Below, one piece after another: positions 1-64,000 of a stretch of DNA of 64,000 nucleotides. A program made the position numbers and the translations under genes. Under the pieces are notes generated by a model. It made no database searches. It was not told the origin of the DNA and saw nothing but the letters and a program-made list of their open reading frames with translations. Where the stretch lies: the NCBI GenBank assembly GCA_963811795.1, contig CAWESR010000001.1, positions 13,344-77,343 of the forward strand. Reading direction: 5' to 3'. Within the stretch, counting starts at the first letter, position 1, and each line of letters starts with the position of its first letter. Source of the stretch: an uncultured Alphaproteobacteria bacterium (GTDB lineage Bacteria > Pseudomonadota > Alphaproteobacteria > Rhizobiales > Xanthobacteraceae).

Positions 1-216
1 GTGACGGCGAATTGCATCGCGCCAGGGTTTATCGCAACCCCAATGACGGATGCCCTGAATGAGAAGCAGCGCGAAGCGGTTTTGGGGAAAGTGCCTGCCG
101 GACGGCTCGGCACGCCTGAGGATATTGCCGCTGCGGCAGTTTATCTTGCCTCCAATGAAGCGGCTTACGTCACTGGACAAACACTTCACGTCAATGGTGG
201 AATGGCAATGATTTGA
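1..216 (+). CDS. fabG: 3-oxoacyl-ACP reductase, 3' part (truncated by window start)
   Basis: SDR C-terminus (NCIAPGFIATPMT...GRLGTPEDIA...YVTGQTLHVNGGM); lies upstream of acpP-fabF. Confidence 0.95.
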   Translation: MTANCIAPGFIATPMTDALNEKQREAVLGKVPAGRLGTPEDIAAAAVYLASNEAAYVTGQTLHVNGGMAMI

Positions 217-523
217 GGCTAATATGGCCTATTGTTTGATTTCTGTCTGACAGACCGCCGGGCACTGGTCTTGTGGTCAATTCTGGGGAAGTGTGATAAC
301 CGAACTATTCAGCTGAAGAACGCCATTGCAGGATTTTGAAACCCTGTATATTGCCGTGGCAGCACCAGTTGCTGCCGTTCTTGGGTGTCGTCCTTGGGTG
401 TCGCCGGTTTTAGGCACCAAAGGCATCAGGGAATGCGGCAGGATGTGATTGTATTGATGTACCGCGAGAGCTCTTAATCGTTTTGCGGTCGAGTTTTAAT
501 GGAACAACACGGGGTTTGAAACG

Positions 524-763
524 ATGAGTGAGATTGGCGAGCGGGTTAAGAAAATCGTAGTCGAGCACCTTGGTGTCGAGCCTGAGAAGGTTGTCGATAA
601 TGCGAGCTTCATTGACGATCTTGGCGCCGACAGCCTTGATACGGTTGAACTCGTGATGGCGTTCGAAGAAGAGTTCGGCTGCGAAATTCCTGACGATGCC
701 GCCGAGACAATCCTCACTGTCGGCGATGCGACCAAATTTCTTGAAAAGAACGCAAAGAGCTAA
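524..763 (+). CDS. acpP: acyl carrier protein
   Basis: [20 protein letters not shown] phosphopantetheine motif. Confidence 0.98.
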
Positions 764-789
764 CGCTCCTTTGCAGCAGTAGCGAAATT

Positions 790-821
790 CGGTGGGTTGT
801 GATCAACGACCCGCCGTTTTT
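790..821 (+). terminator. probable intrinsic terminator after acpP
   Basis: cggtgggt...acccgccg stem followed by TTTTT. Confidence 0.6.
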
Positions 822-909
822 CTGTTTCATGCCGCCCAGCTTACACTGCATGATAGGCAGAACGGCGTGGTGTGATTGAGATTATGGGTCGCGATCTGGA
901 GTTCGGAAA

Positions 910-2175
910 ATGAGGAGGGTTGTCGTCACAGGCCTTGGCATGGTGTCGCCGCTCGGCTGTGGTGTTGAGCCGACATGGAAGCGTATCCTCAATAGTGAAA
1001 GTGGTGCGAAACGCATCGACACTTTCGACGTGTCCGATCTGACTTGCCAAATCGCATGTGTCGTCCCTCGTGGTGATGGCTCCAATCATACCTTCAATCC
1101 TGATCAGTGGATGGAGCCTAAGGAGCAGCGCAAGGTTGACGATTTCATTGTCTTTGCGATGTCAGCTGCAACGCAGGCGCTGGATGATGCCAACTGGCAC
1201 CCGGTGACAGAAGAAGAGCGTTGCGCCACCGGCACCATGATTGGCTCCGGCATTGGCGGCATCGAAGGCATCGGCGAGGCTGCGGTCATTCTCAAGGAAC
1301 GTGGACCGCGAAAGCTGTCACCGTTTTTTATCCCCGGACGCTTGATCAATCTTGCCTCGGGCTATGTCTCCATCAAGCACGGACTCAAGGGCCCCAACCA
1401 TGCGGTGGTGACGGCCTGTTCGACCGGCGCACACGCCATTGGCGATGCCAGCCGTTTGATCGCGTATGGGGATGCGGACGTCATGGTTGCGGGCGGTGCC
1501 AAATCCGCGGTGAACCGTTTGGCCATGGCTGGTTTTTGCGCCATGCGTGCGATGTCTACCGGCTACAATGACAGGCCAACGTTGGCGTCGCGTCCTTACG
1601 ACAGGGATCGCGATGGCTTTGTGATGGGTGAGGGCGCCGGTGTCGTCGTGCTTGAGGAATACGAGCACGCGAAAAAACGCGGAGCGAAGATTTACGCCGA
1701 GGTGGTTGGTTATGGCTTGTCCGGCGATGCCAATCACATCACGGCACCTGCCGAGGATGGCAATGGCGCATTCCGTTGCATGAGCGCTGCGATAAAGCGT
1801 GCCGGCATGACACCGTCAGATATCGACTACATGAATTCGCACGGCACCTCGACGCCACTTGGCGACGAGATTGAGCTTGGAGCGGCTGAGCGTTTACTTG
1901 GAAACGCGGCATCGACGGTATCGATGTCATCGACCAAGTCCTCGACGGGCCATCTGCTTGGCGCGGCTGGCGCGATCGAGGCGATCTTCTGCATTCTGGC
2001 GATTCGCGATAATGTTGCTCCACCGACGATCAATCTTGATAATCCATCCGTTGAAACCGCGATTGATCTTGTTCCATGGAAGGCGAAGTCACGAGAGATC
2101 AATGTGGCCTTGTCCAATTCCTTCGGTTTCGGAGGCACCAACGCTTCTTTAATTCTCAAGCGTCTGACTAATTAA
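910..2175 (+). CDS. fabF: beta-ketoacyl-ACP synthase II
   Basis: MRRVVVTGLG start, TACSTG, HGTSTPLGD, TGHLLGAAG, SNSFGFGG motifs. Confidence 0.97.
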   Translation: MRRVVVTGLGMVSPLGCGVEPTWKRILNSESGAKRIDTFDVSDLTCQIACVVPRGDGSNHTFNPDQWMEPKEQRKVDDFIVFAMSAATQALDDANWHPVTEEERCATGTMIGSGIGGIEGIGEAAVILKERGPRKLSPFFIPGRLINLASGYVSIKHGLKGPNHAVVTACSTGAHAIGDASRLIAYGDADVMVAGGAKSAVNRLAMAGFCAMRAMSTGYNDRPTLASRPYDRDRDGFVMGEGAGVVVLEEYEHAKKRGAKIYAEVVGYGLSGDANHITAPAEDGNGAFRCMSAAIKRAGMTPSDIDYMNSHGTSTPLGDEIELGAAERLLGNAASTVSMSSTKSSTGHLLGAAGAIEAIFCILAIRDNVAPPTINLDNPSVETAIDLVPWKAKSREINVALSNSFGFGGTNASLILKRLTN

Positions 2176-2371
2176 CAGGATGATGAAACCGAGTTCACGG
2201 TTTCGCCATAATTGGACATAATTCCGGTCAACACGACATGTAGATGGTGATTCGTATCGCCTGGCATGCATATGACTTGCACGCATATGACTTAGTGGTT
2301 CTGACGCGATCCGTATCATGAGTGAATTCGGCCAGAGATGATGTTGGCTGCAGAAATTGTAGGTTGTACGC

Positions 2372-3685
2372 ATGAGTTAAAAACCGCCGATTTCGCCAAA
2401 AAGCCCCCGTGCCGCGTTAGAGCCTGAGCAGGTACCACAGCCGCCCCGGCGCTCGAAGCATGCGCGTCATCCGTTTGTCATCGCCGGCAATGCCATTATG
2501 TCGGTCATGCTTGTTCTAACGATCCTGATCGGTGGCGGCTTTTATTACGGCAAGCAATTGATCGAGGAGAAGGGTCCGCTCCAAGAAGACAAAGTCGTCA
2601 ATATTCCACCGCGCGCGGGTATGACCGACATTGGCGATATATTGCAGCGTACGGGAGTCATCGATTCCGATCGCTGGGTCTTCATTGGAGGTGTTCTGGC
2701 GCTGAATGCGCGGTCCGATTTGAAATCGGGCGAATATCTTTTCCAGAAGAATGCCAGCTTGCGCGATGTCATCAATACCATTGTTGAAGGCAAGGTGGTG
2801 CAGCACACCTTCACAATTCCTGAAGGTTTGACCTCCGAGCAGATCATTGCACGGCTTCAGGACAATGATATTTTCAATGGCTCTATCAAGGAAATGCCGC
2901 GTGAAGGCACATTGCTGCCGGATACCTATAAATTTCCCCGGGGTACGCCGCGCGAGCAAGTCGTCCAGCGCATGCAGCAGGCGCAGAAACGTGCGCTCGG
3001 TGAGATATGGGAACGGCGTAATCCCGAGATACCACTTCGTTCGCCAGAGCAACTGGTGACGCTTGCATCCATCGTCGAGAAGGAAACCGGCAAGGCCGAT
3101 GAGCGGAGCCGTGTTGCCGCCGTTTTTACCAATCGCTTGCGCCAGCGTATCAAGCTTCAGTCAGACCCCACCATCATCTATGGATTGGTTGGGGGCAGGG
3201 GGACGTTGGGTCGCCCGATCAAACGCAGTGAAATTCAGCAGCCTTCGCCTTACAACACCTATGTGATCGAAGGTTTGCCACCAGGGCCGATCGCCAATCC
3301 AGGCCGCGCCTCACTTGAGGCAGTAGCCAATCCTGCGCGCACGCGCGACCTGTTCTTCGTTGCCGACGGAACGGGCGGTCATACGTTTACAGAAACGTAC
3401 GACCAGCATCAGAAAGGTGTAGCAAAACTTCGCGCGATGGAGCGCCAGCAGCAGATCGATACGGCGGAGGATGATGCTCCACCTGTGACGGCTACTGTGC
3501 CTCCGACTGCAACAGTTGCACCGCCTAAGGCAATCGCTGTGCCTAAGGCTGCTCCTAAAAACGCTCCCGCTTCGGCTGCGAACGGCAGCTTGATAACGAA
3601 TGGTATCCCTGCGGCTCCCCGCAAAAAGGTGGCGCCTCGCAACCCGGTTGCTGACGAGGCTCCCGCCGAGGAAACCGAACAGTAA
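2372..3685 (+). CDS. mltG: endolytic transglycosylase MltG (YceG family); likely true start 2372 with an in-frame TAA at codon 3, open ORF from 2498
   Basis: LASIVEKET, LQSDPTIIY, SPYNTY, GLPPGPIANPG motifs; ATG at 2372 is in frame with 2498 and reads MS*KPPISPKSPRAALEPEQ, which resembles the family N-terminus. Confidence 0.9.
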
Positions 3686-3842
3686 GTTTCCATTGGTGGT
3701 TCAAGGTCGTTGCCGGAATGCTGAAAGTGCGCGAACCGGCTGAATGGCGGTTCCCGTTCGGTCTTGCGTACAGCACAGAATTCATGGACAAGCTGAAACG
3801 CGTTCGATTCAGGTGGGCGCATTTGTGACGGAGACTGCCCGC

Positions 3843-4729
3843 ATGGCGCTGTCGAGCATGACCGGCTTTGCGCGAAGCCATGGTACCAGCGGACCCTATG
3901 CGTTCGAATGGGAATTAAAATCTGTCAACGCCAAAGGTTTTGACTTTCGCACGCGACTTCCGCCCGGATGGGACGACATCGAGCCCATCGTGCGCAAGCG
4001 CGCCACGGAGCTTTTGTCCCGTGGCACCGTTTACGCCAACCTCAGCGTCAAGCGGATCAATACCGCCGCTGCAGTGCGCATCAACGAGGATGTGCTGGCC
4101 GCAATTCTCAACATAGCCACCGATCTTTCCAAAAAGACGGGGGCCGCGCCTCCAAGCGTCGATGGACTGTTGGCGATCAAAGGTGTGATCGAGGTTGTGG
4201 AGCCGGAAAGCCTTGAGACCGAAACTCAGGCTGCCAAGGATGTTATCATCGCTTCATTTGAGCAGGCGTTGACCAGCCTGGTCGACATGCGCAAGCGCGA
4301 AGGCATTGCGTTGGCGCAGATCCTGACCCAGCGCATGGATGAGATCGAACGCCTTGCACGCAAGGCCGAGGCTGCGCCAGGGCGCAAGCCAGACGCCATC
4401 AAGGCGCGCCTCACTGAGCAGGTCGCGCTTTTGCTTGAAGCATCGGATCGTTTCGATCCCGACAGGCTAAATCAGGAAGCGATTATGATCGCCACCAAGG
4501 CGGATATTCGCGAAGAGCTTGATCGTATTGCATCGCATATCGCCCAGACCCGCGAAATGATTGGTAAGGGTGGGGCAATGGCCGTCGTCTCGATTTCCTC
4601 GCGCAAGAGTTCAATCGCGAGGTCAATACCTGTTGCTCGAAGTCCAATGACCTTGAACTGACCAATACCGGACTTGAGATGAAAACTGTTGTCGAGCAGT
4701 TTCGCGAGCAGGTCCAGAATTTGGAGTGA
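3843..4729 (+). CDS. yicC: YicC/YloC family endoribonuclease (frameshift near 4579)
   Basis: MALSSMTGFAR start, KADIREELDR; shifted frame gives GRRLDFLAQEFNREVNTCCSKS...FREQVQNLE*. Confidence 0.9.
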
Positions 4730-4732
4730 GTC

Positions 4733-5392
4733 ATGAATCCGGCAGGTGGCAGTTCAAAAGGCGGTGAACGGCGCGGGTTGATGTTCGTACTGTCGTCGCC
4801 GTCGGGGGCAGGCAAATCGACATTGGCGCGGTTGCTTGTCGAGCGCGTATCTGGATTGCGGATGTCGGTCTCAGTGACCACGCGCGCCAAGCGTCCGGGC
4901 GAGGTCGATGGTGAGCATTACCATTTCATCGACAAGACGAAATTTGACGCCATGGCGAAGAACAATGAGCTGCTCGAATTCGCGCCAGTGTTCGACAACC
5001 ATTACGGAACGCCGCGCGCGCCGGTTGAGGCCGCTCTTACTGCGGGACAGGACGTGCTGTTCGACATTGACTGGCAGGGTACGCAACAGCTGCGCGAAAA
5101 GGCGCGGGATGATGTCGTTACCGTTTTCATTCTGCCGCCCTCGGCAGCGGATCTTGAAAAACGTTTGCATACCCGTGCACAGGATCTCGACGAGGTCATT
5201 CGTGGTCGCATGAACCGGGCCAGTCACGAATTGAGCCACTGGGCCGAATATGATTATGTCGTCATTAATACGGACATCGACACTGCTTATGCGGAAGTCG
5301 CGACAATCCTGAATGCGGAGCGCCTCAAACGGGTGCGTCAAACGGGTTTATCGGCATTCGTGCGCGCATTACAGAAGCAGCTAGAGAGCTAA
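4733..5392 (+). CDS. gmk: guanylate kinase
   Basis: SSPSGAGKST P-loop, SVTTRAKRPGEVDG, DIDWQG. Confidence 0.97.
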   Translation: MNPAGGSSKGGERRGLMFVLSSPSGAGKSTLARLLVERVSGLRMSVSVTTRAKRPGEVDGEHYHFIDKTKFDAMAKNNELLEFAPVFDNHYGTPRAPVEAALTAGQDVLFDIDWQGTQQLREKARDDVVTVFILPPSAADLEKRLHTRAQDLDEVIRGRMNRASHELSHWAEYDYVVINTDIDTAYAEVATILNAERLKRVRQTGLSAFVRALQKQLES

Positions 5393-5475
5393 AGAAAAAC
5401 GGCGCTGGACGCCGGCCTGATCGTGATAGCATTGGGAGTGGTGAAGGAAAAGGCGGGCGAGGACTATCCTGAGCC

Positions 5476-5515
5476 TGATAAAAAAAGACCGCTCATGAGC
5501 GGTCTTTTTTTATCA
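5476..5515. terminator. perfect 40-bp palindrome, probable bidirectional terminator
   Basis: tgataaaaaaagaccgctca|tgagcggtctttttttatca between convergent genes, with A7 and T7 tracts. Confidence 0.75.
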
Positions 5516-5521
5516 ATGGTT

Positions 5522-5791
5522 TTACCACCTACCAAAGCTGAGGCCGATGCTTGGACCTCCATAATAACCATAGGCCCGGCGATCGTAATAACCGGGTTCA
5601 CTATAGTAGCTTCGCTGAGTGTAGTAAGGCTTATGAACCCGCCAGCAACGGCCCTGCTTGTTACAGACAATGCGAACATGTTCAACGTTCGAAACTTCTG
5701 ACGTTCCGATGTCGGCGGGATTTATTGGAGCAGCACCAGCCTCGCTAGCAAGAAATGCCACGGCAGCAAACGTAGTAAGAGCGGTCTTCAT
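5522..5791 (-). CDS. small secreted hypothetical protein (Tyr/Gly-rich C-terminus)
   Basis: signal peptide MKTALTTFAAVAFLASEAGA, VRIVCNKQGRCW, RBS ggag upstream. Confidence 0.75.
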   Translation of the reverse strand: MKTALTTFAAVAFLASEAGAAPINPADIGTSEVSNVEHVRIVCNKQGRCWRVHKPYYTQRSYYSEPGYYDRRAYGYYGGPSIGLSFGRW

Positions 5792-5824
5792 GAGGGTCTC
5801 CTTCCTTAATTACTATTACCGAGA

Positions 5825-6782
5825 TTAATCTATCACTTCGATTACGCGCCGCTCCTGCGGCTCTACGACGTAGGTCCGGCTGTCGCGATGTATGAAGCGA
5901 TATTCTCGGAGCGTGGGAGATTTGCGATACACTGCTTCGGGAAGCGCCTCGATTTCGACGCTGTCCGGAATACGTTCTCCCATGCGAACTTCTATTTTAG
6001 ATACGCTGCTGCCGATGGTTCGACCTTCCGCCTGCTGAGCGTGAACATGCTTACGGATAACTTCGCGGTCACGATCCGTAAAATTGGTATGCCGCTGTCC
6101 TTTCGGAGCGGGTGCCGCTGCTGCGGGCCGGCCTGAAGCGGGCAGAATGGTAATAATCTGATAACTGGAAGGGTCAACGATCACGATCTCGTCTTTAACG
6201 AGAACGAAGTTGTAGTTGCGATATTGTGGCACGATTTCAACTATTTCGGCAGGCAAAGGAGACAAACGAATATCGCGGGGAATCGCGGCCCCAACTGAAA
6301 GCGAAAAATTGACATTAGTCAGCGGATGGACATTGAGACGCGCCACCGACTGACTGATGCGAATGCGCTGCTGATCGTTGATATTGACGGAAGCATTGAC
6401 ATTCGTTGAAGACGACTGCGCCGTATTGTTTTGCGTATTGGGCTGCTGAGCCGTGGTGTTATTTCCTTTCGCGTCCGGCGCCTGCTGGGGATGATTGTTA
6501 TTAGCGGTTGGATTGCTGTTTTGATTTTGTGGTTGAGAAGCTTGCGAAGGGGTGTTCGCAGAAGCCGGAGCTTGAGAGGAAGAAGCATTTGGCTGATTAT
6601 TGTTTGCCCCTGACGGAGGCGTCTGTTTTTGCGCGGAGTTTTCTGTCGGATGGGATTGGCTCTGAGGTGCCGGGGGATTTCGAAGGTGAATTTGTAGAAG
6701 ACGTTGGATTTGGCGACTGAGCCAACGCTGCTGTTCCAAGCAGCAGAATCGCATTGGCCGTCAAAAATAAACCTTTGCTCAT
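5825..6782 (-). CDS. DUF1236-like secreted protein with Gln/Asn/Pro-rich linker (frameshift near 6660-6690)
   Basis: signal peptide MSKGLFLTANAILLLGTAALAQ from 6782 in one frame; VGAAIPRDIRLSPLPAEIVEIVPQYRNYNFVLVKDEIVIVDP and a second similar domain in the other frame. Confidence 0.75.
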
Positions 6783-6818
6783 ATCGTCGCTCCTCGTTGA
6801 GAAAATCAACACAGCATC

Positions 6819-6843
6819 AACGTTGATCATTGCTTTTTGTTCC
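6819..6843 (-). promoter_or_regulatory. EcfG (general stress sigma)-type promoter
   Basis: minus strand GGAAC-aaaaagcaatgatcaa (16 nt)-CGTT, 36 nt upstream of the ATG at 6782. Confidence 0.75.
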
Positions 6844-6878
6844 ACAAACGATGAAATCGCGTTTCGCATTAGCAACAG

Positions 6879-6910
6879 TAATTATGTATCAGCACTAATT
6901 ATGTATCAGC
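6879..6910. repeat. tandem 15-bp direct repeat
   Basis: taattatgtatcagc at 6879-6893 and 6896-6910. Confidence 0.85.
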
Positions 6911-7097
6911 GATGTTGAGCTTGACAGAATAACGAAGCGTTTGCATTCGATGTCAGTTTTGCAAATAGCAATCAGACATCAATAAGAAAAGCGAACAAGC
7001 TCTTTGCTAAGAGTAAACAAGCAAGCGCAAAAAGTGTTAGCGCCATTCATAACGATGATCATGAAGGGCTGTGCAGTGAAAAGTAGCTCCAAGAGGT

Positions 7098-7122
7098 GGA
7101 ACTATCGGCACATGTGGCCATT
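7098..7122 (+). promoter_or_regulatory. EcfG-type promoter
   Basis: GGAAC-tatcggcacatgtggc (16 nt)-CATT, 31 nt upstream of the ATG at 7154. Confidence 0.6.
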
Positions 7123-7153
7123 GTAGTTACTCACGACATGGAAGGAAACGTTA

Positions 7154-7390
7154 ATGAAAAAGTTTTTGATTGCCGGTGCGCTTACAACTTTTGCAATTAC
7201 ATCGACATTCGCACAAACAGTTTCATCAACCGAGTTTTATGTTGTTCGCGATGCCACGACTAAAAAATGTACTATCGTCGACAAGAAGCCAACCACAACC
7301 ACCATTACCGTGGTTGATAACGGCACGTTCAAAACTCGAACGGAAGCCGAGACCCAAATGAAGACCATGAAGGTCTGTACGGAAAATTAA
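7154..7390 (+). CDS. small secreted hypothetical protein (2 Cys)
   Basis: signal peptide MKKFLIAGALTTFAITSTFA; FYVVRDATTKKCTIVDKKP...FKTRTEAE...KVC; RBS gaagga. Confidence 0.8.
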   Translation: MKKFLIAGALTTFAITSTFAQTVSSTEFYVVRDATTKKCTIVDKKPTTTTITVVDNGTFKTRTEAETQMKTMKVCTEN

Positions 7391-7421
7391 TTTAAAAAAT
7401 GCCATGTATCATGGCAGTTGC

Positions 7422-7451
7422 CTTGGGCGCCCGTATATAGCGGCGCCCAAG
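7422..7451. terminator. GC-rich hairpin between convergent genes
   Basis: cttgggcgcc...ggcgcccaag 10-bp stem. Confidence 0.5.
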
Positions 7452-7612
7452 TGTTAGAGCGTTGGATCCCGCTAGAACGTAGTCAGTTCGCTCGGTAATA
7501 TGTCCAGCAACTTGTTTAACCCGGCACACTGAGCATCATGCGAGTGCATTGGAAATGGTTGAAGAAAACGCGGGCGGCGAATTTCGTCACCCGCGTTAAA
7601 CAACAACATCAG

Positions 7613-8563
7613 TTACCAGAATTTGATAGTATCATAGACCTTGAAGACAAATTTCCTGGCGGTTGGGTTCACGCTGGGAACTACCCATGTCACCAAGCCG
7701 GCGGCTGTAACCGCGGGTACACCAACAATAGTAGCGGGAACAAAAACGGCGGCCTTGCCCACAGTCTTCAGATCGCTTCCTGTAATGGCACCTGAACCCG
7801 AAGCAGTAGTGAAATCGCCAGATGGAGTTGTAGGCGGTTTGCCGGAATCGGGTGTTGGATTTCCATAAGAAGTCGGGGTGCCATCGCCGTTGAAATGACC
7901 GCCGGTGCCACCGCCGACAATCGAGACAAGGCCTGCGCTGTTACGCGAGCTAACCTGAACGCCCGCAGCTCCGATCCCACTAGCGCCGGCCACGGTGATC
8001 GGGCCATTGAAGGTCTCCGATCGCGTGCCGTTGGTGACGGTGGTCTGGCCGGTCGACTTGTTGTAAGAGACCGCGATGCCGCCCGGGCCGTTATCTATTG
8101 TAGCTGTTCTCACCCCGTTGGTGATGGTCACCGGGCCAGTGCCGCCGACCTTGGGTGTTGCGCCAGCGGTGCCAGCGCCCGCATTCTGGGGCGTCGTGGT
8201 GAGGGCGGCTGACTGCGAGCCCGTCTTGCCCTGAACCGTGTTCTTGGCTGTGACTGCAGGTGTCGTGCCCTGCGTTGTCGTGCTCTGCGAAGCCGTGGTG
8301 CCTGTCTGGTTCTGGTCTTTCTTTTTGTCGGAATACTTGCGGTCCTTCTTGCCAAAGCTGCTTCCGCCGTTACTCCCGCCGTTGTTGTTGAAGCTGTGAT
8401 TCCCATTGTTGTTATTGTTATTGTTGAAACTGTTATTCCCGCTGTTGTTATTGTTGCCGTTATGGTGGCGCGCGAAGGCGCTGTCCGATGCCGCTACCAG
8501 AATGAACCCCGCTGCGACGGTCGCGATGATATGGGTCGTTGTCATATAATTTTGCTTGGGCAT
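7613..8563 (-). CDS. secreted low-complexity (Asn/Gly/Thr-rich) hypothetical protein
   Basis: signal peptide ending SDSAFA, poly-Asn tract, RBS aggag upstream. Confidence 0.7.
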   Translation of the reverse strand: MPKQNYMTTTHIIATVAAGFILVAASDSAFARHHNGNNNNSGNNSFNNNNNNNGNHSFNNNGGSNGGSSFGKKDRKYSDKKKDQNQTGTTASQSTTTQGTTPAVTAKNTVQGKTGSQSAALTTTPQNAGAGTAGATPKVGGTGPVTITNGVRTATIDNGPGGIAVSYNKSTGQTTVTNGTRSETFNGPITVAGASGIGAAGVQVSSRNSAGLVSIVGGGTGGHFNGDGTPTSYGNPTPDSGKPPTTPSGDFTTASGSGAITGSDLKTVGKAAVFVPATIVGVPAVTAAGLVTWVVPSVNPTARKFVFKVYDTIKFW

Positions 8564-8795
8564 GGTTGTCTCCTGTTTGCTGGTCGTCTAAAGGCCAGAT
8601 GGGATTGGTTGGCCGATGTTGAAGACGATCCTAGGAGAGGCGCGCTGAACTCAACCTGAAGCTATTGTTGGCTGAAATTCATCCGGATGAGCAGATATTC
8701 ATAAAACTCAGGCGGCCTGGTGGCAGGCCGCCCAAGGTCATGAAAGGCATGCAAAACTGCGAAATTTATCAAACTGACAGGTTGGCTGTATCGCT

Positions 8796-9854
8796 TTAAT
8801 TCGTCAGCATGATGCGGCCGACGACCTTGCCTGCACGCAATTGATCGATCCATTTCTGGACATCGGCCATTGGCTCTTGCTGCATCGGTGTTGGCTTGAT
8901 CTTGCCGGCACGTGCCAACGCCATCAGTTCCTGCGCTTCCGTGAGCGTGCTTGTCATGAAGCCTTCGATGGTCATGCGCTTGTAAATCCACTGCACCATC
9001 GGCAGATTGAAATTTCCGCCCATCAGGCCCGACACCACAATCTTGCCACCGCGCGCCAGCACTGACATGGCAAAAGCCATCGATTTCTCGTTGCCGGCGA
9101 AATCGACAACCCCGTCGAAGCCGCCTTCGGTTTCCTTGACAATGCGTTTGGTAATATCGGCTTCCGATGGATCGTAAGCAATCGATGCACCGTTTTTCAG
9201 AGCAGTTTCGCGCGCTGAAGCGTTCAAGTCCGCCACCGAAATTTTCTGTTTGAACATCGCTTGTGCGAACGCAAGTCCCATCATGCCGACGCCGCCAAGT
9301 CCGATCAGCAGGAGATTGCGTTGGCGGGGACGATCGACGAGTCTCTTTAACGCGCCATAGGCCGTAGCGCCCGAGCACATGAGAGTGGCGGCCATCTCCA
9401 CCGGCAGCGGATCATATTCAAGCAGATATTTTGCATCCGGCACCAGGACGTGGCTCGCGAATCCGCCATCGATAGACACGCCGAGGAAACGATTGCGCGA
9501 GCAGAGATTTTCATCGCCGTTGAGGCAGTCGGTGCACTTTCCGCAACCGATCCACGGGAACACGGCGCGCTTCTTCCCGATCAAGCTTTTGTCGGCTTCG
9601 GGACCAACTTCTTCGATGATCCCGGCGATCTCATGCCCGAGCGTGAACGGAAGCGTCATGCCGCGCGTGGTGTCGAGCTTCTTGCCGCCGCCGAGATCAG
9701 CATAACCATCCTGGATGTGCAGATCGGAGTGGCATAATCCGCAACATGCAATACGCACCAGAACTTCGCGCCCTTGGGGCTTGGGGGTTTCGATAATGGT
9801 TTCGCAGAGCGGCGCATCGAATTTCACGAGCGACTGGCGGCGCATCACGGTCAT
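8796..9854 (-). CDS. zinc-binding alcohol dehydrogenase (MDR family)
   Basis: CHSDLH, GHE, CGKCTDC...C, GLGGVG motifs; start MTVMRRQ after RBS aagggg. Confidence 0.92.
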   Translation of the reverse strand: MTVMRRQSLVKFDAPLCETIIETPKPQGREVLVRIACCGLCHSDLHIQDGYADLGGGKKLDTTRGMTLPFTLGHEIAGIIEEVGPEADKSLIGKKRAVFPWIGCGKCTDCLNGDENLCSRNRFLGVSIDGGFASHVLVPDAKYLLEYDPLPVEMAATLMCSGATAYGALKRLVDRPRQRNLLLIGLGGVGMMGLAFAQAMFKQKISVADLNASARETALKNGASIAYDPSEADITKRIVKETEGGFDGVVDFAGNEKSMAFAMSVLARGGKIVVSGLMGGNFNLPMVQWIYKRMTIEGFMTSTLTEAQELMALARAGKIKPTPMQQEPMADVQKWIDQLRAGKVVGRIMLTN

Positions 9855-9867
9855 ATCAATTTCCCCT

Positions 9868-10731
9868 TTAAATGCTTTTGTCTTTTCCTGTTTTATCCGC
9901 CAATTCGCGTGCCATGGCAACAAAGCCGGAAACGGGAATGGTTTCAGCGCGGCGTGTCGGGTCGATACCGGCGGCAGCTGTGAGCGCTGCTGGATCGAGT
10001 CCAAGGGATTTCAGGCTTTGCCGCAGCATTTTGCGGCGCTGGCCAAAGGCGGCGGCAGTAATACGCTCCAGCGTGCGTTGATCGCATGGATCGGGCATTG
10101 GGCGCGGGATCAGCCGCACAACGGATGATGTCACCTTGGGGGGCGGCATGAACGCGTTTGGCGCGATATCGAACAGGATTTTTGTCTCCGTTCGCCAGTT
10201 CGACAACACGCTAAGACGCCCGTAAGCCTCATCGTTTTCGCGGGCGACGATACGCTCAGCCACCTCACGCTGGAACATGAGTACCATCATCTCGTACCAT
10301 GGCGGCCATGGCTCTACGCTGAGCCAGCCGACTAAAAGCGGCGTCGCAATGTTGTAGGGCAGGTTGGCGACAATCTTGGCGCGTTCGCCGCCGAGATGGG
10401 GGCGCGGGTCGAATGTCATGGCGTCCGCATGCACGATCTCGAGTTTGCCGGGATAATGTGCGGCGATCTCCTGCAGGGCAGGGATGACACGCTCGTCACG
10501 CTCAACAGCGATGACCCGCTTAACCCCCAATGCAAGCAAGGCGCGCGTCAGCCCCCCAGGACCTGGTCCGATTTCAATTACGGTGCAATCCTCTAATGGT
10601 CCTGCTGCGCGCGCGATCCGCGATGTCAGATTGAGATCAAGCAGGAAGTTCTGGCCAAGAGATTTCCGTGCTGACAGCTCATAACGCTGGATGACGTCGC
10701 GCAGCGGCGGAAGATCGTCAATGGCGCTCAT
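9868..10731 (-). CDS. rsmA: 16S rRNA adenine dimethyltransferase
   Basis: [34 protein letters not shown]; start MSAIDDLP overlaps the pdxA stop. Confidence 0.96.
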
Positions 10732-11744
10732 GACTTTGGCGGTGTCACACTCGTCCCGGCCATATGCGCGGCGAGGCGTAGTGCAGCTATGAGGCTCGAT
10801 GGATTGGCGCGCCCGGTGCCTGCGATATCGAAGGCGGTGCCATGGTCCGGTGAAGTCCGGATGAACGGCAAGCCAAGCGTGACGTTGACACCTTCGTCGA
10901 ATGCAAGCGTCTTGATCGGGATCAGCGCCTGATCGTGATACATACAGATTGCGCAATCGTAGGTCTTGCGCGCAGCCTCGTGGAACATGGTGTCGGCAGG
11001 GAGAGGGCCTTTGACATCGACGCCCTCGTTGCGCAGGACAGTAATAGCAGGCGCGATGATGGATTGATCTTCTTTGCCGAACGAGCCGTCTTCACCGGCG
11101 TGTGGATTGAGCCCGGAGATTGCCAGACGCGGTTTTGCAATTCCGAAACGCGTTTTCATATCTGCTGCGACAATGCGGGAAGTTCTGATAATCAGATCGG
11201 TTGTAAGTTGTGCAATGGCGTCGCGCAAAGCCAAATGAATTGTAACCGGTACTACTGCGAGTTGGGGTGACCACAGCATCATGACCGGCTGAGGTGCGAT
11301 GCCATTGACGCTTGCAAGCTCAGCAAGAAATTCGGTGTGGCCGGGATGCGAAAATCCGCTGCGGAAGAGCACGTTCTTGGCAATCGGATTGGTGACGACG
11401 GCACTCGCGCGGCCAGCGGTAACGTCAGTGACAGCCTGACGGATGGATGCAATGGCGGCAGGCGCACTGGTTCCATCCGGGTGGCCGGGCCGGGCGGTGA
11501 TGACGTGGTTGCTTGAAACGACGGGGAGCGCGTCAGCGAACAGGTTTGCAGCATTCTCAGGACTGGCGTCGGCAAGCGGCAGATCAATGCCGAGCATCTG
11601 TGCGCGCCGCGCAAGGAATGCTTTGTCGCCGATGAGATAAAAAGCCGGGATGCCCAGTTCGCGCCTGCGCATCCACGTCGCAATCGTGATATCCGGCCCG
11701 ATGCCAGCCGGTTCACCGATCGTGAGCGCAAGAGGTTTGGTCAT
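10728..11744 (-). CDS. pdxA: 4-hydroxythreonine-4-phosphate dehydrogenase
   Basis: [42 protein letters not shown]. Confidence 0.97.
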
Positions 11745-11775
11745 CCATGACGCCCGATTGTGGGTTCAGATGAAA

Positions 11776-12738
11776 TCATAATTTTTTGCCGGTATCCCCG
11801 GAGCGTATCTCGATCATCATCGTCTTGCGAGCATCCTGCAAATACGACTTGGATTTCGCCTCGAATTTCTCATTGTACAGCTTGTCGCGAGCCTCGCGCT
11901 TCGCCGGCGTGTCGGCGGTTGTCGGCTTCCGGCTGCACAAGGCAACCATTTCGACGCCCTGCTTCGTGACTTCCGGCGGCGTCAATCGCCCGACGGTCGT
12001 CTTGTCCAGCAGCTCCCGCAATGCAGGCGGCAAGTCTGCGGATGTCTTCGTGAGATTGTCGCGGATAGCGGCGTCACGCATTGACCGGAACAGTTCCGCA
12101 GCTTCATCGCAGCTTTGAATCCGGTTGCGTAAGAGCTCAGCTTCCTTGCGCCGGCCTTCGATGGCCGAGGGTGCCGCCCCGCGCGGCACGATCAATACAA
12201 TAGGACGCATCTGATATTCGAAGCTTTCGGACTGAGGCTTGTCACTCGATGATGGTTGGCTGATGGCGGATTGAACATCTTTTTCACCGACGAGCAGACT
12301 TTGCCCAAACCGTCCGCGGACAAGGGTCGTCCACGTCATCTCCGCCTTCACTCGGTTCTTGAGAGTTTCCGGACGGATTCCGCTGTTTTCCAGTGTCTTA
12401 TTCAACTGTTCGGCATTCATGCGCATCCGTGATGCCATTCCGCCAAAGGCTGTGTCGACGTCAGAGGCGGAAAGTTCGATGCCGTACCGCTTGGCTTCCT
12501 TGAGCTTGACCTTGTCGTTGATCAAATCTTCAAGCGTTTCCTGCCGCGTGGGTGTCTTGCGAGTGGTCAATGTCGTCAGCTTGATGCGCTGATCGACATC
12601 GGAGTTGGTGATGGCTTCGCCGTTGACAATTGCCGCCACGGACTGGGCACGCAGGTCCGATCCGTAGGCCGAGACCATCAGAACAACGATCACAACAAAC
12701 GCGAAGTGCGCGAAACGAGAAAGCATTATCGCAATCAT
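11776..12738 (-). CDS. surA: SurA-like periplasmic chaperone (start approximate)
   Basis: AIVNGEAITNSDV SurA N-terminal motif; lptD-surA-pdxA-rsmA synteny. Confidence 0.85.
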   Translation of the reverse strand: MIAIMLSRFAHFAFVVIVVLMVSAYGSDLRAQSVAAIVNGEAITNSDVDQRIKLTTLTTRKTPTRQETLEDLINDKVKLKEAKRYGIELSASDVDTAFGGMASRMRMNAEQLNKTLENSGIRPETLKNRVKAEMTWTTLVRGRFGQSLLVGEKDVQSAISQPSSSDKPQSESFEYQMRPIVLIVPRGAAPSAIEGRRKEAELLRNRIQSCDEAAELFRSMRDAAIRDNLTKTSADLPPALRELLDKTTVGRLTPPEVTKQGVEMVALCSRKPTTADTPAKREARDKLYNEKFEAKSKSYLQDARKTMMIEIRSGDTGKKL

Positions 12739-12833
12739 GGTCAGGCCTGCCATCTTCGTCGATTTAAAAATTTTCAATATCCTTGCTATCAAAGACTTGG
12801 CTGGATTTCAGCATCCAGAAGGATGGTCATTCT

Positions 12834-15323
12834 TTACTGGGTTGTTCCGATTGTTTGCGCAATAGAAGTGCTGCCAATCGTCCGTAGTCCAATCTGCAAC
12901 ATGACACGGTGATCTGTAACGGGGGTCAGGTTGGTTGTGGTCGTATAGGCATAGTCGGTGATGTAGTTGACTGCCATGATGAAGCAATCGTCCACGTAAC
13001 CCGCGCCAACGAGGTATTGATTGACCTTCTGGTTGCTGAGGTCATAGCGCAAGCCACCCGAGACGACCCAGTTTGGCGCGACCTTGATCGATCCAGTGCC
13101 AAGAATGCCTTCACGACGAGTGAGGAAGCCGAGCTCCGGCTGTTGGTCATAGTTGCCATACAGCATACTGACTGACCAGCGGTCGAAGTTGGCTTTACCT
13201 TCCAGTTCGAAGCGGCGAACGTATCCGGTTGCTTCATCCAACCGTACGCGGCTGGAAAGGTTGAAGGTCCTGTTTGGTTGATATGAGATGCGACCGACGT
13301 AATCCGATTTCGCGGTTTCAAGGCCAGTGTCGAGGCCGGTGTTGGTGAGGTCTTGCACGGCAAACGAATTCAAACCGAACAATTGATAGGATTGGCCAAA
13401 CATCACATTGATGGAGCCTCCGTGATCGAATTGCGTCGTCGCCTGGACACCGACGTTGGCGCGGCCACCACCTTCGGTGCGATCCCAGCCGGAAAACTTG
13501 TCAACGCGGAAAAGGTTGCTGTCATCGTAAGTCAGGCTTTGGGCATCTTCATTGGGGAGCCGACCTGCTTGCGCTTCATTGGGACGGATGATGATCTGTG
13601 CGATAGGCTCCAATGTTGTGGTGCCCCAGGGCTGCACGTTGATGAACGGATAGCGATACTCAAGTCCGACCGTTGGCATGATGTGCCCAATTTGGGTCAG
13701 GCCGGTTGCCGTATAGTTTGAAACGCCAGGTTGGTTCGCGATATCCGTGCTGATGAGGTCCGAGCGGATCGAAGCGAATGGCGTGAAGATTTGCCCCATC
13801 GGATCCGTGAACGAGCGACGCCATGCGGCTAGACCGGAAAGCCGGGTGTAGTCACCCGGCACGCCGCGCAGCAAACAGTTCGCGGGATTTTTTGCCGCTG
13901 GATCGGCCGATGTCGGCAAACACAGGCCGGTGAGGCTTGCTTCTGTTGTGATCGGATCGAAGGCAGCAGTATCGCGGCTCAGGCTTGTGAAGTTTGCCTT
14001 GTAGCTGAATTCGCCACCGATCAGATTGCGATTGAGGATATTCGAATAATCGATGACCGGGTGCACAACAGGAATCTGGCTCTGAACGTCAGCTGCCGAA
14101 TATCCCTGAAAGTACATGACGCGCCCGTCGAAGTAGCTACGATTGCCCACGCCGGTGAGATAGATTTGTGACAGCCCGGTATCGGGCACCAGTAGAAATG
14201 AGCTGAGTGCGTTTTTGTAGGGACCAAGGTTGTAATCCTGGAAGAACGCTTTGTCCGTGGCCGCGACAGCATCCCAGCCCCAGACCCACCTATCGTTCAG
14301 GGCAAATTGGCCCTTTGTGTCCACGCCGCCCCGGAAATCCCGATTGCCTGGCTCGGCGCCGAACTTGTCAGGGTTCTCTTGCTTGATGCCATAGGCGCGA
14401 ATTTCATAAGCGCCATTGATGAGGCGCTGGCGGAACTCGCCCTGCATCAAAACGCCTTGCTGTGTGGTGTAGCGTGGTGTCAGCGTCAGGTCATAGTCGG
14501 GTGCGAGCGCCCAGTAGAACGGCGTTTCCACGCCGACACCGTAGCGCGAGTTCGACATGAAGTCCGGGGTCAGAAAACCTGTCTTGCGCTTTACGGTTGG
14601 ATCGGGAGTCGAAAAATACGGCATGTACGCAATCGGCAAACCGAAGAACTCAAGCCGTGCGTCCTCGAAGTAAAGCATCTTCTCGGTCTGGTTATGAATG
14701 ATGCGCGCGGCCTTCACCTGCCATAGCGGGGGCTTCTTCGGATTGTCCTTGCATGCCGCGCAGGCCGTATAGACACCGTTTTGGAAAATGGTGACGTCGC
14801 CATTGCTGCGGTCTGCGCGTGACGCGGCCATACGGGTCTGATCGGGCGTCTCTAACCGCAATGAATCGACGAAGCCGTCGCGGTAATCATCGCTGAGATC
14901 GAGTGCGACCGCGTTGGTGACCCTGCCGTCGGCGTCGGTCAGGCGGACGCTGCCTTCCGCGTGAAGACGCTTGGTCTTTTGATCGTAGATGACTTTATCG
15001 GCTTCGAGCGTTGATCCGTGGAAGTAGATCTGTACGCTGCCGACCGCGGCCACGCGGGAGTTGTTGTAATCGTAATTGACCTCAGCCGCCTGCACGAGCA
15101 TCTGGCCGTCATTGGCTTTGTTGGGGGGCTTTGCAGGCCGAACCGGTGTCGGACGGGGATTGTAGTTATAGCCTTGGGCAGCAACTGGCGATGTTGGGAG
15201 GCCACTCAGCGGTCCTGCCAAAACCAGCGCCAGGCATGCAGGCGCAAGGATGCGATGGCAGCGCAAACGTATGCGCCGCCTGAACGCAGGCGTCAGTCTT
15301 TGGAGGGCGGCGACAATGGCCAC
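12834..15323 (-). CDS. lptD: LPS assembly protein LptD
   Basis: OstA-type N-domain, YTACAAC, DPTVKRKTGFL, PNEDAQS, YVDDC; GTG start overlaps the lptG stop. Confidence 0.93.
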   Translation of the reverse strand: MAIVAALQRLTPAFRRRIRLRCHRILAPACLALVLAGPLSGLPTSPVAAQGYNYNPRPTPVRPAKPPNKANDGQMLVQAAEVNYDYNNSRVAAVGSVQIYFHGSTLEADKVIYDQKTKRLHAEGSVRLTDADGRVTNAVALDLSDDYRDGFVDSLRLETPDQTRMAASRADRSNGDVTIFQNGVYTACAACKDNPKKPPLWQVKAARIIHNQTEKMLYFEDARLEFFGLPIAYMPYFSTPDPTVKRKTGFLTPDFMSNSRYGVGVETPFYWALAPDYDLTLTPRYTTQQGVLMQGEFRQRLINGAYEIRAYGIKQENPDKFGAEPGNRDFRGGVDTKGQFALNDRWVWGWDAVAATDKAFFQDYNLGPYKNALSSFLLVPDTGLSQIYLTGVGNRSYFDGRVMYFQGYSAADVQSQIPVVHPVIDYSNILNRNLIGGEFSYKANFTSLSRDTAAFDPITTEASLTGLCLPTSADPAAKNPANCLLRGVPGDYTRLSGLAAWRRSFTDPMGQIFTPFASIRSDLISTDIANQPGVSNYTATGLTQIGHIMPTVGLEYRYPFINVQPWGTTTLEPIAQIIIRPNEAQAGRLPNEDAQSLTYDDSNLFRVDKFSGWDRTEGGGRANVGVQATTQFDHGGSINVMFGQSYQLFGLNSFAVQDLTNTGLDTGLETAKSDYVGRISYQPNRTFNLSSRVRLDEATGYVRRFELEGKANFDRWSVSMLYGNYDQQPELGFLTRREGILGTGSIKVAPNWVVSGGLRYDLSNQKVNQYLVGAGYVDDCFIMAVNYITDYAYTTTTNLTPVTDHRVMLQIGLRTIGSTSIAQTIGTTQ

Positions 15324-16405
15324 TACCCGTCCTCCTGATACAGCAAAGCCAAAAATCCGGAGAGGCCACCTACGAAAACAGGCAACCACGCCGCCGCGAG
15401 CGGATGCATCAATTCAGCCTTGCTCAAATCCTCGGTTACTTTCGATAGGACATAGAGCAAAAAGCCAGCCGCAACGCCACTCAAAACCATCTTTTGAACA
15501 CCGCCGAAGCGGAAGAAGCGAAGGCTCACGGCAGCCGCCAGCAACACCATCGCAGCCAGCAAAAATGGGCGTGCGAGCAGCTTTTGATACTGCAAGCGAT
15601 AACCAGCCGTGGCTTGTCCGGAGTTTTCTGACGAGCGGATGTAGCCCGGCAGTTGCCAAAATGACACAGTTTCAGGTGTGGAAAAACTGTTCCTGACCTG
15701 AGCAAGGGTCAAACTCGTTCCGAGGACGTAAGTCTCTTGCTCAACCATCGGACTGTCCAGAGCGAAGCGCCGGACTTTTTTGAAGACCCACTGCCCAGGT
15801 TCCAATGATGCTTCACGCGCCTCGATTCGCTCTTTGAAGGGACCCGCAGGGTCGTACCTAAACACCGTCAAGCCGCTCAGCCGAAGTCCTTGCTCCTGAC
15901 TTCGCACAGCATTGATGATGGTCTGTCCTTCGCTGGTGGTCTGGTTGATCCAGAATCCAGCTGCATCCTGCAGTCCACGATCAAGAAAGATTTTTGTCTC
16001 CATTTCCTTGGCGCGTTCTTGCATGCCTGCGGAAAGGGGATTGTAAACAGCAGTCGCCAGCAAGCCGAGCGCGAGCGCGCTCAAGAGCGCTGGAGCGATG
16101 AATTGCCACGCGGATATTCCCGCAGCTCGCGCTACGACTAACTCTAACCGCCGCGACAGCGTGAGATAGCAGGACATTGCGCCAATCAGGATGCAGAACG
16201 GCATCAACCGCTCCAATGATAGCGGTACCCGGAAAAGCGAAGTTTGTGCGACGAACAGCGCCGACACGGAGGCAATGCTTGCGGCACGACGCATCAACTC
16301 GATGTAGTCGACAAGAATGATCAGAACAAAAATGCTCACGAAGACAGCGATGGAAGCCACCACAAAACGGCTGGCGAAGTAGCGTGCGAGGACAGTTGTC
16401 ATCAT
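15323..16405 (-). CDS. lptG: LPS export ABC transporter permease LptG
   Basis: LSRRLELVVARAAGISAWQF, multiple transmembrane segments, AAAWLP. Confidence 0.92.
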   Translation of the reverse strand: MMTTVLARYFASRFVVASIAVFVSIFVLIILVDYIELMRRAASIASVSALFVAQTSLFRVPLSLERLMPFCILIGAMSCYLTLSRRLELVVARAAGISAWQFIAPALLSALALGLLATAVYNPLSAGMQERAKEMETKIFLDRGLQDAAGFWINQTTSEGQTIINAVRSQEQGLRLSGLTVFRYDPAGPFKERIEAREASLEPGQWVFKKVRRFALDSPMVEQETYVLGTSLTLAQVRNSFSTPETVSFWQLPGYIRSSENSGQATAGYRLQYQKLLARPFLLAAMVLLAAAVSLRFFRFGGVQKMVLSGVAAGFLLYVLSKVTEDLSKAELMHPLAAAWLPVFVGGLSGFLALLYQEDG

Positions 16406-16418
16406 GGGCGCCGCCGCT

Positions 16419-17580
16419 TCATGCTGACACCGGCCGTGGGGTAAAGCGCGCGACCCAACCATTGATGAACTCCATCAACATGGTTGGCGCTTCGATCACG
16501 ACGCCACTTGAAATAATCCAGATGCCGCCGCAGCAAGCTGTCGCCAATATAAAATATTGGATCGGAGCGGCGAGCGGCGACGAGGCGGCCAGAACGGAGC
16601 ATGCAAAGCCAACAAATCGCAAGGCGCTGATGGCCAGGACTGTGGAGGCGATCGCAAAGCCCCGGCTTTGGCGGGTCGTGCGCGGCGCGCCGAGAAATGC
16701 AAATGTCAAAATAACGAAGGCGAACGGATAGAGCGGCGCAACAATACGATCATGAAATTCGGCGCGGAATTGTCCCGGCGATTGCATGAACAAAGGATCG
16801 TTGGCAGGTGGCGAGATCAGCTCCCAGAAGTAGCGTTCGCGAACATTGTAGTTCACGTTCTGCGTGAGCTTGGCATATTTCGACATGTCGAACGCATGGC
16901 GTCCGAAGGCGACGAGGATGGGGTCACGCTTGCCTTCCTCGAACCGTTGAAAGTTGCCGTTGTCGAGCACGAGGAATGTGCCGGTATCGTTTTTCAGGAC
17001 AGTGCCTTGCTCAGCGATGATGGTGATCCGTTCCTTTGGATCGCGACGATCGTCGACAAAGATGCCGGCCAATTGACCGCCAGGGCGGCGTTCGCGCACC
17101 CGCAACGTGAGATTGGAATCAAGCTGCGTGAAACGTCCCGGCACAAGAATGTTGGAGATGATGTCCGCGGTGATCTCGGTGTCCCAGCGTTTCAGGCGGC
17201 GCATGCCATCGGGGGCGAGATAGGCCGCGATGAAAGCAACCATCAGGGCGACGACAATCGTTGCATACATGAATGGACGGAACAGCGCCCATGGTTGCAT
17301 CCCTGCGGCATTCATCACGATGATTTCTGAAATCATGTGCGAGTTTGTTGAGGGTGTGTGCGACTGCAATCACGAGCGCTATCGGCGCGATCACAAGCAC
17401 CAGAAGCGGAATGGCCAAGCCTGTCACGCCGAGAAACACCAAAATGGTCTGACCCTGGCTGGTCATCAGGTCGATGCCGCGCAACGCTTGCGTGATCCAG
17501 ATCACGCCCGTCAGGCTGACCAAGACCAACGCAAACGACGCAAGCGTCGTCCGGAAAATATAGGCGTCAATCGACCCCAT
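16419..17580 (-). CDS. lptF: LPS export ABC transporter permease LptF (frameshift near 17330)
   Basis: MGSIDAYIFRTT...LNKLAHD in one frame, SEIIVMNAAG... in the next. Confidence 0.9.
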
Positions 17581-17919
17581 CGAGCAGCGATATCCCCAAC
17601 CCCAGAAATCACCGTCGTGCCGGACCCTGGATAAGGATCCCCCTAGGCATGACCGCATTTCGCGGCATTAATATTTCACAGCATCTCTTTGATTGGTCAA
17701 CAAAATGGCCGTGCTGAGGCCGTGTATAAGATGTAGTTAATAAATCCCTGTGCGTGACTTTCCTGCCACGCCGGAAAATCGCAAAAGACCAGTTCCTGCC
17801 GTGAAAGGCAGGTTGTGGCGCGCTTGGCAGGTCAATGCAGGAAAGGCGATAGTGGGTTTACCCAGCCCGCCAATTCTGTTTCTTGCTGCTTTAGCTGCTT
17901 AATTTTGGAGGATTCGCTT

Positions 17920-19425
17920 ATGACCGACGCCGTCAAGGTCGGCTTCGTGCCGTTTTCTGCTGCACCCCGTGGCGTTCTGGTGGTGTTCTGCGATGACACG
18001 CTGAAGTTTGGGTCCGCAACGCGCAAAATTCTCGGCGCTGCAGCAACCGAAAGCGTCAGCCGCGCTGCCAAGGCCAATCAGTTCAAGGGCAAGAGTGGGG
18101 CAGTACTGGATATTCTGGCTCCCGGTGGCCTCAAGGTGGGCCGGCTGATTGTCGTCGGCAGCGGGAAGGTGAATTCGATCAAGGACAACGAATTCATCAA
18201 GTTAGGTGGCAAAATCGCCAGCAAGATTCAGGCAGGCACAGAGACCGTGACCATTGTCGCGGAACTGCCATCGGGCGCAATGAAAGCGCCACAAGCTGCG
18301 GCAATTGCATCAGGTGTGCGCCTGCGTGCCTATCGCTTCACCCGGTACAAGACCAAGAAAAAGGACGGCGACAACGCAGAGCTGCGCGTTCAGTTCTCAA
18401 TCGCGGTTGTCGATGTTGCAGCGGCGCGCAAGGCTTTTGCCTCTGATAATCATGCTGTCGATGGTGTGCTGATTGCACGCGAGCTGGTCAATGAGCCGCC
18501 GAATGTTCTTTACCCAGCGGAGTTTGCACGCCGCGCAAGCCAATTGCGCAAGCTTGGCGTGAATGTCGAAATCCTTGATGTCAAAGCCATGACGCGCCTG
18601 AAAATGGGTGCGCTGCTTGGTGTCTCGCAAGGCTCAACGCACGAAGGCCGCACCGTCATCATGCGCTGGAACGGCGGCAAAGCCGGAGAGGCGCCGATTG
18701 CGTTCATCGGCAAGGGCGTGTGCTTCGATACTGGCGGCATCTCGATCAAGCCGGCGGGCAATATGGAAGACATGAAGGGTGATATGGGCGGTGCTGCATG
18801 CGTTGTCGGCTTGATGCATGCGTTGGCCGCACGCAAGGCTAAGGTCAACGTTGTCGGTGCGATCGGCATCGTTGAGAATATGCCGGACGGCAATGCGCAG
18901 CGTCCTGGCGATATTGTCACCTCAATGTCCGGGCAGACCATCGAGATCATCAACACCGATGCGGAAGGACGCCTTGTGCTGGCTGATGTGCTTTGGCATG
19001 TCGCAAAAAAATTCAAACCCAAGTTCATGATCGATCTCGCGACCTTAACCGGCGCGATCATGGTGGCGTTGGGAACTGAATATGCCGGTCTTTTCTCGAA
19101 TAACGACAAACTTGCTGAACGCTTGGTCGAAGCCGGGCAGGAGACCGGAGAGCGTGTCTGGCGCATGCCGCTTGGTCCTGAATACGACAAGCAAATCGAT
19201 TCTCAGTTCGCGGATGTGAAAAACTCCACTGGCCGCAATGGCGGATCGATCACGGCTGCCCAGTTCCTGCAACGTTTTGTCGATGATACGCCGTGGGCGC
19301 ATCTCGATATCGCGGGCACGGCAATGGCTGTTCCGGCTTCCGATCTCAACCGCAGTTGGGGATCGGGGTACGGGGTGCGTCTGCTTAACAAGCTTGTTGC
19401 CGACCACTACGAAGCCAAGCGTTAG
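17920..19425 (+). CDS. pepA: leucyl aminopeptidase (M17)
   Basis: [33 protein letters not shown]. Confidence 0.96.
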
Positions 19426-19473
19426 GATATCCCGCAAAAAGGATATCTTATCGCGCGCTTATGAGAACTGCAG

Positions 19474-19923
19474 ATGACCGAAGTACTGTTCTATCACCTG
19501 CAAAACATGACGCTTGAGAATGTGCTTCCGCCGCTGCTCGAGAAGTCGCTGGAGCGGGGCTGGCGGGTCGTGGTGCAAGCGGATTCCGAAGAGCGCGCCG
19601 ATGCGCTTGACGCGCATCTGTGGACCTATCGCGAAGATTCGTTTTTGCCTCACGGAACCTGGCGAGAAGCTGATGCGCAGGAACATCCGGTGGTGCTGGT
19701 TGTGGCAGAAGGGAATCCCAACAAGGCTCACGTCAGATTTTTGGTCGATGGTGCAGGGTTGCCTGACGATTATGCACTCTATGAGCGCGTTGTTCTTGTT
19801 TTCAACGGCGATGACGATGAAGCTCTAGCCACGGCGCGTGCCACATGGTCGGAAGGCAAATCGAAGGGGCTCGATCTGACGTATTGGCAAATGGACGAGG
19901 GCAAATGGCAGCGCCGAGGCTAG
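19474..19923 (+). CDS. holC: DNA polymerase III subunit chi
   Basis: MTEVLFYHL, LDAHLWTY...SFLPHG; follows pepA. Confidence 0.93.
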   Translation: MTEVLFYHLQNMTLENVLPPLLEKSLERGWRVVVQADSEERADALDAHLWTYREDSFLPHGTWREADAQEHPVVLVVAEGNPNKAHVRFLVDGAGLPDDYALYERVVLVFNGDDDEALATARATWSEGKSKGLDLTYWQMDEGKWQRRG

Positions 19924-19926
19924 TGG

Positions 19927-20913
19927 TTACGGATGTTGGCTGCGCGCAAAATTCACCAGCCGAAGGATGTCAGAACCGCCAGCACACCAGTTTTCATTTT
20001 CCGGCGGATCATCCGACGACATCACTGCAACGGTATAAGGTCCATCATCCCACGTGCCGAACATGGGCGATCCCGACTGCCCAGATACCAAATCGGCTGA
20101 TGTTGTCATTGCCCGGCCTGATCCATAGTCCCACGCATCTTCATCCAGCCATTGCTGTTGTTGGAAAACGGGAAAGACACTGTTGACCGGATACCCCATG
20201 GTTGACCAGAACCTGTCGCGATCCCAGCCGGAATCGTATTCCTTGGTTCCAAGCCAACCAAAGCGGTCACCCAGTCGTTCATTTATGACCAAAACCGCGT
20301 AGTCCTCATCAAGGACATTGGAGGAGGCAGAGTCGCCTTCAATTTGAGTGTACGCGAGGGCGACCGTGTCAAAAGCGACGGCCTGGGAGGAGGTTCCTGC
20401 ACGATGGACCTCGATCATTTCGGCACTGGGTGAACTCCAGGCGACGCAGTGACTAGCAGTAAGAATATGGCGCGGACCGCAGAGCACCCCGGACCCGACC
20501 CTCCCGAACGCGTTGGTGATTCGACATACGCATCGCCACGGGTAGGTGCCCGGGTCATTGTAGAATTGTTGATCTCCTTGAGGCGCAAAGTCGACCCGTG
20601 GTTCCAGTTGCCTTCCTCGATGCATAAGCTTTATCGGAGCTGACAATCGCATCCGCTGGGGTGCATACGCCACACCGGCCCATGGCGGACAATAACTTGA
20701 GGCCGGTGGGATCACATCCGACGGCGTTCTTGGTGCTGGTCGGTCGACAAGTTTTATCTGCTTGGGCTTTGGCAGGTGCTCTACCGATGGCTTGTACTCT
20801 TCCGGGACGCCAGCCAGCGGTTCTTTGTTCTTTCTGCGGCGCAGCATCTCTGGGCTGAGCGGCAAACTTAGATTTTCTTCGCCAAGATTTTCGCCAACAT
20901 CATGCTTAGACAT
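19927..20913 (-). CDS. trypsin-like (V8/glutamyl endopeptidase-like) serine protease
   Basis: triad motifs ILTASHC, DEDYAVL, GQSGSP; also YPWRCVCRI and GYP. Confidence 0.85.
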   Translation of the reverse strand: MSKHDVGENLGEENLSLPLSPEMLRRRKNKEPLAGVPEEYKPSVEHLPKPKQIKLVDRPAPRTPSDVIPPASSYCPPWAGVAYAPQRMRLSAPIKLMHRGRQLEPRVDFAPQGDQQFYNDPGTYPWRCVCRITNAFGRVGSGVLCGPRHILTASHCVAWSSPSAEMIEVHRAGTSSQAVAFDTVALAYTQIEGDSASSNVLDEDYAVLVINERLGDRFGWLGTKEYDSGWDRDRFWSTMGYPVNSVFPVFQQQQWLDEDAWDYGSGRAMTTSADLVSGQSGSPMFGTWDDGPYTVAVMSSDDPPENENWCAGGSDILRLVNFARSQHP

Positions 20914-21340
20914 GTTTGCATCTCCTGCAAATTTTCTAGCAAAATTAAGGCTTTAGCTATCAACCAAGGGAACATTTAGAAGGGAATATTTTAAAAGTAG
21001 CGGTTGTTGAATGGCAATAGCTCGACAAACACGAGTGCGTGTTGCCTGAACTAAGGGTACTTGGACTCGATGCCTGCCCGGGCACTTGCGCTATACGCCA
21101 CACCCAGTGAGTGTTGGGCCGCCAAGTATGAAAACCCATTAAATCAATGATATCCCCGCTTTTATCTTTGGCAGCTTGCCTACAGCCATGGTCGTGCCTC
21201 AAATGGATGGTGGGGAATTCCTTGCGCCCATCGTGTGCGCAGGCAAGAATGCAACCGGAGACGGCAGCCATACCTCAAACGCCAACTGACATTGTTGGCG
21301 GGGTCTGTGTGAGGATGCCGGAACGGGTTTAGGAGGGATT

Positions 21341-21898
21341 TTGAACGTCAGACGGATAGTGCAGCCAAAACATGCGGCCATTCTCTTGCTCTTGATCGCT
21401 GCTCCGCTGGTCACAGGATGCGGCAGCTTGTCGGATTTTTCGCTGAAGGATCAGGAATGGTTTGCCCGGCCCGCCAAAATGTTCAATGGCAATGCCTCGA
21501 TTGAAACGCCTCCGCTGAGTGGAACTAAGTCCATCACGCCGGAAGATATGGTCAATGCTGACGGTGTGTGCTCCGGGATGGCTGTGGCGAGTTCGCCTGC
21601 GGATGCTAATGCTTTTTCCGATGGTGTGCCAAAGACAGTCGCTTCCGTCTCGCCGCAGGTTGCCGTAGCGCTTGGTCATACGGAGTGCGACGTCGTTCGC
21701 GCCATTTCTGTTGCCCCCGACCAGGTCAACCTGTCCAGCAACGAGCGTGGTGATCGTATAACGCTTCTCACGTGGAACAAGGGGCAGCGCCCCGGAGCTT
21801 ATACCTTCACCTCGGGACGATTGACGTCCATCGAGCGGGTGTCCGAACAGGCAAAACCAGCGAACCAGGCCAAGCCGAAGAAGCGTTCGGCTACATAA
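21341..21898 (+). CDS. conserved hypothetical lipoprotein (start may be 21359)
   Basis: lipobox LVTGC; VALGHTECDVVR, RPGAYTFTSGRL. Confidence 0.75.
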   Translation: MNVRRIVQPKHAAILLLLIAAPLVTGCGSLSDFSLKDQEWFARPAKMFNGNASIETPPLSGTKSITPEDMVNADGVCSGMAVASSPADANAFSDGVPKTVASVSPQVAVALGHTECDVVRAISVAPDQVNLSSNERGDRITLLTWNKGQRPGAYTFTSGRLTSIERVSEQAKPANQAKPKKRSAT

Positions 21899-21986
21899 GC
21901 CACCTGCAAGAACTGCTAGAGCGCGAGCAACGCGAACCTCGAAGATGACGGGGCGTTCAATCTGATTTCATCCTGATTTTATCTCG

Positions 21987-22625
21987 CTATTTCTTTTTCT
22001 CCGGTAGCGGGTGCCCTGGCATCAGCTTGTAAGGATGTACCCAGCCGGGCAGGGCCTCAATATCGTTGAGCCAACGGCCAATGTTTGGGTAATCCTTCCA
22101 GTCCACGCCAAATTCGTCAGGCCAGTAGAGATAGCCGCACATGGAGATGTCGGCGATGGTTGGTTTGTCGCCAACGATGAAACGTTGTTTGCCAAGATGT
22201 TTGTCAACGATGCCAAGCGAGCTGGTGATGCGTCCGCGCAGGAATGCGGTGACAGGCGTCTCGCCAGTTTTTTGTATGGTGACCAAGAATCGCAACGTGC
22301 CAATGTAGCCATTGAACTTGTGGTTATCGAACAACATCCAGCGCAGAATTTCGCGGCGCTCGTCATCGTTGTCCCAGCCGAAGCGGCCGAATGTGGTGGC
22401 GAGATAATCGAGGATCACGCCAGATTGACTTAACCGGCGGCCATTGAACTCAAGCACCGGCGCTTCGCCCATTTCGTTGATCTCACGAAAGGCCTGTGTG
22501 CGCGTTTCACCATTGAAGAAGTCGACGAAGCGCGGGGTCCAGTCGGCGCCACAGAGATTGAGCATCAATGCAGCTTTATAAGAATTACCTGACTGAGCGA
22601 AGCAATAGAGTGTGTATTCGGCCAT
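21987..22625 (-). CDS. glutathione S-transferase family protein
   Basis: SGNSYK, NEMGEAPVL, QSGVILDYL, PTIADIS. Confidence 0.92.
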   Translation of the reverse strand: MAEYTLYCFAQSGNSYKAALMLNLCGADWTPRFVDFFNGETRTQAFREINEMGEAPVLEFNGRRLSQSGVILDYLATTFGRFGWDNDDERREILRWMLFDNHKFNGYIGTLRFLVTIQKTGETPVTAFLRGRITSSLGIVDKHLGKQRFIVGDKPTIADISMCGYLYWPDEFGVDWKDYPNIGRWLNDIEALPGWVHPYKLMPGHPLPEKKK

Positions 22626-22815
22626 GCGATCCTCCAAGTATGGAGAGATTTATGCGCGTTACGGATTGAGAGGCAACCTCTGCCTCCAATCATTTCTTTG
22701 TACCGGATGGGCGCAGAAAAATCCTGCCGGAAATGGCCAGGGATTTGCAGAGTAGGATTGAAATCAGGAGCAGCGATTAATCAATCGAATCTTGTAGCCA
22801 TAAGGGGTCCATACC

Positions 22816-23115
22816 TTACGGCGTACAAAGCACGAATTCATATTCGTAATCGTAATTGTTGTAATAATTGTCGTAGTAAGCCGATCCGGCAAAGAAGAAC
22901 GGGCTAAAGTGATGGCGACGGCGATCATGTTTCTCCGGACGGGGTTTGCACTCCAGGCATGCGATTATAGGTGGCGAGTGGGTGGTCTGGGATTTGCTAG
23001 ATAACGAATGATCTCTGCCGCGGCCTCCGTCACGAGCGGATGCGTCCGAAGGGGTGAATGCAGTTGCACCCAAAGTGGCTGCTACAACCCATAAAAGTGC
23101 AAATTTGCGTAACAT
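22816..23115 (-). CDS. small secreted hypothetical protein (CxxC, Tyr-rich tail)
   Basis: signal peptide MLRKFALLWVVAATLGATAFTPSDASA; RBS ggag. Confidence 0.6.
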   Translation of the reverse strand: MLRKFALLWVVAATLGATAFTPSDASARDGGRGRDHSLSSKSQTTHSPPIIACLECKPRPEKHDRRRHHFSPFFFAGSAYYDNYYNNYDYEYEFVLCTP

Positions 23116-23420
23116 CTGAATTCTCCATTTCCGTTCGGTGCATGCACCATAAGAGGTCTTTAAGTCCCGTTGCTATCGATTGCTTGGTGACGGTGGGACT
23201 TCACAGCTTCAATGAATAGTACAGGCAACCTGAACAGAGCCCGGACAGATGCTTCATATTCGGTTCATATTGCAAATATCCGCACCTTAAAGCCCTTTTA
23301 GCTGCAGCAAGAGCCCAGCCGGGCGCTCTCAATAGAGTTTTGACGCGGCTTGCCGTCCTGAGACCACACCGTTATAAGCTCCACAAACTTTCCCTCCATT
23401 TCCCTTTCAGGATCAAATTC

Positions 23421-23843
23421 ATGGCGATTGAACGCACATTTTCGATTCTCAAGCCCGATGCGACAGCACGCAATTTGACGGGTGCGATCAATGCCATCAT
23501 TGAAAAGGCTGGACTTCGCATCGTTGCGCAAAAGCGCATCCGTATGACACGCGCGCAGGCCGAAACTTTCTATGCCGTTCACAAGGCCCGCCCATTCTTC
23601 GGCGAGCTGGTTGATTTCATGATTTCCGCCCCCGTTGTGGTTCAAGTTCTTGAGGGCGAAAATGCAGTCCTCAAGTATCGCGATGTGATGGGCGCAACAG
23701 ATCCATCCAAGGCGGCGGATGGGACAATTCGTAAAGTCCACGCCAAATCAATCGGTGAAAACTCGGTCCATGGGTCCGACGCATCTGAAACAGCTGCTAT
23801 CGAAATAGCGCAGTTCTTTGCTGGCAACGAAATCGTAGGTTAA
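23421..23843 (+). CDS. ndk: nucleoside diphosphate kinase
   Basis: [20 protein letters not shown]. Confidence 0.98.
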
Positions 23844-23878
23844 TTCCACAATTCTTAAAAACGCCTCTGAGGGATGAA

Positions 23879-24721
23879 ATGAATTCGCTTATGCAGATAT
23901 TTGATCTGGTTGCGATCAACGGGTTGTTCGCCCAGCTTCAGGCTGAAATTCATCAGCCCCAATTCTGGGTGGCGTTGACTAAGATCATCTGGATCAATGT
24001 GCTGTTGTCTGGGGACAATGCGCTGGTGATTGCGCTGGCGTGCCGTGGATTGCAGCCGCGCCAGCGAGTATGGGGCATGGTGCTCGGTGCTGGCGTTGCT
24101 GTTCTTTTGCGCGTCATCTTCACGGGTATAGTTGCGACGCTGATGGAGCTGCCATTCCTGAAGCTGATTGGCGGACTAGCATTGCTATACATCGCAGCGA
24201 AGCTGCTGGTCCCAGAAAAGGAAGATGAAGACGGGGTGCAGGCGGCTGCTCATCTTTGGGCGGCAGTGCGCATTGTCGCGGTCGCCGATATCATTATGAG
24301 TCTCGATAACGTCATTGCGGTTGCAGCCGCTGCTAATGGCAGCATTGTGCTGATGGTTTTGGGATTGGCCATCAGTATTCCCATGATCGTCGCTGGTGCA
24401 GCTCTTATTATGGCGTTACTGGATCGACTTCCGATTTTGGTATGGATCGGTGCAGCGCTGTTGGGATGGATTGCCGGCGATGTCATCGCAACCGATCCCG
24501 CCGTGCATCCGGTCTTGCAGCGTCTGCTGGATGGCCAGATTGCCCTAAACCTCGATACGACATCCACGATGTTTGGTTTCGCGAAGCACATAAAGTTTGG
24601 CAGCGAGATCGGCGAATTTGTCTGCGCCCTTTTGGGTGCCATCGTCGTGCTGGTCGTGGGTTCGGTCTGGCGACAGCGCAGCGCTGCGATTGAGGAAAAG
24701 GAAGTGCACGCCCGGGCCTGA
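23879..24721 (+). CDS. TerC family (YjbE-like) membrane protein
   Basis: LLSGDNALVIALA, DIIMSLDNVIAVA. Confidence 0.9.
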   Translation: MNSLMQIFDLVAINGLFAQLQAEIHQPQFWVALTKIIWINVLLSGDNALVIALACRGLQPRQRVWGMVLGAGVAVLLRVIFTGIVATLMELPFLKLIGGLALLYIAAKLLVPEKEDEDGVQAAAHLWAAVRIVAVADIIMSLDNVIAVAAAANGSIVLMVLGLAISIPMIVAGAALIMALLDRLPILVWIGAALLGWIAGDVIATDPAVHPVLQRLLDGQIALNLDTTSTMFGFAKHIKFGSEIGEFVCALLGAIVVLVVGSVWRQRSAAIEEKEVHARA

Positions 24722-25004
24722 CCTTAACTTGCCGGGTGTTGTTCTTGGACCCTTGGGTAGCCTGTTGGCGGCCACCGTTTGCGTGCTGGTATACACTGGT
24801 GGACAGTATACCAGACGAAAATACAACCATCTGCACTTGCTAAGCCCAGATTTTCGTGTTGGGATTGTACCCACAATCGGATTGTGGGCCATTCGGCTGT
24901 GTGTTTGGAAGACGAAAAACTTGCAGACCTTCTTAATCCAGCTTGTGGCGTGTCACGTGTAATCGCGTGTCGCGTCTTTTTATTATCTAGACGAGGAGAC
25001 AGAC

Positions 25005-25208
25005 GTGGTAAAAGGCACCGTCAAGTGGTTCAACCCCACCAAAGGGTATGGGTTCATCAAACCGGCGGCCGGTGATAGGGACGTGTTCGTCCATATTTCA
25101 GCTGTCGAGCGCGCGGGACTATCAACTCTCAACGAAAACCAGACGATTGAATACGATCTGGTAGAAAATCGCGGCAAAGCATCTGCCGAGAATTTGAAAA
25201 TATCCTGA
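25005..25208 (+). CDS. cspA: cold-shock protein
   Basis: GTVKWFNPTKGYGFI, DVFVHISA; GTG start with RBS aggag. Confidence 0.93.
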   Translation: MVKGTVKWFNPTKGYGFIKPAAGDRDVFVHISAVERAGLSTLNENQTIEYDLVENRGKASAENLKIS

Positions 25209-25248
25209 GTATATCAGGACCAATATTATCACCGATATTGTTGCAACT

Positions 25249-25274
25249 CCCCGGTCGATTAGCCGGGGTTTTTT
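25249..25274 (+). terminator. intrinsic terminator after the csp gene
   Basis: ccccgg...ccgggg stem followed by a T tract. Confidence 0.7.
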
Positions 25275-25361
25275 GTTTTTGAAGGGACTGCGAAAGAGGT
25301 TTGAATTCTTTCGTGAGAGAGCGCTTCCTGCATAATCATAATTTGATTATGTTTCATGGTT

Positions 25362-26262
25362 ATGAACTTACAAGATATCGAAGCCTTTGTGGCGGTCGCC
25401 GAAACGGGTTCTGTGAACCGTGCTGCCATCAGGCTCAATCTCACACAGCCAGCGACCACCCGACGCATCCAGAATTTCGAGGCCGCGGTTGGCGACACAC
25501 CACTTTTCAATCGTGCAGTGAAGCCAGCCGTGCTGACTGCTCTTGGAAATCATGTACTCGAACACTGCAGACGGGTACTTATTGCCGTTGCGGAATTGGA
25601 AGCGTGCACAACCAAGGATGCCAAGCCAGCGGGTAATCTGAAAATTGGCGTTGCGCACGGTTTAGGCGAGATAGTTTTGACGACGCCGCTCGATGCTCTA
25701 CGGCGGTCATTCTCTCAGATCAAACTACAGATCAGTTCAAACTGGAGTATAGATCTGATTGAGAGCGTGCGTAGTGGCGCGCTTGATTGCGCCGTCGGTC
25801 TTCTGACAGATGCTCATGCCGTTCCGGCCAGGGCTTACACGCATTGCCCTCGGTGCGGAACAAATTGTCGTGGTTGCTGCGTCCAAATCGCCGAGAAAGC
25901 GCGACGGAAGTCCATGGCAATTGCGTGATCTGGCAGCTGAAGATTGGTTTTTAAATCCGTCTGGCTGCGGATGTCGTGCCGCCCTTATAAAATCTTTCGA
26001 CCAACTCCAGATACCCATAAACATCACGGCTGAAGTCTTCGGTGAAGATCTCCAGTTGTCCCTCCTTGCTCAAAGTGGTGGGTTAAGTCTTGTGCCTCGC
26101 CGCCAGTTTGAACACAGCCCGCATCGTCATGGATTGCAAATATTGGATGTTTCGGACTTCGTTATGCCCGCAACGGTGACGCTTATCCATAACGCCATAA
26201 CAAGACGCTTTGATCCGGTGATTGAATTGTTAGTTGGCGAATTGAAAGCCAAGCTGACTTAG
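25362..26262 (+). CDS. LysR family transcriptional regulator (frameshift near 25825)
   Basis: HTH GSVNRAAIRLNLTQPATTRRI; substrate-binding domain continues in a second frame. Confidence 0.85.
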
Positions 26263-26375
26263 CTAACTGGCGCATGATCATAATTAAAACTATGCATTTG
26301 ATTTGCGTGGGGGACTAATTGCAACGTCTGTGACGTTATCGATGCTCAATCAACTTAATAAGGAATTCACTTTCC

Positions 26376-26693
26376 ATGATCGTCACAGTCTTTCGTTCTC
26401 GGCTTAACTCTGGTGCACAAGAAGAATATGGCCCCATGGCCAAGCATATGAGTGAACTTGCACGAACCATTCCCGGTTACATCTCTCACAAAGGATTTGT
26501 CGCAGAAGATGGCGAGCGGGTAACAATTGTCGAGTTTGAAACTGAGGAAGCGCTGCGCGTATGGCGGACCCATCCCGAGCATGTGAAGGCAAAACGGCAT
26601 GGTATTGAGAGCTTTTTCAGCACTTATAAAATTCAAATATGCAACGTCATTCAAGATCGTTCATGGGTTGCAAAGTCGGCAGTGTCGAAATGA
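26376..26693 (+). CDS. antibiotic biosynthesis monooxygenase (ABM) family protein
   Basis: IPGYISHKGF, WRTHPEHVKAK. Confidence 0.85.
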   Translation: MIVTVFRSRLNSGAQEEYGPMAKHMSELARTIPGYISHKGFVAEDGERVTIVEFETEEALRVWRTHPEHVKAKRHGIESFFSTYKIQICNVIQDRSWVAKSAVSK

Positions 26694-26716
26694 TTGCACC
26701 TGGGTGGGTGAGATTT

Positions 26717-27373
26717 TCAAATAATCTCAGGTGAAATCAGACTATCCTCCGGGCTGCCGTTCGCCGTTGTCTTGCAGATGCCGTTCACAAGCTGCGTTTT
26801 GCCGCTCGCAACCAGCCGCAACGCATCGGGATAGATCCGGTGTTCGACATCGAGCACGCGCGCGGCGAGGGTTTCAGGCGTGTCGTCGCCACGCACGGCG
26901 ACTGCGCCTTGCATCACGATTGGCCCGGCATCCACTTCAGGTATGACGAAATGAACGGTTGCGCCGTGGACCTTAACGCCGTCCGCCAGCGCGCGTTCGT
27001 GGGTGTGCAGCCCACGATAGGAAGGCAACAGGGCAGGGTGAATGTTCAACATTCGGCCTTCCCATTGCTTGACGAACCAGGGCGTCAACAGGCGCATGAA
27101 ACCGGCGAGGCACACAAGATCGATTTTGTGGGCTAGCAGGTTTTCATGCAGCGCGCGTTCAAACGCCTCGCGGTCTGTGCCAAATGGTTTGCTCTCGATC
27201 GTCGCCGTCTTAATTCCGCTGGCGTTCGCTTTGGCTAATCCGTCCACATTGGCGATATTGGAAATAACGATTGCGATTTCCGCGGGGAAATCGGGGGCGC
27301 TTGCGGCATTGATCAGCGACGTCATGTTCGATCCGCGCCCGGATATGAGAATGGCGACGCGGCGCTTCGTCAT
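26717..27373 (-). CDS. purN: phosphoribosylglycinamide formyltransferase
   Basis: ISGRGSN, LAGFMRLL, NIHPALLP, GATVHFV. Confidence 0.97.
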   Translation of the reverse strand: MTKRRVAILISGRGSNMTSLINAASAPDFPAEIAIVISNIANVDGLAKANASGIKTATIESKPFGTDREAFERALHENLLAHKIDLVCLAGFMRLLTPWFVKQWEGRMLNIHPALLPSYRGLHTHERALADGVKVHGATVHFVIPEVDAGPIVMQGAVAVRGDDTPETLAARVLDVEHRIYPDALRLVASGKTQLVNGICKTTANGSPEDSLISPEII

Positions 27374-27374
27374 A

Positions 27375-28448
27375 TCAGAGAACCAGATCGAGATGGCCGT
27401 CATAGACGACACGCTCTGGACCGGTCGCGGGGATTACTTCACCGATCTGAACCACATGCTCGCCACCCTGCGCGAAAATATCCATGACCTGCTCCACGGC
27501 ATCCTGTTTGACGATCGCAATCATGCCGATGCCGCAGTTGAACGTCCGAAGCAATTCAAGTTCTTCGATGCCACCTTCGGTGGCCAGCCATTTGAAGACA
27601 GGCAGAACAGGCACGTGCGCGAGGTTAATCCGCACACCAAGATGTTTGGGCAGGACGCGCGGAATATTATCGGTGAAACCGCCACCAGTGATGTGCGCCA
27701 GACCCTTCACCGCGCCGGTTTCCCGGATCGCACGCAGGCAGGAGCGCACGTAAAGCTTGGTTGGGATAAGGAGTGCGCCACCCAGCGTCATCACCGGCGC
27801 GAAGGGGGCAGGGGCGTTGAACGCCAGACCGGACTTTTCGACGACCTTACGCACCAGCGAAAACCCGTTGGAGTGGACCCCTGAAGATGCAAGCCCGAGA
27901 ACGACGTCACCTGCAGCTATGTCTGCGGATGGCAGCAGGGTCCCGCGTTCGGCTGCGCCGACTGCAAAGCCTGCGAGGTCGTAGTCGCCATCCTTGTAGA
28001 GGCCAGGCATTTCGGCGGTCTCGCCGCCGATGAGGGCGCAACCCGATTCCCGGCAACCTTCTGCAATGCCCGCGACGATGGAAGCTGTGGCTTCCGGATC
28101 GAGCTTGCCGCAGGCAAAGTAGTCGAGGAAAAACAGCGGTTCGGCACCCTGCACCACGAGGTCATTGACCGACATAGCCACAAGGTCGATGCCAATGCCG
28201 GTATGGAGACCGGTCTCGATCGCAATTTTGACCTTGGTGCCGACCCCGTCAGTCGCCGCGACCAAAACAGGGTCCTTGAAGCCAGCGGCCTTGAGGTCGA
28301 AAAGCCCACCGAAGCCGCCGATTTCCGCATCCGCTCCGGCCCGGGCTGTGGCGCGAACCATTGGTTTGATGAGGTCCACCAGCCGGTTTCCGGCGTCGAT
28401 ATCGACGCCAGCGGACGAGTAGGTGAGGCCAGATTTTTTGTCAGTCAT
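27375..28448 (-). CDS. purM: phosphoribosylformylglycinamidine cyclo-ligase
   Basis: [28 protein letters not shown]. Confidence 0.98.
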
Positions 28449-28741
28449 GCCCAAATTCCGAGATTGGTGCGTCTTTTACACAAGTCGGGCACTGATTTTG
28501 CGATATGAACCCATATGCGCAACTCATTGAAGCAAAAGCATCTTCTTACGGTAAGCCGATTTACCGCCGCCGGAAATGCCATCCGGAAATATCATGGAGG
28601 TCGTTACGTCGGAGATCTGATTGAGTGCAATGCCTCGTGCCGGGCCTGTGTATAGCCTATTTTGTAAGGGATTGGCCGGAAGCCAAATGCCATGCATGGT
28701 GCTGACCTGCGGTTACAAGGCCTAAAGCTGGGACCCCTCGC

Positions 28742-29287
28742 GTGAACATTCCAAATATCATCACCCTTGGCCGTATTTTGCTGGTGCCTATTATTGTCTG
28801 GGCGATTGCATCGAACCAGATGGCCGTTGCCTTTTTTATTTTCATAATGGCGGGGGTAAGCGACGCCATCGATGGGTTTCTTGCCAAACGTTTCAACATG
28901 ACCACCGATATCGGTGCGTTGCTCGACCCCATTGCGGACAAGGCATTATTGGTTTCGATCTATGTGTCCCTTGGAATTTGGGGCGTCATGCCGCGCTGGC
29001 TGGTTATTCTGGTGGTGTCGCGTGACTTTATGATTGTGGGTGCTGTCATTGTGTCATGGCTGCTCGGCAATCCGATGCCCATGAAACCGCTGATGGTGTC
29101 CAAACTGAACACTGTGGTTCAGGTCCTGTTCGCCGCGCTTGTGCTGGCCTCATTGGGATTTGGCTTCAATGCGGCGCCTTATGATCTTTTACTGATGGGA
29201 TGTGTGGCCGTCTTGACGCTGCTTTCCGTCTCCTTCTATCTCGTGGAATGGGCGCGGCACATGAACACGACAGGACCACTTCCCTGA
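28742..29287 (+). CDS. CDP-alcohol phosphatidyltransferase family protein
   Basis: NIPNIITLGR, DAIDGFLAK...GALLDPIADK. Confidence 0.92.
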   Translation: MNIPNIITLGRILLVPIIVWAIASNQMAVAFFIFIMAGVSDAIDGFLAKRFNMTTDIGALLDPIADKALLVSIYVSLGIWGVMPRWLVILVVSRDFMIVGAVIVSWLLGNPMPMKPLMVSKLNTVVQVLFAALVLASLGFGFNAAPYDLLLMGCVAVLTLLSVSFYLVEWARHMNTTGPLP

Positions 29288-29358
29288 CGTGCGATGACTG
29301 CAACGACCAATATGTTGAATTATTTGCATGCCGGTGTTTCGGCCAGGAGTAAGACCGG

Positions 29359-30041
29359 GTGACTGGCCGCGTTCAACCTCGTCAACTTGCATTTGCGCTA
29401 CCTCATGCGGAAAGTTTGTCACGCGACAATTTTCTTGAGGGGCCGAGCAACACGCAGGCGCTGGCGCTGGTTGATAGCTGGCCCGACTGGCCTAACCACG
29501 TTGTGATGATCGTTGGCCCCGAGGGCAGCGGAAAAAGTCATCTCGCTGCGATCTGGGCTGAAGTTGCCGGTGCGCGCTCTGTTGCTGCACATTCGTTGAG
29601 CGCCGAGGACGTTCCTGGTGCGCTCGCGACCGGTGCGCTTGTAGTGGAGGACCTCAATCCTCAGTCGTGCGACGAACGCGCGCTGTTTCATCTTTTGAAT
29701 CTGCCCGGGAAGAGGGTGCCCACATTTTGATGACGGGGCGCGGCTTGCCGTCGTCATCCCCAGCCGGATTGCGCGATCTCGATTCACGTTTGCGCGCGGT
29801 GCCGGTCATGACACTGGCGCCACCTGACGATCAATTGTTCAGGGCGTTGATCGTCAAGTTCTGTACAGATCGCCAGATGTCAGTTGACGAGAGTTTCGTG
29901 AATTATGTGGCGACGCGCATTGAGCGCACCTTCGCTTCCGCGCGCCGGGCAATCGAATTGCTGGATGCCGAGGCGTTGCGGCTGGGACGGCCAGTCACAC
30001 GCGCGCTCGCTGCCGAAGTCTTGAGCGCTACGGTGGCTTGA
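29359..30041 (+). CDS. hdaA: DnaA regulatory inactivator HdaA (frameshift near 29705)
   Basis: QLAF clamp-binding motif, GPEGSGKSHL, DLDSRL in the second frame; purM/ppk synteny. Confidence 0.85.
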
Positions 30042-30063
30042 CGGCGTATCGCTGTGGTCCATC

Positions 30064-30081
30064 ATGTCATTGAATATTCAT
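30064..30081 (+). promoter_or_regulatory. possible Pho box upstream of ppk1
   Basis: aTGTCAT-tgaa-taTTCAT resembles CTGTCAT-N4-CTGTCAT. Confidence 0.35.
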
Positions 30082-30151
30082 GAGATTGGCTGATCCTCCA
30101 TGATCTCAGGCGGACCTGTGCCGTTCAATGATGTGAAATGGATTAAGCTCG

Positions 30152-32329
30152 ATGGATTCCACCCAAGCCATTGAAAAAAAGATAGAAAATGAGGCGGCGG
30201 GAGCCTCGATGATCGGGGGAAGCCCCGAGCGTTTCATCAATCGTGAACTATCCTGGCTCCATTTCAACCGGCGAGTGCTGGAAGAGTTTGTTAACGCTCA
30301 TCATCCCGCGCTTGAGCGGGTGCGGTTCCTGTCGATTTCCGCAAATAACCTTGATGAATTCTTCATGGTCCGCGTGGCGGGCCTCAAGGCTCAGGTTCGG
30401 GAAGGCATTGTCGAGCGCAGCCCGGATGGCCTCACACCTGCTGAGCAGCTCGCACGTATCAATGAAACCGTTTCCGCGCTGGCAAACGATCAGCAGGCTA
30501 TTTGGCAAGATTTACGTGCCGCGCTTGCCGACGTTGGTATTGTTCTGGTCGATGGACGAGATGTCACCAAGGCTGAGCATACGTGGCTTGAAGGACATTT
30601 CCTTCACAACTTGTTTCCATTGCTGACGCCGCTGGCTACCGATCCGGCACATCCTTTCCCGTTCATTCCGAGTTTGGGTTTCACCATTGCGTTGCACTTG
30701 GCGCGCGTTGCTGACGGCAAGATGATGAATGCGTTGATCCGCATGCCTGGAAAGATCGATCGCTTTATTCGTTTGCCTGCCGGTAAAGATGGGAATGCTC
30801 GTTTCATCACGATTGAGCAGGCAACGAGTCTCTTCATCGGACGACTTTTCCCCGGCTACGTCGTGAAGGGGCAAGGTGCGTTCCGGATCATTCGCGACTC
30901 TGAGCTCGAAATCGAAGAAGAAGCTGAAGATCTTGTCCGTTTGTTCGAGAGTGCTTTAAAGCGCCGTCGCCGCGGTTCGGTGATCCGCCTTGAGATTGAA
31001 GCGACCATGCCGGAAGAGCTGCGGGCTTTCGTACAGCGCGCCCTAGCCACCACGGACGATGAAGTGTTGCTTGTCGATGGCGTATTGGCAATGAACGAAC
31101 TGTCGCAATTGACGCGGCTCGATCGCCCAGATCTCGAATTCACACCTTATGTGCCGCGACATCCCGAACGTGTGCGCGACCATGGCGGCGATATTTTTGC
31201 CGCGATCCGGCAGAAGGATTTGATCGTCCACCACCCTTACGAGTCCTTTGACGTGGTCGTGCAATTTCTGCAACAGGCCGCGCGTGATCCCGATGTGGTT
31301 GCCATCAAGCAGACGCTGTATCGCACATCGCGTGACTCGCCGATCGTGCGGGTGCTTGCGGAAGCGGCAGAGGCAGGAAAATCTGTCACGGCGCTGGTCG
31401 AACTCAAGGCAAGGTTTGACGAAGAAGCGAACATCCGCTGGGCGCGCGATCTGGAGCGTGCGGGCGTGCAGGTGGTCTATGGTTTCATCGAGCTGAAGAC
31501 CCACGCCAAGCTGTCGCTGGCCGTGCGGCGGGAAGCCGGTAGTCTGACCAGCTATGTCCATGTCGGTACCGGCAACTACCATCCCGTGACAGCGCGCCTT
31601 TATACCGATCTGTCCTATTTCACGTCTGATCCCGTTATCGCGCGGGATGTGGCGCGTGTATTCAATTACATCACAGGATACGCGGAGCCGGGTGACATTG
31701 AGAAAATGGCAGTGTCGCCACTAACGCTGCGCAAGCGAATCCTTGAGCATATTCACATCGAAAGTAACCATGCTCGTCATGGCAGACCCGCAGCGATCTG
31801 GATGAAAATGAATTCGCTGGTCGATCCGGAGATCATCGATGCGCTCTATGAAGCATCGAATGCCGGCGTATCGATCGATCTGATTATTCGGGGAATTTGT
31901 TGTCTGCGCCCTGGCGTTCCGGGGCTTTCCAAGAATATCCGGGTCAAGTCGATTATCGGCCGGTTTCTGGAACATGGACGCATTTATTGCTTTGGTATGG
32001 GGCATGGTCTGCCGGGCCCCAAGGCCGCGGTGTACATTTCATCAGCCGACATGATGCCACGCAATCTTGATCGCCGAGTTGAGGTGCTATGTCCGTTGCA
32101 AAATCCCACGGTGCATCAGCAGGTGCTCGAACAGATCATGGTTGCCAATTTGAAGGACAATGAGCAGAGCTGGCAGCTGTTGCCGGATGGATCGTCAACA
32201 CGTATGAAGATCGCAAAGGGTGAAGAGTTTTTCAACGTGCACAATTATTTCATGACGAATCCGAGTTTGTCAGGCCGTGGAAAGTCACTTAAAGAATCCT
32301 CCCCACGCCGTCTTACACGCCGTTCGTAG
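30152..32329 (+). CDS. ppk1: polyphosphate kinase 1
   Basis: [54 protein letters not shown]. Confidence 0.97.
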
Positions 32330-32344
32330 CATCAGTGTCGTCCC

Positions 32345-33868
32345 ATGCCTAAACCAATGAAGCATCGGGCACGGCGGCGTGCTCAACCGAAGAGCGTGGC
32401 TGTCATCGACATTGGCTCGAACTCTGTGCGTCTCGTCGTATATGAGGACATGACGCGCAGTCTGACACCAGTTTTCAATGAGAAAACACTGTGCGGGCTG
32501 GGTCGCGAAGTTCAATCGACAGGTTTGCTGGCGCCGGACGCTGTTGCGAAGGCATTGGCGGCGTTGCGCCGTTTTCGCGCGCTTTGCAAAGTTATGAAGG
32601 TCAGTCGTGTTTACGCAATCGCCACGGCAGCATGTCGCGATGCCAAGAATGGAGCGGATTTCATCGCCAAGGCCGAGCGCATTTGCGGCGTAAGCATTGA
32701 AATACTATCGGGTACCCGTGAAGCCAAACTTGCAGCGCTTGGCGTTATTTCCGGTGTGCATAAGCCTGATGGTATTGTCGGCGATCTTGGTGGCGGTTCA
32801 TTGGAATTGATCGATGTGCAAGGACACCGCACGCGTCATGGCGTTACGTTGCCGCTTGGCGGCCTGGCACTTCAGGACGCGTCGCAGAAATCCCTGAAGA
32901 CAGCAGAGCAGATCGTCGAGGCGGCAATGTCCCGCGTTCCGCAACTCAAGGCTGGAATGGGACGTACATTTTATGCAGTCGGCGGCACATGGCGTGCATT
33001 GGCGCGTATTCACATTATTCAGAGCGGCTATCCGCTGCATGTGATGCATGGCTACACCATTTCAGCAGCCGATGCGCTTGATTTCGTTAAACAATTGCAA
33101 CACCTCGTTGTGACAAACGCTCTGCCGAACATTGAAATTGTAGCCGATGCTCGCCGGCCATTGCTGGCCTATGCGGCGTTGGTGCTGGAACGCATCATCC
33201 AGATTGCGAAACCCAAGAACATCGTGTTTTCGACTTATGGCGTGCGTGAAGGTCTACTGTACGAAATGCTGCCTAAAAAAGAGCAGCGTAAGGATGGCTT
33301 GTTGGCCGGAGCGGAATTGTTGAACGATATCCGATCACGCTCACCACGCCATGCGGATGATCTGATTGGGTGGACCAGCCAGCTTGTGAAAACCATGAAG
33401 CTGCCTGAGACCGACGATGACCGCAGGTTGCGCCGTGCGGCCTGTTTGTTGTCGGATATCGGATGGCGCGTGCATCCGGATTATCGCGGCGAACAGGCGC
33501 TACAGACAATCATGAATGGAAATTTTAGTGCCGCCAGTCATCAGGATCGCGCGTTTCTCGCGCTTGCAATTTATTATCGCTATGCCGGGCTGAACAAAAA
33601 TAACGAAGCTCCCCAAGGGATCCGCACCTTAATGCCAGAGGCGAAGGTTGAACATGCCCGTGTTCTCGGCGCTGCGTTTCGTGTGGCACATCTGATTTCC
33701 GCAGCCCAGCCAGGGGTGCTTTCGGCAACGCGTTTCAGAAACAAGGAACGCAAACTGCAGCTTATGTTAGATCACAAGGTTGCCGATCTTGCGGCTGACC
33801 GTGTCGAAAACCGGTTCAAGCAGTTTGCACGCATGCTTGGGCGCAGCGGATCAATCGTTAAGTCTTAG
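32345..33868 (+). CDS. ppx: exopolyphosphatase (Ppx/GppA)
   Basis: [24 protein letters not shown]. Confidence 0.95.
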
Positions 33869-35013
33869 CTGCGATCGACATGGACCACGCGCCCCTTGTC
33901 GATAGCTAGTGCAAGCTGCCCCTTTTTCAAGGCAAGAGCGGCCTCGCCGAACAGTTCGCGGCGCCAGCCATGAAGTGCTCCGACATTGGCATTGTCATCC
34001 GCAGCAATCTGTTCGAGATCGTCCACGGTCGCGATGACCTTGCTGGCGACGGCATGACGCTCGGACGTCATGCGCAGTAACACTTTCAGTAACTCCACAG
34101 TGGCGGAGCCGTTGGCATTGTTTCGCGGTTTTTCGATTTTTGGCAGGGTCGATGGATCGCGTGCAACACCGCGCTGGACTGCATCGACGATATCCTGCCC
34201 CCATTTTGAGCGATCGAAGCCCTTGGGGATGGAGCGCAGATTAGCCAGCCGTTCCAAGGTTGTTGGCGCATGCGTGGCAATGTCCGCGATAGCATCGTCC
34301 TTGAGCACGCGGCTGCGTGGAATGTCGCGGCTTTGCGCTTCGCGCTCGCGCCATGCGGCGATCTCCATGAGCACGGCTAGTTCTTTCGGCTTGCGCACGC
34401 GGGTTCTCAACCGTTCCCATGCGCGCTCAGGATTGATGTCGTAAGTCTGAGGAGATGTCAGTATCTCCATCTCCTCGCTGACCCACTCGCTTCGGCCACG
34501 CTTTTTCAGATCGGCATCAAGGGCTGCGAAAACATCGCGCAAATGGGTGACGTCGGAAACGGCGTAAGTCATCTGGGCTTCGCTGAGCGGTCGCTGCGAC
34601 CAGTCCGTAAAGCGATGGGTCTTGTCGGGACGATGTCCGTTGACGCGCTCCACAAGCTGGTCGTAAGCGATGGAATCGCCATAGCCCAGCACCATCGCCG
34701 CAACCTGCGTATCAAAAACGGGATGCGGTACAATGTTCGCGCGATGCCAGATAATTTCGATATCCTGTCGCGCGGCGTGGAAGACCTTGAGAACTTTTTC
34801 GTTACCCATCAGCTCGAAAAACGGCGCGAGGTCGATACCCTCCGCAAGCGCGTCAATGACGATGGCCTCGTCCGCGCTGGCCAACTGAATGACGCACAGA
34901 AGAGGGTAATAGGTCGTCTCGCGGAGAAACTCCGTATCTACCGTGATGACGGGATGTCCGGAGAGGCGCTTGCAGGCGGCGGCCAAATCGCTGGTTGTTG
35001 TGATGGTTTCCAT
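33865..35013 (-). CDS. rnd: ribonuclease D
   Basis: [31 protein letters not shown] region. Confidence 0.95.
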
Positions 35014-35318
35014 GGCGGGGTTATTAGCGCGTTGGACAAAATTATTCATGCGAAAATCGGCAACATGGGCAAATAGATACACCGAGGCCCGAGGAGGTGA
35101 GGGTGGGGATTCAGCAGAGGGGGTCCCATACTTGGGGCGGGAGGAAAGCCCTTTGGCTAAAAATGGTCCAGGGGCGTTGTTTTTCCTATATTTTTGGCGA
35201 TTTAGGCTCCCGTAAAAAGGACCGCATATGGTTGCCGCGTACCCCGCGCTCGGCTAAACCGGCGCACGCTGGCCTGACCAGCTCCGATTCTGTTCTCTAA
35301 GGCCTTTTCAGGATTTTC

Positions 35319-37115
35319 ATGCATCGCTACCGCTCTCATACCTGCGGCGCACTCCGCGACAGCAACATTGGCGAAACGGCTCGCCTTTCTGGCTGGTGTC
35401 ACCGTATTCGCGACCACGGCGGTGTGCTGTTCATTGATCTGCGTGACCATTATGGCGTCACGCAATGCGTCGTCGATCCGGATTCAGCCGCGTTCAAGCT
35501 CGCTGAAGCCTTGCGCGCGGAGTGGGTGGTGCGGTTCGACGGCAAGGTGCGCCGTCGTCCGGAGGGGACCGAGAATTCGGATCTGCCGACGGGAACGATT
35601 GAATTGTTTATCACCGATATCGAGGTACTCGGCGAGGCGGGCGAACTGCCGATGCCGGTATTTGGCGATCAGGAGTACCCTGAAGATATCAGGCTGAAGA
35701 ACCGCTTCCTCGATCTGCGCCGTGAACGTATCCATCAAAACATTATGACGCGCGGCGCCATCATCGATTCATTGCGAAAGCGGATGAAGGACCAGGGCTT
35801 CTTCGAGTTTCAGACACCGATCCTGACGGCATCAAGCCCTGAAGGAGCGCGCGACTATCTGGTGCCGTCACGCATCCATCCGGGCAAGTTCTACGCGCTG
35901 CCGCAGGCGCCGCAGCAGTTCAAGCAGTTGCTCATGGTGTCGGGCTTCGACCGCTACTTCCAGATTGCGCCATGCTTCCGCGATGAAGATGCGCGGGCAG
36001 ACCGTTCACCCGGCGAATTCTATCAGCTCGATATCGAGATGAGCTTTGTAACGCAGGACGATGTGTTTAACGCAGTTGAGCCTGTGCTGCGCGGTGTCTT
36101 TGACGAGTTCAGCAAAGGTAAATCCGTCACCAGGAATTTTCCGAAGATCAAGTTCGCCGACGCCATGCGCCAGTATGGCTCCGATAAACCGGATCTCCGC
36201 AATCCGATCCTGATGCAGAATGTAACTGAGGCATTCAAAGGCTCAGGCTTTAAAGTGTTCGCGGGCATGATTGCCGCCGATCCAGCCGTGGAAGTTTGGG
36301 CAATTCCGGCGCCGAAGGGCGGCAGCCGCGCATTCTGCGACCGAATGAACGATTGGTCCAAGGGAGAAGGTCAACCAGGTCTCGGTTACATCTTCTGGCG
36401 CGAAAATGAGGAAGGCGGTGCCGGCCCGCTTGCCAAGAATATCGGCCCGGAACGCACGGAAAGCATTCGCACGCAACTAGGGCTTGCCGTTGGTGATGCT
36501 GTGTTCTTCGTCGCAGGCAAGCCGAAAGACTTCGTGAAGTTCGCGGGTCTTGCGCGTAACAAGATCGGCGAAGACCTTGGATTGGTGAAGAAGGATTGCT
36601 TCGAGTTTTGTTGGGTTATCGATTTCCCAATGTTTGAATGGAACGAAGACGAGAAGAAGATCGATTTCTCTCACAATCCATTCTCGATGCCGAACTACAA
36701 TGTCGATGAATTCCTTACGCTCGATGCGAAGGACGAGCAGAAGATTCTCGGCATGACAGCCTTCCAGTATGACATCGTGTGTAACGGTATTGAGTTATCT
36801 TCGGGCGCGATTCGAAATCATCGGCCAGATGTCATGCGCAAAGCCTTCGCCATCGCTGGCTATAGCGAAGATATTCTGGAATCGAAGTTCGGCGGCATGC
36901 TACGCGCGCTCTCGCTTGGCGCGCCACCGCATGGTGGTATCGCGCCGGGTGTTGACCGCATTGTCATGTTGCTTTGCGGTGAGGAAAATCTCCGCGAAGT
37001 TGTGGCATTCCCGATAAATCAGCGCGCGGAAGATTTGTTGATGAGCGCGCCGTCCGAAGTCACGCCGAAACAGTTGCGCGAACTTCATATCAGGCTCAAT
37101 CTGCCGCAAAACTGA
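35319..37115 (+). CDS. aspS: aspartate--tRNA ligase
   Basis: [30 protein letters not shown]. Confidence 0.98.
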
Positions 37116-37171
37116 TTTGTCGAATCTCGACCACGGAATTGAACCCGTGTGGACGTTGTTGGGGAATGGTT

Positions 37172-39481
37172 ATGGGGTCGTCGTTTTCTGAAGAGCTTCG
37201 TCAGGCTGCGTTGGCCTACCATCGTCTACCGCGGCCCGGTAAACTAGAGATTCAGGCGATCAAGCCGCTTGCCAATCAGCGCGATCTTGCGCTTGCCTAC
37301 TCACCGGGCGTTGCCGCTGCGTGCGAAGCCATTGCTGCAAACCCGGCTGAAGCAGCGACGCTGACGATACGAGCCAATCTTGTTGCTGTTGTCACCAATG
37401 GCACCGCAGTGCTGGGTCTCGGCAACATCGGTCCGCTTGCCTCGAAGCCTGTGATGGAAGGCAAGGCGGTTCTGTTCAAGAAATTTGCCGGCATCGATGT
37501 GTTCGATATCGAGATCGCCGCCGATACGGTTGAGAGTGTGGTCAATACAGTGGCCGCACTTGAGCCGACTTTCGGGGGCATCAATCTGGAAGACATCAAG
37601 TCGCCGGAGTGTTTTGAGATCGAAGCGCAACTCAAAGAGCGCATGAACATTCCGGTCTTCCATGATGACCAGCATGGCACTGCGATCATCGTTGGCGCGG
37701 CGGTGCGCAACGCGCTGATACTGAATGGCAAGAAGCTCGAAGACATCAAGATTGTGACGGCAGGCGCGGGGGCGGCTGCGCTGGCGTGTCTCAATCTTCT
37801 GGTTTCACTTGGCGCACAACGCAAGAACATCTGGGTGTGCGATATCGACGGCCTTGTCTACGATGGCCGCAACACCCTTATGGATAAATGGAAGGCCATA
37901 TACGCCCAGAAGACAGACAAGCGGACGCTTGCGGACGTGATTGGTGGCGCCGATGTGTTTCTGGGCTTGTCCGGTCCCAACGTATTGACGCCGGACATGG
38001 TCAAACAGATGGCGGACAAGCCGCTGGTGATGGCGCTTGCTAATCCGACACCGGAAATTATGCCGGACGAGGCGCGGAAAGTGCGTCCCGATGCGATGAT
38101 TTGCACGGGCCGTTCTGACTTTCCTAACCAGGTGAACAACGTTCTGTGTTTCCCGTTTATTTTCCGTGGCGCTCTCGATGTTGGTGCGACCGCCATCAAC
38201 GAGGATATGAAGCGCGCTGCGGTCGATGCGCTGGCCCAACTTGCGCGCGATCCGCCGTCCGATGTGGTTGCGCGCTATGACAGCGGCGAGACTCAGGGTT
38301 TCGGGCCGGGATCGCTCATTCCAAGCCCGTTCGATCCACGGTTAATCTTGCGCGTTGCGCCTGCAGTCGCGCTGGCGGCCATGGAATCTGGCGTGGCTAC
38401 ACGGCCCATCGCCGACTTTGAAGCTTATCACGAGCAGCTCGATCGTTTCGCATTTCGCTCTGGCCTCGTGATGAAGCCGGTGTTTGCCAAGGCCAAGACG
38501 CAGCCAGCGCGCGTTATCTATGCCGAAGGTGAGGATGAACGCGTCCTGCGGGCGACCCAGGTCGTTCTGGAGGAAAAGCTGGCGCGGCCCATTCTGGTTG
38601 GGCGTCCGTCTGTCGTTGCGGCGCGTATCGCACGCTTTGGTCTTTCGATCCGCGCGGGGCATGACTTCGACCTGATCAATCCAGAGGATGATCCACGGTA
38701 TCGCTCTTACGTGCAAAGCTATATCGACGTCGCTGGCCGCCATGGCATTACGCCGGAAGCCGCCCGCACATTGGTCCGCACCAACGCGACGGTGATCGCG
38801 GCGCTGGCTGTGAAGCGTGGTGAAGCCGATGCGATGCTCTGCGGTGTCGATGGCCGCTATATGAGTCATTTGTGCCGCATTCGTGAGATCATTGGGGTTT
38901 CGCCGGGACTTGCGGATTACTCTGCACTCGCCTTGGTGATTACCAGCAAAGGCGCCTTCTTCATTGGGGACACCCAGATCCGACCTAACCCCACAGCGGA
39001 AGAGTTAGCCGAAATGGCGGCACTTGCTGCAGTGCATGTGCAACGGTTCGGCATCAAACCAAAGGTCGCGTTCCTATCACATTCGGATTTTGGCAGTTAC
39101 GATTCAGAATCCGCGCGTAAGATGCGCCGCGCCACGGAATTGCTGGCGCAGGATCATCCTGAAATTGAAGCTGATGGCGAGATGCACGGTGACTCAGCTT
39201 TGGCGTCGCTGTCCCGTCAATCTGTACTGCCGCATTCCCGGTTAGAGGGTTCGGCCAATGTTTTGATCATGCCCAACCTCGATGCGGCCAATATCGCTTA
39301 CCAGATGACCAAGGTGCTTGCAGATGCACTGCCGGTCGGTCCGATTTTGATGGGGCCTGCGCGTCCTGCACATATTCTGACGCCGTCGGTCACCGCACGT
39401 GGCATTCTTAACATGACAGCGGTTGCAGCTGTTGAATCGCAGGAGCATGCCGGGCGTCAGAATCCTACCCTATTTGGCTGA
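37172..39481 (+). CDS. maeB: NADP-dependent malic enzyme with PTA-like C-terminal domain
   Basis: [40 protein letters not shown]. Confidence 0.95.
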
Positions 39482-39604
39482 CAAGACAATCGGTGCATTG
39501 CGTGCATGATACACCAAGAGCGTGATGTGATTTAGACTGGATGGTCGCTAATCCTTCATTTCTGTTTTAATTAGTTCATTCAGAGTCAGTCAGGCGGGGC
39601 CGAT

Positions 39605-40057
39605 ATGTCAGCTTTTTTTACTCTCGGACGCATTCTGTTTGTCTTGCTGTTTGTATTTTCCGGAGTTTCCAAACTTTTCGATATCGCTGCAACCGCACAA
39701 GAAATCTCAGATAAGGTTGCGATCCCGGCAATGATTGGGCCTTACATGGCGCAACTTGAGACAATGGCGGGCATGGCGACACCGCGCATGCTGGCGATTG
39801 TGGCTGGTGTGGTCGAAATTTTCAGCGGACTGATGATTGCATTGAATTTCGGTTCGCGCTTCTTTTCATGGGTGTTGATTTTGTTCGTGGCGGTAGCCAC
39901 TTTTTACTTTCATAATTTTTGGGATATGGCAGGTGCCGATCGCATCAATAATATGATCCACGCCTTGAAGAATTTGTCGCTGATCGGTGGACTCTTGCTT
40001 ATCGTGGGTTATCCCAAAATAGACCTCACCGAGTCCGGTTACGCTGGGACGTACTGA
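39605..40057 (+). CDS. DoxX family membrane protein
   Basis: GRILF...SGVSK, FHNFW, KNLSLIGGLL. Confidence 0.88.
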   Translation: MSAFFTLGRILFVLLFVFSGVSKLFDIAATAQEISDKVAIPAMIGPYMAQLETMAGMATPRMLAIVAGVVEIFSGLMIALNFGSRFFSWVLILFVAVATFYFHNFWDMAGADRINNMIHALKNLSLIGGLLLIVGYPKIDLTESGYAGTY

Positions 40058-40116
40058 TAACAGTATTGGCCTTCTGCCACCTACTGCGCGCCAGTGTTTG
40101 ACTAGCCTTTGCAGAA

Positions 40117-40695
40117 CTAGTTTTGGACTGTCTTTGATCTGCGCCACGCGGTGACATCAACATTTTGTTCCGCGTCCAGCGTGTGGGTTTCTGCGGGTTC
40201 AAGGCCATGAGCACCAAGGATTGCCTGAGGCGATTGTTCGGGCACGTCAGGGAATGCGCCGACCCCGTCCGGAATTTTGACGCGATGTGCTTGCGATAGC
40301 CAGAACGTATCGTAGCGGTCCATAAACATCTCAAAAACGTCAGGACCGCCAATGATTGCGACAGTGCCGGAATTGACGCCGGCCTGCGTGCAGGCCTGCT
40401 CGAACGAGGCGCCTGCGGGATTCCATAGTGTTGCTTTTGGATTGGTCGGATCGCGGTCGACGCCGGATATTGATCGCGTCAAAATAATCCGTGTGCGTTG
40501 TGGTGAACGCGGCTGATCCTCAAAGGAGTTGCGGCCATGGACGATAAGGTCCACGCGATCCAGCGCGCTTTCAAAAAAACTCTGGTCGCCCGCAAACTTC
40601 AGGGAGGCGGGCATCATGCCGTTGGCATCGGCAAGCATGCCGTCCGCCGACACGATGACATAACCTTCGATGCGAAGGGCAATAGCCGCCATCAC
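40117..40695 (-). CDS. dihydrofolate reductase-like protein
   Basis: IVSADGMLA, VHGRNSFE, IILTR, AIIGG. Confidence 0.8.
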   Translation of the reverse strand: MMAAIALRIEGYVIVSADGMLADANGMMPASLKFAGDQSFFESALDRVDLIVHGRNSFEDQPRSPQRTRIILTRSISGVDRDPTNPKATLWNPAGASFEQACTQAGVNSGTVAIIGGPDVFEMFMDRYDTFWLSQAHRVKIPDGVGAFPDVPEQSPQAILGAHGLEPAETHTLDAEQNVDVTAWRRSKTVQN

Positions 40696-40727
40696 CTGAA
40701 CTTTCGGAAGCGTGCATTAGCGCCGCG

Positions 40728-41672
40728 TTACTCGGAAATGGTTTGCACTACGCTCGACAAAGGCCGTGTGCTGACGGTCGGCAGCTTGAGGCTTTTGACG
40801 ATTTCCTCGTCATATTGCGCGATGGTTTTAATCGGAGTTTTGGCTTTGACCTGCACAATCTTGTAACCGCCCGCCTTCAACCAATTCATCAGCTCAGGCA
40901 ATGCTTCCGCTGTATGTTTCTGGAAGTCGTGCATCAGCACAATGCCTTTGCCGAGCTTGTCGAGTTTGGTCATAATAGTATTGACGATCTTTTGGGCTGT
41001 GCTGGCCTTGAAATCGAAAGAGTCCAGATCGCACGACCAGACGGCGATATTTCGTTCACCCGCATAAGTCACCATCGCAGGTGGGTGCTGAAGTGCAGGG
41101 AAGCGGAAGAACGGAGCAGGTGCACTGCCAAGCGCCCAGGCAACCGCGCTGAAACCTTTTTCGATTTCTTCCTTGGCTTGCGCTTCAGTGATGCGTTTGT
41201 TGTTGAGGTTGGCATGTGACCATGTGTGCGAGCCGACCGTGTGGCCCTGCTCAGCGACCTGCTTTAAAATTTCAGGATAATAGGTGGCGTGTTTGCCGAT
41301 TGGGAAGAAAATCGCCTTGGTGCATTCGTCCGCAAGGGTCTTGAGCACGGATGGCGTATTGGCTGGCCACGGACCGTCGTCGAAAGTCAGCACAACTTCC
41401 TTGTCACGCAGAAAATCGAGCTGTTTGAAATGTTCGAAACCAAATCCTGGACCGCCGGCTGTATCGATCGCGATAACCCGCGATACGCCAATGGCATTCG
41501 GATTTGCGCAAGGGGTCTTGGCTGGGGCTGCTGCTACGGGCGCCGGGGTTTGCGAGACTGGGGGTGCCGCAGCGGGTGCATTGCGCTGGGGAATGAGTGC
41601 TTGAGACCATGCGCTGTTGAACGCGCAAAGGGAAATAGCACCGGCGAGAACCAGGCTTGTGGTGATGCGCAT
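40728..41672 (-). CDS. polysaccharide deacetylase (NodB family), secreted
   Basis: LTFDDGP, GSHTWSH, FRFP, VLMHD. Confidence 0.92.
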   Translation of the reverse strand: MRITTSLVLAGAISLCAFNSAWSQALIPQRNAPAAAPPVSQTPAPVAAAPAKTPCANPNAIGVSRVIAIDTAGGPGFGFEHFKQLDFLRDKEVVLTFDDGPWPANTPSVLKTLADECTKAIFFPIGKHATYYPEILKQVAEQGHTVGSHTWSHANLNNKRITEAQAKEEIEKGFSAVAWALGSAPAPFFRFPALQHPPAMVTYAGERNIAVWSCDLDSFDFKASTAQKIVNTIMTKLDKLGKGIVLMHDFQKHTAEALPELMNWLKAGGYKIVQVKAKTPIKTIAQYDEEIVKSLKLPTVSTRPLSSVVQTISE

Positions 41673-41969
41673 TTGAACTCCTTAGAATAATTGGTGCCAA
41701 TCATGCCGCGCGCGGGATTTCTCATTCAGAAGCCCAGATTGCAGAGGCTCAGATCGGCTGACCTCGCTTGGGAACTCATCGTCCGTCGCACGTCATTAGC
41801 CTAGCTGGACAAGTGCTGCTACGCCAACGCCTTTTAAGGTTAGTGGGACCGACCCAATGGGAAGGTTAATGGAGAAAGCGGCGTCTATGGGGCAAGAAGC
41901 TGGCCCATGGTGGTTAATATCCGAATGGGTGCGGTTTTCGAGGCAGAGAGACCGCAATAACGATGCCGG

Positions 41970-43202
41970 CTACTGCGACCGCTGTGTGACAATAAAGTCG
42001 GTTCCTCGCCCCGTTTCATTGCCGAGCCCCTGATCGGAAATCACCAGTGAGCTGCCCGGCGCAATTATTGAGGCGATCCGTTGCATGGCATCCTGTGGAA
42101 TGGCTATGCGATCCAGCGCCTCGTAAGGCGTGGGTGGTGGTTGAAGGATGAGCGGTTCAGTTTTTGCAGATGATTTTTTGTGTCGAGACCATTCGTCGTC
42201 GTTGCGCTTTGCTGTCACACGTATGGGAGATGCAAGCGAAATGACAGACCAATGCAGCGTATCAGTATCGCTTGTGTCTCCGCGGACAGTGAAAATGTGA
42301 GTGCCGAGCGGCCGGTCAGCGGAATCAATCGTGATCGGTACATCGAATAGCGGTTCGAAATTCTGCCGGACATAAAGTTTGCTGTCTTTGCGGCTCAGAT
42401 AAATTGCAACATGTCCTGTGCGCGGTTTGATTGGCCCAATCGCCCCTGTCGTTACGATGTTGTCCGAGGACAAGGGCAGCCCTGTCTCTTTCTCTGCATC
42501 GGTTGCTTTCTCTATATTGGCCGCAACCAGAACCGGCGCAGGCTTTCGTGTGATCAGTATGGGATGTGAAAAATCGGATGGAGATAATTCATCCGCTGCG
42601 ATGATCACGCGCGTGCCAGGTTTGGTCCAGCTCCACATCCGCATCGCGAAATTGTATGGCATGCGGATGCAGCCATGCGAGGCTGCATAACCGGGCAATA
42701 TGCCGGCATGAAGAGCTACGCCGGACCATGTAATACGCTGCATGTATGGCATCGGCGCATCGCTGTAGATATTGGAGCGATGCCATTTATTTTTCTGGAT
42801 GACGCTGAATGCGCCCAACGGGGTTGGATGGCTGCGTGTGCCTGTCGAGACAGGAGCCTCCGCGAAAAGACCGTTGGCATCGTAGATTTTAAGCCGCTGC
42901 TTCGTGGTGGAAATGGTGACGAGGAGCGGGCCTTGAGGTTTTTGAATCTCTTTTGGTATGGAGGCGGGTTTTGACGTGTGTGTTTTGGTTGGCGTCGTAT
43001 GATTTGTAGACGGCCAGGATTGCCCAAAGAGGGGCCTGCGATCGTAATGCCCGCCGAGTGCGCCTGGCCAGGACATTTGAGCATGCGCTTGCGCCGCATG
43101 CGTAAGCATGGCTGTTGCCGCAAAACATATAGTTCGTGAAAGCGTGCCAATGCGAATGTGTGAGAATGCTTTGTTTGCTTGCCACTGATCGCCCAAAGTC
43201 AT
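41970..43202 (-). CDS. L,D-transpeptidase family protein (start approximate)
   Basis: PVSTG, TPLGAFSV, ALHAG...ASHGCIRM. Confidence 0.9.
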   Translation of the reverse strand: MTLGDQWQANKAFSHIRIGTLSRTICFAATAMLTHAAQAHAQMSWPGALGGHYDRRPLFGQSWPSTNHTTPTKTHTSKPASIPKEIQKPQGPLLVTISTTKQRLKIYDANGLFAEAPVSTGTRSHPTPLGAFSVIQKNKWHRSNIYSDAPMPYMQRITWSGVALHAGILPGYAASHGCIRMPYNFAMRMWSWTKPGTRVIIAADELSPSDFSHPILITRKPAPVLVAANIEKATDAEKETGLPLSSDNIVTTGAIGPIKPRTGHVAIYLSRKDSKLYVRQNFEPLFDVPITIDSADRPLGTHIFTVRGDTSDTDTLHWSVISLASPIRVTAKRNDDEWSRHKKSSAKTEPLILQPPPTPYEALDRIAIPQDAMQRIASIIAPGSSLVISDQGLGNETGRGTDFIVTQRSQ

Positions 43203-43353
43203 ACGCACGCGACGCCCCTGATCGATTTCCACTAGCCAATGTCTGAAATGGTAAAACGTTCCAAACTTGGCGCGTCAAAATCGTCAGCAGGCCATGCTGC
43301 GGCGAAGGTATGATAAAAATGCAGCGATCTAATTTTGTCGCAGGTCGCGATCC

Positions 43354-43644
43354 TTAGTGCCGAGCATTTTTACGTTCGACACACTGGATAGAACGTTCAA
43401 CACCTGCAGGTGTCAGCCGCGTCCCTGTGATTTCCTTGATTTTTCCGGAGGGGCAAGAACCATCATCGACCCAGATGCGTTGACCCAGACGCACATCGCC
43501 GACATCCGCTTCCCGTGAGACAATATCCGCACGGGCTGGAGCGATTGCGACAATGAGATTTAGGACCATTGCCCCTGCTATCGCCAAGCCATTGACGTGC
43601 GGCTGTAGAGGGTGTGGGCGAGGGAGGAATCGTCTGAATATCAT
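43354..43644 (-). CDS. small secreted protein, DUF6719-like (start uncertain)
   Basis: LGQRIWVDDGSCPSGKIKEITG...RSIQCV. Confidence 0.65.
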   Translation of the reverse strand: MIFRRFLPRPHPLQPHVNGLAIAGAMVLNLIVAIAPARADIVSREADVGDVRLGQRIWVDDGSCPSGKIKEITGTRLTPAGVERSIQCVERKNARH

Positions 43645-43842
43645 CGTCTTACCCTAGCTGCTTGATGGCGATTCTCATAGCAGTGGGTGGCGGAAATGCT
43701 GCGGTTCAGGCCGTGAAGCCGGACGTTAACCACGATCCAACGTCGCTAACGGCATTAATAAAAAATTATCAAATTCTCGCCGCACTCCCATGGAACCTTT
43801 GCCGCGGGCTGGATATTATGAGGCCAGTGGCGAGGGGTGAGT

Positions 43843-44100
43843 ATGCGTGGCCTTTTAGTAGCGTTGGGTGTGTCTGTCGCGGCGGCATCGCCGTCTTTTG
43901 CGCAAAATTTCCTGAAAACTGAGCCTTATGTTCTCGCGCCGTATGCCGTTGTCTTCGTAGATAACGGAAGCTGCGGCGTGGGAAAGGTACTCAAGGTGCG
44001 GGGCGCTCTCGGGGCGATGCGCCGCTCCAAGGTGTGCGTGCCGATGGGGTCCGATCAGGCATTGTTGACTGGCTCTATTCCTAATGTGATCCGGCGTTGA
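43843..44100 (+). CDS. small secreted protein, DUF6719-like
   Basis: signal peptide ending SFA; VFVDNGSCGVGKVLKVRG...RSKVCV. Confidence 0.7.
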   Translation: MRGLLVALGVSVAAASPSFAQNFLKTEPYVLAPYAVVFVDNGSCGVGKVLKVRGALGAMRRSKVCVPMGSDQALLTGSIPNVIRR

Positions 44101-44265
44101 CGGCACGATGTGCCCAGTCGCCATACTGACTGCGTAATTCTGTCCTGTATTTTCCCGATTTGCCGTCACAGTGCATCTCTGGTTCCGTTTGCACCGGAAA
44201 CCGTATCGTGCGTGTGCCGTTGATGCATGTCCCTCTGGGATGCAGACAATTGGACGGGAGGTGCT

Positions 44266-44571
44266 GTGAGTCAGAGCCTCAGCAAACCGAAAACCAAAAC
44301 ACGGACGAAAACGAAACGTCCGCCGCTCTATAAAGTGATCCTCATCAACGACGACTACACGCCGCGCGAGTTCGTTGTGGAGGTGTTGAAGGCGGTCTTC
44401 CGCATGACGGAAGAGCAGAGCTATCGCGTGATGATGACGGCGCACCAGAAAGGCGCCTGCGTCATCGCGGTGTATACGCGTGATGTTGCCGAGACCAAGG
44501 CGAAAGAAGCAACCGAACTCGGCAAGGCCAAAGGCTATCCGCTATTTTTCACGACGGAAAAGGAAGAATAG
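44266..44571 (+). CDS. clpS: ATP-dependent Clp protease adaptor ClpS (stand-alone paralog)
   Basis: RPPLYKVILINDDYTPREFV, MTAHQKG, VAETK. Confidence 0.93.
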   Translation: MSQSLSKPKTKTRTKTKRPPLYKVILINDDYTPREFVVEVLKAVFRMTEEQSYRVMMTAHQKGACVIAVYTRDVAETKAKEATELGKAKGYPLFFTTEKEE

Positions 44572-44655
44572 GGAAAGGTCGCGCTCGAAATCGTGATTGC
44601 GCGACGGATCATCATCCCGGCTACGCTGATCGTCTCTTCACAGGAGTGACGACAC

Positions 44656-45246
44656 ATGACCGACCGCATCCTCGTTTTTTATGGCTCATATCGTTCGGAC
44701 AGGATGGGCATTCGCCTTGCGGATTTTATCGTCAAGGGCCTGCGCGCGCGCGGCTGCGATGTCGAACTGATCGACGCCAGGGAAGTCGGCCTGCCGATGT
44801 TAGATCGCATGTACAAGGAATATCCGAAAGGCGAAGCGCCCGCCGCGATGGAGGAACTTGCGCAAAAGATCATCGCCGCCGATGGCTTCGTGTTCGTGAC
44901 GGGCGAATACAATTGGGGACTGCAGCCGGGGCTGAAGAACCTGACCGATCATTTTCTGGAAGAATATTTTTGGCGGCCTGCGGCCATCGCCAGTTATTCA
45001 GCGGGGCGCTTTTCCGGCGTGCGCGCGGCGCTCAATTGGCACGGCTCGCTCTCGGAGATGGGCATGGTGGTGACATCAGCAACAATTGCCGTCGGGCCGA
45101 TTGCGCAAACGCTCTCCACTGATGGCGAGCCGACCGGCGAGGGCGGCAAGGCGCTCGCAAATTCCTTCCCGCGCTTCGCGGATGATTTGCTGTGGTGGGT
45201 GGAAGCAGCGAAGACGCAGCGCGCGAAGGGGAAGGTGCCGTATTAA
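44656..45246 (+). CDS. NADPH-dependent FMN reductase
   Basis: YGSYRSDR, VTGEYNWG, LKNLTD. Confidence 0.9.
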   Translation: MTDRILVFYGSYRSDRMGIRLADFIVKGLRARGCDVELIDAREVGLPMLDRMYKEYPKGEAPAAMEELAQKIIAADGFVFVTGEYNWGLQPGLKNLTDHFLEEYFWRPAAIASYSAGRFSGVRAALNWHGSLSEMGMVVTSATIAVGPIAQTLSTDGEPTGEGGKALANSFPRFADDLLWWVEAAKTQRAKGKVPY

Positions 45247-45283
45247 GGGGTGTGGATGCGGGCTGAGGCACCCGACTATCCCT

Positions 45284-45320
45284 CGTCATGGCCGGGCTTG
45301 ACCCGGCCATCCACGTCTTT
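45284..45320. repeat. CGTC-type REP element
   Basis: cgtc-atggccggg-cttga-cccggccat-ccacgtcttt, resembling the REP units common in Bradyrhizobiaceae. Confidence 0.7.
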
Positions 45321-45325
45321 GCCGA

Positions 45326-45622
45326 CTACTTCCTGCTGGCTTCGATGATCCCGTTCCATGCGGTTGATAATGCATCGAGGCGTTCGGAGGCCGCGCTGGC
45401 GACGGTGACGATAGGCAAACCCTCATCCCCATGAAAATCAGCCATGGCATGCCCGATCAGGCGAAGCGCATGCACCAGCGCGCGGGCGTCGTGCAACGGC
45501 TCTTCCATATCCAACGCAAGACTGATGATGGCTGCGCGGGCGGATGGCTTGCTTGCGCGGGAGGGCGCCTTGGACCGGCGCGCGCGCAACGGCTTCCTCC
45601 GCGCCGTGATTGCGCGTGGCAT
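45326..45622 (-). CDS. hypothetical protein divergent from the XRE regulator
   Basis: ORF MPRAITARRK... with RBS gagg; basic N-terminus, helical C-terminus. Confidence 0.6.
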   Translation of the reverse strand: MPRAITARRKPLRARRSKAPSRASKPSARAAIISLALDMEEPLHDARALVHALRLIGHAMADFHGDEGLPIVTVASAASERLDALSTAWNGIIEASRK

Positions 45623-45651
45623 GGGGAACCTCATCTGATAATATGTTGAAC

Positions 45652-45670
45652 ATCAGTCATTTTGACTGAT
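45652..45670. promoter_or_regulatory. palindromic operator candidate
   Basis: atcagtca-ttt-tgactgat in the AT-rich divergent intergenic region. Confidence 0.5.
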
Positions 45671-45700
45671 TTCGTATTTATCGAGCAAAAATATCTATAT

Positions 45701-45931
45701 ATGACAAAAATGTCAATATCCCCTGCGCAATGCCGGGCCGCCCGTGCCTTGATCGATATGGGGCAGGCTGACTTGGCGGCAGCGGCTGGCGTGTCGCGGA
45801 ATGTCATTGTCGATTTTGAAAAGGGACGCCGCACACCACATCAAAACAATCACGCTGCGATCCAACACGTATTGGAAAAAGCAGGTGTTGAATTCACGGG
45901 TGGTGCGAAACCAGGCGTGCGATTGAAGTAG
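45701..45931 (+). CDS. XRE-family helix-turn-helix regulator
   Basis: ISPAQCRAARALIDMGQADLAAAAGVSRNVIVDFEKGRR, LEKAGVEF...GVRL. Confidence 0.85.
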   Translation: MTKMSISPAQCRAARALIDMGQADLAAAAGVSRNVIVDFEKGRRTPHQNNHAAIQHVLEKAGVEFTGGAKPGVRLK

Positions 45932-45966
45932 GACTGAAAAGCTACTCGCTACGCTTGGTCCAGTAA

Positions 45967-47277
45967 CTATTGACTTGGGTTTTGGGAGGGCGATTTTTCA
46001 ACTAATTGCGCAGAAGGTTGCCCCATCTTCGCAGGAGAGATTTGAGCGATGGCCGTTTCGGCTAATTCTCGCACTTGAATGGCAAAATTTGGTACAGACC
46101 TAAGTGCTTCTTTTACTAGACTAGAATTTGCGAATTCATTCCATGGACTGCCATGGTTTTCTGTTTCCACCAAGCGAAGAGGAAGTTCGTCAAGTCGAGT
46201 GAGTGCAGAATTGAGGAGCCGAGCTTCCATTTCTTTGTCAATCCGAGCTGCCTCACGGCGAAAGCCCTCATACGCACGGGCAATAGATGCCTTAAAGGCG
46301 TAGTCTTCGGAAAGTTTGAACCGTTGACCGATCTGTTTAGTCGATAGCCAAGCAAACCAAACTGGGGCGCCAACCGAGAGTATAGACAAAATCAAATTCG
46401 GAATGATCATCGATGCAGATAGGTTTGGATCTTTAAACAATTCGACCAAAATTTGAAGACGCCCGATTCCGAAAAAGCTGGCCGCAGCAAGAGAGCTAAT
46501 TAATCCGGCGACCCATATCCACATCGATGTTGAAAGACTTGAGGAACGCTCGGTGAATGCAGCGGCTAACCCCACACTTGTTGCTGCTGAGTAGGCGGTT
46601 TCACAATTCCTGAGCACTGCTTTTGCTTCATTGGCGCTTTGGTTAAGCTGTTTATCGAGTTCTTCCGCCTGCTCGCGAATTCCAAGAAGACGACCTTGGT
46701 CCTTTGTTGCCTCCTGAACAATCTTATCGACCTTTTGCTTTGCCTCGGCCAATGACTCTAAGTCAGTCGGAAGTTGGTCGGCTGCATTGTACGCACGCTC
46801 AATCGCATCAACCATCGTGGTCATAGATGCAGCGCGAGGTTCAAGCCCTGTCACTCGCGCTTCTAACCCACGAATTTGCTCTGTCAATTTTCGGAGTTTA
46901 GCGATCGCTTCTCTCCGTCTGTCTCGATTTAAAACAGGTGCAAGCGCCTTCCGAAGGCCTTCCAATGTGAACATGTAAGTCGGTACGGCAACCGCCGCAC
47001 TGCCCCACAAGTTAGGAATTGTATTCTGGTGGAGATGTTGAAGGCGGCGGATATAGTCAGTCAGCTTCGCTTCGTGCTCTCCAACCTCATCGGGGCCATC
47101 ATCTCTGATCAGGTCGATTATTGACTGCGCTTCGGCAATTAGCTCGGCACGATTTAAGCCCGGAAAACTCCAGTTGTTGTGTGCGTTGCCGAATGGTTCG
47201 TCACTTGGAACAACAGAGCGTAATTGATTGATGACTGCATCAAGTTGTTGATGAATACTTATGAGTGATTGATGCAT
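45967..47277 (-). CDS. hypothetical coiled-coil protein with two C-terminal-half transmembrane helices
   Basis: 436-aa ORF with lower GC; heptad-rich middle, TM segments WIWVAGLISSLAAASFFGI and LILSILSVGAPVWFAWL, then EDYAFKAS. Confidence 0.8.
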   Translation of the reverse strand: MHQSLISIHQQLDAVINQLRSVVPSDEPFGNAHNNWSFPGLNRAELIAEAQSIIDLIRDDGPDEVGEHEAKLTDYIRRLQHLHQNTIPNLWGSAAVAVPTYMFTLEGLRKALAPVLNRDRRREAIAKLRKLTEQIRGLEARVTGLEPRAASMTTMVDAIERAYNAADQLPTDLESLAEAKQKVDKIVQEATKDQGRLLGIREQAEELDKQLNQSANEAKAVLRNCETAYSAATSVGLAAAFTERSSSLSTSMWIWVAGLISSLAAASFFGIGRLQILVELFKDPNLSASMIIPNLILSILSVGAPVWFAWLSTKQIGQRFKLSEDYAFKASIARAYEGFRREAARIDKEMEARLLNSALTRLDELPLRLVETENHGSPWNEFANSSLVKEALRSVPNFAIQVRELAETAIAQISPAKMGQPSAQLVEKSPSQNPSQ

Positions 47278-47409
47278 TTTCCACCATAGTGATCAAAGTA
47301 AAACTAATAGGTGAGGGCTTTTAAGAATTGTATTTTAATACATAGCTCGTCTACCTTAGCTCGCATTCACCCTTCACGATCACCTCACCGCGCGCGATAT
47401 CGGCTGCCC

Positions 47410-47529
47410 TCACGAACACTCCGTCGTGCTGCCACACGCGGTGCACTTCATGCAGGTGCCGTTGCGCACAAGGGTGAAGTTGCCGCACTCGGAGCACAGA
47501 TCCCCCTCGTAGGCTTTCGCCTTCGCTTC
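47410..47529 (-). repeat. direct repeat, copy 2 of the nrdJ 3' end
   Basis: 103/120 nt identical to 48200-48319 by manual ungapped alignment. Confidence 0.93.
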
Positions 47530-48189
47530 CTTGTCTAATCTTTGTTGCTCGATATCCAAGCTGGTAATTTTAGCGCCGCCTTTTTTCGCATTTTCAAGAA
47601 AGCTGACAATACTTTTTGGTAGAGGACGTGGAAGATTGTGAGCGCGTCGATAAAGTCGTTGAAGCTCCTCGAGTTTAATTTCTGCGGCCCTCGTGCTAAG
47701 TCCAAAACGATCAGCAAGATCGCTGGCATGTGCGAGTAATGGATTTCCTGCCAAATAAAGTGGAGCGAGAAATGCCGCCGCGAATTTATCAGCGTCGCTT
47801 TCGTCCCGCATTATCGAAGGTGCGATTTTCTCAATCGGCCGGCCAGATATGTTGCGGTGACGAGTTTTCTTATGTCCAAAAACGACATGGCCTAACTCGT
47901 GAGCAATTGTGAAGCGCGCGCGTTTCGTTGCCGGATTCTGGTCAATAACTTCATTTGCTGCTACGAATGTACTCTCGCGAAGGCGCATTATTCGTCTGTC
48001 AGGATCGAATGCTCCGAGATCCTCTGGCATTTTATGGTCGGGGACTTTTTCGTAGCTGGCAATCATCCCGAGTTGCTGGAGCTTGAATAAGACCGTGACC
48101 ATATCTGGCTGCAACTGGTGTTCAATGCCCAGTTTTCGCCGAGTAGCTCGCGCAACTTCTTCAAAATCTTCGTCTTCGCGATGTCTCAT
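47410..48189 (-). CDS. ImmA/IrrE (M78/DUF955) family metallopeptidase fused to a copy of the NrdJ C-terminal Cys-rich tail
   Basis: [10 protein letters not shown] (HEXXH), [12 protein letters not shown]; ends [39 protein letters not shown]; ATG at 48189 with RBS gaagggg. Confidence 0.88.
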
Positions 48190-48199
48190 TGTTGCCCCT

Positions 48200-48319
48200 T
48201 CACGAACACCCCGTCGTGCTTCCACACGTGTCGCACTTCATGCAGGTGCCGTTGCGCACCAGGGTGAAGTTGCTGCATTCCATGCACATGTCGCCCTCGT
48301 AGCCTTTGGCCTTTGCTTC
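48200..48319 (-). repeat. direct repeat, copy 1 (native nrdJ 3' end)
   Basis: encodes [39 protein letters not shown]. Confidence 0.93.
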
Positions 48320-51300
48320 CGCGCGGCGTTCGGCTTTCTGATGGCGCTGGCTGCTGCGGCTGATCCGCCTTGCTCCAGCCTTGGGCTTCCAGCTTTTCGG
48401 TCGGAGAGAGTTCGCGCTCCGGCTCTGCGGTTTTCAGCGCGGTTGCGCCTTCGGCCACGTCACTGTGCCGCGCGGTCGCGCCGCTTGACGCAATCGCGGT
48501 GATGTTGCTGGCCGCGCGCGCATCAAGGTCCGCGCCGCCGCGCATCACCACGAGCTTGTCGGTGCGTGAGCGGGTGAGGCCCTTTGAGAGATATTTCGTC
48601 GCGGCGGCGTTGCTCTCTTCCGGAGCGCGGCCTTCCTCGACTCCCTTGCCAAGCGCGTCGAACTGTCCTTCGGACGGATCGACATGGGCGAGATCGAAGC
48701 GCGACATGTAGCTTACCGCGAGTTCGCGGAACACGTAGTCGAGGATCGAGGTCGCGTACTTGATCGAGTCGTTGCCCTGCACCGGACCCGCAGGCTCAAA
48801 GCGGGTGAAGGTGAAGGCATCGACGTATTCCTCCAGCGGCACGCCGTATTGCAGGCCGAGCGACACCGCGATGGCAAAGTTGTTGATGAAGGAGCGCAGC
48901 GCCGCGCCTTCCTTGTGCATGTCGATGAAGATCTCGCCGATGCGGCCATCGTCATATTCGCCGGTGCGCAAATAGACCTTGTGTCCGCCGACCACAGCCT
49001 TCTGCGTATAGCCCTTGCGGCGGTCCGGCAGCTTCTCGCGCTCGCGCATCACGACGATGCGCTCGATGAGTTTCTCGACGATCTTCTCGGACACCTGCGC
49101 GGTACGTGCCGCCATCGGCTTGTCGTAGAACGACTCGATCGCGTCATCGTCCTCCTCCTCGTCGGCAGATGAGCTGCGAATTCAGCGGCTGCGAGAGCTT
49201 CGAGCCATCGCGGTAGAGCGCGTTGGCTTTCAGCGCCAGTTTCCACGAAAGCAGGTAGGCGGATTTGCAATCCTCCACCGTGGCATCGTTCGGCATGTTG
49301 ATGGTTTTGCTGATCGCGCCCGAGATGAATGGCTGCGACGCCGCCATCATGCGGATGTGGCTTTCCACCGAGAGATAACGCTTGCCGATTTTGCCGCAGG
49401 GATTGGCGCAATCGAACACGTTGTAGTGCTCGGCCTTGAGATGCGGCGCGCCTTCCACCGTCATCGCGCCGCAGATGTGCACGTTGGCGGCTTCGATCTC
49501 GCGCTTGGTGAAGCCAAGGGCAGTGAGCAGGTCGAAGTTGGCGCGGTGAGGGCCTCGAGGCGATGCCGAGATTGTCGCGGATGAAATCTTCGCCGATCGT
49601 CCACCTGTTGAACACGAACTTGATGTCGAACGCAGTCGGCAGTGCCTTCTCGATCTTGGCAATCGATCTCGTCGGTGAAGCCTTTGGCCTTCAGCGTCGA
49701 ATGGTTGATGCCGGGCGCTTGCGCCAGCGAGCCGTGGCCGACTGCGTAGGCCTCGATCTCGGCGATCTCGCTCTCGCGATAGCCGAGCGTGCGCAAGGCT
49801 TCGGGCACGGCGCGGTTGATGATCTTCCAGTAGCCGCCGCCGGCGAGCTTCTTGAATTTCACCAGCGCGAAATCAGGTTCGATACCTGTGGTGTCGCAGT
49901 CCATCACCAGGCCGATGGTGCCGGTCGGCGCCACCACCGTGGTCTGCGCGTTGCGGAAGCCGTGTTGTTTGCCGAGTTCAAGCGCCTTGTCCCATGCGGC
50001 CTTGGCGTGCGTGACGATGTCGGCCTGCGGGCAGCTTGCATGATCGAGCGGCACGGGGCTGACTGACAGCGCTTCATAGCCCGAGGCCTCGCCATGCGCG
50101 GCACGGCGATGGTTGCGGATCACGCGCAGCATGTGGCTCGCGTTTTTCTTGTAGCCGGGAAGGTGCCGAGCTCCTGCGCCATTTCGGCGGAGGTTTTATA
50201 GGCAACGCCGGTCATGATCGCGCTCAGCGCGCCGCACAGCGCGCGGCCTTCCTTCGAATCATAGGAAAGGCCCATGGTCATCAGCAGGCCGCCGATGTTG
50301 GCGTAGCCAAGGCCGAGCGTGCGGAATTCATACGAGAGTTCGGCAATGGCTTTGGATGGGAATTGCGCCATCATCACCGAGATTTCGAGCACGACAGTCC
50401 AGAGCCGGCAAAGATGCTCATAGGCTTCCACATCGAAGCGGCGTGCGGTCGATGTCGTAAAACGTCAGCAGGTTCGCCGAGGCGAGATTACATGCCGTGT
50501 CATCGAGGAACATGTATTCGGAGCAGGGGTTCGATGCGCGGATGTCGCCGGACGCCTTGCAGGTGTGCCAGTCGTTCATCGTGGTGTTGAAGTGCAGGCC
50601 GGGATCGGCGCTCGCCCATGCGGCGTAGCCAATCTTTTCCCACAGGTCGCGGGCCTTCAGCGTCTTCATCACCTTCTTGCTGGTGCGGCCGATCAAATTC
50701 CAGTCGCCGTCGGTCATCACCGCGCGCAGGAAGTCGTCCTTCAACGACACCGAATTGTTCGAGTTCTGGCCGGCGACGGTGAGGTAGGCTTCTGAATCCC
50801 AGTCGGTGTCGTAGGCATCGAACTGGATTTCGGTGTAGCCCTGCCGGGCAAACTGGATCACCCGCTTGATCATGCCGTCGGTGACCAATGCACGGCGCGC
50901 GAACTTGATCTCGCGGCGGAGTGCGGGGTTTTTCTCAGGATCGAAGCAGTCGTCGCCCGAGCCTTCGCAATTCACGCAGGCTTTCAGAATAGCCTTGAGG
51001 TGTTTCTGGTTGATCTTGGAGCCGGTGACGAGGGCTGCAACTTTCTGTTCTTCCTTCACCTTCCAGTCGATGTAGGTCTCGATATCCGGGTGATCCGCAT
51101 CGACGACCACCATCTTGGCCGCGCGGCGTGTGGTGCCGCCGGATTTGATCGCGCCCGCCGCACGGTCGCCGATCTTGAGGAAACTCATCAGGCCGCTTGA
51201 GCGGCCACCGCCGGATAGCTTTTCACCTTCACCGCGCAGACGGGAGAAGTTGGAGCCGGTGCCCGAGCCGTATTTGAACAGGCGCGCCTCGCGCACCCAC

Positions 51301-51950
51301 AGGTCCATGATGCCGCCCTCGTTGACGAGGTCGTCGTCCACGCCCTGAATGAAGCAGGCGTGCGGCTGCGGATGCTCGTAGGACGATTTCGACTTGGTGA
51401 GCTTGCCGGTTTTCCAGTCCACATAGTAGTGACCCTGTCCCGGTCCATCGACGCCGTAGGCCCAATGCAGGCCAGTGTTGAACCATTGTGGTGAGTTCGG
51501 CGCGACCATCTGCTTGGCCAGCATGAAGCGCAGTTCGTCATGGAAGGCGTGCGCGGCTTCTTCGGAGGTGAAATAGCCGCCCTTCCAGCCCCAATAGGTC
51601 CAGCAGCCAGCGAGGCGGTCGAACACCTGCTTTGACGACTGTTCGCTACCGAAGCGCTCAGATTCGGGCAGGGCGGCAAGCGCTTCGGTGTCTGGTACCG
51701 AGCGCCACAGCCATGACGGCACGGTCTCTTCCTCGACCTTTTTCAGAATCTTGGGAATGCCGGCTTTACGAAAATACTTTTGAGCGAGCACATCGGAGGC
51801 GACCTGCGACCAGAACTCAGGCACTTCAACGTCTGCAAGATGGAAGACCACCGAGCCGTCGGGGTTGCGAATTTCACTGGTTGTCAGGCGGAATTCGATT
51901 GCCGCGTAAGGTGACTGACCGTCTTTTGTATATCGCCGTTCGATTCGCAT
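48200..51950 (-). CDS. nrdJ: vitamin B12-dependent (class II) ribonucleotide reductase with TSCPD-type domain; at least 6 apparent frameshifts
   Basis: MRIERRYT start, [61 protein letters not shown]; indels near 50448, 50156, 49668, 49550, 49168, 48340. Confidence 0.93.
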
Positions 51951-52293
51951 CGTAGTGTCCCGTCAATTTGCCCCGGCGTCCGTTCACGGTACGCCAGCGA
52001 TTCCCATTTGCGAACGTATCCATTCGCTTTGGCCGGTATGTCCGGCCTGCCAACTCTGATGAGCAAAACACAGGACAAACCCGGTCTATGCTCCAACGCC
52101 CCAACTCGTAGTTTAGACACGAGGCACGTAAGCCCCGCGGTTTGCCCCACCCAAAACAAAAGCAGACACATCCTCTGTCCGTGGCCATTCCTGGCGCGAC
52201 GGAGGTGTCTCCTAAGCCCTTTTCGGGAATGCCCGGCGAGACTGAAGACTCCAGCGCCAAAGCAATCCAAAGCTAGGCTGACTCCATCCGACC

Positions 52294-52340
52294 CGTCAAG
52301 GTTTAGTATTAAATCCTGAATCAAACACTAAATATGGTGG
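52294..52340. promoter_or_regulatory. tandem NrdR boxes upstream of nrdJ
   Basis: acactaaatatggtgg (52325-52340) and cgtcaaggtttagtat (52294-52309), 31 bp apart, versus consensus acaCwAtATaTwGtgt. Confidence 0.7.
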
Positions 52341-52709
52341 AAAGTGAGAATTTCCAGCGGAAAAATCGACGCAGGGGCTGTTCACACTCCAGGAACTATC
52401 GGTGAAGTCTCTGCCGGATTCTGGAAGCCAATTTCTTTGCTTGAGCGAAATTCGCCATAGCTTCGACTTGTTCTTCCGGATTAGCGCTCTCCGGTATGCG
52501 GCTCATGCATTTTTTTGGGTGGTTTATCTGCCGCTCGGGTGATCTTTCTCCCCGTCATCCACATCAATGTACTCGCAACATAAGATCGGATCGGCCAAAC
52601 GTATCAATGGGGCACATCAAACCAAGTTGCTGCCCCCGCTGGACAATTAGTGTTTCCAGTGCCATCAAACAATGCCCGCGAGGGTTCACCTCACTGACCA
52701 GGTATTTCT

Positions 52710-53120
52710 ATGAAGCTGTTTTTCCTGCGCTTTTTTACATGGTGGAATGGCGCGACGTTCGGAACGCTGGTCTGGACCTGGCGATTTGGCGAACTGGTCG
52801 GGCAGGATGAAGGCGGCAACCGCTACTATCGTACGAAAGGCGGCAAGATCGATCCGGCGCTTGGGTTCGAACGGCGTTGGGTGATCTATAATGGTTATGC
52901 TGAGGCCAGTCGGGTTCCCCCTTCATGGCACGGCTGGTTGCACCACACGGTGGATGTTCCTCCAACTGCCGAGACTTATAAGTCGCGCGAGTGGGAGAAA
53001 TCCCACCAGCCGAACATGACCGGGACGCCCGCGGCTTACCGGCCACCGGGCTCGATCCTGGCTTCTGGCCAGCGCCCGAAGGCAACAGGCGATTATCAGC
53101 CCTGGACGCCGGGTCAGTAA
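52710..53120 (+). CDS. NADH:ubiquinone oxidoreductase NDUFA12-like protein
   Basis: GELVGQDEGGNRYY, RRWVIY, VPPSWHGWLH, PNMTGT, YQPWTP. Confidence 0.92.
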   Translation: MKLFFLRFFTWWNGATFGTLVWTWRFGELVGQDEGGNRYYRTKGGKIDPALGFERRWVIYNGYAEASRVPPSWHGWLHHTVDVPPTAETYKSREWEKSHQPNMTGTPAAYRPPGSILASGQRPKATGDYQPWTPGQ

Positions 53121-53135
53121 GTACGGGTCAGTAAG

Positions 53136-53843
53136 TCACAGCAACTGAAGATTTGGTGCGTCGATCCGCGCGGCTGCGCGTTTCACTGCATCCTCGCGGT
53201 GTTGTTTCCTTGCGACAAGGCGCTGATTTAGTCCTGCGAGTATCTCCGGTGCTACGGTGTCGGGAGATCCGGCATTGAAAGGTGGCTCAGGGTTGTATTC
53301 GAGCGAGAGCTGTATCGTCTCCGCTGTCCGCTGATTGGTGAGAATTGACGCAAGCTTCAGCGCAAAATCGATCCCTGCAGTTACGCCGCCCCCAGTCATC
53401 CTGTTGCGATCGATGCACACACGCTCCTTAGTCGGTATGGCGCCGAACAGCGGTAAAAGCTCCATCGCCGACCAGTGGGTCGTTGCGCGATAGCCCTGGA
53501 GTAAACCAGCCGCACCTAGCACAAGCGCGCCGGTGCAGACCGATGTGATAAATCGCGCGCCTGCGGCTTGTTTACGGATGAAATCAAGCGTTTCCTCGTC
53601 ATTGACGAGATCGTCGGTTCCACCCCCGCCAGGAATGCAGAGCACGTCCAGTTGTGGGCATTCTTCGAATGTCACTGTCGGCGGGAGCATCAAAACTGCG
53701 TCACTTGGCACTGGCGCCATATGTTTCGCAATCAGGTGAACCTTGGCTCCTGGCATGAGGGTGAAAACTTGCAAAGGGCCGGTGAGGTCGAGCTGTGTGA
53801 GATTCGGAAACAACAACAAGCCAATATGGAAAGAAGTAGACAT
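53136..53843 (-). CDS. DJ-1/PfpI family protein (InhA-like)
   Basis: LDLTGP, IPGGGG, SVCTGAL, ATTHW, GGVTAGIDF, EYNPEPPF. Confidence 0.9.
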   Translation of the reverse strand: MSTSFHIGLLLFPNLTQLDLTGPLQVFTLMPGAKVHLIAKHMAPVPSDAVLMLPPTVTFEECPQLDVLCIPGGGGTDDLVNDEETLDFIRKQAAGARFITSVCTGALVLGAAGLLQGYRATTHWSAMELLPLFGAIPTKERVCIDRNRMTGGGVTAGIDFALKLASILTNQRTAETIQLSLEYNPEPPFNAGSPDTVAPEILAGLNQRLVARKQHREDAVKRAAARIDAPNLQLL

Positions 53844-54081
53844 TCGACGCCCCCATGCTTGGTCATTACAACTGAAGCCGCCCTTTCTCTGCCGTAATCG
53901 CGGCGTTAACCGCTGGGCTTGCAGGTGACTTACTATCTAGGGAATGCTGTGAGTCCCGATTCGCTATACCGCATTGATTTGGATTTGCATGAATCCCAAT
54001 CATGAAAGTGGTTGTTTCTCATGATTTAGAGCATGATGTATCCGAAACCGTCTTGAACCGTCTCTTGCACTTTTCGGCGTC

Positions 54082-55023
54082 ATGCCCTTCAAACCGCGTA
54101 ACATGTTCCAAACCGCCGCCAAAACTTTGATCGCAGGTTGTCTTGCGGCGTTACTGATGCCGCTTACGGCACCCTCATATGCGCAAATCGGCAATATCTT
54201 TTCCGATCGTCCTCGCCCGCCCGTAGCTGTTCCGCGTGGTGGAGTGTTGCAGGATGAGGAAGAGGAGGAGGTGCCGGACTTGCCGGCGCAGGGACGGCTG
54301 TTGCCGACGCCTAATCGGCCGCCACCCGGTCAGGCTGTGCCGCCGCCCGGTGCAGTTCAATCTCAGCCTTTGCCGCCGCCGCCCGGTGCATCTCCGCAGG
54401 GCCAACCGCGTTTGCCAGGGCAGGGGCCGGATACTGCAAATGCGCCTTCGCAGGCAACGCCCTTGCCAGGACTACCGGCAGGTCAGCGACAACCACGCAG
54501 TGCACCACCTGCGCCAGCAACCTTGCAGCCCGGTGATGAAGTTGTGACTGAGCCGCCGGTCCAGAAAATCACGAACAAACATGCCGTGTTCTCGGGTTTG
54601 GACAAGATCACGGGGCGCATCATCAAATTTGATGCCGAGGTTGGAGAAACTGTGCAGTTCGGCGCATTACGCGTGAAGCCGCAGGCTTGCTATACGCGCC
54701 CTTCCACGGAGGCGGCCAACACCGACGCATTCATCGAAGTCGATGAGATCACGTTGCAGGGTGAGGTGAAGCGGATTTTCTCGGGCTGGATGTTTGCTGC
54801 CAGTCCTGGACTTCATGGTGTTGAACATCCGATCTATGACATCTGGCTGACAGAGTGCAAAAACCCGGACACTGCCGTTGCTACACAGGCAGATCAACAA
54901 AAGCCGGCAGCGCCACAAGTGCAGCAGAAGCGGCAACCGCCACCGCCACCCGCAAAACAACAGCCTGCGCCGCCACCGCGACCGCCGCTGCCACCTGCGA
55001 GTGGATTTCCGCCACCTCGCTAA
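54082..55023 (+). CDS. DUF2155 domain protein with Pro-rich linkers
   Basis: AVFSGLDKITG, FSGWMFAASPGL, EHPIYDIWL. Confidence 0.88.
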   Translation: MPFKPRNMFQTAAKTLIAGCLAALLMPLTAPSYAQIGNIFSDRPRPPVAVPRGGVLQDEEEEEVPDLPAQGRLLPTPNRPPPGQAVPPPGAVQSQPLPPPPGASPQGQPRLPGQGPDTANAPSQATPLPGLPAGQRQPRSAPPAPATLQPGDEVVTEPPVQKITNKHAVFSGLDKITGRIIKFDAEVGETVQFGALRVKPQACYTRPSTEAANTDAFIEVDEITLQGEVKRIFSGWMFAASPGLHGVEHPIYDIWLTECKNPDTAVATQADQQKPAAPQVQQKRQPPPPPAKQQPAPPPRPPLPPASGFPPPR

Positions 55024-55162
55024 GCCTTTTCACAGTTTGAATTTGGTCGTGGCCTGTTTTTCTCCTAGTGCGCCCCGATCGGAAGCGGAAAGTTATTGTA
55101 ATCGCCGGTGCGCGATCATGATTATTTGGGATGATTTTTCAAAATTGTTGACGATTTGTTGC

Positions 55163-55177
55163 GAACGAATCATGAAT
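55163..55177 (+). promoter_or_regulatory. candidate alphaproteobacterial LexA (SOS) box
   Basis: GAAC-gaatcat-GAAT, just downstream of a TTGACG -35-like hexamer at 55148. Confidence 0.45.
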
Positions 55178-55216
55178 ATTGCGGGTAGCACTACCCTTAA
55201 CTGTGAGACTCGAGTG

Positions 55217-56129
55217 ATGGAAATGAGCCTCTTGGAACGTGGATACGTCGATTTCCTAACCGGGATTCAGGACCGGGCACTGCCACCACTCCGGGTGGTG
55301 AATGTGTCGCAGGTGCGACAACTGAGCCCGTTCCGCTACCCCGGAGGCAAGACGTGGTGCGTCCCGCAGGTGCGCCATTGGTTCGTCTCAACAACAGCGC
55401 TTTGGAATTTTGATCGAGCCATTCGCCGGCGGTGCCAGCATTTCGCTCACGGCGGCTGTTGAGGATTGGGCCGACAAAGTCGTCTTTGGTGAACTTGATC
55501 CTCACGTCGCGGTTGTTTGGAAGGTTATCTTTGGGCGCAGCGAGGACGATGCCCGTTGGCTTTGCCGACAGATTAAGTCGTTTCAAATGACCAGAGATGA
55601 AGTCGTAAGACGGTTAGCTCTGCCGGCACGATTGAACAAAGAAAAAGCATTCCGAACCATCTTGCGCAACCGAAGTACAACCGCGGAGGCATCATGGCCC
55701 CCGGCGCAAGTCTCGTTAAGGCGGGCGAGAGATGGTAAGGGAATTGGCTCGCGCTGGTATCCTGCGACATTGATCGAACGGATAAGAACAATCCGAGAGG
55801 AACGCGCCAAAGTATCTTTTTTTGCCAAGGACGCCTTTGAAACCATTGCCCAATTTAAAGATCGAACTGACGCCGTGTTTTTTATCGATCCACCTTATAC
55901 GGCGGGTGGCAAGAATGCTGGATCGCGCTTGTATTCTTGCAACTCGATCGATCACGCTAAACTCTTCGCTGCTATGAGCGAGATAAAAGGCAAGTTTATG
56001 CTGACATATGATGATAGCGCTGATGTCCGGTCACTGGCAGAGAGGCATGGGTTCGCGGTGAATATGGTTCCGATGAAATCAACTCACCACACGGTTCACT
56101 ATGAACTTCTGATCACGAAAGCCGTATAA
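55217..56129 (+). CDS. Dam-like (D12 class) DNA adenine methyltransferase; several indels
   Basis: SPFRYPGGK, IEPFAGGAS, FIDPPY, LTYDD; frame break near 55390-55410 and three compensating insertions near 55670-55730. Confidence 0.88.
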
Positions 56130-57035
56130 TCTTCTTTTTGGCAGCCTTCGTGGTCGCCTTTGAGCACGCCAGTAAGCCTTTCCTCAAATGCCTCTTTCGA
56201 TCGCGGCTTGCCGGCTGTGAGTGCTTCGACAGAGCTTTCCAGTGTCGTGTAAACCTTGTCTGCAAAACTAATTTTTCCGGTTGTCGGGTCATAATTCACA
56301 ATGAACCACGCAATATCGCAATTGCTTAGATGTGGGATATGGATCTATTGGGCCAAGCGATTTGAAAAACGGCATATCCACTACCACCGTCATTCTTTTT
56401 CCCCCAACGGCGCAGCGTTGGGACTTTTGTTTGAAGCTGAGGCATAAGCCGCTTGGGCCCCGACGAACGAAAATCAGGGCGTCTCTGCTTATCGGGAAAT
56501 ACAAGTCCGTCAGCTTTTGTGTATTGAGCAAGATGCGAGGACATCCCAGCCCCAGAAAAGTAGTATTGCCTGCAATTCTAAGGCACAACATTCATTTGTA
56601 TTTGTTTCGATGCAGCAGCACTGTATCGATACGCCCAACGGCCTCACGCTCCTTTTCTTCCTCATCCTCTTTGTCGCTATCCCCTAATATGCTTTCGAGG
56701 AAATCCACCTCTTTAATAAGAATGGGCTTCGAAGTTCCTAAAATCTCTTCACCAATCCATCGAAATACCTTGGCGTCCTGCCAGAAACGAGAGGGGCACA
56801 TCGTTACGAAGCCCGACCGGCTTGACCGATCCCAATGTTTGACTGTGAAGCTGTAGCGAGCAAACACCCCCCTTTATTACACTTCACCCAGGCTCAACAG
56901 TTTCCCGGAAGGGACATGGCATATCGGCCTGCTTGAAGCCCATTGCCGCTTTTTCTGCCAATTTCTTAAGGTGCGGTCCGGCCTGCTCGAAACGACCTTA
57001 CCAAACCATTCGCCGACGCCATACCGCTCAGACAT
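56099..57035 (-). CDS. NotI-family restriction endonuclease; several frameshifts
   Basis: fragments GVGEWFG, PCPF, GGVCS, MCPSRF, GRIDTVL, SSGPKRLMPQLQTKVPTLRRWGKK, VVVDMPFF read across frames. Confidence 0.78.
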
Positions 57036-57097
57036 AAACCGCCCCAATTACTAGCGGCGGCAACCATAGGTGGCCTACTTTGAAATGTCGATTGGTC

Positions 57098-57790
57098 TCA
57101 TTCGGTACATCTGACCGGTCTTTGCCGGATATGGCTTAATGCCTCATCGCCGCTGACTGGGCGATCCGCAGGCAACGCGAAGAAATCGCCTGTGCCACTA
57201 ATGGCTTCATCAAGCATCTGACGATAGCGAGGCCGTGGCACTTCAATCGCGCCGAAGCTGCGCAGGTGATTAGTTACGAATTGCGTGTCTAACAGAACGA
57301 AGCCACCCTTCATCAGACGCGCAACGAGATGAACCAGCGCTACCTTTGAAGCATCGCGCGTGCGATGGAACATGCTCTCGCCAAAAAAGGCGCGCCCCAA
57401 ACTCACACCATAGAGCCCACCCACGAGATCATCGCCTTGCCAGGCTTCGACGCTATGGCAATGTCCTATATCATGCAGGGCTGTGTAGAGATCGCGAATG
57501 GGCCGATTGATCCATGTATCTTCGCGGTCCGCTTGCGGGGATGCACATCCGTCTATCGTCTGCTTGAAGGCAGTATTGACTTCGATACGGAAGATATCGG
57601 AGCGAACAGTACGTGCCAGCCGCGATGAGATTCGAAAGCTCTCAAGCGGGATGACACCGCGCAGCTCCGGCTCGACCCAAAAAAGGGTTGGATCGGTCGC
57701 GCTCTCCGACATTGGGAAAATGCCGCAGGCGTAGGCGCGCAGCAAAACTTCTGGCGTAATTTCGGATGATACGGAGTTACGCGAGCTCAT
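57098..57790 (-). CDS. aat: leucyl/phenylalanyl-tRNA--protein transferase
   Basis: [37 protein letters not shown]. Confidence 0.96.
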
Positions 57791-57886
57791 GTCCCCATCA
57801 TAGCAGGGCGTGAGGGCCTTCGCGACAGCGTTGATTTAGGGAACTTGGTTTTGCCAATCGTGCGCAAGACTTACTAAGTGCAGCAC

Positions 57887-59242
57887 TTATGAAGCTTTGA
57901 TATCTCCGACGGCGAGATATTGCTCAAGCCAGTGGATGTGATAGTCGCCATCAATAATGTTGGACTCTCGCACCAACGCCCGGAACAAGGGGAGAGTGGT
58001 TTCCACGCCTTCCACGACAATTTCGTCGAGCGCCCGGCGTAACCGCATCAGGCATTCAGCGCGGGTTTTGCCGTGCACGATCAGCTTGCCGACCAGCGAG
58101 TCATAATACGGTGGAATGACGTAGCCTTGATAGACTGCGGAATCGATCCGCACACCGAGTCCGCCGGGTGGATGAAACTGCGTAATCTTGCCGGGCGAGG
58201 GACGAAACGTCACCGGATTTTCCGCATTGATGCGACATTCGATGGAGTGGCCGTTGACCGCAATTTCATCCTGCTTGCAAGGCAGATCACCGCCGGTAGC
58301 GACACGGATTTGCTCAATCACAAGATCGATTCCGGTGATCATTTCCGTCACTGGATGTTCGACCTGGATACGGGTGTTCATTTCGATGAAGTAGAACTCG
58401 CCATCTTCATAAAGGAACTCGATGGTGCCGACGCCGAGGTATTTCAACTCGCGCATGGCTTTGGCGCAGGTTTCACCGATTTTTGCCCGCGCGGCAGCAG
58501 TTAGGATGGGCGAGGGGCCTTCTTCCCAGACCTTCTGATGGCGGCGTTGCAATGAGCAGTCGCGCTCCCCAAGATGGATGGCGCCGCCGCGGCCATCGCC
58601 GAGAACCTGAATTTCGATATGGCGTGGTTTGCCGAGATATTTCTCAAGATAAACCGAACCATCACCGAACGCCGACTTGGCCTCGTTGCTGGCGGTCGAT
58701 AATGCCAGCATGAGATCGGCTTCGGTTGGAGCGACTTTCATCCCGCGCCCGCCGCCGCCTGCGGCAGCTTTCACAAGAACCGGAAAACCGATTTTCTTGG
58801 CGATCGCCATGGCGTCGTCGCCCGCGCCCACAGCTCCGTCCGAGCCTGGCACAACCGGAATACCGAGGCGTATCGCGGTTTTCTTGGCCTCGATCTTGTC
58901 GCCCATCAAGCGGATGTGCTCGGCCTTCGGTCCGATGAAATGCAAATTGTGTTCGGCAAGAATTTCGGCAAAGCGTGCGTTCTCCGACAAAAATCCGTAG
59001 CCCGGATGTACGGCATCCGCACCGGTGATCTCGCAGGCAGCGAGTAACGCCGGAATATTCAGATAGCTGTCTTTCGAAGTCGGAGGTCCGATGCAGACGC
59101 TTTCGTCAGCAAGTCGCACATGCATGGCATTGGCGTCGGCGGTCGAATGGACTGCGACAGTCGCTATGCCCAGCTCTTTGCATGCACGCAGGATGCGAAG
59201 TGCAATCTCGCCGCGATTTGCAATCAGGATCTTGTCAAACAT
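57887..59242 (-). CDS. accC: acetyl-CoA carboxylase biotin carboxylase subunit
   Basis: [43 protein letters not shown]. Confidence 0.98.
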
Positions 59243-59263
59243 CGCGGCGCCTGATGGAGCAAG

Positions 59264-59754
59264 TTATTCAACAATGACAAGGGGCTCGCCAAATTCCACC
59301 GGCTGGCCATCCTCAACGAGAATTTGCGTGACGGTTCCAGCGCGAGTCGACGGAATTTGGTTCATTGTTTTCATGGCTTCAATGATCAAAAGAGTATCGC
59401 CCACTTTGACTTTGCTGCCGATATCGATGAACGGCTTGGCACCCGGTTCGGATGCGCGATAGGCGGTGCCGACCATTGGTGAGAGCACGGCTCCAGGATG
59501 TTTGGCGATATCTGCAGGTGTGACAGCTGCAGCCGGAGTCGCCACTGGCGCCTGCTGCAGGCGCATGCGATGCCACAGGTGCTACAGCAGCAATGCTGAT
59601 GTTGCGGGCCACACGCACCCGCAGGCCCGAGCGCTCGATTTCAATCTCGGTAAAGATTTGTTTCCTCAAGCAGAATAGCCAGCTCCCGGATGAGCTCACG
59701 CTCATCGGGTTGCTTTGTCTTGGAAGGGGATGTGTCTTGCGGCTGGCGGGCCAT
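59264..59754 (-). CDS. accB: acetyl-CoA carboxylase biotin carboxyl carrier protein (frameshifts near 59655 and 59570)
   Basis: SPMVGT, EAMKTMN biotinylation motif; N-terminus MARQPQ...LIRELA and EIEIE in other frames. Confidence 0.92.
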
Positions 59755-59786
59755 GCTTGATCCGGATTTTTTAAACGAGGGTGGCG

Positions 59787-60240
59787 TCAGGATTTTGCGG
59801 AAACATTGATCTTGGCGGCGAGTTCCGCTGATGCGAGGCGATATCCGTGATGCCGAAGCCGGGCAGCGTTGCGAAGGCGGCTTTTGCAGTGAAGGAGTGA
59901 TGGCGGAAGTTCTCACGTGCGTAAACGTTGGTGATATGGACTTCCACGGTTGGGATTTTGACGCCAGTCAGCGCATCATGAAGTGCGATGGAGGTGTGAG
60001 AGTAGCCCCCGGCATTGAGAATAATGCCCGCGATTTTCTTCGAGCCAGCTTCATGGATGAAATCCACCAACTCGCCCTCACGGTTGGTTTGACGACACTC
60101 GGCTGTCAGTCCGTAACGTGCAGCAGTGTCGTGGCACAGCTTTTCGATATCGGCGAGGGTGTGGTGACCGTAGATTTCAGGCTCACGGATCCCAGCAGAT
60201 TGAGGTTCGGGCCATTCAGAACATAGATTGTCTTTGACAT
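59787..60240 (-). CDS. aroQ: type II 3-dehydroquinate dehydratase (frameshifts)
   Basis: [32 protein letters not shown]...RENFRH. Confidence 0.92.
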
Positions 60241-60482
60241 CCGAAACCTAAATCCAGTCGGCAATGCAGGGAAGTGTCTGCAATTGATGCGTGTGAGGTG
60301 AGCTTGAACCGGGTTATAGGCAACCTCGGAGCTTGAGGAAAGCCTGAACAGTCTGGCGATCTTCCCCGGATAACTTACTCAAGTGCCTGAAAAGGCCGAT
60401 AGAACACATTGATTTTGCTAATTAACCAATCTTAAAGGATTGGGGCGACAGTGAGGCGTCGCCATTTCCAACCGGCATTCAA

Positions 60483-61250
60483 TCAACAGCTTGCTTTGCC
60501 GCAGCGCGCTTCGGCGATCTTTTTACTCAGTCCGTCAAGGCCAATCGCGCCGATCACAACTTGCTGGCCAATGACATAGCTTGGCGTGCCATTGATACCC
60601 ATCTCGTCAGCCAGTTTCATGTTTTCTTCGAGCGTTGTGCGAACTTCAGGGCTGACCATGTCCTTCTCTAGTCTCGTCATATCAACACCAAATTCCTTGG
60701 CGGCAGCCATCGCGCGTGCCTTGTCAGCCTGACCACGTCCACCGAGCAGCTTCTGGTGGAAGTCGAGATACTTTTTGCCAGTTGGGTCCTGCATGCGTAT
60801 CGCAACAGCAACCTGCGCGGCTTCGAGGGAACTTGGACCAAGCACTGGAATTGTTTCGACACGACCCGCAGATTTGGGTCCGATTTCATCAAGGTGAGCA
60901 TGTCGCTCATGGCTTTTTTGCAATAGCCGCAATTATAATCGAAGAACTCAACAAAACTGACATCGCCGGTTCGATTGCCAAGGACAACATCACGTGGTGA
61001 ATTGAAAATGATATTCGCCTGTTTCTTGATCGCGGCCTGGCTCTTTTCTTCTGCGGTTACCGCTTTTCGCTTCTCGAGTTCAGTTGAAACTTCTTCAAGC
61101 AAATCGGGATTGGCTAGAAGATAGTCTCTTGATGATCTTTTCGATCTCGCCGCGTTGGCTCTCAGAAAAATTTTGGGCGAATGAAGGCACTGATGCGCCG
61201 CAGACAGCAAGCATGACAAGGATGAAAGTCAGGGGGCGGAGTGGGGTCAT
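60483..61250 (-). CDS. DsbA family protein (frameshifts)
   Basis: DYLLANPD, EFFDYNCGYCK, GINGTPSYVIG. Confidence 0.88.
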
Positions 61251-61315
61251 CGGTATTCCTTTTTAAAAATTCTGTTTAGGAACTGCTGGCAATTTGGGCA
61301 GCGGCCATAGTCTAT

Positions 61316-62787
61316 TTATTTATTTTGTTCTGGTCGCGGTTTGGTGTTCACAATGTCGTCGGCTTTGACCCATCCGGGGGTACCGATAGCAAATCTGGTT
61401 TTGGCGCGCGAGGCAAGATCACGCGCCGTTTTGCCGTCACCGCGCATCCAGGCCGCTTGTGCCGATGCGAGATCGGCTTCGGCGTAGTTGCCCTTGCGTC
61501 CATAGGCCATTGCAAGCTGGGTGTAGCCGATCGCTGCTTCCGGCTCTCGCGATAATGCAGCGCGCAAAATCGAAATCGCCTCATCAGCGTAAGCCTTGTT
61601 ATCGGATGCCAGCAAAGCCTGACCCAGTAACATCTCGATGAGGGGCGCATTATTGGAAAGCTGCATGGCCCGGCGCAGCGGTGCGATGGCCTCGGAAGGT
61701 TTCGCTCCTTCCAATAACGCTTGTCCCTTCAATTCGTGAAAATAAGGATTGTTAGGCTGTACCTGGATGAGGCTGTCAATTTGAGACAAGGCAGTTCTAA
61801 GATCGCGGTGGCGATAGGACGTAATCGCGCGGGCATAGCGTGCCGGCAAGCTGTTGTCTGATTGCGGATAGCGACGATAAACCGTGTCGGGACGCTCCAT
61901 GAAGCCGGAGATCTTGGCGCGCATCATATCATGGCGCAGTTGCAAGGCGGGATCGTCCTTCTTCTCCCAATATGAGCTCGATTGCGCCAACTCTTGCAGC
62001 GCCCGGATGCGTTCTACCGGCATCGGATGTGACATGTTGTAGGGATCAGCGCCGCGTGTGGCGTAGAGGCCCTGATCCGCGAAACGCTTGAACGTTTCGT
62101 ACATGCCTTTTGACGATTGTCCCGTCGCGTTCAAAAACTTGATCCCCGCCTTATCAGCATTTTCTTCCTGCTGACGCTGGTAGGAGAGCATGGTGCGCAT
62201 GATTGCCGACTGTGGTGCTGCAATAGCGGCTGCACCGCCGCTGCCTGCACCGGAGCGCGCACCGGCAATGGCCGCGCCGACACCGAGCAACATGGCAATG
62301 ATCAGCTGGGTTTGGGTCTGCGCAATCTGCTCGCGTAATTTGGCGAGGTGACCACCTGCAAGATGGCCAGTTTCATGTGCGAGAACGCCAATGATCTGGT
62401 TGGGTGTGGTGGATTCACGCAGCGCGCCATAATTGACGAAAATACGCCGCCCGTCGGCCACGAAAGCGTTGAACGTACCGTCATTGATAATGACAGCCTG
62501 GATGTTCTGTTTTTCCAGTCCTGCCGCGCGTAAAATCGGCGGGTATATTCGCGCAGCAATTGCTCAGTTTCTGTATCGCGCAGGGTTGGGGGTCCGCTGC
62601 CCTGTTGCGCGTAGGAGGGAAGAGGCGCGCAGATCAGTGCCGCAGCCGTCACTAGCGCCGTCACACGCTTGAACAAGGATGTCGTCGACAGCAGGTGTGC
62701 AGCCGGGGATGTATTCGCGGACGATGACAAGTGGAATGAAGGAAGCATCGAAATGGCGGTTGAATCGTTTATCTTGATTACGTGCAT
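61316..62787 (-). CDS. M48 family metalloprotease with TPR repeats (BepA-like; frameshift near 62540; start approximate)
   Basis: LRDTETE, NAFV, VLAHETGH, SHPMPVERI. Confidence 0.88.
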
Positions 62788-62935
62788 GACATTGGACAGT
62801 TTCGTCCGCTTGGCAATGGAGCCTTACGCTTTTAGGTGTTAAGGCAGATTCTTAACAAGCCGTCGAATACGGCAGGAGAGCGGCATCCTGGCTATATTTG
62901 ATGCGCTATCCTGTCCCTATTGAAGTAGAATTTCC

Positions 62936-64000
62936 ATGCTGGATGCGAGACTTAGAGAGAAAGCCCAAAGCTTGTTGACGCCTTCGGGGCGGAGCAACGT
63001 TCCGCCTTTTATGGCGATGGACGTGATGGCTGCGGCGGCCAGAATTGAAGCCGCAGGCAACCATGTCATCCACATGGAAGTGGGGCAACCTGCGACCCCG
63101 GCTCCGAAGACCGCTCTTGCAGCAGCCCGCGCCGCACTCGATATCGGACGACTTGAGTACACCTCGGCTGTGGGGATTCCTTCACTGCGTCAACGGATCG
63201 CGCGGCATTACCGCGAGGTCTACGGCCAGGATGTGAATCCGGACCGCATCGTTGTTACCACAGGCTCGTCGGGGGCATTCATCATGGCGTTTCTTGCCAT
63301 GTTTGAACCGGGTGATGCGGTGGCGATTACCTCTCCGGGCTATCCGCCATATCGCAATGTTCTGACCGCGCTAGGTTGCGTTCCCGTGCTCATCGAGACG
63401 ACCGCCGCCACCCGTCATGCACTCACCGGTGAAATGTTGCTCGCCGCCCATCGTAAAACTCCGCTGAAGGGTGTGTTGGTGGCAAGTCCTGCCAATCCGA
63501 CCGGCACCATGATGACGCGCGAGGCGATGGCGGATGTGATCGCGGCAGCCGACAGCGCTGGCATTCGTTTCATTTCCGATGAAATCTATCACGGCCTCGA
63601 TTATGCATTTCCGGCAGTCACGGCTCTTGAGTTGTCGCCGAATGCATTGGTCATCAATTCGTTCTCGAAATATTTTTGCATGACCGGTTGGCGCGTCGGC
63701 TGGATGGTCGTTCCGGAACCATTGGTGCGCCCAATTGAACGTTTGCAGCAGAACCTTGCCATTTCCGTACCGGCGATATCGCAGATTGCCGCCGAAGCCG
63801 CTTTCGATGGCCGTGCTGAAATGGATGAGGTCAAGCACTGCTATGAAGCAAACCGCCGTATTCTGATCGAAGGATTTCCCAAGGCTGGCTTGACGGAATT
63901 CTTGCCAGCCGATGGCGCATTCTACCTGTATGCGGATGTTTCAAAATTCACGTCCGACAGTTTTGAGTTCGCCAAGACGATGCTCGAACATGCGCATGTT
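62936..64000 (+). CDS. pyridoxal phosphate-dependent aminotransferase class I/II (runs off window end)
   Basis: HMEVGQP, VTTGSSG, SPANPTG, SDEIYHG, NSFSKYFCMTGWRVG. Confidence 0.93.
   Translation, partial: MLDARLREKAQSLLTPSGRSNVPPFMAMDVMAAAARIEAAGNHVIHMEVGQPATPAPKTALAAARAALDIGRLEYTSAVGIPSLRQRIARHYREVYGQDVNPDRIVVTTGSSGAFIMAFLAMFEPGDAVAITSPGYPPYRNVLTALGCVPVLIETTAATRHALTGEMLLAAHRKTPLKGVLVASPANPTGTMMTREAMADVIAAADSAGIRFISDEIYHGLDYAFPAVTALELSPNALVINSFSKYFCMTGWRVGWMVVPEPLVRPIERLQQNLAISVPAISQIAAEAAFDGRAEMDEVKHCYEANRRILIEGFPKAGLTEFLPADGAFYLYADVSKFTSDSFEFAKTMLEHAHV

Follow-up and report, generated by a model that had tools for sequence, protein, structure and literature searches.

The gene directly behind nrdJ in the window (the whole 64,000-nucleotide stretch of DNA analysed here) encodes an HEXXH peptidase that ends in a second copy of the NrdJ C-terminus. 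We propose, with a probability of roughly 0.6, that a recombinase-free cassette of about 790 bp carrying this single gene was inserted in the nrdJ tail, and that its product is a CapP/ImmA-type signalling protease likely to be made from the nrdJ transcript. The origin of the gene as a recombinase-free cassette in the nrdJ tail is well supported. Its function, that of a CapP/ImmA-like protease co-expressed with nrdJ and acting in trans, is proposed by analogy and from position. The duplicated tail looks like a trace left by recombination at a hot spot for defence genes, and not like evidence for a redox sensor.

Architecture of the locus

The features of the locus are as follows (window coordinates, strand, and basis in brackets).

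48200..51950, minus strand: nrdJ, class II, B12-dependent ribonucleotide reductase (Pfam PF02867 pieces, frame mapping)
48197..48320, minus strand: repeat copy 1, the nrdJ coding end (zinc ribbon and redox cysteines) with its stop codon (direct repeat, alignment, translation)
48190..48199, minus strand: 10-nt junction from the nrdJ stop to the peptidase ATG, AGGGGCAACA (sequence reading)
47410..48189, minus strand: peptidase ORF of 259 aa, with M78 domain, helical domain, linker and zinc-ribbon tail
47671..47946, minus strand: M78 catalytic domain, residues 82-173, with HELGH and ESDADKFA (Pfam, translation)
47887-47901, minus strand: HELGH motif, residues 97-101 (translation)
47531..48189, minus strand: low-GC cassette core between the two tail copies (composition; missing from locus L248)
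47407..47530, minus strand: repeat copy 2, an NrdJ-type tail read as the peptidase C-terminus
45967..47277, minus strand: 436-aa protein with coiled-coil and membrane parts, member of a widespread, uncharacterised family
45662..45931, plus strand: XRE-family HTH gene (Pfam HTH_3)

The nrdJ stop codon is the TGA at 48200-48202 and the peptidase ATG lies at 48187-48189, preceded by an AGGGG that resembles a Shine-Dalgarno site; a terminator scan between the two genes found none. The composition profile gives a GC content of 48-50% for the cassette core, 62% for tail copy 2 and 60-65% for nrdJ. The insert consists of a single ORF, its neighbours are housekeeping genes, and no integrase or transposase was found within about 8 kb of it. 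An Rfam scan of the whole window returned no family at threshold.

The source genome is 67% complete (16 contigs, 2.05 Mb), no NrdR gene was found in this 67%, and the assembly appears indel-prone. The nrdJ body, 84% identical in nucleotides to the intact nrdJ of locus L248, is read in at least five to six frame segments, with one shift at the boundary of body and tail near 48370-48420. A second ribonucleotide reductase (RNR) gene (class I, contig 4) is likewise split, as are several other long genes of the window. We read the frame shifts in nrdJ as sequencing indels, the alternative being a pseudogene.

Downstream, the 436-aa protein has more than 1800 homologues, one of which sits within a type I R-M operon in Klebsiella. 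Since a homologue of its gene stands directly behind nrdJ in L248, where there is no peptidase, it was resident before the cassette arrived and is no part of it. The XRE gene, 1.5 kb from the peptidase gene, matches control proteins in PADLOC (1e-13) and capH (5e-6). Its homologue is missing from L248, and the peptidase loci scanned with the XRE query contained none; its product is a possible candidate substrate of the peptidase, in the window only.

A CapP/ImmA/IrrE-like M78 peptidase

The assignment of this gene to the ImmA/IrrE-type HEXXH peptidases, made in the earlier note from the translated ORF, is borne out. Its product matches Pfam Peptidase_M78 (PF06114) with 33.7 bits against a cut-off of 22, contains HELGH, and has six residues (T94, H97, E98, H101, R112 and E130) that are invariant among 58 homologues. 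An AlphaFold2 model has a mean pLDDT of 87 and is confident at residues 1-210, while the tail reaches 60-74. The best solved matches in Foldseek, each with about 180 residues aligned, are CapP (7T5T), an XRE-M78 regulator of M. tuberculosis and PprI/IrrE, and the top PADLOC match is capP (9e-14). Past the helical domain come a linker helix and then the zinc ribbon, and the protein ends at residue 259 with no GAF domain. All six cysteines lie within the last 28 residues, leaving the core cysteine-free. By analogy with these proteins, the enzyme is most likely a CapP/ImmA/IrrE-type signalling protease.

A 790-bp insertion bracketed by two nrdJ tails

That the peptidase carries a captured, in-frame NrdJ tail, as the earlier note had seen, holds up in the alignments. 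The last 39 residues of the peptidase and of NrdJ are identical at 32 of 39 positions, with the reading frame, all six cysteines and the position of the stop preserved; homology to NrdJ begins at EAKAK, about 40 residues before the peptidase end. At the DNA level this is a direct repeat (47407-47530 and 48197-48320) identical at 106 of 124 nt (85%), far beyond chance.

The arrangement without the peptidase is seen in L248, where a 432-aa homologue (75% identical to the 436-aa protein) follows directly behind an intact nrdJ. Its alignment with the window falls into two colinear blocks, nrdJ to its stop (51995-48199) and the part from tail 2 onward (47530-46123), and in L248 the 122-nt nrdJ tail belongs to both. 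Thus the window is shown by alignment to have gained 790 bp relative to the L248 arrangement, namely the peptidase core plus one tail copy, as a recombinase-free insertion.

A second comparison delimits the unit. Locus L239, from the same genus as judged by its nrdJ tail, has a peptidase 82% identical to that of the window, and the stretch common to both runs from tail 1 through tail 2 plus 3 nt (48304-47407); beyond it lie unrelated DNA and a CBASS operon. Since the common stretch ends just past tail 2, the conserved unit is the bracketed cassette and not a module of peptidase and cargo. The same layout of tail, peptidase and tail behind nrdJ is found in the independent assemblies of L239, L007-L009, L240, L106 and L118. 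None of the public sequencing runs contained more than one fifth of the sampled words, the contigs from four runs were fragments bridging no junction, and no RNA run was among those listed; these data speak neither for nor against the layout.

Exchange between the tail copies

The differences between tail 1 and tail 2 are unevenly distributed, and differently so in each locus: counted for the 5' and the 3' half respectively, they number 21 and 3 in L007, 15 and 6 in the window, and 3 and 17 in L239. Tail 2 of the window differs from its own tail 1 at 21 of 126 nt and from orthologous peptidase tails at 34-35, even though the peptidase cores of those orthologues are 80-82% identical. In L007, silent variants are common to both of its copies and missing from the orthologous locus L240, and the L239 tail has an unusual TTT codon in common with its own nrdJ. 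These patterns, although the numbers are small, show the tail copies to be mosaics, as would be expected if neighbouring direct repeats underwent crossover or gene conversion.

The cassette probably entered through recombination in the final ~122 nt of nrdJ, and this sequence is now present twice as a result: the upstream copy completes nrdJ, while the downstream copy is read in frame as the peptidase C-terminus. As reconstructed from the end products, integration could have occurred by a single crossover of a circular molecule composed of core and tail or, alternatively, by a double crossover via nrdJ at the left and a second tail at the right; the direct repeats could also allow the cassette to pop out again, although neither an excised circle nor an unoccupied site turned up in the population itself. 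Long, diverged (85%) and mosaic repeats are as expected of homologous and not of site-specific recombination. A search for short att-like repeats around other cargo at this site in two same-genus genomes yielded none that were convincing.

Position behind nrdJ across the family

A protein search returned about 90 relatives of the peptidase. For genomes, a family-level search was used in place of a broad-alignment scan, which was swamped by distant M78 genes; relatives turned up in 31 of the 400 host-family genomes, in none of 14 belonging to the same genus and in 1 of 400 from the rest of the class. Of 51 informative loci (genome and metagenome loci pooled), a script placed the gene behind the nrdJ stop in 36, and three further loci outside the strict pattern bring this to about 39 of 52. 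The start codon is at most 60 nt from the nrdJ stop in 22 loci and 7-30 nt after it in many. This tight spacing suggests that the peptidase is probably made from the nrdJ transcript.

The position beside nrdJ extends to peptidases only 26-30% identical to that of the window, to two-ORF split forms and to tail-less forms, which occupy the same site equally tightly. Peptidase genes have a GC content of 45-55%, as against 60-69% for nrdJ of their hosts. Some relatives reside elsewhere. Tail-bearing peptidases are found far from nrdJ in two settings: in L012 the gene belongs to Tn7-like cargo and adjoins AIPR/AbiU, and in L242 it has an Hma-like system as neighbour. Microvirga megaplasmids carry tail-less relatives, none of them near nrdJ. 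No nrdJ-peptidase pair turned up in phage records or viral contigs, where the M78 genes were all distant and the nrdJ tails were those of phages.

Searching with the tail for partners other than ribonucleotide reductases, as the earlier note had proposed, gave a single answer: among tail-bearing proteins of 142-454 aa, M78 is the only recurrent non-RNR partner. Three singletons with unrelated N-termini and an NrdJ C-terminus of varying length (P0252, P0258 and P0324) are encoded on contigs only about 1 kb long and appear to be chimeric, and an apparent non-M78 protein with a captured tail (L115) is really an M78 relative in which HEXXH is changed to EETGH.

The nrdJ 3' end as a hot spot for defence genes

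Five same-genus genomes that have no peptidase diverge from each other right after the nrdJ stop. In two of the five, read further, the low-GC cargo encodes a pentapeptide-repeat membrane protein and a trypsin-like PDC-S45 candidate, respectively. Where the peptidase is present, its neighbour also varies: PDC-M50/ThsB-TIR in L007, an AriAB/OLD/GajA-like (PARIS/OLD-like) ATPase in L240 and CBASS in L239, while L142 and L145 have a solitary cassette with no such neighbour, the peptidase being the only low-GC gene. Related genomes thus carry differing cargo at one and the same site, with boundaries at a conserved flank, and on these comparisons the 3' end of nrdJ is a defence-gene hot spot in the host family.

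Turnover of the tail and loss of the redox cysteines

In NrdJ, cysteines C1, C2, C4 and C5 bind zinc and C3 and C6 form the redox pair; all six are fully conserved and all are needed for TCEP-supported turnover (Loderer 2017, PMC5704485). We asked what became of them in 34 tail-bearing clusters (HEXXH peptidase with a CxxC...CxxC tail), which were selected by the four zinc cysteines. C3 is kept in 8 of these 34 clusters, C6 in 11 and both in 7; C3 is already gone in P0004, the nearest relative from the same genus. The cysteine loss that the earlier note had looked to in homologues as evidence against its proposal is found for the redox positions in most clusters, and not for the zinc ligands, whose presence is the criterion by which the clusters were chosen.

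The tail also comes and goes as a whole. On a tree of the peptidase core, well-supported branches force at least 11 changes for the NrdJ-like tail, and parsimony counts 17 changes of tail presence or absence, so that the tail was gained and lost repeatedly. Three proteins (P0031, P0021 and P0027) stop partway through the linker derived from NrdJ, as in ...AEAKARGKGK, and can thereby be recognised as truncated forms. Since tail-less relatives are established at the site, the tail is not needed for residence there.

Constraint on the tail was gauged by protein identity in each region. Mean pairwise identities were as follows.

Window clade: tail 0.70, core 0.84-0.86
Bradyrhizobium clade: tail 0.53, core 0.78-0.88
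Older clade with tails ending TGDD: tail 0.62, core 0.55-0.56

In old clades the tail is down to about 40% identity with NrdJ, and in the TGDD clade its GC content has fallen toward that of the peptidase gene. By this measure the TGDD-clade tail is as conserved as the catalytic region, and the tail is more than a scar. Its retention in frame far from nrdJ (L012, L242) points to a role at the protein level, one that the insertion explanation defines only loosely. We suggest that the tail arrives as recombination baggage and sheds the constraints specific to NrdJ, and that it would then be either truncated or settled as a generic zinc-ribbon end domain, in which the four zinc cysteines stay and the redox pair is dispensable.

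Alternative explanations

Four other readings were weighed against a recombination-borne cassette. According to the first, which we consider unlikely, the tail is an integrated decoy or guard, that is, a mimic of the NrdJ end that binds a phage factor which attaches to or attacks the RNR tail and thereby sets off proteolysis and switches on neighbouring defence genes. The neighbourhoods fit this idea, tail-bearing peptidases being found beside CBASS, ThsB-TIR/PDC-M50, AriAB/OLD-like, AIPR and Hma-like systems. So do the retention of an in-frame tail away from nrdJ and the exchange between copies, as homogenisation with the host's nrdJ tail would keep the mimic matched to its target. Against it, the cassette is not linked to particular cargo, close relatives having unrelated neighbours or none at all; tail-less relatives occupy the same position; and tail evolution outpaces that of the core in both the window clade and the Bradyrhizobium clade, while in old clades the tail has drifted to about 40% NrdJ identity. 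We also know of no phage factor that targets the NrdJ tail. If the decoy reading were true, an attack on ribonucleotide reduction would lead to proteolytic activation of the defence genes at the hot spot; sensor proteases would then repeatedly copy the end of a phage-targeted enzyme, with gene conversion keeping the copy host-matched, a picture to which we likewise give little weight. A decoy role was put forward earlier for a bacterial sensor related to NLRs (PMC11702601), and we count this in favour of the reading.

Also improbable, and somewhat more so, is that the peptidase is directed at NrdJ itself, the tail docking it on NrdJ cores or oligomers for processing, inhibition or monitoring of the reductase. 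The operon-like, tight placement behind nrdJ in 22 loci and the solitary cassettes, which have no other partner gene, would be accounted for, and PMC5704485 describes NrdJ tails that can work between subunits and a Cys-rich domain that favours oligomers. Yet tail-less relatives sit equally close to nrdJ, and others reside on Microvirga plasmids and in Tn7 cargo, distant from any nrdJ.

The earlier note had favoured a redox or redoxin-recruiting sensor that would couple dNTP stress to proteolysis, with the tail cysteine pair being oxidised and reduced as in NrdJ and so gating the peptidase. The window copy does have six cysteines in NrdJ spacing, and the dependence of TCEP-supported turnover on all six in NrdJ (PMC5704485) lends the idea some sense. 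However, only 7 of the 34 tail-bearing clusters keep both redox cysteines, P0004 being without C3; the copy covers only the last ~40 residues of an NrdJ Cys-rich domain of 150-220; and the same source reports that the characterised NrdJd does not interact with thioredoxins or glutaredoxins. Added to these are tail-less relatives at the same site, the turnover of the tail, and the mosaic DNA that brackets the cassette. The sensor reading is therefore not supported and is very unlikely. The loss of the redox pair, the tail-less occupants, the tail turnover, the bracketing DNA and the mosaic together indicate that recombination history accounts for the resemblance to NrdJ.

Finally, a misjoin creating the second tail copy, conceivable in an indel-prone metagenome assembly in which nrdJ and the class I RNR gene are frameshifted, is practically dismissed, as the copies differ at 18 of 124 positions, mostly silently, and so are not a collapsed or duplicated read, and as the same layout recurs in several independent assemblies, Illumina-based ones included.

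Implications of a recombinase-free nrdJ cassette

For the preferred reading, a cassette moved by homologous recombination and encoding a signalling protease, the product, encoded where the hot spot begins, would act in trans, with an XRE-type repressor or another protein as its presumed substrate and with a trigger likewise presumed. Two observations run counter to a CapP-like mode of action: no conserved adjacent HTH partner was seen in the loci scanned, and the solitary cassettes L142 and L145 exist.

The cassette illustrates a simple route to gene mobility without a recombinase. Since the conserved end of an essential gene travels with it, the cassette could recombine into that gene in any related genome, or leave it again, and in doing so the borrowed coding end turns into a new protein domain. 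At the same time, CapP-like proteases at the nrdJ 3' hot spot appear to be wired to the nrdJ transcript, which gives a link, open to testing, from stress in nucleotide supply to the control of immune genes. The case also calls for caution in reading gene fusions: the 'capture' of a domain beside its donor gene is not proof of shared function.

Relation to known systems

In agreement with the earlier note, which knew of no described system with this architecture, no paper in the collection searched names both nrdJ and ImmA. The closest known counterparts are core-gene-flanked hot-spot cassettes and C-terminal displacement as concepts, and CapP/IrrE as a protein family.

Minimal mobile elements, as in Neisseria, are hot spots flanked by core genes whose contents are exchanged by homologous recombination. 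The nrdJ cassette resembles them in having no recombinase, in its variable cargo right behind a core gene and in cassettes that differ by genome. It differs in carrying its own second copy of the flank, as direct repeats of 122-124 nt, and in that this copy is translated.

In C-terminal displacement of Rhs and CdiA, a new module is recombined onto a conserved gene end and an orphan duplicated end is left downstream. Joining of a module at a conserved gene end and a downstream duplicate of that end are common to both systems. Here, however, the host gene gets its end back unchanged and no toxin tip takes its place, the copy downstream is no orphan, being joined to the ORF that came in, and there is no immunity gene. 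Integrative elements at gene 3' ends (attP with a tRNA or gene end) are also alike in their 3'-end direct repeats and intact target, but the present insert has no integrase and amounts to one gene in 790 bp.

Among proteins, CapP (PDB 7T5T) and IrrE/PprI, whose partners are CapH and DdrO and which are the best structural and PADLOC matches, have the same M78 HEXXH domain followed by a helical domain. A place beside CBASS and other defence operons is a further shared feature. In place of their GAF domain, which together with the peptidase domain shapes the ssDNA groove and is missing here, the peptidase has a zinc ribbon of about 35 residues, and since its core has no cysteine there is no autoinhibitory cysteine-switch loop of the CapP type. 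In the loci scanned, no conserved adjacent HTH substrate of the CapH, DdrO or ImmR class was seen, and the gene is placed behind nrdJ, not divergently from a defence operon as in CapP. Proteases of the CapP/IrrE type are activated by ssDNA (bioRxiv 10.64898/2026.05.16.725639).

As for the tail, the window copy has the same C-x2-C-x10-C-x2-C-x2-C-x5-C pattern as the NrdJ Cys-rich domain, and the four zinc ligands are common to all peptidase tails, the clusters having been chosen by them. Unlike that domain, it comprises the last ~40 residues only, is fused to a peptidase and has mostly lost the redox pair across the family. A precedent for a tail supplied by a separate downstream gene is NrdJa+b, where it is provided by NrdJb (Loderer 2017, PMC5704485); in the window, by contrast, nrdJ retains a complete tail of its own.

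Variant M78 peptidases at the nrdJ 3' end

Relatives of the peptidase adopt several arrangements behind nrdJ, and five comparison loci from other genomes or metagenomes illustrate them.

Variant M78 loci 3' of nrdJ
L106 1003-3010, two differing M78 genes in tandem
L118 1156-3087, two differing M78 genes in tandem
L013 7124-7769, peptidase encoded as two ORFs, directly 3' of nrdJ
L014 7135-7786, peptidase encoded as two ORFs, directly 3' of nrdJ
L115 1078-2109, M78 relative directly 3' of nrdJ, with EETGH where HEXXH is expected

In both tandems, the NrdJ-like tail is carried by the first M78 gene and is missing from the second, which is the order expected if a tailed cassette was inserted ahead of a resident peptidase gene. 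The two-ORF arrangement characterises a large subclade (proteins P0056-P0089; 27 rows in the peptidase tree), in which the first ORF encodes an M78 domain of about 150 residues ending in ...FLAPAHLA and the second a helical protein of 62-84 residues, the stop and start codons of the pair either overlapping or lying about 10 nucleotides apart. Both of the examples that we read (L013 and L014, one of which comes from a SPAdes assembly) are without the tail. The L115 relative carries an additional domain of about 120 residues and retains an NrdJ-type tail at its C-terminus, ...CPECREFNVIHDGNCFTCECGWSTSVS; catalytic activity may have been lost in this derivative.

Other genes at the site

Two peptidase-free genomes of the same genus carry different low-GC genes at the same spot (L133 10640-11851 and L134 7043-7855). 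One of these cargoes encodes a membrane protein containing pentapeptide repeats, and the second a trypsin-like protein matching the defence candidate PDC-S45. In the window, the cassette has the following neighbour:

45967-47277, 436-residue coiled-coil/membrane protein without a Pfam domain

More than 1800 homologues of this protein were found in Alpha-, Beta- and Gammaproteobacteria, the best 120 at 60-75% identity. The Klebsiella homologue is encoded between hsdS and hsdR, within a type I restriction-modification operon adjoining GmrSD, and for this reason the 436-residue gene probably belongs among the uncharacterised genes for defence or abortive infection.

Frame breaks

Neither ribonucleotide reductase gene of the source genome (G000) stays in one frame: the PF02867 gene on contig 4 (19615-21221) changes frame once, and nrdJ in the window (48200-51950) does so at least 5-6 times. 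Splits also affect further long genes of the window, for example:

8662-11744, split long gene
15323-17658, split long gene
54082-56129, split long gene

Frame breaks across the genes of G000 probably reflect an indel-prone long-read metagenome assembly; alternatively, they may reflect widespread gene decay.

Short elements around nrdJ and the cassette

About 375 nucleotides upstream of the nrdJ start, CCACCATATTTAGTGT (52325-52340) resembles the NrdR-box palindrome, matching it at 13 of 16 positions. No nrdR gene was found in G000, which is 67% complete. If this candidate box is real, expression of the cassette would be tied to dNTP status. Twenty bases past the peptidase stop, a 24-nucleotide stretch (47370-47393) matches the last part of the nrdJ tail, with its stop codon and AGGG, at 79% identity; this is either chance or what is left of an older copy of the tail. 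Finally, a hairpin element of about 38 nucleotides (45283-45321; core GGCCGGGCTTGACCCGGCC) lies 3' of the FMN-reductase gene. It has dozens of matching places at 90-100% identity in genomes of the same genus and resembles an intergenic repeat of the REP type.

Follow-up and report, generated by a model that had tools for sequence, protein, structure and literature searches.

A repeated nrdJ 3' end brackets a peptidase gene and varied cargo in an alphaproteobacterial family

The locus and its question

Why does the 3' end of a ribonucleotide reductase gene recur, in the same orientation, at the end of the gene that follows it? We examined this in a 64,000-nt stretch of DNA from an uncultured alphaproteobacterium of the Xanthobacteraceae, analysed over its whole length and referred to here as the window, and in related genomes. 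A sequence-only reading had proposed that the repeats bracket a small cassette that arrived without an integrase. Feature coordinates are collected in Table 1.

A peptidase gene closed by a second nrdJ tail

A repeat search and a blastn self-alignment delimit a 124-nt direct repeat, matching in extent nrdJ's final 41 codons plus stop (hereafter the tail), whose two copies are 85.5% identical at a spacing of 790 and share a longest identical run of 27 nt. On the minus strand the first tail and its TGA are followed by a 10-nt spacer, the ATG at 48189, a 259-codon open-reading frame, the second tail and a further TGA (47412-47410), and GC3 rises from 0.43 in the body of this peptidase gene to 0.85 in its tail, close to the 0.82 of the nrdJ tail. 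The jump within one gene points to a recent origin of the tail. The sequence-only reading, which had claimed repeats of ~86% identity 790 bp apart with a 27-nt identical run, this same order of elements and a peptidase body more AT-rich than its tail, was right on all of these points; its claim that nrdJ is left intact does not hold in this assembly, where tblastn with an intact 1250-aa orthologue recovers nrdJ as 7 collinear pieces in alternating frames (66-97% identical), requiring six frame switches, one of them between the TSCPD domain and the first tail. These switches are probably consensus errors.

The 790-bp unit is a one-gene cassette directly behind the nrdJ stop, closed by the second copy of the nrdJ tail. 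A 24-mer from the end of the tail, allowing up to three mismatches, has exactly two matches in the window against a chance expectation of 0.00, and the organism's genome likewise holds two tail copies only. In the distal copy of the window, nrdJ-like sequence flanks the identical core on both sides. The stretch TCGTGAAGG beyond it is a possible third tail remnant, judged from a weak match of which 1.55 are expected by chance window-wide. Short end-remnants of this kind are also seen in G106 and G206.

The purine-rich spacer, AGGGGCAACA, could include a candidate ribosome-binding site, and spacers of 7-30 nt separate nrdJ from the peptidase gene in most related loci. With a spacer of 10 nt in the window, the nrdJ promoter could plausibly drive the cargo, and the peptidase gene is probably co-transcribed with nrdJ; a scan of the minus strand for promoter and terminator consensus sequences, from nrdJ to the gene of the 436-aa protein, gave nothing decisive.

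Table 1. Features around the 3' end of nrdJ, in window coordinates
Feature	Position	Strand	Basis
nrdJ, class II (B12-dependent) ribonucleotide reductase, seven frame pieces	48200..51950	-	Pfam Ribonuc_red_2_N, Ribonuc_red_lgC and TSCPD on successive ORF pieces
Repeat copy 1, nrdJ tail: 41 last codons (six-cysteine zinc finger), TGA 48202-48200, plus 3 nt	48197..48320	-	Repeat search; cysteine spacing as in the NrdJ cysteine-rich domain of PMC5704485
10-nt spacer between nrdJ stop and peptidase ATG, purine-rich	48190..48199	-	Read from sequence
259-aa M78 (ImmA/IrrE/CapP-type) zinc metallopeptidase, HELGH at residues 97-101, last ~41 codons in copy 2	47410..48189	-	Pfam PF06114, PADLOC, AF2, Foldseek
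Repeat copy 2, tail fused in frame to peptidase, six cysteines kept	47407..47530	-	Repeat search, GC3, blastn self-alignment
Possible degenerate third tail-end remnant, 22 nt past copy 2 stop	47371..47385	-	2 mismatches in 15; family D4 of the repeat search
436-aa coiled-coil and transmembrane protein, low-GC cargo after copy 2	45967..47277	-	No Pfam family above cut-off
Small XRE-type HTH protein, probable ATG near 45704, convergent with 436-aa gene	45662..45931	+	Pfam HTH_3, 8.2e-06, 26.2 bits
102-aa ORF, no family match, last gene of low-GC island	45326..45634	-	ORF list, Pfam
REP-like hairpin element marking island end	45283..45320	.	37-nt exact match in a relative

The tail as a zinc ribbon on a CapP/IrrE-like peptidase

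The very C-terminus of NrdJ is a cysteine-rich zinc finger of the pattern C-x2-C-x9/10-C-x2-C-x2-C-x5-C, in which C1, C2, C4 and C5 are zinc ligands and the redox pair C3 and C6 shuttles electrons (Loderer et al. 2017, PMC5704485). Both window tails carry the six cysteines at this spacing and in near-identical sequence, the second of them on a peptidase. Most fused copies in relatives differ from the NrdJ finger in lacking the redox pair and retaining the zinc ligands only: among 36 peptidase tails, C3 is kept in 8 and C6 in 12, the four ligands being present in all 36 by definition, as the tails were selected on that pattern. Tail copies without fusion to a peptidase lose cysteines. More than an anchor or a scar, the second tail is translated into a zinc ribbon that selection maintains across a large family of peptidases.

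The 259-aa protein scores 33.7 bits against PF06114 (curated cut-off 22), its best PADLOC match is capP (9.2e-14), and H97, E98 and H101 of its HExxH motif are invariant in 45 homologues. Its AF2 model (pLDDT 84.6) has CapP 7t5t, PprI 8sln and IrrE 3dte as top PDB folds, with Foldseek E-values of 2.2e-4 for CapP and 5e-4 for PprI at a TM-score of about 0.41 over about 180 residues, and the model shows a CapP/IrrE-like peptidase domain followed by a central helical (HTH-like) domain. This arrangement of an HExxH M78 domain and a helical HTH-like region is common to CapP, IrrE (PprI) and ImmA (M78, COG2856), whose XRE-type repressors are CapH, DdrO and ImmR; in the CapP/IrrE subgroup, single-stranded DNA activates the peptidase, which cleaves a repressor encoded next to it. 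The C-terminal GAF domain, which provides the ssDNA groove in CapP and IrrE, is absent from the window protein; the chain ends at residue 259, and residues from about 219 are modelled as a zinc ribbon of two short strands (pLDDT about 60), so that an NrdJ-derived ribbon occupies the GAF position. Like CapP (bioRxiv 10.1101/2022.04.27.489752), members of the peptidase family lead defence systems, a CBASS operon among them. CapP, however, is divergent from its defence operon, whereas the window peptidase is co-directional with nrdJ and 10 nt behind it, and several loci of its family have no adjacent HTH partner. The CapP descriptions that we compared, the cited preprint among them, mention neither a zinc ribbon nor ribonucleotide reductase.

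The peptidase probably controls the defence or toxin cargo behind it, through cleavage of a small HTH repressor as its presumed substrate. In the window the XRE-type HTH protein is a candidate for this partner, encoded on the opposite strand to the peptidase and 1.5 kb off; at other loci the search for a repressor partner returned a 90-aa gene with no family match (L197) or no candidate (L198, L123). The 436-aa protein has homologues of 62-75% identity across alpha-, beta- and gammaproteobacteria. Contigs from soil runs show very deep coverage over the REP-like hairpin. Elsewhere in the window, suspected broken genes at 8796-17369 proved to be seven separate intact genes.

Tail copies and their cargo across the family

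The tail is present in 340 of 400 genomes of the bacterial family. Its ~125 nt stand out as a conserved island (72-94% at the nucleotide level): the linker upstream is hypervariable, and the intergenic DNA downstream is not conserved. An extra same-strand copy (second or third) occurs 85-2400 nt downstream of nrdJ in about 16 of these 400 genomes, and the units so bracketed measure 0.4-1.1 kb, with repeats of 36 to 160 nt. Their contents vary. A second M78 subfamily lies between tail copies in six genomes (G440, G390, G147, G225, G144 and G074) and shows tail fusion too; a BrnT toxin with an HTH partner is bracketed in G234 and G185, DUF4160 with DUF2442 in G106 and G119, and a 160-aa secreted protein with a signal peptide in G195. 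Two M78 genes stand in tandem in G170, three tail copies are found in G185, G229 and G206, and a unit of DUF2442 plus tail is collinear between two genera. Additional tail matches in G251 (contig C2) and G369 (contig C9) are not cargo, as they belong to second nrdJ genes. Relatives thus carry, downstream of nrdJ, different cargo genes with a copy of this tail behind them, as well as two- and three-copy arrays, the pattern by which the sequence-only reading could be distinguished from a one-off duplication.

Of 40 informative loci of the peptidase family itself, about 32 have the peptidase gene directly behind the nrdJ tail, and the identity of the bodies ranges from 83% to about 30%. Behind it, relatives carry CBASS, a TIR-type PDC-M50 system, an OLD/AriAB-like ATPase, or a cluster of DUF499, DUF1156-methylase and SNF2 genes which we take to resemble the Mza system. 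(A profile scan of the relatives' contigs with a broad peptidase alignment was swamped by generic M78 genes and yielded two relevant loci only.) Many tail-less members of the family also sit directly after nrdJ, so the position of the peptidase is independent of the tail on the cargo. Together with an AT-rich 1.5-kb module at the same spot in G119, which has no detectable tail copy, they indicate a hotspot without a strict need for the repeat. The proposed role of the tail as a homology anchor for swappable cargo therefore stands in part: varied cargo, arrays and exchange between tails speak for it, while the selected protein domain in tail 2 and the tail-less members behind nrdJ limit it.

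Exchange between tails

At 80-90% identity, peptidase tails match nrdJ tails better than they match one another (70-79%, one close pair 84%), although the peptidase bodies share 82% identity at the protein level. A tail phylogeny, which the sequence-only reading had put forward as a way to detect gene conversion with the resident nrdJ, places peptidase tails next to the nrdJ tails of their own hosts; the AU test rejects a single clade of peptidase tails (p=0.016), and is borderline for the closest three peptidases (p=0.048). As the tails group with host nrdJ in this way, repeated exchange between tails is indicated.

Several repeat pairs are mosaic. The two G195 copies agree throughout their first 62 nt and differ at 11 positions of the other 75, and the L197 pair is 94% identical in its 5' half and 69% in its 3' half; the L197 tail bears a genus signature and a 91% match to the nrdJ tail of another species. 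In L121 a 104-nt identical core is preceded, in the second copy, by nrdJ-like but diverged sequence, and judging from the contig end that copy departs after the core; the locus is a contig of 1124 nt whose ends are identical over 104 nt, as would suit a circle and a repeat-unique-repeat stretch alike. Tree placement next to host nrdJ and mosaic pairs together argue for recombination between tails.

Few tyrosine recombinases near the cassettes

A survey of tyrosine recombinase genes found no such gene on contig C1 of the window's own genome, whose cassette had been described as integrase-free; among 12 genomes checked, 10 lacked one on the contig that carries nrdJ. Genome-wide, three genomes hold only two such genes each: G195, G206 (72% complete) and G000 (67% complete). 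The exceptions are G074, with a truncated integrase (tyrosine recombinase) gene 1.4 kb beyond copy 2, and G144, with an integrase gene 12.6 kb away; no further tail repeat was found near either gene.

Viral contigs contained no close relative, and hence no sign of phage carriage. Four public runs, searched as short contigs (the best of them contains 22% of the words), covered the peptidase with two pieces of 151 nt and otherwise matched through nrdJ fragments from other organisms; no joint, circle, empty site or strain-level polymorphism was seen. When cassette-free congeners are aligned with occupied loci, homology ends at the nrdJ stop in every pair because intergenic DNA diverges between species, which leaves empty sites undefinable across species.

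How the cassettes may have formed

Homologous recombination on the tail, by whichever route, is in our judgement likely to have generated the cassettes. The tail would act as a homology block for RecA-type recombination that brings small foreign modules behind nrdJ, duplicating or displacing the tail. The generating step would be a single crossover, of Campbell type, with a fragment, circular or terminally redundant, bearing both tail and cargo; afterwards the copies would exchange sequence by gene conversion and the cargo could be deleted. In the peptidase lineages the distal copy has been co-opted as a protein domain, the zinc ribbon at the C-terminus of the CapP/IrrE-like metallopeptidase. 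A single crossover is our first choice of route, tentatively held. Of the earlier proposal of Campbell integration, the tail-anchored cassette is largely borne out, whereas the circle is unproven and displacement fits equally well. RecA would also be inefficient on 124 nt at 85% identity, and partial distal copies (30-80 nt), whose 5' ends vary, are better explained by displacement or subsequent deletion than by a simple Campbell event.

Displacement would need no circle: a donor nrdJ 3' end with its cargo recombines within nrdJ, an illegitimate join forms near the resident tail, and that tail is pushed downstream, a one-sided exchange analogous to the C-terminal displacement of rhs genes. We rate it as somewhat less likely than the single crossover. 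In its favour, distal copies keep the exact nrdJ 3' end while their 5' extents vary from 30 to 137 nt, in G144 the nrdJ tail of a congener matches the distal copy (83%) better than the proximal one (77%), and new modules adjoin nrdJ with older ones pushed outward (G119). Random joins should scatter, yet in six or more independent loci the full-length distal copies begin no further than about 25 nt from where the conserved block starts, and identical cores in diverged flanks (on the upstream side, L121) demand a crossover or conversion inside the tail in any case. Any upstream breakpoint would be hidden by the hypervariable linker, which made a search for nrdJ breakpoints upstream of the tail uninformative.

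An integrase acting in trans on a site in the nrdJ tail, with the cassettes as integrase-less cis-mobilisable remnants or Xer-dependent modules, is improbable. It would account for a 3' boundary fixed at the stop codon in all copies and for the recombinase genes of G074 and G144, and Xer-dependent dif modules typically carry toxin-antitoxin pairs like BrnT/BrnA; the dearth of tyrosine recombinases on nrdJ contigs and in three whole genomes, the want of further tail repeats near the two integrases and the variable repeat lengths all weigh against it, as does the nrdJ homology upstream of the identical core in distal copies (L121 and the window), which an attR should not show. Compared by eye with E. 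coli dif, the tail agrees at no more than 8 of the 11 XerC-arm positions, and poorly in the XerD arm. Least probable is an account without mobility, in which an ancestral peptidase acquired the NrdJ zinc ribbon through one ancient duplication, the repeat being ordinary domain paralogy kept alike by shared constraint and codon bias. Tail-bearing peptidases do form large clades whose tails diverge with the protein (the P0055 tail is 48% identical to the neighbouring nrdJ tail), and the four zinc ligands are conserved. As a full explanation it is largely refuted, since unfused, decaying tails follow unrelated cargo (toxin-antitoxin pairs, the secreted protein), the same fusion occurs in a second M78 subfamily, tail states are scattered over a peptidase tree whose tail-less basal clades already adjoin nrdJ, peptidase tails group with those of host nrdJ, and GC3 changes abruptly within one gene.

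These cassettes resemble known systems in part. With genomic islands and cis-mobilisable elements that integrate at gene 3' ends they share direct repeats of the 3' end around foreign DNA, a target left complete and tandem accretion; they differ in the missing tyrosine recombinase gene on most of the nrdJ contigs checked, in homology of the distal copy that reaches upstream of the identical core, and in the small size of the units. C-terminal displacement and orphan modules of rhs/CDI loci, and the minimal mobile elements of Neisseria, likewise gain modules without an integrase through homology in a conserved gene, with displaced 3' fragments piling up downstream in direct orientation. Here, in contrast, the conserved gene is a housekeeping enzyme, a new tail does the same job as the old one, independent genes rather than toxin tips make up the cargo, and one displaced tail is now a domain of a cargo protein.

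Implications

We suggest, as a possibility that we would not yet back at even odds, that the nrdJ tail is a natural, recombinase-independent landing pad: cassettes of one or two genes (regulatory peptidases, toxin-antitoxin pairs, defence starters), each with a tail, would move between genera, be inserted by RecA at the 3' end of nrdJ, an essential gene that responds to DNA stress, and be expressed from its transcript, making an integron-like capture platform without an integrase that also donates a zinc ribbon to its cargo. If this is true, a short conserved coding segment of a housekeeping gene acts as an attachment site through homology alone, which would explain the spread and turnover of small defence and toxin modules without a mobility gene of their own, and soil alphaproteobacteria would offer a concrete, testable case of homology-facilitated gene capture. 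It would also be a case of a protein domain born from a recombination scar, in which the zinc finger of ribonucleotide reductase replaces the GAF sensor of CapP/IrrE-type regulators, and defence regulators are tied physically, and perhaps transcriptionally, to a ribonucleotide reductase gene.

A duplicated nrdJ tail encloses a peptidase gene

A repeat search of the window returned a 124 nt direct repeat with 85% identity and 790 bp spacing (85.5% with a 27-nt identical run on self-alignment). One copy (copy 1) is the tail, the last ~125 nt, of nrdJ, the B12-dependent (class II) ribonucleotide reductase gene, and the other (copy 2) ends the peptidase gene behind it, with both genes and both copies on the minus strand. 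With up to 3 mismatches tolerated, a 24-mer taken from the end of the tail matches at exactly two places in the window (0.00 expected), and the whole source genome contains these two tail copies only. The GC content at third codon positions (GC3) breaks within the peptidase open-reading frame, from 0.43 in the body to 0.85 in the tail, the nrdJ tail itself having 0.82. Every element of the arrangement described in the sequence-only reading was recovered by repeat search, self-alignment and reading of the sequence, including a peptidase body more AT-rich than its tail.

Features of the nrdJ tail cassette and the island behind it (window coordinates)
Feature	Position	Strand	Description
nrdJ	48200-51950	-	read with six frame switches in this assembly
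Copy 1	48197-48320	-	last 41 nrdJ codons, six-cysteine tail; TGA 48202-48200
Peptidase ORF	ATG 48189; stop 47412-47410	-	259 codons; starts 10 nt past the nrdJ stop
Copy 2	47407-47530	-	last 41 codons of the peptidase ORF
436-aa protein	45967-47277	-	coiled-coil and transmembrane; next after the peptidase; no Pfam family
Small HTH_3 gene	45662-45931	+	strand opposite to the peptidase
102-aa ORF			in the island, past the HTH_3 gene
REP-like hairpin element	45283-45320		marks the end of the low-GC island

The same reading held that nrdJ is left intact, which its frame switches in this assembly contradict. Against an intact 1250-aa orthologue the individual nrdJ pieces show 66-97% identity, all of them free of internal stops, and other long genes of the window are unbroken (e.g. 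LptD, 851 aa). A second ribonucleotide reductase large-subunit gene in the source genome (contig C4 19615-21221) is also split, into two frames, and for a single nrdJ locus in a related population, one long-read assembly gives an unbroken gene while three others give a split one. In this 2.05 Mb assembly of 16 contigs (67% complete), a long-read metagenome bin, the breaks are more likely errors of the consensus, arising where reads from several strains pile onto one conserved gene, than real decay of a true pseudogene.

Related genomes carry diverse cargo between nrdJ tails

We searched the 42-residue tail against 400 genomes of the same bacterial family. It was present in 340, some 20 of which had two or more matches, and in ~16 of these an extra tail followed that of nrdJ on the same strand, at a distance of 85-2400 nt. 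The cargo between the two tails differed widely: tail fusions of another M78 subfamily, distinct from the first (genomes G440, G390, G147, G225, G144 and G074), a BrnT toxin and its HTH partner (G234, G185), a DUF4160/DUF2442 pair (G106 and G119, with only the DUF2442 part identified in G119), a 160-aa signal-peptide protein of host-like GC (G195) and two tandem M78 genes (G170), whilst G297 has a bare tandem tail and G185, G229 and G206 have three-copy tail arrays. Differing cargo and tail arrays behind nrdJ, which the sequence-only reading had proposed to look for, are therefore found in relatives, and the repeat is neither a one-off duplication nor a fusion mostly found far from nrdJ. Two further tail matches elsewhere in genomes are second nrdJ genes, not cargo. 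Tail copies without a gene fusion are decaying and losing their cysteines. The DUF2442-plus-tail unit is collinear in two genera, and in G119 (locus L291) an AT-rich, newer 1.5-kb module sits between the nrdJ stop and this older GC-rich unit. The L291 insert codes for two proteins, of 318 aa and 135 aa, the latter TIR-like by eye.

Tail copies recombine at an isolated island of homology

Peptidase tails share 80-90% identity with nrdJ tails but only 70-79% with one another (84% in one closely related pair), even where the peptidase proteins themselves are 82% identical. In a tree of 117-nt tails every peptidase tail falls beside the nrdJ tails of its own host lineage; the AU test rejected a single clade of five peptidase tails (p=0.016) and was borderline for the three closest peptidases (p=0.048). 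The peptidase tail of locus L197 has residues specific to its genus and matches the nrdJ tail of another species in that genus at 91% identity, within the genus range of 74-92%. Several repeat pairs are mosaic and not evenly diverged: G195 shows no difference over the first 62 nt but 11 over the following 75, the L197 pair has 94% identity in its 5' half against 69% in its 3' half, and L121 combines a 104-nt identical core with diverged nrdJ-like sequence upstream of its second copy and, judging from the contig end position, a departure of that copy past the core. The identity pattern, the tree, the AU test and the mosaic pairs are evidence that tail copies recombine, and the GC3 jump in the window peptidase gene agrees with this. 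L121, a 1124-nt metagenome contig, has the same 104 nt of nrdJ tail at both ends (100% identical) with a tail-less peptidase gene inside, as expected of a circular molecule or, alternatively, of a repeat-unique-repeat stretch that arose very recently.

Along the nrdJ 3' end, the TSCPD domain (~90% identity) is followed by a ~400-nt linker (30-70%), the tail (72-94%) and unconserved intergenic DNA. The linker between TSCPD and the zinc-finger tail is hypervariable even within a genus (~10 relatives, among them L010, L014, L255 and L259). Flanked by this linker and the unconserved DNA, the tail is therefore a ~125-nt island of homology across genera, which explains the length of the repeats, and such isolation is what a homology-dependent landing site would require.

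In a Campbell-type single crossover, a circle or a terminally redundant fragment would enter at the tail. We tentatively favour this route, since full-length distal copies begin where the conserved block begins (at least six loci) and their cores are mosaic. One-sided homologous exchange, with an illegitimate join displacing the resident tail, is in our view only slightly less likely and would suit the partial distal copies, which have varied 5' ends, and G144, where the distal copy is the more genus-like one. Neither a circle nor an empty site was seen in short contigs of public runs or in comparisons with congeners. Site-specific recombination by an integrase is unlikely: in distal copies nrdJ-like sequence precedes the identical core (and in the window also follows it), unlike a classical attR site, and in 10 of 12 tail-repeat genomes the nrdJ contig lacks any tyrosine recombinase. 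Three genomes (G195, G206 and G000) have only two tyrosine recombinase genes genome-wide, probably XerC and XerD, a count that is a lower bound for G206 (72% complete) and G000 (67%). G074 has a truncated integrase gene 1.4 kb past copy 2 and G144 an integrase gene 12.6 kb off, and no further tail repeats were found near either. This survey covered recombinases of the tyrosine type; DDE transposases occur in some loci. The original interpretation is partly supported: the cassette logic and the tail as a homology anchor stand on the comparative data, the circle is a proposed step, and the intact nrdJ and the tail as a mere anchor do not stand. The searchable literature yielded no account of cassettes bracketed by nrdJ tails or of CapP-like peptidases bearing an NrdJ zinc finger; the concepts closest to the cassettes are rhs C-terminal displacement and Neisseria minimal mobile elements.

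A CapP-like peptidase with a zinc ribbon keeps a fixed place behind nrdJ

The cargo in the window is an M78 (ImmA/IrrE) zinc metallopeptidase (Pfam PF06114, 33.7 bits, cut-off 22), for which the best defence-system model is capP (9.2e-14). Its AlphaFold model (45 homologues, mean pLDDT 84.6) is closest to the solved structures of CapP (7t5t), PprI (8sln) and IrrE (3dte), with TM ~0.41 over ~180 residues. CapP and IrrE consist of peptidase, HTH-like and GAF domains and cleave a small XRE repressor when ssDNA is bound (two CapP papers, one of them bioRxiv 10.1101/2022.04.27.489752). The window protein shares the peptidase and HTH-like parts but has a zinc ribbon at the GAF position, a form that, like a ribonucleotide reductase link, goes unmentioned in either of these papers.

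In NrdJ, tail cysteines C1, C2, C4 and C5 bind zinc and C3 and C6 form the redox pair (PMC5704485). Among 36 peptidase tails matching the four-ligand pattern, C3 is kept in only 8 and C6 in 12. The tail is thus more than an anchor: two M78 subfamilies have retained the recombination scar as a structural zinc ribbon, which could substitute for the GAF sensor, dock on NrdJ or its reductant, or bind nucleic acid. Copy 2 in the window keeps all six cysteines, which fits a recent origin or recent conversion.

Protein searches returned many homologues spanning the whole query including the tail (250-263 aa, 83% down to 37% identity) as well as shorter, tail-less ones. Among the 40 loci with enough upstream sequence, pooled from several sources of genomic context, the peptidase gene directly follows the nrdJ tail in ~32, usually after a 7-30 nt gap, on basal tail-less branches of the peptidase tree no less than on tail-bearing ones. 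The family occurs in only 14 of the 400 genomes, in 11 genera besides the window's own, and was not found in 36 congeners; its distribution is therefore sporadic, yet its position is fixed. The contig L200 (with protein P0045) opens with the last 33 nt of the nrdJ tail, followed by a 264-aa CHAP-domain gene and then a tail-bearing peptidase, and is an array with another gene between nrdJ and peptidase. A large subgroup (L107/G302, L108/G324, L111/G220, L112/G362, L021, L022 and many 148-152-aa proteins, P0057-P0090) stops just past the catalytic domain, with the helical C-terminal part resuming beyond one in-frame stop (TAG, TGA or TAA by genome), which could be a conserved split, read-through or repeated decay.

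Variable islands lie behind the peptidase

The genes behind the peptidase differ between loci: a CBASS operon (CD-NTase, E2-like protein, patatin), then a HipA-type toxin gene and a small HTH gene in L197; a TIR-type PDC-M50 pair in L015-L018; an OLD/AriAB-like ATPase and two unknown genes in L198; a DUF499/DUF1156-methylase/SNF2 cluster in L200, which may resemble the Mza system; and nothing in L123 and L125. Homology of relatives to the window ends exactly at the nrdJ stop. Homologues of the 436-aa protein (62-75% identity) occur in Microvirga, Bradyrhizobium, Pseudomonas, Klebsiella, Xanthomonas, Burkholderia and others, a taxonomic spread characteristic of a mobile defence or effector gene. 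Soil-run contigs over the REP-like element have depths from hundreds to >14,000 and their flanks are unrelated, which marks it as a highly abundant dispersed repeat.

Given the purine-rich 10-nt spacer, translation of the peptidase from the nrdJ mRNA is probable; a consensus scan for promoters and terminators on the minus strand from nrdJ to the 436-aa gene gave nothing decisive. By analogy with CapP, the peptidase probably works as a switch for the island that follows, and its likeliest candidate substrate is the small HTH protein.
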